DNA of 64,000 nt from Desulfurococcales archaeon (GCA_027067785.1 JAMOVL010000065.1:16086-80085), one strand, 5' to 3'; positions 1 through 64,000 are shown, numbered from the stretch's first letter. Numbers and translations are program-made. Notes: generated by a model from the sequence alone, not told the origin.

Positions 1-1
1 G

Positions 2-1845
<1,844 letters not shown>

Positions 1846-1865
1846 TAATCAAATTACTGTGTATA

Positions 1866-1925
1866 GGGATGAAGAAATACCCCGGGATCGAACCTGAACG
1901 ATGAAGAAGTGGTCCTCTGCTGACC
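1866..1925 (+). ncRNA. C/D box sRNA candidate 1
   Basis: C box AUGAAGA at 1869-1875. D' is either UCGA at 1888-1891 (12-nt spacer) or CUGA at 1894-1897 (18-nt spacer). C' AUGAAGA at 1901-1907, then an exact 12-nt spacer, then D box CUGA at 1920-1923. Terminal GG/CC pairing (1867-68 with 1924-25). Intergenic. Confidence 0.6.
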
Positions 1926-1947
1926 ATTTAGTGAGTGGTAGAATGAT

Positions 1948-2424
1948 ATGCATAGGCCTGTCCACGTCATTATAGGGGCTAATGCCGCCTTGTTTTTCGC
2001 TAGCACAACATATATGATCCCCCTATGCGCTATTATGGGGGCTATAGGAGGCTATATGCCTGATTTCGACTTGAGATTCAAGCATAGGAAGACCTTGCAT
2101 AATATCTTCTCATTAATTATTGGTGCATTAATCCTCTATATTTTACTGAGCTTAGCACCAATAGATCTACTACATATATATATCTGGCAATTAGTTCTTT
2201 CTTTCAGTATAGGTTGGCTACTACACATATTCTGCGATGGGCTCACTAAGAGAGGCGTCTACTTGTTCTGGCCTTTCAGCAATAAGTCTTATGGCCCAAA
2301 ACTATTTAGATCTAATAGTTTTACATCCATAGCCCTCGGCTTTACGATAGCTTTCGTCATCCTGTTATCCTGGCTTGTATATTCGGGCTACATAGAATTA
2401 GTTCTCAATATACTTCGCGGGTAG
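1948..2424 (+). CDS. small polytopic membrane protein, possibly a DUF457/YdjM-like membrane-bound metal-dependent hydrolase
   Basis: 158-aa ORF with 4-5 hydrophobic segments and conserved-looking His/Asp positions (HRPVH, PDFD, HIFCD). The family assignment is tentative. Confidence 0.45.
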   Translation: MHRPVHVIIGANAALFFASTTYMIPLCAIMGAIGGYMPDFDLRFKHRKTLHNIFSLIIGALILYILLSLAPIDLLHIYIWQLVLSFSIGWLLHIFCDGLTKRGVYLFWPFSNKSYGPKLFRSNSFTSIALGFTIAFVILLSWLVYSGYIELVLNILRG

Positions 2425-2466
2425 AAATGGAAATGAATTAGTTTTGAAATAAAATAATTGCTACGA

Positions 2467-4134
2467 TTATCTCTTTTTCACGCTTCTACTTACAGCATAG
2501 TATAGTATTAGCACTAAGATAGCAATGCCTACTACACCAGCTGTCGCATACAATACAGCCGTGTCTACATCGTGTTTTAACTTCTTAACCTGATCTTCTA
2601 AGTCTAATATCTTGCTTGTCAGATTAGCATTTACAGCTTTGTATCTTCCTAGTTCTGCTTTTAGATCCTCAACCGTCTTATTGAGCTGCTGGTTTTCGTC
2701 TTTGAGCTTGATATTATCCGCAGTAAGGTCCGATACTTTGTTCTGTAGTTTCGTTATTTCTCCTAGAAGCTTAGATACCGATACACCATAGTCATTGGCT
2801 AGTGCACCGAATATTCCTGCAACGACTGCCGACGGTATTATACCCTGTACTCCTTCTCCTGAATACGGTGATTTCACTATTAGATAGCCTTTGAGATTAT
2901 TTATGGGGGCTAGGATGTATTTTTCACCATTAATGCTTATGATCTGCGTACCGCTAGGTAGTTGATTAATGTTAATACTACCCGTTATCTTATAGAGTCC
3001 TGGCACCACTTCTGTAGTGCCCTGGATGGTGGTTTCTCCGGGTAATTGGCTAAAGTACGAGTAGATGAATACAGATGTGTCGGCGCCAAGCTTGTTTTTC
3101 GTTGTTTCTAAGACTTTGTTTAATCCATCGACAGCGATCTTTACAAGTTCGTCTGTCTGGTTCTTATCGAGACCCATGGTCTTCGCTATGAGGTAGGCAT
3201 TGTAGATTACAGGGTAGTTTATAGCGATGAACCTCGACTTTGTATAGGAGTACATGAAGCTGGCGAGCGAGCTATAGAATGACGCTATTTCTCCTAGTGC
3301 CCATCTGGTAGCGTTATAACCTATGGTTTTCGCAAAACTTACGGGTAGCCAAGGCGTTATAGGGTTATGGAATTCTCCATAGTTTTTACCCACCCATGTC
3401 CTTGGTTCTCTAGTGCCGAGCGTTATCACTAGTACATTATCGCCCTGAGGAACCAGGTGGAATTTCAGCCAGTAAGCACCTGGCGCTACTTCTAGCGATG
3501 TCTTGGTGATGTTTAGCTTTACTACGGGCGTGGTGTAAGTCTTATTGCTGACAAGGATATCTATGTATCCTTTTATGACTAGGCGGTAGCCACCAGTTAT
3601 CTTGTAGACGCTGATCGTTGTGTCAAGGAGCTTCCACTCGGCCGTGCCATTTACGGGTACTTTGATAATCTGTGGAGGTATGTATTGTTTTGTAATATTG
3701 AAGTATGGGTTCGCACTATAGTTGAAATACTCCGGGTTAATGCCCTGTACTGCTATCAGCATTGATTCTTTACCGAGCCTATTCTGCAGGTGTTTCTGGT
3801 CGAGTAGATAATAAGGATAGACACTGCTCCCATTAGGTAGTTTAACCATAGTATCCTCGGGGATCCCCCTGCCCAGACTCCATGTGCCATTAACTAGTTC
3901 TAGCAAGCCATACAAAGGAGTGTATGGGGGTTTGGGCGTTACAATATATATCGCCGAGCTATTGACGAGCTCCTTAAGCGTTCCTGTAAGGTTTTGCTCA
4001 GGGCTGAAGCACGGTGCATATATAAATACCGACCTGGACGACGATACTACAACATATTGAGCACTAATCATTGGTGTTAGAACTAGGGATATAACTGCTA
4101 ACAATATGGTTATAGCAGCTATTTTCTTCATCAT
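2467..4134 (-). CDS. secreted surface protein with a C-terminal coiled-coil stalk and TM anchor
   Basis: Signal-peptide-like MMKKIAAITILLAVISLVLTPMISAQ (the ORF-track start at 4170 is probably over-extended). Many N-x-S/T sequons. The C-terminus has heptad-like LQNKVSDL...LKAELGRYK...LEDQVKKLK followed by a hydrophobic anchor and KKR. Confidence 0.7.
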   Translation of the reverse strand: MMKKIAAITILLAVISLVLTPMISAQYVVVSSSRSVFIYAPCFSPEQNLTGTLKELVNSSAIYIVTPKPPYTPLYGLLELVNGTWSLGRGIPEDTMVKLPNGSSVYPYYLLDQKHLQNRLGKESMLIAVQGINPEYFNYSANPYFNITKQYIPPQIIKVPVNGTAEWKLLDTTISVYKITGGYRLVIKGYIDILVSNKTYTTPVVKLNITKTSLEVAPGAYWLKFHLVPQGDNVLVITLGTREPRTWVGKNYGEFHNPITPWLPVSFAKTIGYNATRWALGEIASFYSSLASFMYSYTKSRFIAINYPVIYNAYLIAKTMGLDKNQTDELVKIAVDGLNKVLETTKNKLGADTSVFIYSYFSQLPGETTIQGTTEVVPGLYKITGSININQLPSGTQIISINGEKYILAPINNLKGYLIVKSPYSGEGVQGIIPSAVVAGIFGALANDYGVSVSKLLGEITKLQNKVSDLTADNIKLKDENQQLNKTVEDLKAELGRYKAVNANLTSKILDLEDQVKKLKHDVDTAVLYATAGVVGIAILVLILYYAVSRSVKKR

Positions 4135-4277
4135 TGTCCACCCAGCTGTAATATTAATATCCGATGTCAATATAGGCTTGTATATTGGATAGGGAATATA
4201 TGATTACCTATCCCTCTCCAGGATTTGATTCATTACCCTACATTATTGTATATTTTCAATAATCGTTGGTGATTGAT

Positions 4278-5180
4278 ATGAGAATTCTAGTTACGGGGCT
4301 TCTACCGTATGATTCGGGTAAAACTACTATCACGCTAATGTTGGCTGAGGAGCTGAGGAATAGAGGGTTAAGAATCGGTTATTTCAAGCCCGTCGGAGGC
4401 CATAATGGATGGTATCAGTACGAGACAGTAATGCATTCCTTAGAATTAGGAGTTCTCGTCGGTCATGATGCATATATTGTTGCTGATAGACTGGATATGT
4501 TGGACTTGATCGACATGATTTCACCTCTAGACATATTAACCATGCCCCTCGATCCGTTTTCGCCCGGTTTCCGGAGCTCAACCTATATTTCGAGAATGAA
4601 TAATCCTATAGGCTCGGCCGCTATCGCTAGGATCACTAGTGTATGGACGAGTAATGACTTAGATAGGCTTGAGAGATCATCAACATACATATTCTGTAAG
4701 GATACGTATGAGAGGCTGAACAAGTATTTGAGGAAAACAATAGATGATCTCATAGATGTGTTCAGGAGTAAGAAAAACACTGTGGTAGTGGAAGCTAATA
4801 CCGATTATTTGGAGAAAATACTTAGTTCTCCGAAATTATATGAATCCATAGATTCAGCACTGAAGATCGTGTCTAGTATGTATGATCTAGTTTTTGTTGA
4901 AAGCTACAATGACTCCGCTGCTCCGACCCCAGGATCTCTTGATTCGCGTCTCGCAATAGTTGTTGCTCCATCTAAAGTAGCGGTTTATGATGGGGAGAGG
5001 TATAGGAAATCAGTATTGTTGACTACCTATACATCATCCCCTATGTTTTTGACAACATCCAAGATAATAGATATCTTGGGCACCCCCATGGCACTCTATG
5101 ATCTGCCTCCGGGCCCCGGTGAAGAATCAGAGAAGATCATCGGCGAGATAGCAGAATTTATATTAAGAATGGCGGTGTAG
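4278..5180 (+). CDS. P-loop NTPase of unknown function
   Basis: MRILVTGLLPYDSGKTTITL is Walker A-like and resembles BioD/CobQ/MinD-type folds. GGTGAT at 4268-4273 sits 4 nt upstream of the ATG at 4278, so the track start at 4266 (TTG) is probably over-extended. Confidence 0.6.
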   Translation: MRILVTGLLPYDSGKTTITLMLAEELRNRGLRIGYFKPVGGHNGWYQYETVMHSLELGVLVGHDAYIVADRLDMLDLIDMISPLDILTMPLDPFSPGFRSSTYISRMNNPIGSAAIARITSVWTSNDLDRLERSSTYIFCKDTYERLNKYLRKTIDDLIDVFRSKKNTVVVEANTDYLEKILSSPKLYESIDSALKIVSSMYDLVFVESYNDSAAPTPGSLDSRLAIVVAPSKVAVYDGERYRKSVLLTTYTSSPMFLTTSKIIDILGTPMALYDLPPGPGEESEKIIGEIAEFILRMAV

Positions 5181-5205
5181 CCTATGTTTAAGGGGAGCAT
5201 TTTTG

Positions 5206-6156
5206 ATGGAAGAACTAGTCAAAAACGGTTATTCTCGCCGTGAATCGGGCACAGAATACATGTTTCTAATACTTGAAAGATTTAAAGCCGTGGCTCAGAA
5301 AGGCGATCCAGAAGATATTGTTGAGGCATACAAAGGTATAGTCGACGAGCTCAAGGAGAGAAGACCTGTTAATGCAGGTGCATGGAACCTTGTCAGAGAG
5401 ATAGGCAAGTATCTTATCGAGAAAGACTATGATCGTGATTCATTCATAGAGTTCATCGAAGAACTTAGGCGAAAAACTGATGAGGCCTGCTGGGAGGCAG
5501 CTAGAGTAGCTTCTCATAGAGTTATGAAAGATGATGTAATAATTACGCTTAGCCGCGGAGTCTGTCTAAGGAGGTTCTTCAAAATACTCGCCGATAACAG
5601 GAAGAAGGTAAAAGTATATGTCATGGAGTCTAGGCCTGGCATGGAGGGCTTGGATCTCGCTGATTATCTCGATAAGCTTGGTTTCGAGACATACTTGATA
5701 GTAGATTCTGCGGCCCGTTTCTTCGTCAAAAACTGTACCAAAGCATTCATTAGCGCAGAAGCCGTGGCGGTCAATGGAGCAGTTGTTGGAAAAGTTGGAA
5801 GTAGTCTATTAAGCCTCGCATCCAACGAGGCACGTGTCAGGGTATATGTTATAGCGCCTCTCTACAAGTTCAGTCCAGAGACGATATATGGTGAGCTATT
5901 GAAACTCCCTGAAGGCGACTGGACCCTCCTCATGAGCCCTGATGTACGTGCTACTTTGCCGGAAAACTATCGGGCTCGGGCACCAATCTATGATGTGACA
6001 CCGCCGCAATATATTGATGGAATAGCGACTGATGCAGGCTTATTTGCTCCGCAAGCTGTGCCGGTGATACTAAAGCAGATCTATGGTAGTTTTCCACCGA
6101 GAATTCTACGTGTTGATGAGATAATCGAATCGCTCGAAAAGAAATACTTATGGTGA
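5206..6156 (+). CDS. eIF-2B alpha/beta/delta family protein (divergent paralogue)
   Basis: 317-aa ORF. The C-terminal half (VMESRPGMEG..., GAVVGKVGSS, YDVTPPQYIDGIATD) matches the IF-2B / ribose-1,5-bisphosphate isomerase fold. The stop overlaps the SD and start region of the next gene. Confidence 0.75.
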   Translation: MEELVKNGYSRRESGTEYMFLILERFKAVAQKGDPEDIVEAYKGIVDELKERRPVNAGAWNLVREIGKYLIEKDYDRDSFIEFIEELRRKTDEACWEAARVASHRVMKDDVIITLSRGVCLRRFFKILADNRKKVKVYVMESRPGMEGLDLADYLDKLGFETYLIVDSAARFFVKNCTKAFISAEAVAVNGAVVGKVGSSLLSLASNEARVRVYVIAPLYKFSPETIYGELLKLPEGDWTLLMSPDVRATLPENYRARAPIYDVTPPQYIDGIATDAGLFAPQAVPVILKQIYGSFPPRILRVDEIIESLEKKYLW

Positions 6157-6161
6157 TAGAT

Positions 6162-7154
6162 ATGGAGATCCCGCAGGAAGTGATCAAAATAGCTGAAGAC
6201 ATTAAGACCATGCGTATAAGAGGCGCTGGCCGTATAGCGAGAGCAGCTGCTAAAGCATTAAAGATCGCTGCACAGAAATACGAGGGCTCTAACGACCCAA
6301 TGGAGTTTAGGAGATATATGGCACGAGTAGCCGATCTACTCATATCGACGAGGCCTACTGCTGTCAGTCTCCCTAACGCTGTCTACTATGTAATGTATCA
6401 TTTGGAGAAGGCTGAAGGAAGTGTGGAAGAACTGAGAGAAGCAGTGATTAGAGCTGCTGACACCTTCATCGCTGAAAGCCTAGAGGCTGTCAAGAAGATA
6501 GGGCGGATAGGTGCCAAGAGGATCAAGGACGACGCCGTAGTATTGACTCACTGTCATAGTACTGCTGCCGTATCAGTCATAGTCGAAGCATACAGAATGG
6601 GTAAGATCAGACGTGTATATAGTACAGAGACAAGGCCTTTCTTCCAGGGAAGGATAACCTTCAGACACCTAACAAGAGAAGGGGTACCAGTCACACAGAT
6701 ACCGGATAGTGCTGTCCGGTACATAATGCATGAAGTGGATCAGGTAGTAGTAGGAGCGGATACCGTCACAAGCAATGGAGCCGTCGTAAACAAGATTGGT
6801 ACGAGCCAAGTAGCCCTCGCAGCCCACGAGGCACGTGTCAGGGTTTTCGTCGCGGCAGAAACATATAAGTTCAGCCCGGCAACCGTCATAGGCGAACTTG
6901 TACCTATAGAGTTCAGAGATCCTACAGAGATAGTGCCTGCTGAATGGATAGCGAAACACCCCAACGTGAAAGTACTGAATCCTTCTTTTGACGTGACGCC
7001 GCCTGAGTATATAGACGCTATAATTACGGAGCTAGGAGTAATACCTCCGCAATCAGCAATACTGATCCTCCTAGAGAGATTCGGATGGGCATTGGAAAAG
7101 ATTAAACAAGGTGGAATTGGCAGAATTAGATTCGAAGAAACACTTGAGGAGTGA
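6162..7154 (+). CDS. ribose-1,5-bisphosphate isomerase / aIF-2B subunit family protein
   Basis: IKTMRIRGAGRIARAAAKAL, STETRPFFQGR, GADTVTSNGAVVNKIGTS and FDVTPPEYIDAIITE are typical of archaeal e2b2-type proteins. GGTGAT at 6152-6157 precedes the ATG at 6162. Confidence 0.8.
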   Translation: MEIPQEVIKIAEDIKTMRIRGAGRIARAAAKALKIAAQKYEGSNDPMEFRRYMARVADLLISTRPTAVSLPNAVYYVMYHLEKAEGSVEELREAVIRAADTFIAESLEAVKKIGRIGAKRIKDDAVVLTHCHSTAAVSVIVEAYRMGKIRRVYSTETRPFFQGRITFRHLTREGVPVTQIPDSAVRYIMHEVDQVVVGADTVTSNGAVVNKIGTSQVALAAHEARVRVFVAAETYKFSPATVIGELVPIEFRDPTEIVPAEWIAKHPNVKVLNPSFDVTPPEYIDAIITELGVIPPQSAILILLERFGWALEKIKQGGIGRIRFEETLEE

Positions 7155-7175
7155 CCCAGAGTGGACGTTGAAACC

Positions 7176-7439
7176 ATGAGGAGAAAGATTATCGAGTTAG
7201 TCGATGATAGCCGGGAGGATGGGAGAAAAATAGCTTTCTACTCCAACCCAACAGTCCAGGAAATCCTAGACGTATTATACGACAGATGGGAGAAAAACGG
7301 TAGAAAAGGTATACCACTCGATTATGCAACCGAGGAAGAGGTTAAGATCCTATATACAATAGCTGTCAAAGCCACAAACGTTCCCGCTTCGAAGAGCTAT
7401 ATTAGCTTCATTAGGAGCAAATTATTTGGCAAATCCTAA
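7176..7439 (+). CDS. hypothetical small protein
   Basis: 87-92 aa ORF (GTG at 7161 or ATG at 7176) in an operon-like position after the IF-2B pair. No recognisable motif. Confidence 0.45.
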   Translation: MRRKIIELVDDSREDGRKIAFYSNPTVQEILDVLYDRWEKNGRKGIPLDYATEEEVKILYTIAVKATNVPASKSYISFIRSKLFGKS

Positions 7440-7497
7440 ACATGCTTCAAGTAAGAGTAAAAAAGGCGGATAAATAATCCTTTTAACATGCGCGCCG

Positions 7498-7558
7498 CCC
7501 CCCAAGTTCGACGCCCCCGTAGCCGGGGTATTGGATGACTTGGGGGGACTTGTCCCCC
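7498..7558 (+). promoter_or_regulatory. GC-rich structured leader or small RNA upstream of the DUF59 gene
   Basis: CCCCCCAAGU (7498-7507) pairs with ACUUGGGGGG (7538-7547). A mutually exclusive hairpin GGGGGA-CUUG-UCCCCC occupies 7543-7558. A TATA-like ATAAATAA lies at about 7470-7477. GGTGA at 7574-7578 precedes the ATG at 7586. Confidence 0.35.
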
Positions 7559-7585
7559 GCATTATGTTCTCTCGGTGAAACAATC

Positions 7586-7954
7586 ATGGCGACTGATGAG
7601 AAACGAGAAGAGCTTAAGAGGAAAATAATATCAATTCTTGAAACAATAACGGATCCCGAGATCGGGATCGACCTATGGAATCTAGGCTTAATCTACGATA
7701 TAGACATTGTTGATGAGGACAATGTCAAGATAAAAATGGGGTTAACGACTCCTTTCTGCCCTCTCGCAAACATTCTCCCTATGATGGTCGCTGAAGAACT
7801 TAAGAAAAAGCTAGGCGTCAACGCCGAGATCGAGCTGGTATATGATCCGCCTTGGACACCTGAACGGATGACGGAGAAGGGACGGAGAATATTCAAGGAG
7901 AGATTCGGCTACGACATAGTTGAAGAATATAAGAAAGCGTATGGGAAGAAATAA
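7586..7954 (+). CDS. DUF59 / MIP18-SufT-like Fe-S cluster assembly protein
   Basis: [19 protein letters not shown]...TTPFCP is the DUF59 signature. The track start at 7535 lies inside the GC-rich leader. The ATG at 7586 has an upstream GGTGA. Confidence 0.75.
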
Positions 7955-8031
7955 GCTCCATATTCCCGGTTATTGATAGAAAAAGATTTTTCATAAAGAA
8001 CAACATCTTTTGTTTGCAGGTGTGGATACTT

Positions 8032-9414
8032 ATGCCATGGAGTATACTCGAGCTACTCCGTAATAATCCGGACAAGCTAAGGGAGTATGTCAGGAAAAGA
8101 TTCATGGATCCAAGAATAGTTGATGAAGCATATGAAACCGATGTTAGATGGCGCCAGTTATTGACGAAGATACAGGAGCTCAGACATAGGCACAATGTTC
8201 TCAGCCGTGAAATAGCTAAGCTGAAAGGCCCTGAGAGGGAGGAGAAGATACGGGAGGTTAGAGAGCTTAAGGCACAGCTGGAAGAGCTTGAGAAAGAACT
8301 CAAAGAGCTTGAAGAGAAGAGGTTGAAGCTTCTATTTAAACTCCCAAACATTCTCCACGAGACAGTGCCTATAGGTCCAGACGATACATATAATGTCCCA
8401 ATAAGGTTCTGGGGCAAACCTAAGGTCTGGAAAGGATATCTCGAGCAGTTTAAGGAGCAGACAGAGAAGTATGGCTTCAAGGTTGACTATGAGCTCATCG
8501 ATTGGAAGCCTATCGGGCATGCTGATATGCTTGAGAAAGTATTGAAGCTCGGAGATACTTTTAAAGCGGGACAAGTTGCTGGGAGCAGATTCTACTACCT
8601 GTTTAAAGACATGGTGTTCCTCGACATGGCTCTACTGGCTTATGCCGTTGATTATTTGACTAGCAAGGGCTTCGCACTAGTACTGCCACCCTACATGTTA
8701 CGATACAATATAATGATGGGAGTTATCGATATGGATACATTCAAGGACGCAATATATAAGATCGAAGGTGAAGACCTCTACTTAATAGCGACAGCCGAGC
8801 ATCCACTGGCAGCACTCCATGCAGGAGAAGATATTCCTGAAGAAATGCTACCACTGAAATACGCTGGGATCAGCCCGTGTTTTAGGAAAGAAGCCGGTGC
8901 TGGAAACAGGGATCTTAAGGGCATATTCCGTGTCCACCAGTTCCACAAGGTAGAACAGTTCGTCTACGCCAAGCCCGAGGAGAGCTGGGATATTATGGAG
9001 GAACTCATAGCTAATGCTGAAACACTGTTCCAGGGTCTTGGACTACCATACCGTATTGTGAACATTGCTAGCGGGGACCTAGGAGCTCCTGCGGCCAAGA
9101 AATATGATCTCGAGACATGGATGCCTGCTCAGGGAAGATTCAGAGAAATGGTTAGCTGTAGCAACTGTACAGACTGGCAGGCTTTCAGGCTAGGCATAAG
9201 GCTGATCAGGAGGAAAGGAATGATTAAAGAGTACCTGCACACACTAAACTCAACAGCAATTGCCAGCACGAGAACTATAACAGCAATTCTTGAAAACTAC
9301 CAGGAGCCCGACGGCGTAGTAGTAATACCGAAAGTGCTGAGGCCATACCTCGAGGCATTCAAGGCGGCGCCAAAAGACGCTATTCATCCCGTTAAGAAAG
9401 AGAAAACGGAGTAA
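8032..9414 (+). CDS. serS: seryl-tRNA synthetase
   Basis: N-terminal coiled-coil arm ([39 protein letters not shown]). Class II motifs ([57 protein letters not shown]). Confidence 0.95.
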
Positions 9415-9553
9415 CAATTATGAGATTCGCGGCTATTCCGACATCAGTTTTCTAACACCTTATAAATCTCCTGGCGCGGTATTTCCCGAGTTATACCAGT
9501 TTTCCAGGTTTAAATCCATCCAACTAGTCGATTCTATTGCCGGGGAGTGAAGA

Positions 9554-9928
9554 ATGAGTGAAGAAATAATAGTAGAGCCTGTGAAAGTACAAGTGACTAT
9601 TTATCTAGGTTTCGACGACGAGAGCGATAAAGCTCTTCAGGTTGCCTGGAGCGTTGCTAAGAAGCTTCTCGAGCATAAGAATATCTGGGTCGAGATAATC
9701 CCTGTACATATATGGTTAACAGATCCCATAGGCCTGGAGGTCCCGGATCTGCCTAAGATACTGGTTAATGGAAGAACAGCTTTCATAGGCAGAGCACCGA
9801 GCGAAGAAGAACTCATAGATTATATAATGGATAGGCTCGGGGAGACACCGCCAACCAGGCAGGAAGGAGTTGTTTTTGCTGCTATCTATCATACAGGTTT
9901 CTTCGAAGGAGCCGTTATGGTTGGCTAG
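9554..9928 (+). CDS. hypothetical protein, possibly thioredoxin-like fold without a CxxC
   Basis: 124-aa ORF with upstream GGGGAGTGA. LPKILVNGRTAFIGRAPSEEELIDYI resembles small glutaredoxin/thioredoxin_3 proteins, but no redox cysteines are present. Confidence 0.45.
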   Translation: MSEEIIVEPVKVQVTIYLGFDDESDKALQVAWSVAKKLLEHKNIWVEIIPVHIWLTDPIGLEVPDLPKILVNGRTAFIGRAPSEEELIDYIMDRLGETPPTRQEGVVFAAIYHTGFFEGAVMVG

Positions 9929-9991
9929 ACATTCCTCGTATTTATAATCCAAACATTTATTAAAACGTTTAAATAAAATAATACATGCCGA

Positions 9992-10272
9992 GCGGCCTGC
10001 TACCCACAGTGATTAAGGAATTACATTAAACCACCACCGCCTGCAAAACACTGCTTTTATCACTGCACGGATGAAGCCCTCGATAATTAGGGCGTAAAAA
10101 CCAGCAATATATTATCGCAGTAGTTCTCCAAGACAGCAAAACAAGAATTAATCGCACTATATTACATCGCGTAAATACCTATGGCCGCTCTTCCCCCGGG
10201 TTTTAAGGGGCCGGCCAGCACTGGCCCTACCGGGGGATCAGTGGCGGTGGTGGTTAAGGGGTGGCAGGCCGC
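9992..10272. ncRNA. structured RNA candidate of unknown class, closed by a long-range GC-rich helix
   Basis: GCGGCCUGCUACCC (9992-10005) pairs with GGGUGGCAGGCCGC (10259-10272): 14 bp, one G-U. AACCACCACCGCC (10029-10041) pairs with GGCGGUGGUGGUU (10243-10255): 13 bp. Internal GC hairpins at 10194-10235 and 10075-10094. It lies in a convergent intergenic region. The strand is undetermined. Confidence 0.4.
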
Positions 10273-11093
10273 GATGAGGCATTTTTCTTTTCCAGCCATT
10301 TCTGAGTGTGTTTTACTGCTTTAGCTAAGGCGATCATTGGATCGTTTGAGCTATACAGTTCGATCGAGAAGATCGATAATAGGTAATCACCAGCACCAGT
10401 TGTATCCGGATAGCGGATATCCGGTACCTCGATGTATTCGTAGAAGGTCTTCATACCCATAGCGACATGGCTTGGAGATGAGACTAAGAATATAGTTTCG
10501 GGGCTTAGCCGTACCAGTTTTTTAACTTGATACTCTATATTCCTAGTTCCAGTAATGTATTCTGCCTCGTCATCATTCATATGTACAATATTGCTGAGCC
10601 GAAATATTTCTTCGAGATAAGGCGGCTTGAAGTACTCTATCGAGGTATTGATTTCTCTACGTATGAAGCCCTGTATGTCGACAGCGGTAAATCTAGCTCT
10701 TATCTTTACCATTTTTAATTGATGCGGGAGAATTTCTCCCATAACCGGATTAATTATTGCAACATCATATGTATCGGTTAACGTAAAGATAATGGGTGAT
10801 GATTTCTCTTTTATACCGATAGTCCTTCTACCATCCTCATATTTTAGGACAAATATATTTGTCCGTGTATCCGGGTAAGCCATGACCTCTACTCCTATCT
10901 TATGTAACCTATGGATCCAGGAGTACTGATAGGGGGATATCATTGAGACAAGCGTTGTTCTATGTCTTCCTCCATAAACGTTATTGATTGCTTCTATGGT
11001 GTAATATATGCCACCGCCAACGCTTCTCTTAATGAACCGTCCATTAACATATATGTTATCGATCGTAGGATTACCGATCACTATGATCTTCAC
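10254..11093 (-). CDS. PfkB-family carbohydrate/nucleoside kinase
   Basis: N-terminal GNPTIDNIYVNG...SVGGGIYY and C-terminal DTTGAGDYLLS (PfkB signature 2). The last ~7 codons overlap the 3' arm of the RNA-like element. Confidence 0.8.
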   Translation of the reverse strand: MKIIVIGNPTIDNIYVNGRFIKRSVGGGIYYTIEAINNVYGGRHRTTLVSMISPYQYSWIHRLHKIGVEVMAYPDTRTNIFVLKYEDGRRTIGIKEKSSPIIFTLTDTYDVAIINPVMGEILPHQLKMVKIRARFTAVDIQGFIRREINTSIEYFKPPYLEEIFRLSNIVHMNDDEAEYITGTRNIEYQVKKLVRLSPETIFLVSSPSHVAMGMKTFYEYIEVPDIRYPDTTGAGDYLLSIFSIELYSSNDPMIALAKAVKHTQKWLEKKNASSRPATP

Positions 11094-11104
11094 TACATTA
11101 TCCC

Positions 11105-11395
11105 CTAGTGTCTCCTCTTAGCGGTCTCAGCGAGTTTTTCTCTCAATATCTTGGCGTTCTTTCCCCTGAAATGATACTCTCTAATATGTATGATCAGATC
11201 GGTGGGTGAGAAGAAGAAGCTATTCTCATAGTTATAATCACGCGGTTCTTTGGAGAGATCTAGGCATTTGGATGCTGCGTGAATACAGATAGGACAGGCT
11301 ATCATACCTGTTGTTTTGTCTCGGCAAGTCCTGATCTTTATACCGTCGACCTCGACGGTGTAGGGCTCCCATCGTGGCTCCCAGACATACGCCAT
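11105..11395 (-). CDS. small zinc-finger-like protein
   Basis: 96-aa ORF with CPICIH...HIREYH (Cys2-His2-like ligands). Directly downstream of it on the minus strand lies the PfkB gene. Confidence 0.45.
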   Translation of the reverse strand: MAYVWEPRWEPYTVEVDGIKIRTCRDKTTGMIACPICIHAASKCLDLSKEPRDYNYENSFFFSPTDLIIHIREYHFRGKNAKILREKLAETAKRRH

Positions 11396-11456
11396 TAGTG
11401 ATGCACCTCAGCCATTGTTTAGCAGTGCTCAATTATAATGATTAAGCAAGTTTATT

Positions 11457-11531
11457 GGGATGAGCGGTCGCATCCGGCCTGGTGATTTCATCGGCCTCAG
11501 CCTCCAATATGGGGCGGGATACGCTCATCCC
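11457..11531. ncRNA. GC-rich 75-nt stem-loop, unclassified
   Basis: GGGAUGAGCG (11457-11466) pairs perfectly with CGCUCAUCCC (11522-11531). A further AUCCGGCC/GGCGGGAU helix lies inside. No tRNA cloverleaf and no clear ACA box. Confidence 0.3.
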
Positions 11532-11585
11532 GCATTATTATTTAGCAGATGACCTGATAAAACAGTATTGACTACAATATCTAGT

Positions 11586-11643
11586 ATGGGATGAAGAAAC
11601 CGTCAGTGCCTGATACATGATGACCTTTCAGCGGCCTGACCAG
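11586..11643 (+). ncRNA. C/D box sRNA candidate 2
   Basis: C box AUGAAGA at 11591-11597, a 12-nt spacer, D' CUGA at 11610-11613, a 3-nt loop, C' AUGAUGA at 11617-11623, a 12-nt spacer, D CUGA at 11636-11639. Terminal GG/CC pairing. The 5' flank UAUGGGAUGAAGAAA resembles that of candidate 1. Confidence 0.65.
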
Positions 11644-11645
11644 GC

Positions 11646-11870
11646 TCAGCCGGTTGATCCTTCTTCATCGTTCTGTAGGCCGTTCTCATCATTGCGTGTG
11701 ATAAGTCTATTTTTGTAGAGGCTATCCAGAATATTGTGGATCAATAAAATAGTGTTAATCCTATGGGAAGGTGATCTAATGCCCAGTTTGACCAGAAATT
11801 TTACTGATAATTCTCTCCATTTAGCTTCTTCCTTTTCCACGCTACCTGCATGGCCATATTCTTCTCTCAT
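11646..11870 (-). CDS. hypothetical small protein (doubtful)
   Basis: 74-aa ORF only, with no motif. Its stop abuts the C/D sRNA candidate. Confidence 0.25.
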   Translation of the reverse strand: MREEYGHAGSVEKEEAKWRELSVKFLVKLGIRSPSHRINTILLIHNILDSLYKNRLITRNDENGLQNDEEGSTG

Positions 11871-11893
11871 ATGATTTCACGTTCCAGCACTTG

Positions 11894-12541
11894 TTATTTT
11901 GGTGGAAGAGGTATTATTACCGAGTTCTCATAGTCTTGCAGATCGAAGGAGCTCTTATCAAGTCTCTTGACACTGTATTTTTTAACATATGCTATGAAGT
12001 CTTTTACGGGATGTAATGGTAGCCTTAATCCCTCAACCCAGTAGTGTATGGGTAGGACGTTTTTCGGCTTAGTTTCCTCCACTATTTTCCATGCCTCGTC
12101 AGGATATATGGTATAGACGCCACCCACCGGTATTATGAGCAGATCGACACCTGTTAGTTTTTCTTTGAGATCATCACCTGGTATGTGGCCGAGATCACCT
12201 AGATGCGCTATTCTGTAGCCATCGACTTCAACGATGTATACGGCATTCTCGCCTCTACGCCTACCCTGGAACTTATCGTGAAAAGTCTTGTAACCATGAA
12301 TAACTATATCGTCGACTTCAGCATCACCGTAAAACTGCTTGAAAATCCTAGTTGTAGGCTTCGAGACTATTTCAGCAGCGTTATGGTCGAAGTGGTCATG
12401 CGTTATCAATACGAGGTCAGCCTTAACATTGGGTCTCGGCAACCCTATGCTTAGACCGTCATGCGGGTCGAACACTATAGTGTATCCGTTAAGCCTCCTC
12501 ACTTCAACACATGCATGTCCATGCCATTTAATTATAGGCAC
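11894..12541 (-). CDS. metallo-beta-lactamase-fold hydrolase (UPF0173-like)
   Basis: LVLITHDHFDHN is the HxHxDH motif. There are further conserved His/Asp (HLGDLGH, PIHYW). Typical length of 215 aa. Confidence 0.85.
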   Translation of the reverse strand: MPIIKWHGHACVEVRRLNGYTIVFDPHDGLSIGLPRPNVKADLVLITHDHFDHNAAEIVSKPTTRIFKQFYGDAEVDDIVIHGYKTFHDKFQGRRRGENAVYIVEVDGYRIAHLGDLGHIPGDDLKEKLTGVDLLIIPVGGVYTIYPDEAWKIVEETKPKNVLPIHYWVEGLRLPLHPVKDFIAYVKKYSVKRLDKSSFDLQDYENSVIIPLPPK

Positions 12542-12655
12542 TTCTCATCCACCCACATACCATTTATGTTGGGCAAGATACTTATAGCCTAACATTGTTC
12601 TTGAAAAATGAGTATAATATTGCTATTATCCCGCCGTGATCACGGTGTTGTATTC

Positions 12656-14059
12656 ATGGATGCAGCCGTCTTCGGTATCTTGGGATTAATACTGATAATG
12701 ATCCCATCAGCAATACTCTTCGTATTCCAGACTATCATGTATCATTCTAAGAATAAATACCGCGCACCAGTCCCGAGGAAGGACCTGAAAACAGGCCGTA
12801 TATCTATCATTATACCTATTAGGAAAGAGCCATCAGAACTACTCGATGACGCATTAAAATACTTGTCCGGCCTCAACATCGATAAGGAAGTCATCATAGT
12901 ATCTGATGATCCCCGTGATAGGCTTGAAGAAATAAGGGCAATTGTTAAGAAGTGGAAGAAGAAAGGACTCGATGTAGCATTTATTTGGAGGAGCGAGGCC
13001 AGAGGGTTTAGGACAGGAGCTCTCAATGTCGGATTATATGCTTCTAGAGGAAAGTACGTCTATGTTATGGATATTGATAGCCGTATCGACGAGAAATTCC
13101 TAGTTGAGGCCGCTAAGCTCATCGAGGATGGGAAAGCCGACGCCGTTGTTGCGAGATGGGCGCCGAAGAATAGTGATAGTCGTGTAGCAGAAGCTATTGC
13201 TTATTCAATGAAATTCGTTGTTGACACCATCTATAAGGGTAGAGCTGGCCGCGGCCTCCCAGTATTCCCTCTCGGCACCGGGACTCTCTACAAGGCTGAC
13301 ATGCTTAAGAACGAGCTGAAGGGCTGGGATGAGAAGAGGATACAGGATGACATGGAGATAGGATCCAGGATGATGAAGCTGGGCAAGAAGATACTATATC
13401 ATGATAAGTACAAGGTGCTCGTAGAAGTACCTAGGAGATACAGGAGTTTACGTATACAGCAGGAGAGATGGGCATACGGAGCACTGGATGTCGCTATAGC
13501 GAGGTTTAAAGACATAATAACATCACCTTACCCACTTCTAGCAAGACTCGACAGCCTTGTATTCCTGCTCCAGTACACACCGGCTGTTCTCGGCATAATA
13601 GGAGTCATAATATTAGGGCTAGCATGCATTGTCTACCCGATAGACTATATCGGTACGTATTGGTACATTGGTATTCCATGGATAATATCCGCTGCACTAT
13701 ATGCATACTCCTATATTGATTCTCTGAGAGAAATAGATAATGATCTGTGGCATATCACGGTGAACCTAGGTAGATCGTCGGCGACAACAGTCTCACTAAC
13801 CCCCACATTCACCTATGCTTCTTTCAAAGCATTATTTAGGAGGCCCTTCATATACAAGAGAACCCCTAAAGGCAAACATGAGAGCAAAGCTCATGGATAT
13901 AGAGTGCCATGGGAGCTCATAATCGGTGTATCAACTGCTTCATTCGGCCTCTACCTATGCCTGACAGGAATACTATATACTGGTCTCTGGTTCATAACCT
14001 ACAGTCTAGGATACCTATACTCATGCTATAGATGGTTCGAAGACATAATAAGACGATAA
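12656..14059 (+). CDS. membrane-integrated family 2 glycosyltransferase with a processive-type Q-x-x-R-W motif
   Basis: An N-terminal TM segment is followed by ISIIIPIRKEP, VMDIDS (DxD-like) and QQERWAYG (QxxRW), then at least 4 C-terminal TM segments. The track start at 12608 is probably over-extended. Confidence 0.75.
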   Translation: MDAAVFGILGLILIMIPSAILFVFQTIMYHSKNKYRAPVPRKDLKTGRISIIIPIRKEPSELLDDALKYLSGLNIDKEVIIVSDDPRDRLEEIRAIVKKWKKKGLDVAFIWRSEARGFRTGALNVGLYASRGKYVYVMDIDSRIDEKFLVEAAKLIEDGKADAVVARWAPKNSDSRVAEAIAYSMKFVVDTIYKGRAGRGLPVFPLGTGTLYKADMLKNELKGWDEKRIQDDMEIGSRMMKLGKKILYHDKYKVLVEVPRRYRSLRIQQERWAYGALDVAIARFKDIITSPYPLLARLDSLVFLLQYTPAVLGIIGVIILGLACIVYPIDYIGTYWYIGIPWIISAALYAYSYIDSLREIDNDLWHITVNLGRSSATTVSLTPTFTYASFKALFRRPFIYKRTPKGKHESKAHGYRVPWELIIGVSTASFGLYLCLTGILYTGLWFITYSLGYLYSCYRWFEDIIRR

Positions 14060-14135
14060 CCTGGTAGGAAGAAATAAACACCGCCTTAAACAATTATTGT
14101 TTTCCGGTTTCAACCCGGGTTTGGGGTGAAGTATT

Positions 14136-16772
14136 TTGCCGATAAAATACGCTAGGAAGAAATACAGCGATAAATACATCTATAGTTTACTGAGACCATA
14201 TGTTAGGAAATGGTTTAAGACTAGATTCGAAACATTCACTCCTCCTCAACGCATGGCAATACCTCTTATCAAGCGCCGGATAAACACTTTGATCTCATCA
14301 CCCACTGGTACGGGGAAGACACTCGCCGTATTCCTAGGAATAATCGATGACCTATACAGGCACTATGAAGAACACGGCGAGATGCCTGAGGGGATAAAAG
14401 TAGTTTATGTCAGCCCCTTACGTGCCCTCAACAATGACATGTACAGGAACCTGCTCCGTCCAATCATCGAGATACGACAGATAGCCGGGAAAATGGGGCT
14501 AGAACTACCAGAGATCAAAGTAGCCGTAAGAACAAGCGATACAAGCCCAAGCGAGAAGCAGAAAATGGTTAGAAACCCACCACACATACTCATAACGACA
14601 CCGGAAAGCCTCGCCATAGCGCTGAACGCCCCCAAGTTCAGAGAAAGACTTAGAACCACCGAGGTAGTCATTATCGATGAAATACATGAGCTGGCGGGCA
14701 GTAAGAGGGGAAGTCATCTCAGCCTCAGCATCGAGAGGCTCGAGAACCTCGTGGGAAGGCCTCTGACCAGGATAGGGTTGAGCGCCACCATAGCTCCCCT
14801 TGAGGAAGTAGCTAAATTCCTTGTCGGCTACAACGATGATGGTAGCCCGAGAGATTGTGTAATTGTCGACGCAAGGTTTGCTAAACCCATAGATATCAGA
14901 GTGCTATCACCGTTGAAGGACCTAGTACATGCTTCAGCGGAAGAGATCCAGGAGAAAATATACAGAACACTTATAAATTTGATCAAGAGGCACAAGACGA
15001 CGCTTATCTTCACAAACACACGTAGCGCGACCGAGAGAGTAGTGTATAAGCTCAGGAAGATTATGGAGAAAGAAAAGATTATCGATGTGGATAAGATCGA
15101 GGCGCATCATAGTAGCCTTAGCAGGGAGGTAAGGCTTGAAATAGAAGAGAAGCTTAAGCGTGGAGAACTAAGGGTAATTGTAAGCTCTACAAGCCTAGAG
15201 CTTGGAATCGATATTGGATATATAGACCTTGTTGTACTTCTCAGCAGCCCTAAGAGCGTGTCCCGACTCCTTCAGAGGATAGGGAGGGCCGGACACCATA
15301 TACGCGAGGTAAGTAAGGGGAGAATAATAGTTGTTGATAGGGACGATCTCGTCGAATGCACCGTACTAGCCAAGGCCGCATATGAGCACAAGATTGACCG
15401 TGTAAGGATCCCGCGCAATCCCCTAGATGTTCTAGCCCAGCATATCGTAGGTTTATCCCTTGAGAAAAAATGGCGTGTCGACGAGGCATACCGGTTGATC
15501 AAGAGAAGCTACACGTTTCATAACCTATCATGGGAAGACTATATGAGCGTGCTAAGATATCTTAGCGGCAGGTATGGTGACTACTTCGAGCACGCCAAGA
15601 TCTACTCGAAAATATGGTTTGATGAGGAAGAAGGCGTTTTCGGTCGGAAAAGAACCGCGCGCATGATCTACTATCAGAATATAGGAACTATTCCTGACGA
15701 GAGCAAGGCACATGTCTTCACCACTGATGGAAAATATGTCGGTACTCTCGAGGAAGCTTTCGTCGAGTACCTCGTACCTGGAGACCTCTTCGTCTTGGGA
15801 GGCCGCGTTTACGAGTATCTAGGAAGCCATGGGTTCAGAGTGATAGTGAAGCCCGCTGACGGCGCCCGCCCCACAGTTCCTAGCTGGTTTAGCGAGATGC
15901 TACCACTAGCCTACGATTCAGCCCTCGAGGTTGGGAGGTTCAGACGTATCGTTGCGTCAAAAATACAGTCTGAGCCTAGAGAAAGAGTTGTAGAATGGCT
16001 CAGGAAAAACTATAAGCTGCAGAAAAGAGCCGCCGAGAACATCTACGAGTATATCAGGGAGCAACTCCTCTTTACAGGAGGACTAATACCCAGTGATAAG
16101 CTAATAATGATAGAAATCTACGATGAGCCCAGGGAGAGAAACATTATTGTTCATAGTTTATTCGGTAGAAGAGTAAACGCGGCATTGTCTAGGGCTTACG
16201 CCTATTTTGTCGGTAAAACACTCGGGGTCAACGTCAAGATCACCGTAACCGACAACGGCTTCATGTTAACAATAAAAGGCCATCCCAATGGAGACTGGGA
16301 AGCAATATTCAGAATGATTACCCCGGAAAACATAGAAGATGTGCTAAAGAAAGTTTTGCGTAGAACGGAAATGCTCAAAAGAAGGTTTAGGCACTGCGCC
16401 GTTAGGTCCTTCATGATCCTTAGAAGATATAAGGGATATGAAAAGAGTGTTCACAAACTACAGATTAACGCTGAAGAATTACTCCGAGCGGTTGAAGACA
16501 TACCTAATTTCCCCGTATTAAAGGAGACCTATAGGGAAATACTTGAAGACTATATGCACATTGATGCTGCCAAGGAGGTTCTCGAAAAGGTAAGAACGGG
16601 CGATATAGACATAGAAGTATTCGGTCCGACAAGCGTGCCAAGCCCGTTTGCGCACAACATTATTGCTCACGGCTATAGTGATGTTGTCCTTATGGAGGAT
16701 ATGAGGAAACTAATTATGAGATTACATGACAAGGTATTAGAGATACTGCGCATGAGGGGGGTATCTATATAA
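14136..16772 (+). CDS. lhr: Lhr-type ATP-dependent DNA helicase (superfamily 2)
   Basis: Motif I SPTGTGKT, motif II DEIH, motif III SAT, motif VI QRIGRAGH. The long C-terminal extension is typical of the Lhr core. TTG start at 14136 preceded by GGGGTGA. Confidence 0.9.
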   Translation: MPIKYARKKYSDKYIYSLLRPYVRKWFKTRFETFTPPQRMAIPLIKRRINTLISSPTGTGKTLAVFLGIIDDLYRHYEEHGEMPEGIKVVYVSPLRALNNDMYRNLLRPIIEIRQIAGKMGLELPEIKVAVRTSDTSPSEKQKMVRNPPHILITTPESLAIALNAPKFRERLRTTEVVIIDEIHELAGSKRGSHLSLSIERLENLVGRPLTRIGLSATIAPLEEVAKFLVGYNDDGSPRDCVIVDARFAKPIDIRVLSPLKDLVHASAEEIQEKIYRTLINLIKRHKTTLIFTNTRSATERVVYKLRKIMEKEKIIDVDKIEAHHSSLSREVRLEIEEKLKRGELRVIVSSTSLELGIDIGYIDLVVLLSSPKSVSRLLQRIGRAGHHIREVSKGRIIVVDRDDLVECTVLAKAAYEHKIDRVRIPRNPLDVLAQHIVGLSLEKKWRVDEAYRLIKRSYTFHNLSWEDYMSVLRYLSGRYGDYFEHAKIYSKIWFDEEEGVFGRKRTARMIYYQNIGTIPDESKAHVFTTDGKYVGTLEEAFVEYLVPGDLFVLGGRVYEYLGSHGFRVIVKPADGARPTVPSWFSEMLPLAYDSALEVGRFRRIVASKIQSEPRERVVEWLRKNYKLQKRAAENIYEYIREQLLFTGGLIPSDKLIMIEIYDEPRERNIIVHSLFGRRVNAALSRAYAYFVGKTLGVNVKITVTDNGFMLTIKGHPNGDWEAIFRMITPENIEDVLKKVLRRTEMLKRRFRHCAVRSFMILRRYKGYEKSVHKLQINAEELLRAVEDIPNFPVLKETYREILEDYMHIDAAKEVLEKVRTGDIDIEVFGPTSVPSPFAHNIIAHGYSDVVLMEDMRKLIMRLHDKVLEILRMRGVSI

Positions 16773-16795
16773 AATAATACTGTTCTTGAACCCGC

Positions 16796-17551
16796 TTATC
16801 CGGCGCTTTCATTGTTTTTCTCTTTCTTTTCGTCCTTATTGGTCAATAGGACTTTTTCGAGCACTTTATCAGGTACCATGAATACTTCTTTAGCTATTGC
16901 TTCTATGTAATCGTCACGTGGGGCTATACGTGGGAATCCGAGTCTCAATCCTATTGCTTTTTTCGATGCTTCTTTGAATCCCTTGTTCCTTATTTCTCCC
17001 CTAGATATCATCTCGGCTACTTTGAACGCTATGTAGAATCTTACGAAGTTTCTCACGGTTCTTTCTTCTTCGGGGATTGCCTCAGCAGTTTTCTTCAGTA
17101 TTTCCGCGAATTCATCTTCCGTAATAAATCCGAAAAGTAGCTTTGTAAATGCTACTCTAAGCATACGTGCAACAGTATTACTGTCGATCTGGCCCTGCGA
17201 TGATGCTTCTATCAGGTTCTTACGCGCTTCCTCATAATTATTTTCAAGAATATTCTTTATTGCCTCCTCGTATTTCTCCTCAGTTCTGAATAGGTTATCG
17301 AATAGTGAAGGATATTCGTCGTCAAGGGCTAAGCCGTATTTTGCTATAACATAGAGGCTCGCTATCTCTTTATCATACAGATCTGGCGGTGTCGCTTTGC
17401 CCTTAATGGGAACTATGCCGTGCTTCTCATATGTCTCCTTAATTAGTTCACGTAGCTCTTCTCTTGATGTAACATTTCCTTTTCTGATTATCTCGCCTAG
17501 GAGATCGACTATTATCTGGATCCTTTTTCTATAGGGGTTTTTATCGGGCAA
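16796..17551 (-). CDS. hypothetical alpha-helical protein (last gene of an uncharacterised operon)
   Basis: 251-aa ORF overlapping the upstream ORF by 11 nt. Charged helical sequence with a lysine/glutamate-rich tail. No catalytic motif seen. Confidence 0.6.
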   Translation of the reverse strand: MPDKNPYRKRIQIIVDLLGEIIRKGNVTSREELRELIKETYEKHGIVPIKGKATPPDLYDKEIASLYVIAKYGLALDDEYPSLFDNLFRTEEKYEEAIKNILENNYEEARKNLIEASSQGQIDSNTVARMLRVAFTKLLFGFITEDEFAEILKKTAEAIPEEERTVRNFVRFYIAFKVAEMISRGEIRNKGFKEASKKAIGLRLGFPRIAPRDDYIEAIAKEVFMVPDKVLEKVLLTNKDEKKEKNNESAG

Positions 17552-17816
17552 ATCTTTTCAGCCTCTTCTGTTTTTCTATTTCTCTCGTAAACAAGCGTCT
17601 GATCGCTATTTCCTGGCCTTTTAGACCCGTATAAACCCTTACTTTTTCACTATATTTATCCACGATAATTTTAGCTCTACGTTTATTGATAATCATGTAG
17701 ATCTCTATCTTGGTCTTTCTATCTTTGATTTTATCGACATATGTTTCTCCATACCTGTATCTAAGTTCTTTTATAATCCCTGGAATAATGTCTATAATAT
17801 CTTGGAGTGTAGCCAT
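17541..17816 (-). CDS. hypothetical small basic protein
   Basis: 91-aa ORF, translationally coupled to the downstream gene by an 11-nt overlap. K/R-rich C-terminus. Confidence 0.55.
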   Translation of the reverse strand: MATLQDIIDIIPGIIKELRYRYGETYVDKIKDRKTKIEIYMIINKRRAKIIVDKYSEKVRVYTGLKGQEIAIRRLFTREIEKQKRLKRFAR

Positions 17817-18000
17817 GAGTGATCACTGTATAGATCTTGTTATTGTACTTGAGAAACTAGACTTTATGAGTTCCCGAGAAAGAATTAATGATGTAGAGAT
17901 CTGCAGTGAAAATATTATTGTCTGCGATGAAGCATGGAATTTCTGCGATATCGTCATGGATGACCCTCTTGAAATACTGCTAAATACCAGGGATCGCCCA

Positions 18001-18381
18001 TTACTTGTTCTTCCACGGAATATTTATCTTAATATCTCCAAGAAAACTTGAAGCTTCTAATAACCATCCAGCCATTATCTCGGCTAGTTTTCGCCGGGCA
18101 GTCTCAGGCTCTATGCGGACACCATATACTTTCTCATAGGCTTCAGCTGCAATATCAGGGTCTATTCTTTCGGCAAAATAATCAATTAATTCCTCATATA
18201 TCTCGTCGAGCCTGATCCTTCTTCGCCCGATTAGTCTTTTGATATAATCGAAATCCTGGCGAGAAAGAAGTACTGGTTCAACGCTTTTACCTCTGAGTTT
18301 CAATAGTTCCCAGTATTTTTTCAAGAGAGAATAATCACTGACAATCTCCCCGGTCGCAAAGAACGGCTTATCACTACTCAA
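18001..18381 (-). CDS. hypothetical protein
   Basis: 126-aa ORF overlapping the upstream HTH gene by 8 nt. No recognisable motif. Confidence 0.55.
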   Translation of the reverse strand: MSSDKPFFATGEIVSDYSLLKKYWELLKLRGKSVEPVLLSRQDFDYIKRLIGRRRIRLDEIYEELIDYFAERIDPDIAAEAYEKVYGVRIEPETARRKLAEIMAGWLLEASSFLGDIKINIPWKNK

Positions 18382-18718
18382 CGATCAGTTCCACCTCCTT
18401 AAGCTTCTCTCTTATCAGGTTGAGTAATTGCTCGTTATCTTTGACGAGTTCAACTAGTCTTGTCAGGGCATCGAATAGATCATTTATTATTAGCTCATAT
18501 ACTTTGTCCTGCTCATATGGGGCCAGGATTGTAAGTAGTTTTATCATCGTTGTATCGCTTGGATGGGTTTTTCTCTCGATATATTTCTTTACGGCCGTGG
18601 CTGATACGCCGAGTTCGTTAGCTAGTTGCCTGACGCTCCTAGTGGTGAGTAGTAGTTCTATTATCTTGTATCTGGCCTCCTTACTGATCCAGTGTACGAT
18701 CCCGTATTCGTCGTCCAA
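18374..18718 (-). CDS. helix-turn-helix DNA-binding protein
   Basis: SVRQLANELGVSATAVKKYIERK is a classic HTH segment. 114 aa. First gene of the minus-strand cluster. Confidence 0.65.
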   Translation of the reverse strand: MDDEYGIVHWISKEARYKIIELLLTTRSVRQLANELGVSATAVKKYIERKTHPSDTTMIKLLTILAPYEQDKVYELIINDLFDALTRLVELVKDNEQLLNLIREKLKEVELIVE

Positions 18719-18773
18719 GGGTAATCACCAGTACAACCTACTTAATTCCCTTATCACCCTAATAGTATTCTGG

Positions 18774-19667
18774 GTGGCTAGTATTTTGAAGGTGGAGAAA
18801 ATAGTTTATGATGGCGCATTAAGGATCGTGGAGACCAGTGCTCAGCCAGTTCCTCCAGGCCATATTATTGGCAAGCCTCTCCACGTACTTATTGACGGCG
18901 TTGAAAACGCTGTTATCAATGGTGTTTACCCTGTTGAGAAGCCCGTTGTCTTAGGCTCAACGGGTATTATCAGGGTTCTGGAAGCCCCGGCTGCTGATGA
19001 GGGGCTTAGCGGTAAAATAGCGTTTGTATCGCCTGTATCAAGGCTTGGTAGGCTCTCCATAGAGCTTGACGGTTTATTATCATCTTATGTTGTAGTTCCT
19101 CAAGACCATATTATCGGTATCACTAATTCAACGCCAAAACCATTATCCGCATTATCATCTCTTGCATCATTAGCATATAGATTAGCAGTGGATGCAGGGC
19201 CTAACCCGTTGATAGTGGGCTGTGGCTTAACAGGGATTATGACAGCATTACATACTATAGTAGCTGGTGGTTCGCCAGACATAATATGTACAAGGCGTGA
19301 CTCGCTTAGATTTGTTAGGGCGTCAGGCCTAGTTCCTTTACAGTCCATCGATAATATTCGCCGAGGCTACTCCTCAATAGTTTATACATCGTATTCCCCA
19401 TGGATACTCAATAGGCTTGTCAAGAACACTGATATATCACGAATAATTGTTTCGCCCCTAGTGGGTAGTACTAGTATTCCATTCACACGTATTGGAGGGA
19501 GAATAGAGGCTGTAATGCCGCTACCTGATAGAATCGAGTACAAAGCTGGGGTTTTGGAAAAAACTAGGCGATTAATCAGTTTTGCCGAAGCCAGTAGGAT
19601 CAGTGATGTCGCGGGGCTTATACCGCCTGCCAAGCTGGGTGTGATCGTCTCTTTTACTCGTTCCTGA
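18774..19667 (+). CDS. medium-chain dehydrogenase/reductase-like protein (function uncertain)
   Basis: The track ORF (18420..) overlaps the HTH gene on the opposite strand for its first ~100 codons. A GTG at 18774 gives about 297 aa. LIVGCGLTGIMTALHTIVAGG resembles a Rossmann GxGxxG. No zinc-ligand cysteines are obvious. Confidence 0.45.
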   Translation: MASILKVEKIVYDGALRIVETSAQPVPPGHIIGKPLHVLIDGVENAVINGVYPVEKPVVLGSTGIIRVLEAPAADEGLSGKIAFVSPVSRLGRLSIELDGLLSSYVVVPQDHIIGITNSTPKPLSALSSLASLAYRLAVDAGPNPLIVGCGLTGIMTALHTIVAGGSPDIICTRRDSLRFVRASGLVPLQSIDNIRRGYSSIVYTSYSPWILNRLVKNTDISRIIVSPLVGSTSIPFTRIGGRIEAVMPLPDRIEYKAGVLEKTRRLISFAEASRISDVAGLIPPAKLGVIVSFTRS

Positions 19668-20868
19668 TCATTTCTGCTAGTCTTCTAATTCCTTCTTCGA
19701 TAACATCGGGCGGCGGATAGCTGAAGCTAAGCCTCATACTGTTAGCGCCGGATCCGTCGGTGTGGAAGCTTCTGCCAGGTACATAGGCTACCTTATACTT
19801 GTCCAGCGCCACCTGCATCAGCTTCTTCGTGTCGAAGCCAGGCTTGTTTACGTATACGAATACGAAGAAGCCTCCGACAGGCTCAGTGTACCATACGTTT
19901 TCGGGGAAGTATTCTTTTATCGCTTTCAGCATAGCGTCTCTTTTCTCCTTGTATATCGGTGCGATCTTGTTGGCATGCTCTAGGATGAAATCCAACCGTA
20001 TAGCCTCGGCTACTATGTACTGGTTTAGAGTCGGTGTATGTAGGTCCATGTATTGCTTTACGAGTTCTAGTTTGCGTGTCAGCATCTTAGGTGCTGCTAT
20101 CCAGCCTATTCTTAGTCCGGGTGCAAGTATCTTGCTTATAGTGCTCATATAGATGACTCTGTCCTCGGTATCCCAGGTTTTCACCGGTCTAATATCCACT
20201 GTGTCGTCGAAGACGAAGTAGCTGTAGGGGTCGTCTTCTAGAACGAGTATGTCGTACTTGTTGGCTATTTCTATCAAGTGCTTCTTTCTCTCAGGCGGCA
20301 TAGTTGTTCCGGCGGGGTTCTGTGCCACTGGTATTGTATAGATGAACTTTATCTTCTTGCCTTCATTGACTAGTTTCTTAACCGTCTCCTCAAGAACATC
20401 TGTCCTCATACCGTTCTTATCGATCTTTATCCCGACGAGCTCTGCTCCTCTTATCTTAAAGGCGCCTAGAGCGGCTAGATATGAGGGGTTCTCTGTTATG
20501 ACTACGTCTCCAGGGTCTATCAGTGCTCTAGCTATAAGGTCTAGTCCCTGCTGGCTACCGGTCGTTATAATTATGTTTTCAGCATCAGCAACTATTCCTC
20601 TCGCTTTGTATAGGAACTCCGACAACATCTCGCGTACTTCTAGTATTCCCTTGGTCTCGCTGTATTGTAGGGCGTAAGCACCTTTATTCTTGATTATATC
20701 GTAAGTTATCTTTGCAAGGTAATCAGTAGGGAAAGTACGGGGATCGGGAACTCCTCCGGCGAGGCTGATGACGTCTTGTCTCTGCTTAATGATTGCGAGG
20801 AGTTCCCTGATCTCAGAGGCTTGGATAGATTTAGCCACGCGGCTATAGAACTTCTCATAATGATCCAA
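19654..20868 (-). CDS. class I/II PLP-dependent aminotransferase (LysN/ARO8-like)
   Basis: LAGGVPDP..FP, QYSETKGI, VLEDDPYSYF, and STISKILAPGLRIGW with the PLP lysine in the SxSK context. Confidence 0.85.
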   Translation of the reverse strand: MDHYEKFYSRVAKSIQASEIRELLAIIKQRQDVISLAGGVPDPRTFPTDYLAKITYDIIKNKGAYALQYSETKGILEVREMLSEFLYKARGIVADAENIIITTGSQQGLDLIARALIDPGDVVITENPSYLAALGAFKIRGAELVGIKIDKNGMRTDVLEETVKKLVNEGKKIKFIYTIPVAQNPAGTTMPPERKKHLIEIANKYDILVLEDDPYSYFVFDDTVDIRPVKTWDTEDRVIYMSTISKILAPGLRIGWIAAPKMLTRKLELVKQYMDLHTPTLNQYIVAEAIRLDFILEHANKIAPIYKEKRDAMLKAIKEYFPENVWYTEPVGGFFVFVYVNKPGFDTKKLMQVALDKYKVAYVPGRSFHTDGSGANSMRLSFSYPPPDVIEEGIRRLAEMIRNE

Positions 20869-20939
20869 AGCCTTCCACCGATTATAATATATCCGAGTCC
20901 ATGCAATTCATAAACTTATCGTACATAGGGGAGGCATGA

Positions 20940-22505
20940 ATGGAATTCAATCTAGTACTTAAAAAATTTAGGGCTGGCATGACGAGAATAGCCTACCTAT
21001 ATCCTTCCACATATGAGGCTATGCTTTCCAGTCTCCCAACACACATGATCTATTATCTAGCAAATAGTATAGACGAAGTTATCCTGGAGCGCTTCCACAT
21101 CCATAGGTTTCAGAGCGAAGAACCTCCACCGAGAAGCATTGAAACAGGCACTCCGCTCGACAAGTTTGACCTCATCATAACGAGCCTACATTACGAATTA
21201 TCAGTAATCGATCTATTAAGATGCTTAATAGCCGCGGGCATAGATCCGAGGAAAGACAGGAGGAAACAAGTAATTATAGCTGGCGGACCTGTCTCGATAT
21301 CCAATCCTATTCCTTATTCTGATTTTATCGATGCATTCATCATAGGAGAGATCGAGAATACAATACCACGCCTCATACATGACTGGGTTGAGACTAAAGA
21401 CAAGAAACAGTACCTGGAAAAAATATCTTCATACAGTGATGTATATGTTCCCGGCTATAACGATGGAGCTAGGAGATCTTATGTTGAGAGCCTAGATAAT
21501 GCCTTCTATCCTATTAGACAGATACAAAATGATGAGATCGAACCCGTCTATGGACGTGGTTTTTTACTTGAGACTAGCCGGGGATGTAGGTACTGGTGTA
21601 GATTCTGTATGGAGGGCAGGCTTTTCAAACCTTATCGTGTCAGAAGTTTCAATTTGTTAAAGAATCTTGTTGATAATGGGATAAGGCTTAACCGTGTTAA
21701 CAGGGTTATTACTTATTCGTTGTGTTTTCTGGGTAGTATTCATGAGAAAAGATTGTTAGAATACTTTGTTGAACAAGGGATTTCAGCCGTTATTCCAAGC
21801 CTGAGGATAGATCATATAGATAATGATGTACTTGAGCTAATCCGTATGCTTGGGCAGAGAACAATCACTGTAGCTCCTGAGTCGTTTCTAAATATGAAGA
21901 ACTGTGTGTTTGGTAAATATTGTGGTAAAGACCTACTTAGTAGTCTCGAACAAATTCTTGAGAAAGGCTTTGATCTTAAAATATATATGATAGTGGGCGT
22001 TAAGGGTATTGCAGAGAAGGAAGTTGAAGAAGCACTGCTGGTTGAAAGACTAGCTCGTAGAGCTAGGAGTATGGGAAGGAAGGTCGTTATCAGCGTTAAC
22101 CCGCTAATACCTAAGCCTAGGACACCGTTTCAATGGATAGGTATGCTTAGAACGGAAAGAATAAGATCTTTGATCAAGGCTTTAAAGAGTAGGTTGAGAA
22201 AGTATGCTGATTTTAGAGACTATGATATTAGATGGGCTGTGATGCAGGCCGCTATATCCCTTGCTGATAAGAACATATCGAAGACTCTTCTGGAAACAGC
22301 ATTGCAGGGTGGAGGATTGTCGGGGTGGAGGCGTGCGTTGAGAAGTACTGGCTTCAATATAGAGTATGTCTTTAGTGGTTACGATCCAGATGAAGAGCTC
22401 CCATGGTCTAAGATACTGATCGATGAGGGCCATGAAAGGCTTGTAAGGGGGGAATACGAGTTGTTGTTATCCCTATTAGGAGAAGCCCTTAGCGATCATG
22501 GCTAG
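20940..22505 (+). CDS. radical SAM protein with an N-terminal B12-binding-like domain
   Basis: ETSRGCRYWCRFCMEG is the CxxxCxxC cluster motif. The N-terminal ~190 aa resemble the B12-binding/TIM-barrel radical SAM architecture. 521 aa. Confidence 0.8.
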   Translation: MEFNLVLKKFRAGMTRIAYLYPSTYEAMLSSLPTHMIYYLANSIDEVILERFHIHRFQSEEPPPRSIETGTPLDKFDLIITSLHYELSVIDLLRCLIAAGIDPRKDRRKQVIIAGGPVSISNPIPYSDFIDAFIIGEIENTIPRLIHDWVETKDKKQYLEKISSYSDVYVPGYNDGARRSYVESLDNAFYPIRQIQNDEIEPVYGRGFLLETSRGCRYWCRFCMEGRLFKPYRVRSFNLLKNLVDNGIRLNRVNRVITYSLCFLGSIHEKRLLEYFVEQGISAVIPSLRIDHIDNDVLELIRMLGQRTITVAPESFLNMKNCVFGKYCGKDLLSSLEQILEKGFDLKIYMIVGVKGIAEKEVEEALLVERLARRARSMGRKVVISVNPLIPKPRTPFQWIGMLRTERIRSLIKALKSRLRKYADFRDYDIRWAVMQAAISLADKNISKTLLETALQGGGLSGWRRALRSTGFNIEYVFSGYDPDEELPWSKILIDEGHERLVRGEYELLLSLLGEALSDHG

Positions 22506-23555
22506 TTCTCCTATGTATGATATTAGTGCTAGTGATGATGCGAGCTCGCCGACTATTAGCGGGTTTATTTTACCACCGTTTATAACGCTGTATAGTTCTC
22601 TATTCATAATTGTTTGTTCCGCTTCTGAAATCGTATAGGGTAGAGCTACACGTATGTCTAATCCCAGCTTTAATCCTCTGAACCCGCTAATCAGAAAATA
22701 TCTTCTGATCTCACTTCTCAAAGCATACTCGGGCTTTATACCTATTGATAAATAGAATGATGTTAGTACTCCTAGTGTAACGGGTATTATCGAGTTGTCT
22801 ATGCCTCTCATGTTCTCTATGGCGTTATAGGTTTTCACTATCTCTGACTGGCCTATCCCTACAGATGAAAGTGTTAGTCTAGGTATAAATATCAATAATT
22901 TATAGTCAAGTGTGATATAGGGTGCTAGTATCGGTACCCTGGTCTCACCTATAGTCTTTACTAGTTCGTTGATATCGCCACTGGTAATCATTGATTTTAT
23001 TGCTTGGCAAGGCGCGGATTCTCCTATAAGGATTGTTTCAACGATTCCTCCTGATTCTCTACCGTAACAGAGTATGTGTAGTTTCTTGTTCTTAGATTTT
23101 AGAATGGACTCTATTTCTTCGCATTTTTCTTCTTTACTTATATTGAATAATCTTATCCAGCATTTATCGGTCTTGATACTGATTTTCGTGTTGCGACAGA
23201 TCGTTACTCCTAAGTCCATGGTCTCCATTAGTGCTGGATAAATAGATGATAATGGAACATATTTTTCTCCTCTAACAGTTTCACCCTCTAGTTCTATAGG
23301 CCCTATGATCGTTACCGGGACCTGTATAGCTCCAACGGGTCTGTAGGATATTCTCCCCTCTGTATCGACGAAATCGAGTATCGAGGAACCAGTAGCTGCG
23401 AGTGATATGCCTAGTTTTTTCTCAAAAAACTTTCTTCTAACTAGGGCGGCGAGGTTCTCGTTGTCGAGTTTTTCCTCTAGCTCTCTGAGAGCCTCGTCGG
23501 ATTCTCCTATTTCACTGAATATTTTCTGTATATCTTCATTGTTCCTTTGTCCCAA
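22476..23555 (-). CDS. HMG-CoA reductase-like protein, apparently degenerate (catalytic motifs not recognisable)
   Basis: VRRKFFEKKLGISL...RPVGAIQVPVTIIGPIELEGE...GEKYVPLSSIYPALMET parallels class I HMGR (RR.FLE..L...ENxIGxxxxPxGxAGPLxxxG...PxATTEGxLVAS). The ATTEG Glu and the DAMGMN motif are not recognisable, and GTVGGGT is reduced to SVINGGKI. The C-terminal GELASSLALISYIGELAMIAKG resembles the HMGR C-terminal helix. It overlaps the DUF35 gene by 20 nt. Confidence 0.55.
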   Translation of the reverse strand: MGQRNNEDIQKIFSEIGESDEALRELEEKLDNENLAALVRRKFFEKKLGISLAATGSSILDFVDTEGRISYRPVGAIQVPVTIIGPIELEGETVRGEKYVPLSSIYPALMETMDLGVTICRNTKISIKTDKCWIRLFNISKEEKCEEIESILKSKNKKLHILCYGRESGGIVETILIGESAPCQAIKSMITSGDINELVKTIGETRVPILAPYITLDYKLLIFIPRLTLSSVGIGQSEIVKTYNAIENMRGIDNSIIPVTLGVLTSFYLSIGIKPEYALRSEIRRYFLISGFRGLKLGLDIRVALPYTISEAEQTIMNRELYSVINGGKINPLIVGELASSLALISYIGELAMIAKGFS

Positions 23556-23964
23556 TTGATCCTATCACCGGTCTGTAAGCTATTGCGTAGTGAATCAGTC
23601 CTGCTTCGCGGTCTTCTTTTATTCTTCTGAGAACTGGCTCAACTATCATTCCTTCTTTTATTTCTTCTGGGAGGATATCGGTGAGGGGTGCTATGATATG
23701 CGTTTTTGTCTCTAGTGTTTCGAGCATTGCTATTATTCTGGGCCGTTGTTCTTCAAAGCCTTCTGGTGCTGGGTAGATTATTGTCCACGAGATCACTTTT
23801 GCTTTCTCGTTTTCAAGATAGTAGTCTTCTAGCTCATTTGATCCACAGTATCTACAGATATTTGATGGCGGGTAGTTTATACGGCCGCATTTAAGGCATT
23901 TCTTAGCGTAGAGTCTGTAGTGGCTGTGTCTTTCTCTCCAGTATCTGGGGATAGAGAACCTCAT
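23536..23964 (-). CDS. DUF35 OB-fold/zinc-ribbon protein (scaffold of the archaeal thiolase/HMGCS complex)
   Basis: CLKCGRINYPPSNICRYCGS zinc ribbon followed by an OB-fold-sized C-terminus. 142 aa. It sits immediately downstream of HMGCS. Confidence 0.8.
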   Translation of the reverse strand: MRFSIPRYWRERHSHYRLYAKKCLKCGRINYPPSNICRYCGSNELEDYYLENEKAKVISWTIIYPAPEGFEEQRPRIIAMLETLETKTHIIAPLTDILPEEIKEGMIVEPVLRRIKEDREAGLIHYAIAYRPVIGSIGTKEQ

Positions 23965-23970
23965 ATGGTC

Positions 23971-25029
23971 TCACCTTATACGCGTGATTATTCCTCTGAA
24001 CTTCGCGTAGGTGGCGTAATCAATCATGCATTTCCTGTTGATGTAATCGTCTACTTTTGGTGCTTTATCCTGTCTCTCAATGATTTTGTCAGTGACAACT
24101 ATGCTGTATGCATCGCTACCCGCACCGCTACCAAATGGTGCCAGAAGTATTCTCTGTCCTGGCTTCGCTATATCAAGGACCCTTGATAAGCCTATAAGTG
24201 CTGATGAGTTGTAGCTGTTGCCTATATACGGTGTTACTAGGCCCGGCAATACTTTTTCCTTGGGGAACCCGAGTCTTTTAGCTACTGCTAGTGGGAACTT
24301 ACCGTTTGGCTGGTGGAATACTGCGTAGTCGAAATCTGATACACGTAGCCCTGTCTGTTCGAGTAAGCCTTTAACTGCATTGATTATATGGTGGAAGTAT
24401 GCTGGTTCACCAGTGAATCCTTCGCCATGCAGTGGGTATGGCTGGTGTGCTCTACGCCAGAAATCAGGCGTGTCTGTTACGTAGGTGTAGCTTGCCTCGA
24501 ACACTGCGGCTGCTTCTCTGGCAGGGCCCGTTATGAGGGCTGTGGCGGCTGATGATGCCGTGAACTCTAGTACATCTCCCGGGTTTGCCTGTGCAGTATC
24601 GCTACCAATAACTAATGCATACTTTACAAGGCCTGAAGCTACCGCTCCTATGCTTATCCTTAGTGCTTCGCTCCCAGCTCTACAAGCGAATTCTAGGTCT
24701 GTAGCCATCGTATCTGGCGTTATGCCTAGGGCTTCAGCTATTATTGTCGCTGAAGGTTTTACAGCGTAAGGTTTTGACTCTGTACCGAACCATACTGCTC
24801 CTATTTCTTTCGGGTCTATTCCCGCTCTTAGGAGCGCATTGCGGGCCGCTTCCCAGCCCATTGTGACTGCGTCCTCGTCTCTCCCGGCAACGGCTTTCTC
24901 TATTACATTTAGGCCTCGCGGCGTTTCAGGAGCGAAGCCCCATAGCCTCGCGATCTCGGAGAGCGATAAACGCCAGCGCGGGATATAGGAGCCCCAACCA
25001 ATTATTCCTACACTCGGATCGGGACGCAA
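23971..25029 (-). CDS. archaeal hydroxymethylglutaryl-CoA synthase
   Basis: [14 protein letters not shown]...[23 protein letters not shown]...[21 protein letters not shown]...[13 protein letters not shown]...[11 protein letters not shown] matches the archaeal HMGCS pattern, including the active-site Cys context. 352 aa. Confidence 0.85.
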
Positions 25030-25126
25030 AACAGTTTCACCCTCTAGCTCAAGTCCTAGAATATCTTTTGAGAGTGTAAAAAATCGATTCTATGTTTTTG
25101 TAGCGATAAAATAAAGATGTTCTTCT

Positions 25127-26707
25127 TTACCTTGTCCTCAGCCTTGGCTCAACAATTCTCTCTAATGCCATTCCTATCAATACGAATGTCAAACTAGTTA
25201 TTGCTATGAGAAGTCCCGGCGGTATGATCCACCACCAATCAGTTATTGCCGCATTTGCTCTCGCGTTTGCGAGTATTGTTCCCCATGAGGGGAAGTTCTG
25301 TATTATTCCCAGCACAGCTAGTCCTGCGACTGTAAGTATCGCTGCCGGCACCGAGAATACCATGCTAGCTACAGCATACGGTATAACCTGTGGTATTATA
25401 TGTAGGAATATAATGCGTTTATTACTTGCACCCAGACATTTCGCTGCCTCAACATATTGTTCTCCTTTTATTGAGAGCGTCATTGATCTTATGACTATTG
25501 TTAATCCTCCCCATGAAAATATTACTATCGTCAACAAGATTACCCAGATGACAAGAACAGGGTTGTTCGCATATATCTGCCTGGCGATCTCACCAATTAT
25601 AATAAGAATTGGTAGAAGCGGAATATTACCCATTACGTCTACAGTTCTTTGTATGAACTCATCAACGAGACCTCCGTAGTAGCCGCTGATAGCGCCAACA
25701 ATCACTCCGATTAATGTATCAAGGAATGCTACAACGAGTCCTATAGATAATGCTACGGGGAATCCATAGTAGAGGCCAAGTGCTAGGTCTCTACCATTGG
25801 AATCGGTGCCCATTAAGCCATATACAGATCCTTTCACTACTATTTTGATGCTATCAACTGGTGGTGCTGCCAGCTGTACAGGGAAGCTCGGTAGTGTTAC
25901 AAAATATATTGAGAACGTATAACTGCCTTCCAGCGGTTCGAATGTTACGTTAGATGCTGATCCACTGATCGATACTGGTTTTCCAAAAACTATGTTTGAT
26001 ATCTTGTATACATTACCCATTCCAGTTGCTAGGTTAACGGTTACATTGTATAATTTTTTGAATTCTTCCTGTACCTGATCAGCATTAAGCACATTTGTAG
26101 GCGATATGTAGAGCGGCTGAGTGACATATATGTATGCTGCTCCCGATATGTTTTGCTGGAATAATATAGATGGTGCTCCATTGTATAATACCATCTTTAT
26201 ACCGTCAGGTCTTGTTACAGTGATTATTATTGTTGGTGCTTTATATCTTTCTCCTGTATTGATGTTATATGCTTTATACCTATCCAGCAGTTTGATTTTA
26301 CTTATTTCGAACAAGAGACCTGTTGGGAATACCTTGGATTTTAGATTATAGTTTGTAGTATAGTATAGCACAGGTACAGTATAGTATTTGGTTATTGTCA
26401 TGTTCACCGAGTATTGCGAGCCAGGTATCGTATGTTCATACTGAAATACAGCAGGTACGCCGAGATACGCAATCCATGCGGGTGGTACTAGTTTAGGGTT
26501 CTCTTGCCATGCTTTTAGATTATTCCATAGGGCGGGAAAATTGGGAGGTAATACTATAATCGCTGAGATCGCTATAGATACTAGCACTATTAGCATGATT
26601 ATTCCTACTTTTCCCGTACCATATCTCCATACCTCTTTAAATCCCTCCTTAAGAGCTGCAAGACCTAATCTTTTTGATATTTTTTCCATACCAGTCTTTT
26701 TGCTCAT
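25127..26707 (-). CDS. ABC peptide/oligosaccharide transporter permease (DppC/OppC-like) with a large extracytoplasmic insert
   Basis: The C-terminal half has the EAA loop EAAKCLGASNKRIIFLHIIPQ and 5 TM segments. About 230 extra residues follow TM1. Confidence 0.85.
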   Translation of the reverse strand: MSKKTGMEKISKRLGLAALKEGFKEVWRYGTGKVGIIMLIVLVSIAISAIIVLPPNFPALWNNLKAWQENPKLVPPAWIAYLGVPAVFQYEHTIPGSQYSVNMTITKYYTVPVLYYTTNYNLKSKVFPTGLLFEISKIKLLDRYKAYNINTGERYKAPTIIITVTRPDGIKMVLYNGAPSILFQQNISGAAYIYVTQPLYISPTNVLNADQVQEEFKKLYNVTVNLATGMGNVYKISNIVFGKPVSISGSASNVTFEPLEGSYTFSIYFVTLPSFPVQLAAPPVDSIKIVVKGSVYGLMGTDSNGRDLALGLYYGFPVALSIGLVVAFLDTLIGVIVGAISGYYGGLVDEFIQRTVDVMGNIPLLPILIIIGEIARQIYANNPVLVIWVILLTIVIFSWGGLTIVIRSMTLSIKGEQYVEAAKCLGASNKRIIFLHIIPQVIPYAVASMVFSVPAAILTVAGLAVLGIIQNFPSWGTILANARANAAITDWWWIIPPGLLIAITSLTFVLIGMALERIVEPRLRTR

Positions 26708-28365
26708 TAATACCTCACCCTAGGGTCTAAGTATACATATAATACCTCGAGAACGAACCTAGCGATAATATATACGAGCGTTAACACATAGGTCAGACCA
26801 AGTATTGTAGGTACATCTCCAGCCTGTATTGCAGCGTAATAGAGGGATCCCATTCCGGGATAATTGAATACTGATTCTGTAATTATCATTCCGCCGAGAG
26901 AGCCCGCTAATGCTAGGATTACGTAGGTCACTATAGGTGGTGCTGCCACTCGTATAATGTATTTTTTAATTATGTCGCGCTCAGGTAGTCCTTTTGCTTT
27001 AGCAACCATTACATAGTCCTCGCGCACTATTCTTAATACAACTGCTCTCACGCTATATAGCCACGAACCCAAGAATGTTATAACTATAGTTATTATAGGT
27101 AGTGCAGCGTAATATAGTATCATTGCTAGATGATACGGAGGATTCTGCCAGAAATGATTAATGTGATCGATAATCGGCATCGCGGTGGGCGGAAATATTG
27201 GTATCATGTAAGCGAATAGCAGTATAAATACCATTCCAAGCCACCATACTGGTATAGCATTGAAAAGTGCTGCATAGCTTACTACTAATCTATCCATTAG
27301 TGTCCCATAGTGATATGCTATTTTCGGCGCTAATGGTATTGCTATAGCAAAGCATATTATCTCTGCGATTGTGAGCATAACTATTGTTCTTGGTAGACAT
27401 GCAAGTATTACCGCCGAGACAGGGGCAGGGGCTGGTATACCAGCCACGTTCGTTACTTCGGCCTGTTTTGTTATTCCAAGATCAAATGTTAGTGTTCTCC
27501 ACACTAATGGCAACACTCTCTCATACCATGGCTTGTTTAGACCATACAGTTCCTCTAGCTTTGCACGATACTGGGATATCAGTTGTGAAATCATAACACA
27601 GTTTTCAGGCGGTGGTATCCTTATAGCGATCTCATCTGCTGGTTTGGCAATCTTAGCGCCAGCAGGATATATGAACTTTATTGTAAATTCATACTTGCCC
27701 ACCAACGGTTTCAAAGTAATTTGAGTGCCGTTCCTGTATGGTTCGCCATACAAATACGTTACTACCTGACTAGAGGATACCTTTACTTCTCCGTATTTCG
27801 CCGACAAAGCACTTGTTAATTCTTTGGCTAGAAAAGTATTGTTCAGCCGGAGTTTTATGGGCATAATGACGATTAGTCTTCCATTGATCTTTGTCGCATT
27901 AGTTACTTCCGGCGCTCCCCTATAGAGAGTTACTGTGACACCATCAGGTCTTTTAATCGTAACAATTATTTCGGGTACGGCAAGTTTATTATTTATTTTA
28001 TAGATTGTAAGATTCATGATCGTTATATCAGGCATGCCTGGAGGACTATTTATACTTTTAAAGTTCAGAGAAGGATTCGAGAGATCCAGCGTGATTGTTG
28101 TTGTAAACATAGAGCTATTTATTGCTTGGAAATTACTGGTAGCAGAACCAATCGGCTCACCTAATGCTTGACAATACTGGTTTCCATGTGCTTTCATAAG
28201 TAGAGCTTTTGTGTATGCGTTAACTTTCTGGTTGATTATTGCTTTCCATACGCCTTCAGCATAACCTGTTGCCTCCATTATTATGCCAGTGAGAAGGACT
28301 ATAAGAATTAGGGCAATGGTAAGTGCTACTGCTCTCCTAGCGAGTATAACACCCACACCTGCCAA
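26707..28365 (-). CDS. ABC peptide/oligosaccharide transporter permease (DppB/OppB-like) with a large extracytoplasmic insert
   Basis: AKAKGLPERDIIKKYIIRVAAPP EAA loop and typical TM pattern. About 220 extra residues follow TM1. The stop overlaps the start of the next permease gene. Confidence 0.85.
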   Translation of the reverse strand: MAGVGVILARRAVALTIALILIVLLTGIIMEATGYAEGVWKAIINQKVNAYTKALLMKAHGNQYCQALGEPIGSATSNFQAINSSMFTTTITLDLSNPSLNFKSINSPPGMPDITIMNLTIYKINNKLAVPEIIVTIKRPDGVTVTLYRGAPEVTNATKINGRLIVIMPIKLRLNNTFLAKELTSALSAKYGEVKVSSSQVVTYLYGEPYRNGTQITLKPLVGKYEFTIKFIYPAGAKIAKPADEIAIRIPPPENCVMISQLISQYRAKLEELYGLNKPWYERVLPLVWRTLTFDLGITKQAEVTNVAGIPAPAPVSAVILACLPRTIVMLTIAEIICFAIAIPLAPKIAYHYGTLMDRLVVSYAALFNAIPVWWLGMVFILLFAYMIPIFPPTAMPIIDHINHFWQNPPYHLAMILYYAALPIITIVITFLGSWLYSVRAVVLRIVREDYVMVAKAKGLPERDIIKKYIIRVAAPPIVTYVILALAGSLGGMIITESVFNYPGMGSLYYAAIQAGDVPTILGLTYVLTLVYIIARFVLEVLYVYLDPRVRY

Positions 28366-28595
28366 GCCCTACTGCACCTCCAGAGCTATGTAATGTGTAG
28401 GTCATCAGACGGATTAATCTCTTGCTGATACTGGAAGAGATTGATTTCCAATGCTTATTCAATTCTATTAATAATATAAAAACTTATCAGGTTCAGTGTC
28501 ATTAATACTACAACATAGAATCTAATCATGTATTAAGTGCAGGAAAAAACAATTTTTGATTCTTAATTAAGCTAAAAAAGAAGATGATTCTTTCC

Positions 28596-38357: not shown

Positions 38358-39377
38358 CTACTCATGTAATTTCTTTATAACACGGACAGTATCAAAACCA
38401 TGGCGAAGAACAACTATCACACGATCGAAGGCTAGTGGGGAGTCAGACATACATTCTATCAGGATCGAAGCTATTTTCTCTGCAATTCTTCGTATCTTCT
38501 CGTATTTCCTGATGAACCCTACACGGGTAACATTTGTTTCAAGAACATAAGCACTGCCGTTATAGGATAATGATGAATAAGACACTCCTATTCCTTCAAC
38601 TTCTGCTAGTTCGACTAGCCGATTACTCAGATCAAGTACTTTATCCGACAACCGTAACGCTAGATATACATTCATAGGCTTCTTCGTGCCAGTGATTTCT
38701 TTTTCTTCAGGTACTTCCTTCCTCGTATCCGAGGCGACAAATTTTGGTGGAACGAAGCCAGGAGGTAAAGGTCGTCGAGGTAATACTTTTGTCTTATCAA
38801 GCGATGTCTCAACAGGAATAGTTGACGCTATAGGTATATTTAGCTGCGTTGTCTCAGCGTAAGCATCAACTTTCGTAATAGTCTTTGTTTTCTTCTCAAC
38901 TTGTTGCTCTTTTAATTTTGACTCTGATGATCCACCGAAATCCTCTAGTTTTAGGTATTTCTTAACGAATTCGGATGGAAGTAGTGTTTCTTCAATAATT
39001 ATATGCGAATAGACATTGTTGTTAACATTATATGACAATTGCTCAAGAAGCTTTGAGCCATAGAGCCTCTGACCATTGATCTCGCCATGTGCACCTATGA
39101 CGACACCATTACATAGGAGAATAACCACTTCATCCCAACTACTTGTTCTACGCTTGAGGTTTATCCTGTTAAAAATACATGTGTTCTTAGATTTTTCAGC
39201 GAGCATTTTGAATACGTGAGGGATCTTATCGCCAATAACTCTTTCTATTCCTTGAAAAATACCTTCTAGAGTGATATGTGCTTCAAAAGAACTAGATGAA
39301 ATCTTCTTGCTTAACTCGTCCAGTTTTTCATGAACTCTTATCTCTACGAGTTCTTCGCCTGACAAAATCCACACCAT
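38358..39377 (-). CDS. hypothetical two-domain protein with a charged linker
   Basis: 339-aa ORF. The N- and C-terminal globular parts are joined by a K/E/T/P-rich segment (KLKEQQVEKKTKTITK...PPGFVPPKF...EEKEITGTKKP). No motif recognised. Confidence 0.55.
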   Translation of the reverse strand: MVWILSGEELVEIRVHEKLDELSKKISSSSFEAHITLEGIFQGIERVIGDKIPHVFKMLAEKSKNTCIFNRINLKRRTSSWDEVVILLCNGVVIGAHGEINGQRLYGSKLLEQLSYNVNNNVYSHIIIEETLLPSEFVKKYLKLEDFGGSSESKLKEQQVEKKTKTITKVDAYAETTQLNIPIASTIPVETSLDKTKVLPRRPLPPGFVPPKFVASDTRKEVPEEKEITGTKKPMNVYLALRLSDKVLDLSNRLVELAEVEGIGVSYSSLSYNGSAYVLETNVTRVGFIRKYEKIRRIAEKIASILIECMSDSPLAFDRVIVVLRHGFDTVRVIKKLHE

Positions 39378-39538
39378 AAATATTCAAATATATTTGTTCA
39401 ATGACGGTATTTATTTTCATTTATTATTAATACGTAGCGTTGCAATATAAAATGTGAAAAACATTTAAGATAATTAATACCGGATTAATACATATACTTT
39501 ATACCTTACTACTTCTTATCAATTCTAATACCTTGTAA

Positions 39539-39603
39539 GATCAGCCAATCGACCCCTCTTCATAGCGTAAAGATAACTCCGACTATGTCGGCCTCATCAT
39601 CCA
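39539..39603 (-). ncRNA. C/D box sRNA candidate 3
   Basis: Read on the minus strand: C AUGAUGA (39600-39594), a 12-nt spacer, D' CGGA (39581-39578), a 14-nt loop, C' AUGAAGA (39563-39557), a 12-nt spacer, D CUGA (39544-39541). It lies in an AT-rich 270-bp intergenic region. Confidence 0.55.
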
Positions 39604-39648
39604 ATCATCAAAATGGATTTACAAGCCTAATATTGTTTTGTCAAACTA

Positions 39649-40083
39649 TCAGGTTTCAACAAATACTTTGTTACCCCCTCTCCGCTTAATTGATCTTAGA
39701 ATTTTTAACGCCCTACTTCTACCAGGTGTTCCATAATACGCTTCTCTCCTATTTCTAGCAGGCTTACAGAGAACATAGTCTCTTAAAACTACTATCGTTA
39801 TTGATCCGCCGAGCTGATTTATCGCTCTACGTATTTGCTCCAGATCTCTCACTATACCATCTATTTCGCCAGGCATAGGTATCTCTATGATTACTTCTTC
39901 CGTCCCTCTTTCAAAGTCCAGGCCGTAAATCACTACTCCACGCCATTTTACGGCGAAATCGTAGAACATTTGTGTCAATGTACCGGTTATATCGTTTGGC
40001 TTATACTCGTCCAGACCACGTGCCTCAACATACTCTTCAAATTTGTCAAGATCGGCCACAATTATTAGTCCTTCTACTAGCAA
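39649..40083 (-). CDS. hypothetical protein
   Basis: 144-aa ORF with a TTG start. IVADLDKFEEY...YGLDFERGTEE is faintly reminiscent of nucleotide-cyclase/GGDEF-type folds, but this is not convincing. Confidence 0.45.
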   Translation of the reverse strand: MLVEGLIIVADLDKFEEYVEARGLDEYKPNDITGTLTQMFYDFAVKWRGVVIYGLDFERGTEEVIIEIPMPGEIDGIVRDLEQIRRAINQLGGSITIVVLRDYVLCKPARNRREAYYGTPGRSRALKILRSIKRRGGNKVFVET

Positions 40084-40103
40084 CGAGGGATCACCAGCAA
40101 TAC

Positions 40104-40170
40104 GAGTCAGTGTGAGACTAGGGTCTTCATCCCCTATAGAAGGGTCTCAGGCTGCCCACGTCATCATTCA
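40104..40170 (-). ncRNA. C/D box sRNA candidate 4 (weaker)
   Basis: Read on the minus strand: C AUGAUGA (40167-40161), a 10-nt spacer, D' CUGA (40150-40147), a 16-nt loop able to form CCC/GGG, C' AUGAAGA (40130-40124), a 13-nt spacer, D CUGA (40110-40107). The spacers are non-ideal and the terminal stem is poor. Confidence 0.35.
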
Positions 40171-40207
40171 AAGAAAAGATTTTGTGTAAAGAGGCTTATT
40201 AGCCTGG

Positions 40208-40792
40208 TTATCCTCTCCTGGGAAATAGGCATTTTAGCTCGAGGAGCTTCTGAGCGATTTTTCGTACTGCTTCTTCTACTTCTCTCTCCTCCTTAGCTCC
40301 CGTGATCACCATTTTCCCGCTACTGAAGATCAAGAGTACTACTCTAGGGCTCCTCATACGGTGTATTAGGCCGGGGAACTGTTCGGGCTCATACATACTG
40401 TCTTCCAATAGATACGCCGCTCTCTCAAGGTTAACCATTGCATTAATGTCTCCACTCGCAACTATGTTCTGTATCTGTATCCTAGGCTTCGAGGTTATCT
40501 TTATCCCGTGTTTACGTAGAAGCTTTATTATTCTCTTAACAGCTTCTATGAGCTCGCTAGTGCTCTTAGCTCCCGTGACGACCATTTTTCCGGATTTAAA
40601 TATAAGGGCTGTTGTCTTCGGTCTCTCTAGCCGGAGGATAAGGCCTGGAAATTGGTCTGGCTGATAAGTTACGTTAGGTACTCTGCTCTCTATGAGGTTA
40701 AGGTCTAGTGTCTGGTCGAGTATAACGGTTGCAACTATGTTCTCTATCTTAGTTGTAGGGTTGAGTGAGATCTCTCCTTCCAGTCCACTCAT
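40208..40792 (-). CDS. tbp: TATA-box binding protein
   Basis: Two direct TBP repeats (ENIVATV...[15 protein letters not shown] and QNIVASG...[15 protein letters not shown]). 194 aa. Confidence 0.95.
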
Positions 40793-40863
40793 TTTATAAA
40801 TCCCCCGATTTAAAAAACAACCTCATAGTTTATAAACACTCCCATAGAACACACGACGATAAG

Positions 40864-40870
40864 TTTATAA
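40864..40870 (+). promoter_or_regulatory. TATA box candidate for the tRNA-Lys 5'-half transcript
   Basis: TTTATAA ends 33 nt upstream of tRNA position 1. This implies a short 5' leader of about 8-10 nt to be removed by RNase P. The region also holds the divergent tbp promoter. Confidence 0.4.
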
Positions 40871-40903
40871 CCAGAATACCCCTTAAGTTAGGGTTGAACT
40901 TAT

Positions 40904-40934
40904 GGGCCCGTAGCTCAGCCTGGTAGAGCGGCGG
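40904..40934 (+). tRNA. tRNA-Lys(CUU) 5' half (positions 1-30) of a split, trans-spliced tRNA gene
   Basis: GGGCCCG-UA-GCUC-AGCCUGGUA-GAGC-G-GCGG reads as 5' acceptor strand, a perfect D arm with G18G19, and the first 4 nt of the anticodon stem. It is then followed by non-tRNA sequence. The acceptor strand is exactly complementary to 37285-37291. Confidence 0.85.
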
Positions 40935-40952
40935 ATACCGGCCGGTCTCCCC
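40935..40952 (+). other. trailer of the tRNA-Lys 5' half: trans-pairing strand
   Basis: A (third nt of the GGA bulge) followed by UACCGGCCGGUCUCCCC, which is complementary to 37227-37243. Confidence 0.8.
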
Positions 40953-40971
40953 TCCTTAAACCTTTAAGCAT

Positions 40972-42729
40972 TCATACAGTAATGGAGAAATGCTTTATGA
41001 AGTAATCAATAATGCTTGAGATATATCCTACGAAGAAAGGCCCGAGGAATAAGTATCCTAGAAGGAGAACAGACGATAGTGGGGCATTCTTCTTAACGAT
41101 CTCTACAAGCTTGTACGCCGAATCATCTAGCAATGGAACAATGTGTTCGAAAGAAGCGTATTCTATTGGACTATAGGGGGGCTTTTCACTCTTTAATTTC
41201 TCCGCCAATATATTGATTCCTCTCATTAACTCCTTCGTCTCTAGTACAGGATAATATGTTGATGAAGAGTAAACTCCTGTTTCTGTGTGTTCATCATTTG
41301 TAAATACTACGACATACTTTGGATCAATACCTAGCTCTGACGAAATCTTATATCTGATCTTATCTGATAATCCTGGCTCCATGTTGTTTCCGGGTATATA
41401 AATCAATACGATGCGCTTAGCCTGTTCGCGCGGCCAGAGAAGATCTATACCGTATATTTTATCGCCTATCACGCCCAGCGATCTAATGTTTCTGACCTCA
41501 ACTATTCTCCCATACACCTCTTGTGGTTCCTCCTTACTGGATAGTTCTTCTAATCTCTGTATAACGAGTTCAAGGCCTTTCTTCAATGTATCAAAATTCA
41601 TAGGTTCTTCGACTTCGTGGTTGTGGCAGTCGATCAGTATTGTCTCAGACAATCCCTTATTCTCACATATCTTTTCGATCCATGTCTGGTACTCGTACGG
41701 AAGATCATCTATTCCTTTAGTCCTAGAAATGAATACAAGATTTAAACTTGTGAAAGGTATAACTAGGAATTCCCATCCGTCTTCTATACTTATGCTGAAT
41801 GGACTATAGCTTTTGATTTTCTGAAACCTGCATTTTTGCTTTATACACTCTAGTATTTTTTCGGCATATTGTCTTGCCTGCTCGTATGATGGGATATCCC
41901 TATCATGGCTCCCAGCCCCATGAAGAGTCAGTACAGGTTTTTCCGAAAGTTCTTCTAGGATTCTCGGAAACATACTGCTACCAACATTTGAGAATGGGCC
42001 ATAATGGATATCAGTGTATACTAGGTAACCATCACCAATTTTCAGTATTCTAGGCTTAACCTTCTGCTCTACACTGATCTCGCTGAAAACCTTCTCTATA
42101 GTCCTGTCCCTATCAAGCCAGTTTTTCACGAAAAGCGTCCCGAGATCTGGTGCTGGATATCCTGCTAACTTGTGTATCGACATAACCTTATAGATTACAT
42201 AATCGAGAAGCACTGCGAGAAATACTCCAATGAATAGTATCGCGTCGAGACCATAATAGATCAAATATGTAACTATTACTGGTATAGTGGCTACTACATA
42301 ATTCCTGATCGATGTACCATTTATTCCGAGCACGATAATGATTAGAAAGATACTTGAAGCTATGAGCCCGTATCTTGGCCCCAATATAAACATTAGTATC
42401 AAAGAATACATCTCGACTAAGAGGCCCGTCATCAATATTCTGTTAGCGTATCTCAATGGACCATTGAAAATTTTTGAATAGACAAGTATTATCATAACAG
42501 TCAATACGTAGAGTGAGAAAGCCGTAAAGAGAACTTGCTTATTGAGAAGGTAGGCAATTATATTGATCACAATAGTTGTTACTACAATAGATGGTATGCT
42601 TGGAAGCTTGAAGAGAACCGCATAATATTTCTCCAGCCCTGTCTTCGGCTTATAGACCAATTCTGCTTCACACCGTCTTCGTATTTCACTAGGTATTGGC
42701 GGCCGCAAGGCCCCCCTTCTCATCCCCAT
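40972..42729 (-). CDS. polytopic membrane protein with a large cytoplasmic C-terminal domain (DUF2070-like, tentative)
   Basis: 585-aa ORF. There are about 6 TM segments in the first 190 aa and one at the extreme C-terminus. No catalytic motif recognised. Confidence 0.55.
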   Translation of the reverse strand: MGMRRGALRPPIPSEIRRRCEAELVYKPKTGLEKYYAVLFKLPSIPSIVVTTIVINIIAYLLNKQVLFTAFSLYVLTVMIILVYSKIFNGPLRYANRILMTGLLVEMYSLILMFILGPRYGLIASSIFLIIIVLGINGTSIRNYVVATIPVIVTYLIYYGLDAILFIGVFLAVLLDYVIYKVMSIHKLAGYPAPDLGTLFVKNWLDRDRTIEKVFSEISVEQKVKPRILKIGDGYLVYTDIHYGPFSNVGSSMFPRILEELSEKPVLTLHGAGSHDRDIPSYEQARQYAEKILECIKQKCRFQKIKSYSPFSISIEDGWEFLVIPFTSLNLVFISRTKGIDDLPYEYQTWIEKICENKGLSETILIDCHNHEVEEPMNFDTLKKGLELVIQRLEELSSKEEPQEVYGRIVEVRNIRSLGVIGDKIYGIDLLWPREQAKRIVLIYIPGNNMEPGLSDKIRYKISSELGIDPKYVVVFTNDEHTETGVYSSSTYYPVLETKELMRGINILAEKLKSEKPPYSPIEYASFEHIVPLLDDSAYKLVEIVKKNAPLSSVLLLGYLFLGPFFVGYISSIIDYFIKHFSITV

Positions 42730-42840
42730 ACTCCCGGTACGGGTGTTCGTCGAAGGGGGTTCCCACCCATTTTCTTAGTGAATAAGCGGGTTCTTATTAT
42801 CATTTATTATTGTTATTGTTATGTTTTTCCGATTAAACGA

Positions 42841-43614
42841 TTATGTGAGATCACCGCATGAACATGCAACTTCGTGAATATAGTAGTGGAGATCCTCTAT
42901 GCTGTGGGGATCATTTATGGATACGAGTACAGGCCTGTAAGCACCACGGGTTTTGACAGCTATCGATACAAGATCAGGTACTATATCTGATATTATGCCC
43001 TCATAGTCAGAAATGTTTTCAAGGAGTTTTTCAGGGCTTGATATAAGTCTAGTAATAATTTCTTTCTTATCACCGCTCAGTATATCGGCCTTTGTTACGA
43101 CTGGGACTACGTCTAGCCCTATCTTGATCTGAAGCAGTATTCCGAGGAACCACATCGTAATAGCGTCGGCCGCGGTTTCGATTAAGCTGGAGTCTATAAG
43201 GTAAACTATAACAGTTCTCCCTATTTCGTAGAACTTGTTGAGAAGAATCCTTGTTTCAGGCTGAAATATAAAGGCTTCAAGCTGCCCTGGAGTATCAATT
43301 ATTATTACATCCCAATCCTCTGGGCTATTGAATGGTTTTTCAGCCATGAACTCATCTATTTTCTGCGAGATAATCTGTACAGCTTTTACGAACGCACCAT
43401 TAGGCCCTAGACTGTACCTACTCATTATTTCTCTGAGCGTGAAATACCGCCTTATATCAAAACATGGATTGTAAGGTAGACTCTCAGTACCCGGATCAAA
43501 ATTTGCCTGGCAAACGTTGAGAAATAAAGTTGTTCTAAGCCAATCACCATAGGCTCTCGTCAAACTGGTTTTACCTGAGCCCGCAGGCCCTGTAAAGACA
43601 ACTATGTATGTCAT
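42841..43614 (-). CDS. GPN-loop GTPase
   Basis: Walker A GPAGSGKTS, the GPN motif in SLGPNGA, DTPGQLE (G3) and TKADIL (G4-like). The track start at 43641 is probably over-extended. Confidence 0.85.
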   Translation of the reverse strand: MTYIVVFTGPAGSGKTSLTRAYGDWLRTTLFLNVCQANFDPGTESLPYNPCFDIRRYFTLREIMSRYSLGPNGAFVKAVQIISQKIDEFMAEKPFNSPEDWDVIIIDTPGQLEAFIFQPETRILLNKFYEIGRTVIVYLIDSSLIETAADAITMWFLGILLQIKIGLDVVPVVTKADILSGDKKEIITRLISSPEKLLENISDYEGIISDIVPDLVSIAVKTRGAYRPVLVSINDPHSIEDLHYYIHEVACSCGDLT

Positions 43615-43732
43615 AACAATCTCCCCATGTAATGAAACCATTGATCCAGCAGGCTCTTATATTCGCATATTCAAGTAAGGATTAGTCCGAAACCGTGAAA
43701 ACAGGTTTCGAGTATGTTGTTTAAAAATATGA

Positions 43733-45556
43733 TTACATTATCTTCTTGAGCTGCCTCTTATACATTTCAAGGAGTTCTTGACTAGTAGTTGCATCCTCCG
43801 GTGATTTATCAGGCCTCCACCTTATGAATCTCGGGAATCTTATAGATATGCCTACTCCAGGCTTTATCTTATCCAGACAACAAGTATGTAGCGGGCTAAG
43901 CGTGAGCTCCGCTCCTATGATCTCCGCGACTAGTGCCGGCGTAACCCATACATCAGGCTGCATCTTAGATATTACCCGTGGATGCTTCCTCTCGATAATA
44001 TAGGGTTGTAGCATTTCCGGAAGCCTATCGAGGTCTTCGTCTTTAAAGCCACTACCAACCTTACATACTGTTTCGAACACATCTTTCTCAGGGTTATACG
44101 ATGCCATTAGGAGCGCGCCGAACTTACCGCCTCTACGTCCCCTACCATAGAAAGCACCTACAACAACCAGATCAACCGTGTCTATCATCTCGCTCTTATA
44201 GTCACGCTTATACTTAATCCATAGCCAACCCCTTGTACCTGCCTGGTATATGGAGCGCTCATGCAGTGCTTTTACCATAACTCCTTCGGCTCCATCCTCG
44301 ATCGCTTTTAGGAAGAACTTCTCTAGTTCATCGGGATCGCTTGTCTCGATGTACTCTGCAAGCCTGAATACCTCTGTTTCCTCTATTATCTCCTTAAGCT
44401 TCTGTCTTCTAACTGGTAGGGGTTTCATAGTATAGTCTTCTCCGTCAGCGTAGAGTAGATCAAATAAGAACACCTTTACAGGATACTCCCTGATCGCTAT
44501 ATGTATGTCGTGCTTTCTCTTCCTATGCATTAATTCCTGGAAAGGCCTTAGCTCGCCAGTCTCGGGGTCATAAGCTACTATTTCTCCCTCAACTATAGCT
44601 TGTTTAGCCTTGATGTATTTGCGTGCATACTCTACTACATCAGGGTATTGCCTTGTTATGTTCTCAAGTCTCCTCGAGTATATCCAGATCTTGTCTCCAT
44701 CCTTATGGATCTGGGCTCTCTCTCCATCATACTTATACTCAACATAAGCACGTCCACCGACTTTCTTAAGCATTTCAACAGGATTATTCAGCCTCTCGGC
44801 AAGCATTGGTCTTATAGGTATACCAACCTGCGGCTTGATGTTCTTGAGAGCATCTATTCCCTGCGTGGCCAGGATCTTGGCGACATTGCCGAGGTCCGCC
44901 CGTAAATTATATGCCCTCTCAATAATAGGCCTTGTATGAGCTCCCCCACCATAAACAATGGCTAGAGCATCCATTATCGTTGCATCACCGATACCGAGTC
45001 TTAGCCTTCCTTCAACGAACCTAACAATGTATTTTGCCTCCTTGGGCGTAGCTTCACTGATCAGACCCGCCAATAGTTTGAGCTTTATATCCCTACTACC
45101 TTCTCCCTGCGCCATAGCTATCCGTGCCAATGTCTCATAGACACGTAGAACAGTTAGTTCTCTGCGAACAGATACGAAGGAAAGTATTGATGCTTTAGAC
45201 ATAACTTTCTCTGCCTTAGCACGTAGTTTCTCGGCAGCCTTACCAAGGTCTCCCAAGGTCTTATAGAGCTTTTCCACCTCAGACTCCGTCGAATTAGTTG
45301 CTAACGCGATAGCCTTTATCAGCATCTTCTCTCCTACACCCAGCTCCGGCATACCGTACCAGTCCGGCCATAACTTTCCCTGGAGAAGGTAGACCACTTT
45401 ATCAATAATAGATGGAGGCGTCTGCTTGAATAGGTTAACGAGCAGTACAGTCATCTGCGTCCTCGACGAGATAACCTCGATCTTCTCAAATGTCTCCGCC
45501 AAAACTCTGAATGGCATATCCTCTTTTGCCGTGTCCTTATCAGCCATTATACTCAC
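43733..45556 (-). CDS. lig: ATP-dependent DNA ligase
   Basis: Adenylation motif [11 protein letters not shown], motif III FLFDLLY, motif IV EGVMVK, motif V WIKYKRDY and an OB-fold C-terminus. 607 aa. Confidence 0.95.
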
Positions 45557-45678
45557 CTAATATTATTCTTGTTTCTCAATAGATAAAAGAAGCAGGTGCC
45601 AATCAAAGATCATTGGGAAACAGTACAGTTACCCAGAGTTATTATAATAAGGTTAGAAAATAGTAACAAGTAATTAGA

Positions 45679-45737
45679 CCGATGAAGACACCCGGCAAAG
45701 ATGAGCACAGCTATGATTAATCAGTGTTACACTGAGG
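45679..45737 (+). ncRNA. C/D box sRNA candidate 5
   Basis: C AUGAAGA (45682-45688), a 12-nt spacer, D' AUGA (45701-45704), an 8-nt loop, C' AUGAUUA (45713-45719), a 12-nt spacer, D CUGA (45732-45735). Flanking CC...GG. It ends 8 nt before the ATG at 45745. Confidence 0.5.
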
Positions 45738-45744
45738 ATGAACC

Positions 45745-47502
45745 ATGAAAACCCCAAAAACATTATCACTAATCCTCGTGTTCCTGCTTCTCCTATCAAC
45801 AAGCCTTCCTTCACTACTAGTAGCGTCGACACAAACCCCTATTCGTGTCGAGAAAATAATGTTAGCAGCTGTCACAGAAAATAAGACAGGGATCATTATA
45901 CCTACAACCATCGAAGTATTCCCAGGCAATGGAAACATACAGATAATTGATCAGGGAGGGAAAGTATCGGAATCAACCATATCCTCTATAAGATACGCAT
46001 TGAGCGTAGCATCGATAATCACTGGGAGAACAGGTTCATCATATGATTATAGGATAATATTTCCTAAAGACACGGATATCTCTGGAACCAGCGCAACACT
46101 ACCATTCACAATAGTGTTCTCCGCTATATTGACCAATACTCCGATTCGACACGACTACTCCGCAACAGGCATACTAATGCCCAACGGAATAGTGGGAAAC
46201 GTGTCAGGAATATATTTGAAATACAATGCTGCAATCCTCAATAATATCGAATTGTTCATTGGACCATACATAAAGAGCTCTCCTGGAACAAACTATTTCC
46301 CCGTGGCAACAACGTATAAGGCATACGATCTTGTGACTAAGACGGGCCTGCTGGGTAGGACAAATCATATCATTATACCTTCATCCATAGATTTCCAAAA
46401 CTATTTTATCAACGCAACTAAAGAATTCCAAAACCTTACAAAGAATATATTATCAATAACTCCTACAGCATATGAAAGCCTCGCCTGGAAATTCTACAGG
46501 CTAAGCATAAAGTATTCAAAAATGAACGACTGGTATACAGCTGCCAGCTATGGTTTCAGATCATACATGGAGGCTCTTTTAGGCCGCTCACTATATCTTC
46601 AAGAGAAAAATCCTGATATGTATAAGGTATGGGTCGGGAAGCTCGAATCCTGGTATCTCGGAAACCTAACGTTGGCAAAGAAGAACATGTATAGGCTCGG
46701 AAACTATACATACCAGCATCTAAACCTATGGAATATCGATCTCTACGTAAACACGTTTATCAGGTACTCCATAGCCTTATCATCCTACCAGTTATTCAGA
46801 GCCACACACTCAATAACACAATTAGTAGTTGCCCTAACAAGAATTATGACCGCAAAACAATGGGGAAGTATAGAGACAATAAATACACAGACCCTTACCT
46901 ACAACGAACTGCTTCAAACATACAAAATGCTATACAGATACACTAATACATCAATCAATTATTTCGTCAGTATGAAATACATAAGCAACACAACATCATC
47001 CATTCTCAAATCAATAGAACACAGCGAAAACGACTTAGTAAAACTAGGCAAATTGATTTACATACAATATCTGTTAACCGATGACTTATTATCGCTACAG
47101 CCCCCAGTATTTGCTCCGTATTTAACACCCGATTATATCTTAGAGCTAAACAAAACAGTTTCAAAACTAGCAAATTACCTATTTTACATGTCAGGTACAC
47201 CTGTTCTCTCAGCGATGACAACCATAGATGTTGCTAGAGCTTATGCTGTCGAGATGGAGAATATAACGGTCATAGATGGACTACTTGTTTCTGAATTAAC
47301 ACTACTAACAATGTATAAAGCATTCTTCATAAACCCTGTTTACTCACCGCTACAACAATACAGTAGCTCCGAGGCCAACGTTGAAACACAGGTTATTACA
47401 GGCACTCCTACTTATGAGACCCTATTCTACGCGATCGCCATAGTACTCATATCACTAGGAGCGTTCCTAGCCGGATTTTCGATCAGAAAATACCTAGACT
47501 AG
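45745..47502 (+). CDS. secreted, C-terminally anchored protein with a Lon-protease-like (S16) domain and no AAA+ module
   Basis: Signal peptide MKTPKTLSLILVFLLLLS. FPKDTDISGTSATLPFTIVFSAIL...YSATGILMPNGIVGNVSGIYLKYNAAI parallels the Lon proteolytic domain (PKDGPSAG...AMTGEI.L.G.V..IGG..EK..AA), with the Ser and Lys positions retained. C-terminal TM FYAIAIVLISLGAFLAGF. Confidence 0.6.
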   Translation: MKTPKTLSLILVFLLLLSTSLPSLLVASTQTPIRVEKIMLAAVTENKTGIIIPTTIEVFPGNGNIQIIDQGGKVSESTISSIRYALSVASIITGRTGSSYDYRIIFPKDTDISGTSATLPFTIVFSAILTNTPIRHDYSATGILMPNGIVGNVSGIYLKYNAAILNNIELFIGPYIKSSPGTNYFPVATTYKAYDLVTKTGLLGRTNHIIIPSSIDFQNYFINATKEFQNLTKNILSITPTAYESLAWKFYRLSIKYSKMNDWYTAASYGFRSYMEALLGRSLYLQEKNPDMYKVWVGKLESWYLGNLTLAKKNMYRLGNYTYQHLNLWNIDLYVNTFIRYSIALSSYQLFRATHSITQLVVALTRIMTAKQWGSIETINTQTLTYNELLQTYKMLYRYTNTSINYFVSMKYISNTTSSILKSIEHSENDLVKLGKLIYIQYLLTDDLLSLQPPVFAPYLTPDYILELNKTVSKLANYLFYMSGTPVLSAMTTIDVARAYAVEMENITVIDGLLVSELTLLTMYKAFFINPVYSPLQQYSSSEANVETQVITGTPTYETLFYAIAIVLISLGAFLAGFSIRKYLD

Positions 47503-48173
47503 GATTTTCCTATAAAATCCAGGATAGTATGTTGCTTTTTACTTTCCCTACGTCTATCTTCACTAGCCAGTTCATCGACTAATTTCTTTAATACTTCTTT
47601 GAAATCCTTGATTATTACAGGCCTGAGCTTCGGATAGTATAGAGCTGCCGCCGGATGGTATGTCGGCATAATTTTAAGGTTGACACCATAGAGTTCAACA
47701 GAGAATATCTTCCCGTGCATGCGTGTCATACTAGTCCATTTGACCCCTGCATCGCCTAGCAATGTTCTACCTGCATATCTCCCCAGTGTGACTATTATCC
47801 TGGGCAAGATCAGCCTTATTTGTCGTACAAGGTACGGCTTACAAGCCTCGATCTCATCCGGTTCCGGATCCCTATTGTTCGGCGGACGGCACTTTAAAAT
47901 ATTCGTTATAAATACATCCTCTCTCCTAAGCCCAGCCATGCCTAGGAGCTCTGTGAGGAACTGGCCCGCTGCGCCGACAAAGGGCCTACCAGTTTCATCT
48001 TCTTTTCCTCCAGGTGCTTCGCCGACAAACATTATTTTCGCGTCACATGGACCTTCTCCGGGAACCGGGTTTCGTCTCGTTTTATAGAGTTTACACTTAG
48101 TGCATTTCTTGATCTCATCAATTATCTCGTACCACTCTGCAGGACATATTGAGCTGCTCAATCCAATCAGCAC
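47499..48173 (-). CDS. udg: family 4 uracil-DNA glycosylase
   Basis: GEAPGGKEDETGRPFVGAAGQ, NILKCRPPNNRDP and TYHPAAALY motifs. N-terminal cysteines for the 4Fe-4S cluster. Confidence 0.9.
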   Translation of the reverse strand: MLIGLSSSICPAEWYEIIDEIKKCTKCKLYKTRRNPVPGEGPCDAKIMFVGEAPGGKEDETGRPFVGAAGQFLTELLGMAGLRREDVFITNILKCRPPNNRDPEPDEIEACKPYLVRQIRLILPRIIVTLGRYAGRTLLGDAGVKWTSMTRMHGKIFSVELYGVNLKIMPTYHPAAALYYPKLRPVIIKDFKEVLKKLVDELASEDRRRESKKQHTILDFIGKS

Positions 48174-48239
48174 CGTTAATAGTATTTGTCTAACTGTTAG
48201 AAAATATATGGTTGCCAGAGAAATATAAGAAGACCAGAG

Positions 48240-49142
48240 GTGCTGTCAGCCTCAATGACACATAAGCTAATAGTTATAAAGTCGGATTTTACAAGCAAGC
48301 TCGGCCTTAAAAAATACAGGGAAGCAATCGATCCCGATGAAATCTTCGATGTACTAAATAATGAGAACGCCGACTACTATGTTGTAATACCAGATATAAT
48401 ATATCCTTATAAGCGTGATATACTGAAGATAGCTGAGGATTTCAAGGATAACGATCTAGTTATAGTCATAGGAAAGCCGAAGTCTCCGTTCTCACGCCTA
48501 TTACTCACGCTGTCTAAATCCCCTATACCCTTCAAGAACAATGAGCTCCAGTCAAGCCTCGCAGTCATAATTAGGAAGGATCTTGTCCATAAAGTTCCAG
48601 GTATGGTGAAAAGCCTTGACGAGCTTCTCGAGAAAGCAACCCGCGTAGTTGAAGTATTGTATGATGTACCAATCTACGATTATGTATTAACAATCTATGG
48701 AAGGCTTCCTAAGACATTTCTCGTCGCTCTACACGAGCCCCTACGAATCATAAAATTTGGTATAGTAGGGTTCTCGGGTGCAATAGTCAATCTGGGGACG
48801 ATACAGTTCCTGAGCACACATTATCCCCAGCTACTATCATCTCCACTCGGCCTTTTCCTAATGGCTTTCACAGGGTTTGAGATAAGTCTTTCATGGAACT
48901 TCGTTCTACATGAATTATGGACTTTCCGCGACTTAGAGCTTGAACGTGGGATCTTTTCTCGTATCAAACGATGGCTTAAATACCACGTTGCAAGCCTGGG
49001 CAGCCTGTTAGCCCAATCAGCGACAATAGGTTTACTCACAGGAATCTTCCACCTCGAGGTAATAGTGAGCGCAGCGTTCGGAATACTTGCAGGCTTCATA
49101 CTCAACTACTTGATAGGAAGATTCTACACGTGGAAGAAATAA
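48240..49142 (+). CDS. GtrA-like membrane protein with an N-terminal cytoplasmic domain
   Basis: The C-terminal ~130 aa carry 4 TM segments with the GtrA pattern (KFGIVGFSGAIVNLG...HELWTF...). GTG start at 48240, or ATG at 48255. Confidence 0.6.
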   Translation: MLSASMTHKLIVIKSDFTSKLGLKKYREAIDPDEIFDVLNNENADYYVVIPDIIYPYKRDILKIAEDFKDNDLVIVIGKPKSPFSRLLLTLSKSPIPFKNNELQSSLAVIIRKDLVHKVPGMVKSLDELLEKATRVVEVLYDVPIYDYVLTIYGRLPKTFLVALHEPLRIIKFGIVGFSGAIVNLGTIQFLSTHYPQLLSSPLGLFLMAFTGFEISLSWNFVLHELWTFRDLELERGIFSRIKRWLKYHVASLGSLLAQSATIGLLTGIFHLEVIVSAAFGILAGFILNYLIGRFYTWKK

Positions 49143-49209
49143 GTTGGAGAATAAATCCTTATATTAGCCAATGAATACTTTTCTCCAACCAGGAAACGGG
49201 TGATTACTA

Positions 49210-49449
49210 ATGGGCGGCAAGCACGGCAAACACATCTATATACTAAGAAAAGATGGCTGGTACGTCAAGGTACGAGTGTTGAATATTAGGCTTAAGAAGA
49301 AAGGCAAGAAAGAAGAGACATTTGATATTAATGACCCTACAAGATACATCGTCGTAGGCCCTAAGACCAGGAAAGCACCGATATCGTACTATATACTGAA
49401 AGAAGATGATGTGCCCGACGAGGTTAGAAAGAAGCTGTATATGGTCTAA
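49210..49449 (+). CDS. hypothetical small basic protein
   Basis: 79-aa ORF preceded by GGGTGAT (49198-49204). Lys-rich. Confidence 0.5.
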   Translation: MGGKHGKHIYILRKDGWYVKVRVLNIRLKKKGKKEETFDINDPTRYIVVGPKTRKAPISYYILKEDDVPDEVRKKLYMV

Positions 49450-49481
49450 CAATAATTTTTCATAACACAAAGTGATCATAT

Positions 49482-49763
49482 ATGCGGGTAAAACAGGCTT
49501 TATCAAATTATTTCGATAAAATCCTCTGCGAAGAACAAGCAGAGCATATTATGTGTATAGTGAAACATAATGGTCGTGAATATCTATTATGCATTTCAAT
49601 AACAGGCATAGTACCTTATGCGAAAATAGCTCGAGCTGATAGAGTAACTACGCTGGACTGTAGAATGCTAGAATACGATCCAAGAGGACTCTATGTTTTC
49701 GCCGACAATCTCGAATCCTTGGCACGCCGTATACGAGAGAAAATAGAGGCGTCCATCCTATGA
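49482..49763 (+). CDS. hypothetical small protein
   Basis: 93-aa ORF whose stop overlaps the start of the downstream HAD gene (ATGA-type overlap at 49760). Confidence 0.5.
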   Translation: MRVKQALSNYFDKILCEEQAEHIMCIVKHNGREYLLCISITGIVPYAKIARADRVTTLDCRMLEYDPRGLYVFADNLESLARRIREKIEASIL

Positions 49764-50545
49764 AAAAATACAAACTCGTAGTAACCGATCTCGATGGAGT
49801 AATATGGAGAGGGGGAAAACCGCTTATACAGAACATAAAAGCGCTTAAAGAACTAATGCGAAAAGGTGTCAGGGTAAAATACCTAACAAATAATGCGACT
49901 AAGTCACGCGTTGAATACGTTGAGATATTGAAGAACTACGATCTAGATGCTAGTATCGATGATATCATAACATCTGCGTATGCCGCAACTTACTGGGTCA
50001 GGAAAAACAAGGGAAGATTCATATTTATCGTGGGAGAGGCAGGGCTTTTCTATGAGGCAGTCGTTAATGGTCTTATACCAGTATCCCATGATACGAGAGC
50101 CGATCATGTGATTGTGGGGTTAGATAGACACCTAACATATAGCAAGATACGTGAAGCCTCAAGAATGATACAGGAGGGAGCAGTTTTCGTAGCTGCTAAC
50201 ACTGATTCCACCCTCCCAGTTGAAAACAGGCTCGATCCGGGTGCAGGCTCGATTGTTGAAATGATAACTAGAGCCACTGGCAGAAAACCAGATTTTATAG
50301 CTGGGAAACCGAATAAATGGATACTAGATCTAGCTATCGGCGATTTAGATAGGAATAATGTATTGATCATTGGTGATAGGCTCGACACCGATATTGCACT
50401 AGGTAATAATGCTGGTGTTGATACATTATTAGTGCTTACAGGTGCTTCGAAACCAGATGATCTTGAGTCATCAGAGTATATGCCGACCTATGTGGCAAAG
50501 GATCTTTATTCATTTATTCATGATTATCCAGAATTGTTTGAATAA
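49760..50545 (+). CDS. HAD-superfamily subfamily IIA hydrolase (NagD/PNPPase-like)
   Basis: VVTDLDGVIWRG (motif I), TNNATKS (motif II) and GDRLDTDI (motif IV). 261 aa. Confidence 0.85.
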   Translation: MKKYKLVVTDLDGVIWRGGKPLIQNIKALKELMRKGVRVKYLTNNATKSRVEYVEILKNYDLDASIDDIITSAYAATYWVRKNKGRFIFIVGEAGLFYEAVVNGLIPVSHDTRADHVIVGLDRHLTYSKIREASRMIQEGAVFVAANTDSTLPVENRLDPGAGSIVEMITRATGRKPDFIAGKPNKWILDLAIGDLDRNNVLIIGDRLDTDIALGNNAGVDTLLVLTGASKPDDLESSEYMPTYVAKDLYSFIHDYPELFE

Positions 50546-50578
50546 GGAGAGATAAGTATTTGTTTTTCATAGTATTCT

Positions 50579-51237
50579 TTAAAGTCTTCTTAATTCAGGC
50601 TTAACAAGATCATGGCTTATTTCGATTATTGCGTAGAATCCTCTCATAGCGGGTCCCGGGTTAATAATTACTGTGTCTCGGTACCTTGTTATGTACCGAT
50701 ATTCGTGTAGATGGCCAGTAATCCATAGAGAAATGTTACTAGTATTGCTATCTAGAAATTCCCTGAGAGCCTTTGATCCCACATGGAGCCCGCCTATAAC
50801 ATCGTTGATACCATATATTGGTGCATGAGTAACAACTATCTTTTTGATCTCACGCACCTTATCGCTGAGCGTGTTAAGCATCTCTCTGATCTCATCATCC
50901 GTGAACTCTATAGGGGTATCAAAAGGCGTGGGGTTACTTCCACCTATGCCTACTAAAGCGAGATCTCCGAGGCTATAGGCTTTTTATGCAGATTTACTAT
51001 TCTGTCATCGCCACTATAATCTATAAGCCTAGGATCATCGCAGTTGCCTGGAACAAAGAAGATTGTAGCCGCAGACGATTCATGTAGACTACGAAGTATG
51101 TAGAGTGCTTCTTCTAACGTACCAAAATGCGTGATATCACCTGCCACTATAATTGCATCTATATCTCTATTCGACACAACAATCTTTAGAGCTCTTGATA
51201 ATCTATCATGTATGTCAGTGAGCGTCAGCACCCTCAT
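50579..51237 (-). pseudogene. metallophosphoesterase interrupted by a 1-nt frameshift
   Basis: ORF 50953..51237 encodes the N-terminal motifs (LTDIHD, AGDITHFG, PGNCDD). ORF 50579..50881 encodes the C-terminal motifs (VTHAP, TGHLHE). Reading the stretch between them in the C-terminal ORF frame gives AYSLGDLALVGIGGSNPTPFDTPIEF, the expected middle of the protein. The frames diverge at a T5 run (plus strand 50981-50985). Confidence 0.8.
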
Positions 51238-51318
51238 CTTAGACCCACCCCAGATTACAGAGAAATGTAGAAGAGAGTATTAAGGCTGAACTACAAATCT
51301 ATTCGAGGTGGAAGGGAA

Positions 51319-51852
51319 ATGAAAAAGAAATTCCTATCTAGAAAGATCGAGGAAGCTAGCGTTAATGTCAGAGTTGAGAAAGGAAGGATTAATATCGCTG
51401 GAAGAGACTATCATACCAGTCATGCCTTTCTAAAAGGCTGTGATAAGGCATCCATAATTGTTGATCATGATAATCTTGTGCTGAACGCTTGGTTCGAGAA
51501 ACTCCCGGAGCTTCGGGAAGAAGATGGTGCTATAGTCGTTTATGATCGAGATTATAGCGGTGAAAGAATAGTTAATGATACATTTGAGAAGATAACTAGG
51601 AACAATGATAAGATCGAAGCAGTATTAATGCCTTTGAAGCTGAGGATTTGGGGTGATAAGGGCGGAGTACAGGTTTTCATAAATGATAACATAGACCTAC
51701 GTTCCGAAAAAGCCGAGGTCACCGTAAACACTAAGTCAACCATAAACTTCATTACATGGCCTTTTCCGGCTGTATGGATCTATGTTGAAAGAGCTGATCT
51801 AATGGCTAAACAAGATAAACAAGTTATAAAAATCACGATAAAGGCCATGTAG
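51319..51852 (+). CDS. hypothetical protein
   Basis: 177-aa ORF with no recognisable motif. Confidence 0.5.
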   Translation: MKKKFLSRKIEEASVNVRVEKGRINIAGRDYHTSHAFLKGCDKASIIVDHDNLVLNAWFEKLPELREEDGAIVVYDRDYSGERIVNDTFEKITRNNDKIEAVLMPLKLRIWGDKGGVQVFINDNIDLRSEKAEVTVNTKSTINFITWPFPAVWIYVERADLMAKQDKQVIKITIKAM

Positions 51853-51871
51853 TCTCTTCGCCATCACCGCG

Positions 51872-52699
51872 CTATAGTTCTTTCAGCGGCTCCCTATTCC
51901 ATGATAGCCTGGGATAAGGCGGAAAGCCTCGCTTGTGCCTGCTTCTACGATGAAGGGTTATAACCCTTTCGATCAGTTCTGCAGATATCCCGGTTACCTC
52001 TGATAATTCCTCCTTTGTTAATCCAAGGTCGAATAATCCGTAGAGTATAAGATCTATGTCTTCATATTTCATCCCTAATTCTTTCTCTGCAAGGTGCCCG
52101 GGCCATAGTCTGGGGCTACTTGGCTTCTTAATTATACGCTCCGGGATCCCCAGCCAGTGAGCTATATGTCTTACCTGTGTCTTATACAGGCATGCTAGGG
52201 GCAGTAGGTCTACGGCACCATCACCATATTTGGTGAAATATCCTATCAATATCTCGCTCCTATCACCAGTACCTAGTACGAGGTAAGAGAATCTGTTTGC
52301 ATAATAGTATAGTATGTTCATCCTTATTCTTGCTCGAAGATTTCCTGTAGCTATATTATCCTCTAGGTCAAAGAATGGAAGTACTGAATAAGTATCAACT
52401 ATTTCATCTATATTGATTAGATAATGTTTTACACCAAACAGTTTCGCAAGCGTTAAGGCATCGTCAACATCCTGCTTAGGGGTTGTTCTTCTATCGGGAA
52501 GTATTAGTGCGGTGACATGTTCCTTTCCCAACGCATCAACTGCTAATGCAAGAGCTACCGATGAATCTATACCACCACTCACACCAATGACTACACCTTT
52601 CACGCCAGATTCTTCTACATATTCCTGGATGAAATCCGTGATCTCAGAGATTGTTCTTTCTACAGGAAAAGTAAGCAAGGCATTTATAGATAACTTCAT
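51872..52699 (-). CDS. nadE: NH3-dependent NAD+ synthetase
   Basis: PP-loop GVSGGIDSSV, followed by the typical NadE core (TGDRSE, GYFTKYGDG, DLLPL). The ATG at 52699 is favoured over the track start at 52774. Confidence 0.9.
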   Translation of the reverse strand: MKLSINALLTFPVERTISEITDFIQEYVEESGVKGVVIGVSGGIDSSVALALAVDALGKEHVTALILPDRRTTPKQDVDDALTLAKLFGVKHYLINIDEIVDTYSVLPFFDLEDNIATGNLRARIRMNILYYYANRFSYLVLGTGDRSEILIGYFTKYGDGAVDLLPLACLYKTQVRHIAHWLGIPERIIKKPSSPRLWPGHLAEKELGMKYEDIDLILYGLFDLGLTKEELSEVTGISAELIERVITLHRRSRHKRGFPPYPRLSWNREPLKEL

Positions 52700-52848
52700 T
52701 CCAGACACACCTGCCGCCGATATTGAGCGGGCATCATGATGATAAATATTAATTTGACAGATTATAATAACCACTACGCTTCAGTGATACAACTATACTT
52801 AAACATTCTCGTCGTCATAACTATATAGTGTGTAGCAAGGTGCCCGGA

Positions 52849-53622
52849 ATGGGAGAAGAAGGAATATTTACACATCGATTTAAAGACTATGTGGAATCCT
52901 TACTCTTAGAGAGAAGACTGAGAGGGGTTCCCGGAAAACCTGTTAGCAAGCCTACTTATTTCGGAAAACCATCACCTATAATCAAGAGCGGGGAAAGCCT
53001 TTTCTGTATACGTCTCGTCGGTAAGACTGAGACATTGCTTAATGCAATACAATTAATTAAAGACGCTGAAAACATTAAGTTGATCGAGTGCTATATGAAT
53101 TTCAAGCCTAGCCCCTATCTGACCTGTATATTGTCTTCTAAGACCAGAGACTCTATATGGTCGTTAACAGATAGACTCGTACTCCTTAATGATCTAATGT
53201 ATGTAGATGTGTTGAAGGCGTTTGAACCAATGGACAAAGGTTATGTAGTCAATCCGTGGCTGTTCCCGGTCGAAATAGGGCGTGAAACAATGTCGTTGAT
53301 TCCATTAAAGACTCTTTGCATGCTTGATGAGAAAACCTCTAAGATAATGATCGAGACAATTACTGATCTGATAAGGAAGAGGCTTGGTATTAGCATAAAA
53401 GATAGGGATCTACTCATAGAAACTATATCTGTCCTTGGCCTAGGCAGGATTGTTAGAAAATGGTATGATAAGGGCACACAATTCATTGAAGTGACGTGCG
53501 GCCATCCAAGCGAAACCTATTGTGAATTCATAAAGGAGCTTCTCGAGAATTTATCCGGGCTGAAATATAGGGTTCTGCATAAGGGTAGTGTTTGCCTATT
53601 ATCGTCTCCTAGTATGGATTAA
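52849..53622 (+). CDS. hypothetical protein
   Basis: 257-264 aa ORF (GTG at 52828 or ATG at 52849). No recognisable motif. Confidence 0.5.
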   Translation: MGEEGIFTHRFKDYVESLLLERRLRGVPGKPVSKPTYFGKPSPIIKSGESLFCIRLVGKTETLLNAIQLIKDAENIKLIECYMNFKPSPYLTCILSSKTRDSIWSLTDRLVLLNDLMYVDVLKAFEPMDKGYVVNPWLFPVEIGRETMSLIPLKTLCMLDEKTSKIMIETITDLIRKRLGISIKDRDLLIETISVLGLGRIVRKWYDKGTQFIEVTCGHPSETYCEFIKELLENLSGLKYRVLHKGSVCLLSSPSMD

Positions 53623-53623
53623 T

Positions 53624-54292
53624 TCATCTCTTCCTACATAGCTCCATATACTCTCTATTGAGATCACGTTCTACTATTTCTCCATTAGGTCTTAGTTCTT
53701 TGAAGGCACGTCCTTCATAGTAGTAGATCGATGTTGATTCGTCAAGCCAACAATCAGGCGATAATCCTGCCTTTAGACATGTTTCAGCTAAGAACGTTTC
53801 TTCATCCCAGCAATACTCTACAGGTACCATGGGAAGCAATGTTCCTTTAAACCATCCTTTTTCAACGACTAAGCCATACTTACCTATAATGATATGTTTA
53901 GGTAGTTCTCTACGATCGCTTACATTGAACGGGACAGGTTCGGATAGAACAGTTACTTCGATAACAACATGATCTATTTCGTCAGGCGTCATAAGAGGAA
54001 AACGCGGATCATTAAGTGCAGCTTCGATCGCAGATCTTATTATTGCTTCGCCAAGAGAATATATAGGTGCTAGGAACCCAATGCATCCACGTAACTCGGT
54101 CCTGTTCTCTCCAAGGAACGTTTCGATCGTCGTGAAAACCATTCCAGGCCTTCTGAAGATCGGGGGAGCATCTGCTGGTAACGTTATTGTTCTGCCGTTC
54201 AATAGTTTTTCACTTATGGCTCTCCTGGCAAGCCTTACAGCATATATTCCTTCCTCAAGGCTCAGTTCCCGAGGATGCACTGGAGTGCTCAT
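53624..54292 (-). CDS. AMMECR1 domain protein
   Basis: The LRGCIGF motif and typical length (222 aa). Confidence 0.85.
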
Positions 54293-54813
54293 ACCCTCCC
54301 CCCGGATATACTATATATATTTCCAGCCTTCATTTTTTCCAGGATCTCTCTTGCCCGTCTAAGGGTCTCCTCTATTCCTTTCCAGTGTCCTCCAACCCAA
54401 TATATCTTCCCACACTTTGTGCATTCCCAGAAATCATAGTGTAGCTCATAGACTTTTCTCGGAACACGTCCTTTCACATAGTCTTTACTCACTTTTCGTA
54501 GTTCTCCATTACAAACAGGACATCTTGATCTATCTAGATCGATGTGTAGTCTTATCCCTGTACGATATGCTATGAATGCTAGTCTCTCAGCCATGTCGTC
54601 CATGTAGAGATAAAGGCTACGTAGTCCCCTATTTATCGCTCTATGATGTAGTCCTCTATCCCTAGTGATAATGATCCTGCCCTCTTTCTCCGCCAAAGAG
54701 AGTATTTTCCAGTCTTTGTAGGCCCTGTTATAAAGTGTATCATAGCCGAGCATACGTAGCCATCGAGCAACATTGCCGAGCATAGAGTCAACAATGAATC
54801 GTGGTTCTTCCAA
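54289..54813 (-). CDS. Mut7-C (DUF82) PIN-like RNase domain protein with a C-terminal zinc ribbon
   Basis: [21 protein letters not shown] at the N-terminus, and CPVCNG...CTKCGK. 4-nt overlap with the AMMECR1 gene. Confidence 0.8.
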
Positions 54814-54864
54814 AAAACATTACCTCTACGCATTGCTTCATATTTTTAGAAAAGATATCTGTGA

Positions 54865-55728
54865 CTAGGATAGAAGTTCACGCTTATTCGTTACAAGGTG
54901 ATTTAGCAACGTATCTATTGTCACGACGCCGGCAACCTTTCCTATCTCATCAAGGACTACGGCTCCTCTACTGCCCTTCTTCATTATCTCTGCTACAGCC
55001 TGTGATACAGTGTCGGCCAGCCTTACTTTGGGAGGTCTGAACCTCATGATATCTTCAACGATCAGGTGAGTTATTCGTTCTTTCCTATACTTCGACGGCA
55101 CTATGTCTTCGAACTTGACGAAGGCATATGCTAATTCATATATGGTGACGTATCCTACTAGTTCATCGTTTTCATCAAGTACGGGTACAAAGCTTGTATC
55201 GGTTGAGAGCATATCCTGTCTTACTTTTAGAACTCTATCCGTCGTCCTAGCGATAATAGGTGAAGTATCCATTATTGTCCTGACTTCAGTATCATCATTC
55301 TCGGCTAGTTTTACAATATCTGTTTTTAGGACTGCTCCTAGAACATCATTGGCTTCGTTGACTACAGGTAATATTCCGATCTTTTTGCTAAGCATTAGTT
55401 CAGCTGCTTCAACAAGTGATGAACTAGGAGCTATACTTATTGGAGGAAAGCTCATGAAGCTAGACACGTGTACTCTGCTAGGAGTGGTTCTGCTGAGCCT
55501 CTGGGTTGCTAGTTTAAGAACTATGTCTCTACTCGTCAGTACTCCGGCGAGTAGTTTAACTTCTTTCCCCGGCTCGATCACACGGTTCTCCAGTACTATT
55601 ATCTTGTCTATACCGCTTTTCTCCATTAGCTTGAAAGCATGGTATAAGGTATCATTTTTATCTATACGAGGAATATCTTCGCGTAATAGTTCATTGACTG
55701 TTCTACCCATTATCCTACCACCTCGCAT
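54865..55728 (-). CDS. CBS-domain protein (two CBS pairs)
   Basis: Repeated CBS-type segments (...GILPVVNEANDVLGAVLKTDIV..., ...FVPVLDENDELVGYVTIYEL..., ...GAVVLDEIGKVAGVVTIDTLL). Confidence 0.8.
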   Translation of the reverse strand: MRGGRIMGRTVNELLREDIPRIDKNDTLYHAFKLMEKSGIDKIIVLENRVIEPGKEVKLLAGVLTSRDIVLKLATQRLSRTTPSRVHVSSFMSFPPISIAPSSSLVEAAELMLSKKIGILPVVNEANDVLGAVLKTDIVKLAENDDTEVRTIMDTSPIIARTTDRVLKVRQDMLSTDTSFVPVLDENDELVGYVTIYELAYAFVKFEDIVPSKYRKERITHLIVEDIMRFRPPKVRLADTVSQAVAEIMKKGSRGAVVLDEIGKVAGVVTIDTLLNHLVTNKRELLS

Positions 55729-55730
55729 GC

Positions 55731-56681
55731 CTAGCGCTTTGCCGTGACTGCGTATAGTATGTCTCGCTCTGTTATTATGCCTATGAGCTCCATTTTATCG
55801 TTAACCACAAGGGCTGAGCCCACGTTTCGCTCGGCCATCCTCTGCGCTACATCGCCCAGATCCTCGTCGGGCCTGGCGGTGACAAGCTCACGTATCATTA
55901 GGTCGTCTACAGGTATTGATATCGCTTCTTCAATATTGCCCGTTGATGTATGCTTGAATGCTTCATGGGAGCCAAAATACCTCACTATATCCATCGCAGT
56001 TATTATTCCAAGCACAACGTTTTCCCCGACAACAGGTATCCTTCGGAACCCGTACTTGATCATCTTCTTCATCGCTTCTTTTAGTGGCGCGCCAGACTCT
56101 ATAGTTATGACTGGTGTTGACATCACTTCTGATACTGGTACACCTATTTTTACCCCGCTCATAAAGTATTTCAGCAGGTCATGCTCCGTCACAATCCCGA
56201 AGATCCTGCCATCTCTCAGGAGGACAGGCACGACGCCGATCTCGTTGAGAACCATTTTCTCCAGGACATCCGGGATCTTCTCATCGATATATGCTACGAC
56301 AGGGTCTTTTATCATGAGCGTCTCTACTTTTTCTTTTTCAAGCGCACCATAGATGTTGTAATTGTATCTCTCCTTAACAATATTGTAGTACTCTCCTCCT
56401 CCAAGATAATTCACTATGTGGGATGCTAGTAATAGGCCGCGGAGATACCTCGATTGCTCAACTACGAGGCTCCTATATCCTTTAGCCATTTTCTCCGTTG
56501 CTTCAAGTATTGGTGATTGCGGAGCCACCGTCTCCACTGGTTTTTTAGCTATCATCTCCATTTCTTCCGTTGTTTTATAGATCCTGTCTTCAAAGTTGGG
56601 TTTCCCATCGCTTCTAAGCCACCTATATTTTTCAGGCCTTCGGGGCACGCCTCTGGATGGCCCTATTCCTCTTCTGGACAA
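55731..56681 (-). CDS. CBS-domain protein (two CBS pairs)
   Basis: Repeated CBS-type segments (VVPVLLRDGRIFGIVTEHDLL, RRIPVVGENVVLGIITAMDIV, SALVVNDKMELIGIITERDIL). Confidence 0.8.
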   Translation of the reverse strand: MSRRGIGPSRGVPRRPEKYRWLRSDGKPNFEDRIYKTTEEMEMIAKKPVETVAPQSPILEATEKMAKGYRSLVVEQSRYLRGLLLASHIVNYLGGGEYYNIVKERYNYNIYGALEKEKVETLMIKDPVVAYIDEKIPDVLEKMVLNEIGVVPVLLRDGRIFGIVTEHDLLKYFMSGVKIGVPVSEVMSTPVITIESGAPLKEAMKKMIKYGFRRIPVVGENVVLGIITAMDIVRYFGSHEAFKHTSTGNIEEAISIPVDDLMIRELVTARPDEDLGDVAQRMAERNVGSALVVNDKMELIGIITERDILYAVTAKR

Positions 56682-56808
56682 GTTCTCACCTCTAGATAAT
56701 ACTTTGTTTGAAGAGGATTAACTAGTTATCCTTAGAATAAACAGTTAATAATTATTCGAGACCTGCAATATAATATATTACATTGTCAAGATATACAAAA
56801 CGATTATA

Positions 56809-57234
56809 TCATTTCTCTTCGGAGCCAAGCTTTTTCTTAACAATATCTAGGAGATCGCGGAGTAACATTATCAGATCATTGTCTGTTATAATACCAACCA
56901 ATTTGTTCCCCGATCTAACAGGTAGATGCGTTAAATTGTTCCTAATCATAGTCTCGATGATAACCTCGATGTCATCATCAGCATTTACCGTTATTAGCGG
57001 TGAAGACATGATTTTCTCAACCGTTTCTTTCTCAGCATCTCTTTTCTCGAAGAGCACCGCCCATATAATGTCTCTCTTGGTGACTATTCCTATAGGGCTA
57101 CCCTGATCCGTCACTATCAGGGATCCTATACCCTCGTTTATGAGGCGCTGCGCAGCATCCTTTATAGTCGTTGTTTTATCGACGTATCTGAGCTCAGGAA
57201 CCATTATGTCCTGGGCTTTTAATGTGTAGGCCAA
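56809..57234 (-). CDS. CBS-domain protein (single CBS pair)
   Basis: GSLIVTDQGSPIGIVTKRDII and HLPVRSGNKLVGIITDNDLI. 141 aa. Confidence 0.8.
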   Translation of the reverse strand: MAYTLKAQDIMVPELRYVDKTTTIKDAAQRLINEGIGSLIVTDQGSPIGIVTKRDIIWAVLFEKRDAEKETVEKIMSSPLITVNADDDIEVIIETMIRNNLTHLPVRSGNKLVGIITDNDLIMLLRDLLDIVKKKLGSEEK

Positions 57235-57244
57235 AGCGGGACAC

Positions 57245-57532
57245 CTAGCCCAGAGCTATCTCGGGCGCTATCTGTCCATAGTTTATGCTTACGAATAATA
57301 TGTGGCTACCACGTATGAGTACCTTGCCGTAGCGAGCTACCTTGTTGCCCTGGTCGTCGTATTCTTCACAATCGCTTAATACTACGTTCATTGTATGATC
57401 TACAAGCTCTAGTGTGCCTATGTACTCATATCCATCCTTGAGCTTGATTAGTACCGTCTGGTTCACGGCGCTCCTGAGGTATTTGAGTGGCGTTGAGGGC
57501 CTAGTTGTTCTTGCTGCCACCATGGGGTTCAT
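57245..57532 (-). CDS. Sm-like archaeal protein (SmAP/LSm)
   Basis: Sm1 (VLIKLKDGYEYIGTLELVDHTMNVVLSD) and Sm2 (VLIRGSHILFVS) motifs. Confidence 0.85.
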   Translation of the reverse strand: MNPMVAARTTRPSTPLKYLRSAVNQTVLIKLKDGYEYIGTLELVDHTMNVVLSDCEEYDDQGNKVARYGKVLIRGSHILFVSINYGQIAPEIALG

Positions 57533-57583
57533 CCTCTTCGGTGTTTTTCCTAGTCTGCTTAACCATGATATAGTTAGGTGTAT

Positions 57584-58138
57584 TTAAGAATTGTCTGATT
57601 TACTAGGTGGCTTAATATATATGTAGACAATATCTTTTTCTTCGGCTAATACTTTGAAACTATGCATTATTTGATCGGGAGTTGTGTCTTCAACCTTACT
57701 TAGCACTGTTATAATAACCAGGCCCTCCTCGGCAGCTATTCTGAGAGTTTCCCTTAGTGCTTTCTCCTTATCCATAATATTGTTCCAGACAGTTATCATG
57801 AAAACCTCTGTGAATGCTTTGTCGATGAAAGGGGGTTGTTCAGCATCTGCTATTAAATAAATGGTTCTCGGGTCGCATCCATGTTTTTCCCGGGCCTTTG
57901 TAATCATGCCTTCACTTATATCTAGACAGACGTATTTCTCGAAATCATAGTTGTTTTCTTTGATATAGTCTAGTAAGAGGCCTGTGCCACAACCTATGTC
58001 TGCTACTTGTCCCAAGTGTTTTCTCCCTATTTTGTCAAATATTATGCTGTATTTACGGAACTGTTCGTCTCTATAGAGGGAGTCATAGGATTTCGAAGTG
58101 ATATCATATAGTTCTCTAACGCTTAAAGAATCTGTCAA
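57584..58138 (-). CDS. class I SAM-dependent methyltransferase
   Basis: VADIGCGTGLL (motif I) and a downstream acidic motif II. Its start region overlaps the 3' end of nucS by 23 nt. Confidence 0.75.
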   Translation of the reverse strand: MTDSLSVRELYDITSKSYDSLYRDEQFRKYSIIFDKIGRKHLGQVADIGCGTGLLLDYIKENNYDFEKYVCLDISEGMITKAREKHGCDPRTIYLIADAEQPPFIDKAFTEVFMITVWNNIMDKEKALRETLRIAAEEGLVIITVLSKVEDTTPDQIMHSFKVLAEEKDIVYIYIKPPSKSDNS

Positions 58139-58898
58139 GCGTGTTCATCTCCTTCTTTTCTATGCTCTTCTTCTTTTTCCATAGCTTCTGTATATTGATC
58201 TCTTTCCATTCGATGCCGAGTTTTTCAGCCGTATCAATGGCTGAGCGATAGAATGACGGAGCGACCAGTATGCCTCTCGGAGTGATACCGTACTTCTTCT
58301 TATAATGCACTATATAGTTGTATAACTGCATAACAGCTTCTCTGGATGCGGGAACCCTTTTAAGCTCTATAATTACGGGTCTTCCGCTAGAATCGTACCC
58401 GAATAGGTCGATGTAGCCTATATCGATTGGTTTTTCTTTCTCAGTTATACGTAGTCCTTCTTCGATTAATCCGGGATCCTCGTATATCATGTCCCTGATC
58501 TCGGCTTCGCTCAAATACATTACGAATTCTCCTGTATCCGTTAGTTTACCCTTAATCGCTGCCCCTATGCTCTTGAAGTATACTCTTAGGATTTCGCGCG
58601 GCTTCGACCTTATAGCCACTATCAATAATTCACCACTATGCAGTATTCTAGCCTCGATGCTGGCGGTGGAGGGCTGCCAGTTTACTGGAGAATATCCCTC
58701 AGGCCTATGGAGAAGAACTGCTCCATCTTGTTTTACAACGAACATGCGTTCACCACTTGTCAGTCTCGAAAAACCTCTTCCCTCATACTCCACGGTGCAT
58801 TCCCCGAAAACCACCAAGTATTCTTTCTTCCTCAGCGCCTCTCTAATGAAGGACAAAGCTTCCTCCAGACTAGGATCTCTAATAACTTCTAGCCTCAA
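58116..58898 (-). CDS. nucS: endonuclease NucS/EndoMS
   Basis: The N-terminal half resembles NucS (VVFGECTVEYEGRGFSRLTSGERMFVVKQDGAVLLH). The C-terminal RecB-like nuclease motifs are present (IDLFGYDSSGRPVIIELKR). 260 aa. Confidence 0.85.
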   Translation of the reverse strand: MRLEVIRDPSLEEALSFIREALRKKEYLVVFGECTVEYEGRGFSRLTSGERMFVVKQDGAVLLHRPEGYSPVNWQPSTASIEARILHSGELLIVAIRSKPREILRVYFKSIGAAIKGKLTDTGEFVMYLSEAEIRDMIYEDPGLIEEGLRITEKEKPIDIGYIDLFGYDSSGRPVIIELKRVPASREAVMQLYNYIVHYKKKYGITPRGILVAPSFYRSAIDTAEKLGIEWKEINIQKLWKKKKSIEKKEMNTLDRFFKR

Positions 58899-58983
58899 CC
58901 GGAGCCACCATGATACATGATAGAAACTAAGTAAATAAGCATAGAAATAATTCTTTCACTATAGGGACTGGGGAAAGATACTA

Positions 58984-59901
58984 TTGAGAGCCAAGATAAA
59001 GTTGATAGGATTTGATAGTATGGGAACACGTGGTATGGCCACAGTGATTGATACAGGGACATATAAGATCTTCATAGATCCTGGTGTCAGCTTTGCTCCC
59101 CGGAGATATGGTTTACCTCCCCACCCAGTGGAGCTTGAGAGGCTTGAAAAACATTTAGCGATGATCCATGATGAGATCATTGACTCGGATATTATCGTTA
59201 TAAGCCATTATCATAGGGATCACTATCTCTACCGCGATGGTGAAGAAGGGTTCTATAAAGGAAAAATCCTTTACATTAAACACCCCGAACAAATGATCAA
59301 TCATAGTCAGAAGGTAAGGGCATATGTTTTGTTGAAGAAGATGGGTGTTAGGGATCTAGCTAAAGACATAGTATACTGTGATGGAAAAACATATACATTA
59401 GATAACGATGTCAGACTAGTGTTCTCGCCTCCAATGCCGCATGGTCCTGAAGGCACAAGGCTTGGCTGGGTTATAATGACGCTTGTAGATGTTGATGGTT
59501 ATAGGATTCTCCATGCGAGCGATGTGCAGGGACCGATAAGTGATACCCCGCTTGAATGGATACTTGAGAAGAAGCCTGATATACTAATAATTAGCGGGCC
59601 GCCAACATATTTCGAAGGTAAAAAGATGAAGAAAGAAGATGTCGAGAAAGGCCTCTATAATCTTATGAGGATAGCTGGCAATAGTAATGGGCCCGGAAAA
59701 ATTATAGTTGATCATCATTTACTAAGGGATCTTGACTACAAGGATAGGATAATGGATATTATAGAGATAGCCGCGATACGCAATGCAGAAGTCCTCACCG
59801 CAGCAGAGTTCATGGGTCAGCCCATAGAACAACTTGAAGCAAGGAGAAGAGAACTGTGGGGAAAGAGCCGTGAGGCCGACAATAGTGATCGAGCATCTTG
59901 A
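58984..59901 (+). CDS. metallo-beta-lactamase-fold protein (UPF0282-like)
   Basis: ISHYHRDHY (HxHxDH variant), HASDVQG and VDHHLLRD. TTG start. Confidence 0.7.
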   Translation: MRAKIKLIGFDSMGTRGMATVIDTGTYKIFIDPGVSFAPRRYGLPPHPVELERLEKHLAMIHDEIIDSDIIVISHYHRDHYLYRDGEEGFYKGKILYIKHPEQMINHSQKVRAYVLLKKMGVRDLAKDIVYCDGKTYTLDNDVRLVFSPPMPHGPEGTRLGWVIMTLVDVDGYRILHASDVQGPISDTPLEWILEKKPDILIISGPPTYFEGKKMKKEDVEKGLYNLMRIAGNSNGPGKIIVDHHLLRDLDYKDRIMDIIEIAAIRNAEVLTAAEFMGQPIEQLEARRRELWGKSREADNSDRAS

Positions 59902-60469
59902 AGACGAGATGAGCCTATGGATACTTCTAGAATATAGGCATGCAGGTATAATTGTTGGAGAGCATGATATGTTATGGTTTACTAATGTGCCTAGAAGATA
60001 CCATCGTATTCTGTCCAAGTATGGCAAAGTACATGAGAGGAGCATCCTAGATCTAGTTCCTCAAGACAAGATTGTTATACTTGATCCTCAGGCGGATAAG
60101 CCCTTAACATATAGTGATCTCCAGGGCAGATACATTGTAATAGGCGGAATACTCGGTGACTACCCGCCACGAGGTAGAACTAGGGAGCTACTTAGTTCGA
60201 GAGCGCCTAGGGCTATTAAGAGGAATATAGGTGATGGGCAATACAGTATTGATGGAGCAGTATACTACGTCATGTATTTATGGAGACATAAATCCATGGA
60301 AGGATTCAAGTATGTCGACGGAGTCAAAATAGATACACCCCACGGACACATACTGTTGCCGTTTAGGTATCCTCTGGTGAACGATCGCCCCTTAGTGGCT
60401 CCAGGACTGCGAGAATACTTGTTATCGAGAAGGATACCAGATAATATATTGAAAGAACTTACCCGATAA
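59870..60469 (+). CDS. conserved protein, possibly a DUF431-type SAM-dependent RNA methyltransferase
   Basis: A GTG at 59870 gives MRPTIVIEHLEDEMSLWILLEY..., which resembles the N-terminus of DUF431 proteins. This assignment is from memory only. The track start at 59834 overlaps the preceding gene further. Confidence 0.4.
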   Translation: MRPTIVIEHLEDEMSLWILLEYRHAGIIVGEHDMLWFTNVPRRYHRILSKYGKVHERSILDLVPQDKIVILDPQADKPLTYSDLQGRYIVIGGILGDYPPRGRTRELLSSRAPRAIKRNIGDGQYSIDGAVYYVMYLWRHKSMEGFKYVDGVKIDTPHGHILLPFRYPLVNDRPLVAPGLREYLLSRRIPDNILKELTR

Positions 60470-60746
60470 GATCGTATAGTATGAATAGAACTAGTAGCCA
60501 TGTCGCAAAATAAGTCACTATGCCCCGGAAGAACCCGTGGAACCAGTCACGTGCTCCGAATTTCTTGACAACATATACAACTGTCCCAATATATGCGATC
60601 ACCGATAGCATCCATACAATGCTAGAGAGCAGGGGGTTCCCCCAAAGACTCACCCTATAGAGGATATAGGCTGCGAAGCCGTAAGCTATGCCCGCCAATG
60701 CCCTGATCTTCACGATATCATCGTCAATCCTACTATGGCTGAACAA
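60459..60746 (-). CDS. small membrane protein
   Basis: 95-aa ORF with three hydrophobic segments. Confidence 0.5.
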   Translation of the reverse strand: MFSHSRIDDDIVKIRALAGIAYGFAAYILYRVSLWGNPLLSSIVWMLSVIAYIGTVVYVVKKFGARDWFHGFFRGIVTYFATWLLVLFILYDLIG

Positions 60747-60856
60747 TCCCTAACACCCGGCTATTTAATGATTACAACTAGATAAAACATATTTATTATT
60801 TAATATAGTGTAGCGTATCCCTTACTATCAGGTGCCAGCAGTTGATCAAGAAATCA

Positions 60857-62827
60857 ATGGACATTATAGACTTGATAAGCTGGTGTAAAAATACGGGGAA
60901 AACACTTGAGGATTGCCGAGTTGAGAATATATATTGGTGCGGACACTATTGGTTGTTTAAACTGAGATGCCCCAACAAAGGGAAGACCCTTCTGAAGCTT
61001 GAGCCCGGCCGTAGAATACACTTATCAGTAGTCGAGCCAGGGGAAAAAGGCATTGATCGTATTGCTGCTTATCTGAGAAAACATATCCGCGGATGCTATA
61101 TAGATCGAGTTGATATGCCTTGGTGGGAAAGAATAATTAGGATAAGCGTTGTTTGCCGGGATAGAAAACTGTATCTGTACAATGAGATAATACCGAGAGG
61201 TTTCCTAGTTGTTACTGATGAAGATAATACTATACTCTATGCTAGCAGGTTTGAGAAACTCAGAGATAGAGAGATCAGAGTTGGAAACACTTATGTTCCG
61301 CCTCCCCATCGTCCCTGTCTCCTAGAAATGAGCGATGATAACCTCTACAAACTACTCTTAAAAGGTAAAGACCTTGTACGAGGAATCGTAAAAGGATGGG
61401 GATTGCCAGGATATATTGCTGAGGAGATACTGGTTCGCACAGGACTATATAATAAGAAATCCGAGAAGCCGGATAAGATATCAGTTACCGACATAGAAAG
61501 TATGCGCCGCAAGCTAGAGGAACTTATAAAGGAGGCTTTGAACGGCAAAGGATACCTTGTATATATAGATGATAGCTTAGAATTAGTCACTGCATATAAG
61601 CCCATCCTGTACAGCAAGATATATGAAGCAAATATACAGGAAATGCCCACTCTCGACGAAGCGCTTGACCCGTATTTCTCACAGTATGAGAAAGAAGTTA
61701 TCGAGAAACGAGAAGAGACTAGAATAAAGGATGAAATCAACCGGCTTAAGAAATCATATGAGAAGCTCGTAGAAACAATTACGAAGTACAGGGAAAAAGC
61801 CGAGAAACTAGAAAAAATATCCAATATTCTCCAGGCAAACTATCCATTATTTGAGAAATTACTACAATGCATAAATAAAACGAGAGAAGAGCATGGCTGG
61901 GGAAAAATAAGGGAGAAATGCCCTGGAATAGTCTCTGTGAATCCCAGAGAGGGAAAAGTAGTCATTAAGGTACAGGGTGAGCCAGTAGAGATAGATATCA
62001 GGCTTGACGCCTGGAAGAACATTCTCGAAATGAGGAGAAAAGCTGGAGAGCTAAGGGGGAAAGCAAGACGCGCTGAAATAGAAGCAGGGAAATTGCTGGA
62101 GAAGATCAAGGAGCTGGAAAACAAAAGAATAAGAATCGAGACAAAAGTGTCAAAGGGTATACGTCCAAAGTACTGGTACGAGAAATATCACTGGTTATTC
62201 ACTAGCGAGGGCTTCCTAGTAATAGGTGGTAGAGATGCCGGGCAGAACGAAACCATCGTTAGAAAATACTTGGCGCCAGAAGACATATTTCTCCATGCAG
62301 AAATACATGGCGGCCCAGCAACGGTGATCAAAACCGAAGGTAGAACACCAGGTCATAAAAGCATAGAAGAAGCAGCTGTCATAGCAGCATGTTATTCGAG
62401 AGGATGGAGCGAGGGTATTGGGGCCCTGGAAGTATTCTGGGTTAAGGGGGAACAGGTCTCGAAGACCCCTCCTAGCGGTGAATATCTTGCAAAGGGTGCA
62501 TTCATGGTTTATGGTAAGAAACAATTCATAACAGTTGAGCTTAGACTCGCTCTTGGTGTTGAGGAAATAGATGATCCCATCTACGGCGTATACCAGAGAA
62601 TAATAGTTGGGCCTGAACACCTTGTTAGACAACGTAGCCTATCGTATGTAGTACTGGTACCTGGGGATATGCGCGGCAAGGAGCTTGCTGAGAAAATAAT
62701 GGCTATCCTTAGGAGAAAATCTGAGACAACACTATCAGTATCCACTGACGAAGTAATGTATAGACTACCTGGTCCGTCCCGTATTATCAGGGCTGAACAG
62801 GGCGAAAGAACTCGTGAAAACAAATAA
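60857..62827 (+). CDS. NFACT-family protein (FbpA/RqcH/NEMF homologue, DUF814)
   Basis: N-terminal NFACT-N-like region, a central coiled coil (KDEINRLKKSYEKLVETITKYREKAEKLEK), and the DUF814 core (GGRDAGQNETIVRKY...DIFLHAEIHGGPATVIK). Confidence 0.85.
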   Translation: MDIIDLISWCKNTGKTLEDCRVENIYWCGHYWLFKLRCPNKGKTLLKLEPGRRIHLSVVEPGEKGIDRIAAYLRKHIRGCYIDRVDMPWWERIIRISVVCRDRKLYLYNEIIPRGFLVVTDEDNTILYASRFEKLRDREIRVGNTYVPPPHRPCLLEMSDDNLYKLLLKGKDLVRGIVKGWGLPGYIAEEILVRTGLYNKKSEKPDKISVTDIESMRRKLEELIKEALNGKGYLVYIDDSLELVTAYKPILYSKIYEANIQEMPTLDEALDPYFSQYEKEVIEKREETRIKDEINRLKKSYEKLVETITKYREKAEKLEKISNILQANYPLFEKLLQCINKTREEHGWGKIREKCPGIVSVNPREGKVVIKVQGEPVEIDIRLDAWKNILEMRRKAGELRGKARRAEIEAGKLLEKIKELENKRIRIETKVSKGIRPKYWYEKYHWLFTSEGFLVIGGRDAGQNETIVRKYLAPEDIFLHAEIHGGPATVIKTEGRTPGHKSIEEAAVIAACYSRGWSEGIGALEVFWVKGEQVSKTPPSGEYLAKGAFMVYGKKQFITVELRLALGVEEIDDPIYGVYQRIIVGPEHLVRQRSLSYVVLVPGDMRGKELAEKIMAILRRKSETTLSVSTDEVMYRLPGPSRIIRAEQGERTRENK

Positions 62828-62987
62828 ATAACATGGTATCATTGAGGCAACAACGATTCAATATAGATATGTGGATTTCAATGAGTGGGAATAATAAGGG
62901 ATGGATAAATACACTTAAAACTACTTTCTACATACTAGAAAATTCTAAGAACATAAGTATTTAGCAAGTAGCCAATGGTGGTTTAAC

Positions 62988-64000
62988 ATGGTTGAAAGAA
63001 ACATCGTCGTTGAGGCCCTAAAATTCGAAAGCGTAACCGATATGAAGGTTGAACTTGTCGAGCGCAAGGGACTTGGCCATCCAGACTATATAGCTGATTC
63101 TGCCAGCGAAGAGGCGTCAAGGCTTCTCAGCAAATACTATCTGAAAGAATTCGGTGTCATCCTCCACCACAACCTTGACAAGACCTTGCTCGTAGGAGGA
63201 CAGGCGAGCCCTAAGTTTGGCGGCGGAACAATGCTTGAACCTATATACATAGTCGTAGCTGGGAGAGCCACAACAGAGGTTAAAACGGAGGACGGAGTAG
63301 TCAAGATACCCTATGGAAGCATTATTGTTGAAGCCGTTCGGAACTGGCTGAAGAAGAACATGAGGTTCCTGGATCCGGATGTTCACGTGATTATTGATTA
63401 CAAGGTCCGTAAAGGAAGCGCCGACCTCGTCTCCGTTTTCGAGGCAGGCTCAGGGGTTCCCCTCGCAAACGATACTAGCATCGGGGTCGGATACGCCCCG
63501 TTATCACCTTTGGAGAAACTCGTCTATAATACTGAGAGACTGCTAAACTCTCCAGAGTACAAGAAGAAGACCCCGGCGGTTGGAGAGGATATCAAGGTTA
63601 TGGGTCTCCGTAGGGAGAAGAACATAGTCCTCACGATCGCAGCCGCTATAATAGATTCCCTCGTAAAAGACCTGGATGAATATCTCAGTGTCAAAGAACA
63701 GATAGTCAACGACGTCCTCGATCTTGCTGCGAAGATAGTTCCCGATTACACGGTAAACGTTTGTGTCAACACAGCCGACATGCCCGAGAAAGGAGTTGTC
63801 TACTTAACAGTTACAGGTACATCAGCCGAACACGGCGACGACGGAGCTACCGGCAGAGGAAACCGTGCAAACGGCTTGATCCCGCCTATGAGGCCTATAA
63901 GTCTAGAGGCGACCGCAGGCAAGAACCCGGTCAACCATGTAGGTAAGATCTACAATATTGTGGCTAGGAGAATCGCTGAGAGAATATATAATGAGCTCGA
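62988..64000 (+). CDS. mat: archaeal-type S-adenosylmethionine synthetase (3' end lies outside the window)
   Basis: The ATG at 62988 opens a frame that runs to the window end and is absent from the ORF track. [18 protein letters not shown]..., [24 protein letters not shown] and [23 protein letters not shown] match archaeal MAT. Confidence 0.9.

Follow-up and report, generated by a model that had tools for sequence, protein, structure and literature searches.

Archaeal class I HMG-CoA reductases (HMGRs; EC 1.1.1.34), such as the enzyme of Methanothermococcus thermolithotrophicus (PDB 6hr7/6hr8), are the closest described relatives of the protein reported here. We analysed a window of 64,000 nucleotides from a Desulfurococcales archaeon and found a 359-amino-acid open reading frame, ORF X, that has the fold, the N-terminal 120 residues and the operon position of these enzymes in common with them. 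In contrast to them, X lacks the catalytic Glu, Lys, Asp and His residues, the cis-loop, the DAMGMN and GTVGGGT motifs and the C-terminal flap, and is about 60 amino acids shorter. Class II HMGRs (TIGR00532; for example, Pseudomonas mevalonii, PDB 1qax) share the superfamily fold with X (Z of about 20), but X derives from class I, and its sequence signal is to the profile TIGR00533 only.

A protein of the same family, Smar_1337, is encoded by Staphylothermus marinus F1, in which it is annotated as a ‘hypothetical protein’. It is 45% identical to X over 99% of the length, with the same gene order and the same DUF35-overlapping TTG start, whereas X comes from a different genus, an uncultured sister genus. 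A search of mainly non-subscription journals for work on this family (on Smar_1337, on class II HMGRs of Desulfurococcales or Crenarchaeota and on pseudoenzymes of the HMGR type) returned no paper.

Gene cluster and synteny

X is the last of three open reading frames that run in the same direction on the minus strand. The first (23971–25029) encodes an archaeal HMG-CoA synthase (HMGCS), on the basis of matches to NF003274 (565.8 bits; cut-off, 244) and TIGR00748 (515 bits), and is 74–95% identical to the gene that opens this cluster in relatives. The second (23536–23964, minus strand) encodes a DUF35-type protein with a zinc ribbon and an OB fold (PF12172, E = 3.4e-10; PF01796, E = 5.7e-11); its position is identical in all of the relatives examined. 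X itself (22476–23555, minus strand) starts at a TTG codon and overlaps the DUF35 gene by 20 nt. The initial annotation had given the same coordinates, families and overlap for this operon.

A Shine–Dalgarno-like GGTGA motif (23565–23569, minus strand), read directly from the sequence, is located 9 nt upstream of the TTG start, within the 3′ end of the DUF35 gene, and has a putative role in the translational coupling of X. Both the TTG start and the overlap with the DUF35 gene are conserved among homologues. Beyond X lies a convergent gene for a B12-binding radical SAM protein (20940–22505, plus strand; PF19864 and PF04055), which is TIGR03960-like (187 bits, under the cut-off) and shares 30 nt with the 3′ end of X. 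This gene is found in the same place in family relatives, and we used it as a synteny anchor.

The initial annotation placed X in the thiolase slot of the operon, a placement that the synteny of relatives does not bear out. Seven genomes from other families of the order have the operon order HMGCS–thiolase–DUF35–class I HMGR, and four genomes of the same family (G006, G007, G012 and G015) have HMGCS–DUF35–class I HMGR followed by the convergent radical SAM gene. The window reads HMGCS–DUF35–X followed by the convergent radical SAM gene, with X at the class I HMGR position of its relatives. Because the gene order is the same, we conclude that X is the positional descendant of the reductase of the operon and therefore occupies the reductase slot rather than that of the thiolase. 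The slot for the thiolase lies between HMGCS and DUF35 and is empty in the family to which the window belongs, and members of this family with an intact class I HMGR likewise have no thiolase in the operon.

Sequence and predicted fold

Residues 5–120 of X (23196–23543, minus strand) are the only stretch that is recognizable as class I HMGR by sequence. Profile alignment with hhalign gave a probability of 99.8 and 35% identity over this stretch, TIGR00533 matched residues 18–119 only (43.1 bits against a cut-off of 441.8; E = 2.7e-11) and residues 27–139 of PDB 6hr7 matched the N-terminal part (E = 4e-13); PF00368 scored 18.9 bits, below its cut-off of 27. These matches agree with the earlier observation that the N-terminal third tracks class I HMGR. 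The stretch spans the N-domain helices, what remains of the ENVIG dimer-contact strands (IGAxQxPxxxxGP) and the first helix of the L domain. Local profile–profile comparison with class I enzymes produced no alignment of X beyond residues 5–120, and the C-terminal two-thirds were placed only via fold search and forced global alignment.

The AF2 model of X (pLDDT 74.6, pTM 0.76) has a predicted HMGR fold, consisting of an L domain and an inserted ferredoxin-like S domain, over residues 71–358. This model matched residues 528–861 of human HMGR with Z = 22.9 (rmsd 4.2, 262 residues aligned) and residues 68–397 of archaeal 6hr7 with Z = 22.6 (268 residues aligned). In the fold search, the 48 best entries were all HMGRs, and the best non-HMGR match had a Z of 7.7. 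The neighbours of X in the ESM Atlas were only weakly HMGR (score 0.83), and X had neither thiolase profile matches nor a thiolase fold. X is approximately 55–65 amino acids shorter than the class I enzymes of relatives (416–425 amino acids), close to the deficit of about 50 that was first estimated.

Loss of catalytic and cofactor residues

As a reference for catalytic positions, we used the columns that do not vary among the true class I enzymes of relatives (15 sequences; E105, DAMGMN, D235-K236-K237-P238, G-Q-D311, GTVGGGT and H406), with the roles of HMGR residues taken from the literature (PMC7503714). At the site of the catalytic Glu (ATTEG; human Glu559), X has Tyr106 (23238–23240, minus strand; codon checked). 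The motif reads S-S-I-Y-P in both the hhalign and the PDB alignments, as initially annotated, and all 11 family members compared have Tyr106. In place of the catalytic Asp (GQD; human Asp767), X has Lys274 (22734–22736, minus strand; codon checked), according to an alignment-based mapping on which forced global hhalign and MAFFT agree. Here the motif reads G-I-K, and Lys274 is invariant across the family, inside G-I-K-P-E-Y.

The X family has no conserved Lys or D-K-K motif at the cis-loop that carries the catalytic Lys (D-K-K-P; human Lys691). MAFFT shows an 8-residue deletion at this loop, whereas hhalign shows unconserved residues; the register is uncertain and the absence of the motif is certain. 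At the C terminus, the X chain stops at Phe358-Ser359 (22479–22484, minus strand; hhalign and MAFFT), where class I enzymes have the catalytic His (AGHL; human His866) followed by the flap. None of the X-family C termini has a conserved His.

Both NADPH motifs are also missing. DAMGMN is not recognizable, as had been noted, and GTVGGGT is absent: the Gly loop corresponds to a 4-residue deletion and the sequence T-I-S-E-A-E-Q (approximately residues 308–314; forced global profile and MAFFT). The initial annotation had taken INGGKI as the reduced form of GTVGGGT, a reading that we reject, as both forced hhalign and MAFFT align INGGKI with the later LGVxGGG loop. The CoA-contacting Arg of HMGR is lost in X as well (hhalign and MAFFT). 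Past residue 120, all residue mapping relies on forced profile and MAFFT alignments and on secondary-structure register, and the two methods differ on the registers of DAMGMN and the cis-loop.

Other features are kept. In the dimer-contact region (ENVIGx3(I/L)P), I-G-A-x-Q-x-P-x-x-x-x-G-P is retained and invariant, with E-N replaced by S-Y, in a stretch of low pLDDT in the monomer model. The best-conserved blocks of the family include the surroundings of the former active site (P-L-x-S-I-Y-P-A-L-M, Y-N-x-x-E and G-x-K-P-E-Y-x-L-R), and two charge reversals fall in conserved blocks (human Lys735 is Glu247 in X, and human Asp767 is Lys274). With Tyr106 for Glu, Lys274 for Asp, Phe358 for His and the cis-loop Lys gone, X is not an ordinary HMGR. 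On sequence and predicted fold, X is a degenerate homologue of class I HMGRs and should be incapable of ordinary reductase activity.

A resident class II reductase

BLASTP of X against the reductase of its own genome gave only a marginal match (E = 0.037), which led us to recognize the resident enzyme as class II. This enzyme, on contig C32, is intact (TIGR00532, 463 bits), aligns end-to-end with P. mevalonii 1qax (E = 1.6e-132) and has all of the class II catalytic motifs. It probably performs HMG-CoA reduction in this genome, in place of X. The genome also carries an archaeal-type thiolase on contig C67 (NF004720, 451 bits). The initial proposal of a non-catalytic or neofunctionalized HMGR paralogue thus stands in describing a degenerate class I homologue that is linked to HMGCS and DUF35, but not in the term paralogue, as there is no co-resident class I enzyme of which X could be a paralogue.

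Distribution, selection and origin

Full-length X occurs in five genera around Staphylothermus (g1, g2, g19 (Staphylothermus itself), g35 and g36), with homologues that are 42–94% identical; public metagenome-assembled genomes (MAGs) carry copies 94% and 81–83% identical to the protein of the window. A class II HMGR is present in all of the carriers checked, and a true class I enzyme in none of them. The reading frame is intact in every complete copy (13 genomes in five genera); in one genome X is in two pieces, one on each of two contigs. The family has more than 90 invariant columns despite 42–47% identity between genera.

The dN/dS of X is 0.04–0.27, in both halves of the protein, alongside 0.03–0.07 for HMGCS and 0.08–0.19 for DUF35. 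Values are 0.04–0.11 in three of four genus pairs, with between-genus synonymous sites near saturation, and 0.16–0.27 in the genus of the window, somewhat above those of neighbouring genes. X is under purifying selection and, given its homology to an enzyme and its lost catalytic residues, is a pseudoenzyme. In sister lineages the gene is reduced to 255–276 amino acids or deleted, indicating that its role is dispensable.

In the free tree, X and the short forms have long branches and fall outside class I, as might be expected of an ancient paralogue or a transferred gene. An AU test, however, did not reject an origin of X inside the class I lineage of the family (P = 0.23), and synteny fits an in-place origin; on these two grounds we do not favour a paralogous or transferred origin.

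Inactive copies in other Thermoprotei

Dead class I HMGR copies also occur in other Thermoprotei, and include the P0028/P0027 type (Acidilobaceae MAGs), P0016, P0021 and P0026, as well as the short forms of 255–276 amino acids in two genera of the family of the window, which group with X. Similar to X, these copies are recognizable in the N-terminal third only, occupy the same slot, are of similar length, have lost the C-terminal His flap and co-reside with class II enzymes. They differ from X in having no detectable sequence similarity to it past residue 120 or so, and different residues at the former catalytic positions. In Acidilobaceae genus g46, the unrelated-looking dead copy sits in the same operon slot alongside an in-operon thiolase, in a genome with a class II enzyme; like X, this copy has the HMGR fold, as does the P0028 type. 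The Acidilobaceae copy is an independent event. Among the matches listed in an order-wide TIGR00533 search, further dead copies were not separable from class II cross-hits.

Probable displacement of the operon reductase and possible role of X

We consider it very likely that X is the original class I HMGR of the operon, now catalytically dead, with the following history of displacement by a class II enzyme. The ancestor of the Staphylothermus group would have had a class I HMGR in the operon and a class II reductase encoded elsewhere, which would have taken over HMG-CoA reduction. The operon copy would then have lost the catalytic Glu, Lys, Asp and His, the cis-loop, both NADPH motifs, the CoA-contacting Arg and the C-terminal flap, and retained the HMGR fold together with the N-terminal domain and the strands of the class I dimer contact. 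X would still be translated from the HMGCS–DUF35 messenger, and it has remained under purifying selection in five genera. This is a clean natural case of one enzyme displacing another in a core pathway of archaea, in which all stages are visible at one locus: both enzymes intact, the class I copy dead but selected, shortened and deleted.

The best overall explanation, to which we assign a probability of about 0.6, is that X is an in-place descendant of the class I HMGR that has been kept as a non-catalytic pseudoenzyme. We infer, at slightly less than even odds, that X acts, probably as a dimer, as a structural or regulatory partner of the HMG-CoA-forming proteins. Against such a role count the shortening or loss of the gene in sister lineages and the strong conservation around the former active site, which would also fit a remodelled ligand pocket. 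The dead families share the N-terminal third and the fold and not the pocket residues, which favours a scaffold-based role over a new active site. If X has such a role, archaeal lipid-precursor synthesis would have a hitherto unrecognized partner in its opening steps. As the proteins of the family are small, thermostable and conserved, this role could be tested with recombinant Staphylothermus marinus proteins. More speculatively, the class I HMGR of Thermoprotei may also serve a second, non-catalytic function through its N-terminal third and its fold, for instance as a structural component of the thiolase/HMGCS/DUF35 assembly that produces HMG-CoA. We regard this as doubtful; if true, it would explain why dead, selected copies have repeatedly been kept in the operon slot after class II takeover.

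Alternatively, and with rather low probability, X could be a neofunctionalized enzyme or ligand binder, in which the HMG pocket has been rebuilt (Tyr106, Glu247, Lys274, Glu276, Tyr277 and Arg280) for another early isoprenoid metabolite. The lining of the former active site is invariant across five genera, its replacements are specific rather than random, the two charge reversals fit, and in three of the four genus pairs purifying selection is as strong on X as on the enzymes next to it. However, X lacks both dinucleotide motifs as well as the cis-loop and the CoA-contacting Arg, the P0028, P0016 and P0021 types and the short forms lack these pocket residues, and the gene is shortened or lost in sister lineages.

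Slow decay of a functionless relic, made redundant by the class II enzyme, is improbable. The stepwise series seen at this locus (an intact class I gene, the 360-amino-acid form, the short forms, then nothing) and the raised dN/dS in the genus of the window are what such decay would leave, but the frames are intact in all complete copies, dN/dS is low in the other three genus pairs, the TTG start and DUF35 overlap are conserved, and an independent lineage keeps a dead copy of about the same size.

It is highly improbable that X takes the place of the absent thiolase or substitutes for it in the thiolase/HMGCS/DUF35 complex: although the cluster has no thiolase gene and X is probably coupled translationally to DUF35, relatives have their thiolase between HMGCS and DUF35 rather than after DUF35, family members with an intact class I enzyme lack an operon thiolase too, the Acidilobaceae dead copy coexists with one, and the genome has a thiolase on C67 whose fold X does not share. 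Least credible of all is a still-working HMG-CoA reductase with an unusual active site, for which the fold, the operon position and the public annotation of family member P0011 (JGI) as HMG-CoA reductase might speak, as replacements or deletions have removed all four catalytic residues and the cofactor motifs, profile scores are far under the curated cut-offs and each of the carriers checked has a complete class II enzyme. The dead copy is liable to be automatically annotated as the reductase of the organism, as one public record already is.

The HMGCS–DUF35 cluster

Three co-directional minus-strand ORFs lie where the initial annotation had placed them. They encode an archaeal HMG-CoA synthase (HMGCS; 23971-25029; NF003274, 566 bits), a DUF35-type zinc-ribbon/OB protein (23536-23964; PF12172 and PF01796) and a 359-aa protein, here called X (22476-23555), which has a TTG start and a 20-nt overlap with the DUF35 stop region. 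A GGTGA motif, read from the sequence, is found 9 nt upstream of this start. On the plus strand, a B12-binding radical SAM gene (20940-22505; TIGR03960-like, below the cut-off) converges on X with a 30-nt overlap; a radical SAM neighbour at the mevalonate cluster is kept in nearly the whole family.

We compared the regions around the class I HMG-CoA reductase (HMGR) genes of relatives, placing the proteins of the window by tblastn. Seven genomes from other families of the order read HMGCS–thiolase–DUF35–class I HMGR, four from the family of the window (G006, G007, G012 and G015) read HMGCS–DUF35–class I HMGR with the convergent radical SAM gene, and the order HMGCS–DUF35–X with the same neighbour is found in the window and in every X carrier; the region in a further family genome (G021) ends at a contig end. 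X follows DUF35, where the relatives have class I HMGR, and therefore occupies the reductase slot. The thiolase slot, to which X had initially been assigned, is the position between HMGCS and DUF35; it is vacant across the family, even alongside an intact class I gene. One genus of the family, g8 (locus L065 in G011), reads HMGCS–thiolase–DUF35; its HMGCS is only 57% identical to that of the window and sits on a very long branch, and the cluster may have been replaced or have diverged deeply.

The assembly of the window (1.13 Mb, 78 contigs, 81% complete) encodes canonical versions of both enzymes elsewhere, as had been anticipated. The one full PF00368 match (contig C32, 374 bits) is a class II HMGR (TIGR00532, 463 bits; cut-off, 260) that aligns end to end with the Pseudomonas mevalonii enzyme 1qax (E = 1.6e-132) and carries the motifs ENVIG, EE-T-S, DAMGAN, T-H-N-K-G-I-M-N-G, G-Q-D and G-H-M-x-L-H-A-R-N. 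An archaeal-type thiolase is encoded on contig C67 (NF004720, 451 bits).

Sequence and fold of X

The resemblance of the N-terminal third of X to class I HMGR, first noticed by eye, is borne out by several comparisons. The class I model TIGR00533 matches residues 18-119 (E = 2.7e-11, 43 bits; cut-off, 442), and a sequence search of the PDB finds residues 27-139 of the Methanothermococcus thermolithotrophicus HMGR 6hr7 (E = 4e-13). When the profile of the X family (11 sequences; alignment A1) was compared with that of 15 genuine class I enzymes from relatives (A2), residues 5-120 aligned with a probability of 99.8 and no other region did; PF00368 reaches 18.9 bits where its cut-off is 27. Only two full-length relatives were found at E < 1e-30 among 1.84 billion representatives, the remaining matches covering residues ~5-125 alone. 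A word-indexed search returned ten (42-94% identity), which include Smar_1337 of Staphylothermus marinus. Apart from one with the automatic JGI name HMG-CoA reductase, they are all annotated ‘hypothetical protein’. A literature search, with most subscription journals outside its reach, found no paper on the family. One 366-aa member, P0106 (RKX82855.1), comes from a 3482-bp contig of a public metagenome-assembled genome (MAG) labelled ‘Spirochaetes bacterium’; because it shares a 90% cluster with Staphylothermus sp. proteins, this contig is probably mis-binned.

The AlphaFold2 model built on A1 has a mean pLDDT of 74.6 and a pTM of 0.76, and all of its top Foldseek matches are HMGRs (6hr8_B, E = 3e-14). 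With VIA-align, X 71-358 superposes on human HMGR 528-861 (Z = 22.9, r.m.s.d. 4.2, 262 residues aligned) and X 73-359 on 6hr7 68-397 (Z = 22.6). The best non-HMGR match reaches Z = 7.7. The C-terminal two thirds thus form a strongly diverged HMGR body rather than a foreign domain.

Loss of the catalytic residues

In human HMGR, catalysis involves Glu559, Lys691, Asp767 and His866, the cis-loop 682-694 is essential for the HMG site, the CoA contacts include Ser565, Asn567 and Arg568, and the ENVIGx3(I/L)P strands form the dimer contact (PMC7503714). All 15 class I relatives share invariant columns at E105 (ATTEG), DAMGMN, D-K-K-P, G-Q-D311, GTVGGGT and H406, which, from motif identity, appear to correspond to the numbered human residues.

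None of the catalytic Glu, Lys, Asp and His columns is retained when X is aligned with class I HMGR. The alignments uphold the earlier reading of S-S-I-Y-P at the ATTEG position, with Tyr106 invariant in the X family, and place Leu115 at the position of Arg568. Beyond residue 120, where positions were assigned by forced alignment and by secondary-structure register, G-I-K replaces G-Q-D (Lys274 is invariant), invariant Glu247 and Gly262 stand at the positions of Lys735 and Asn755 (human numbering), and Phe358, the penultimate residue, takes the position of the catalytic His. DAMGMN, already reported as unrecognisable, and the cis-loop motifs were found by neither of the two alignments, the exact registers of which differ in these two regions, and the family alignment contains neither the D-K-K motif nor a conserved Lys near its position. 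The class I stretch L-P-S-L-E-V-G-T-V-G-G-G-T becomes L-P-Y, a 4-residue gap and T-I-S-E-A-E-Q; INGGKI, initially taken as a reduced GTVGGGT, aligns instead with the later LGVxGGG loop. Judged by its residues, the class I HMGR body of X cannot perform the reductase reaction.

Selection and history

All complete copies of X have an intact frame, and the TTG start overlapping DUF35 is kept in the genus of the window, in Staphylothermus and in genus g2. Within the genus of the window, X has dN/dS values of 0.16-0.27, with little difference between its two halves (HMGCS, 0.05; DUF35, 0.08-0.11; radical SAM gene, 0.11-0.13); pairs in Staphylothermus and in genera g35 and g36 give 0.11, 0.04 and 0.06, and comparison with the window’s own copy gives a dN of 0.095 with synonymous sites saturated. 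X is therefore a protein under selection, and probably expressed, rather than a pseudogene.

Among 62 genomes of the family, from 22 genera, full-length X occurs in five genera (that of the window, g2, Staphylothermus, g35 and g36) and true class I HMGR in five others, each of them with class II as well. The X carriers that we checked all have class II, and none has true class I. Two further genera have, in this slot, intact short forms of 255-276 aa that retain no more than the N-terminal ~90-120 residues. With dN/dS values of 0.14 and 0.37, these are an even smaller selected relic of class I HMGR. Their loci (L050-L055; genomes G010, G045, G044, G046, G058 and G059) are flanked by DUF35 and the radical SAM gene; the short forms have a hydrophobic C-terminal helix and start with TTG at five of the six loci that were checked. 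Two genomes have nothing between DUF35 and the radical SAM gene, which are 67 and 11 nt apart, and unrelated small ORFs fill the slot in another. In that position, G020 (L064:2033-2789, minus strand) has two ORFs of 112 and 150 aa, the first with a nucleotidyltransferase-like G-S...D-V-D-L motif, which suggest an inserted toxin–antitoxin-like pair.

In the HMGCS plus DUF35 tree, class I carriers diverge at the base of the family’s clade in an unresolved order, and one derived clade (SH-aLRT 93) holds the carriers of X and of short forms together with three of the four gene-loss genomes. When the tree is built on the N-terminal 125 residues, X (95/97) and the short forms (99/97) are each monophyletic and together stand apart from class I (99/98), a split to be read with a long-branch warning. 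The AU test does not reject a grouping of X, the short forms and the class I enzymes of the family (P = 0.23); it rejects one of X with class I that excludes the short forms (P = 0.02). These results fit, without proving, one in-place inactivation followed by retention, shortening or loss.

Similar losses recur in other Thermoprotei. Proteins of 316-361 aa from Thermoprotei and Acidilobaceae MAGs match TIGR00533 in their N-terminal third only. One type (P0028), from Acidilobaceae genus g46, follows the order HMGCS–thiolase–DUF35–dead HMGR; the g46 genomes encode class II HMGR elsewhere, and other Acidilobaceae genera keep true class I. Its model (pLDDT 68.9) has the HMGR fold (Z = 14.5, r.m.s.d. 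5.8, 263 residues aligned to 1hwi_C). Like X, these dead families have the N-terminal third and the HMGR fold, are of the same size and lack the His flap, but their residues at the former active site are different.

Possible roles of X

X is kept by selection alongside the class II reductase and is probably translated from one messenger with HMGCS and DUF35. We favour a role for it as a non-catalytic partner. This role is suggested because the strongest and most widely shared constraint falls on the N-domain and the strands equivalent to the class I dimer contact, because independent dead families have a common scaffold and no common pocket, and because the cofactor and CoA contacts are lost in X. 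The strongest alternative is that the ligand pocket has been rebuilt, as the X family shows invariant blocks around the former active site, two charge reversals included. A relic without function is unlikely given the selection data, and the results contradict both a substitute for the thiolase and a reductase that still works.

Other reductase copies

Class I and class II HMGR occur together in seven genomes (G006, G007, G012, G015, G021, G030 and G034), in which the class I catalytic columns are intact and TIGR00532 scores class II above its cut-off. Two redundant reductase classes seem to have persisted side by side for a long time within one archaeal order. The class II genes of an X carrier (G077:C108:2407-3570) and of G012 (G012:C4:7552-8709) each contain one in-frame TGA, which may reflect a sequencing error, pseudogene formation or recoding. 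In genus g32, class I HMGR is split into two overlapping ORFs (L049, G035:C21:33124-34330) of 109 aa and 327 aa, which cover profile positions 4-96 and 83-402, respectively, and two other genomes of this genus (G280 and G282) have two class I matches each. Either a conserved split or a frameshift may have parted the N-terminal module from the catalytic body.
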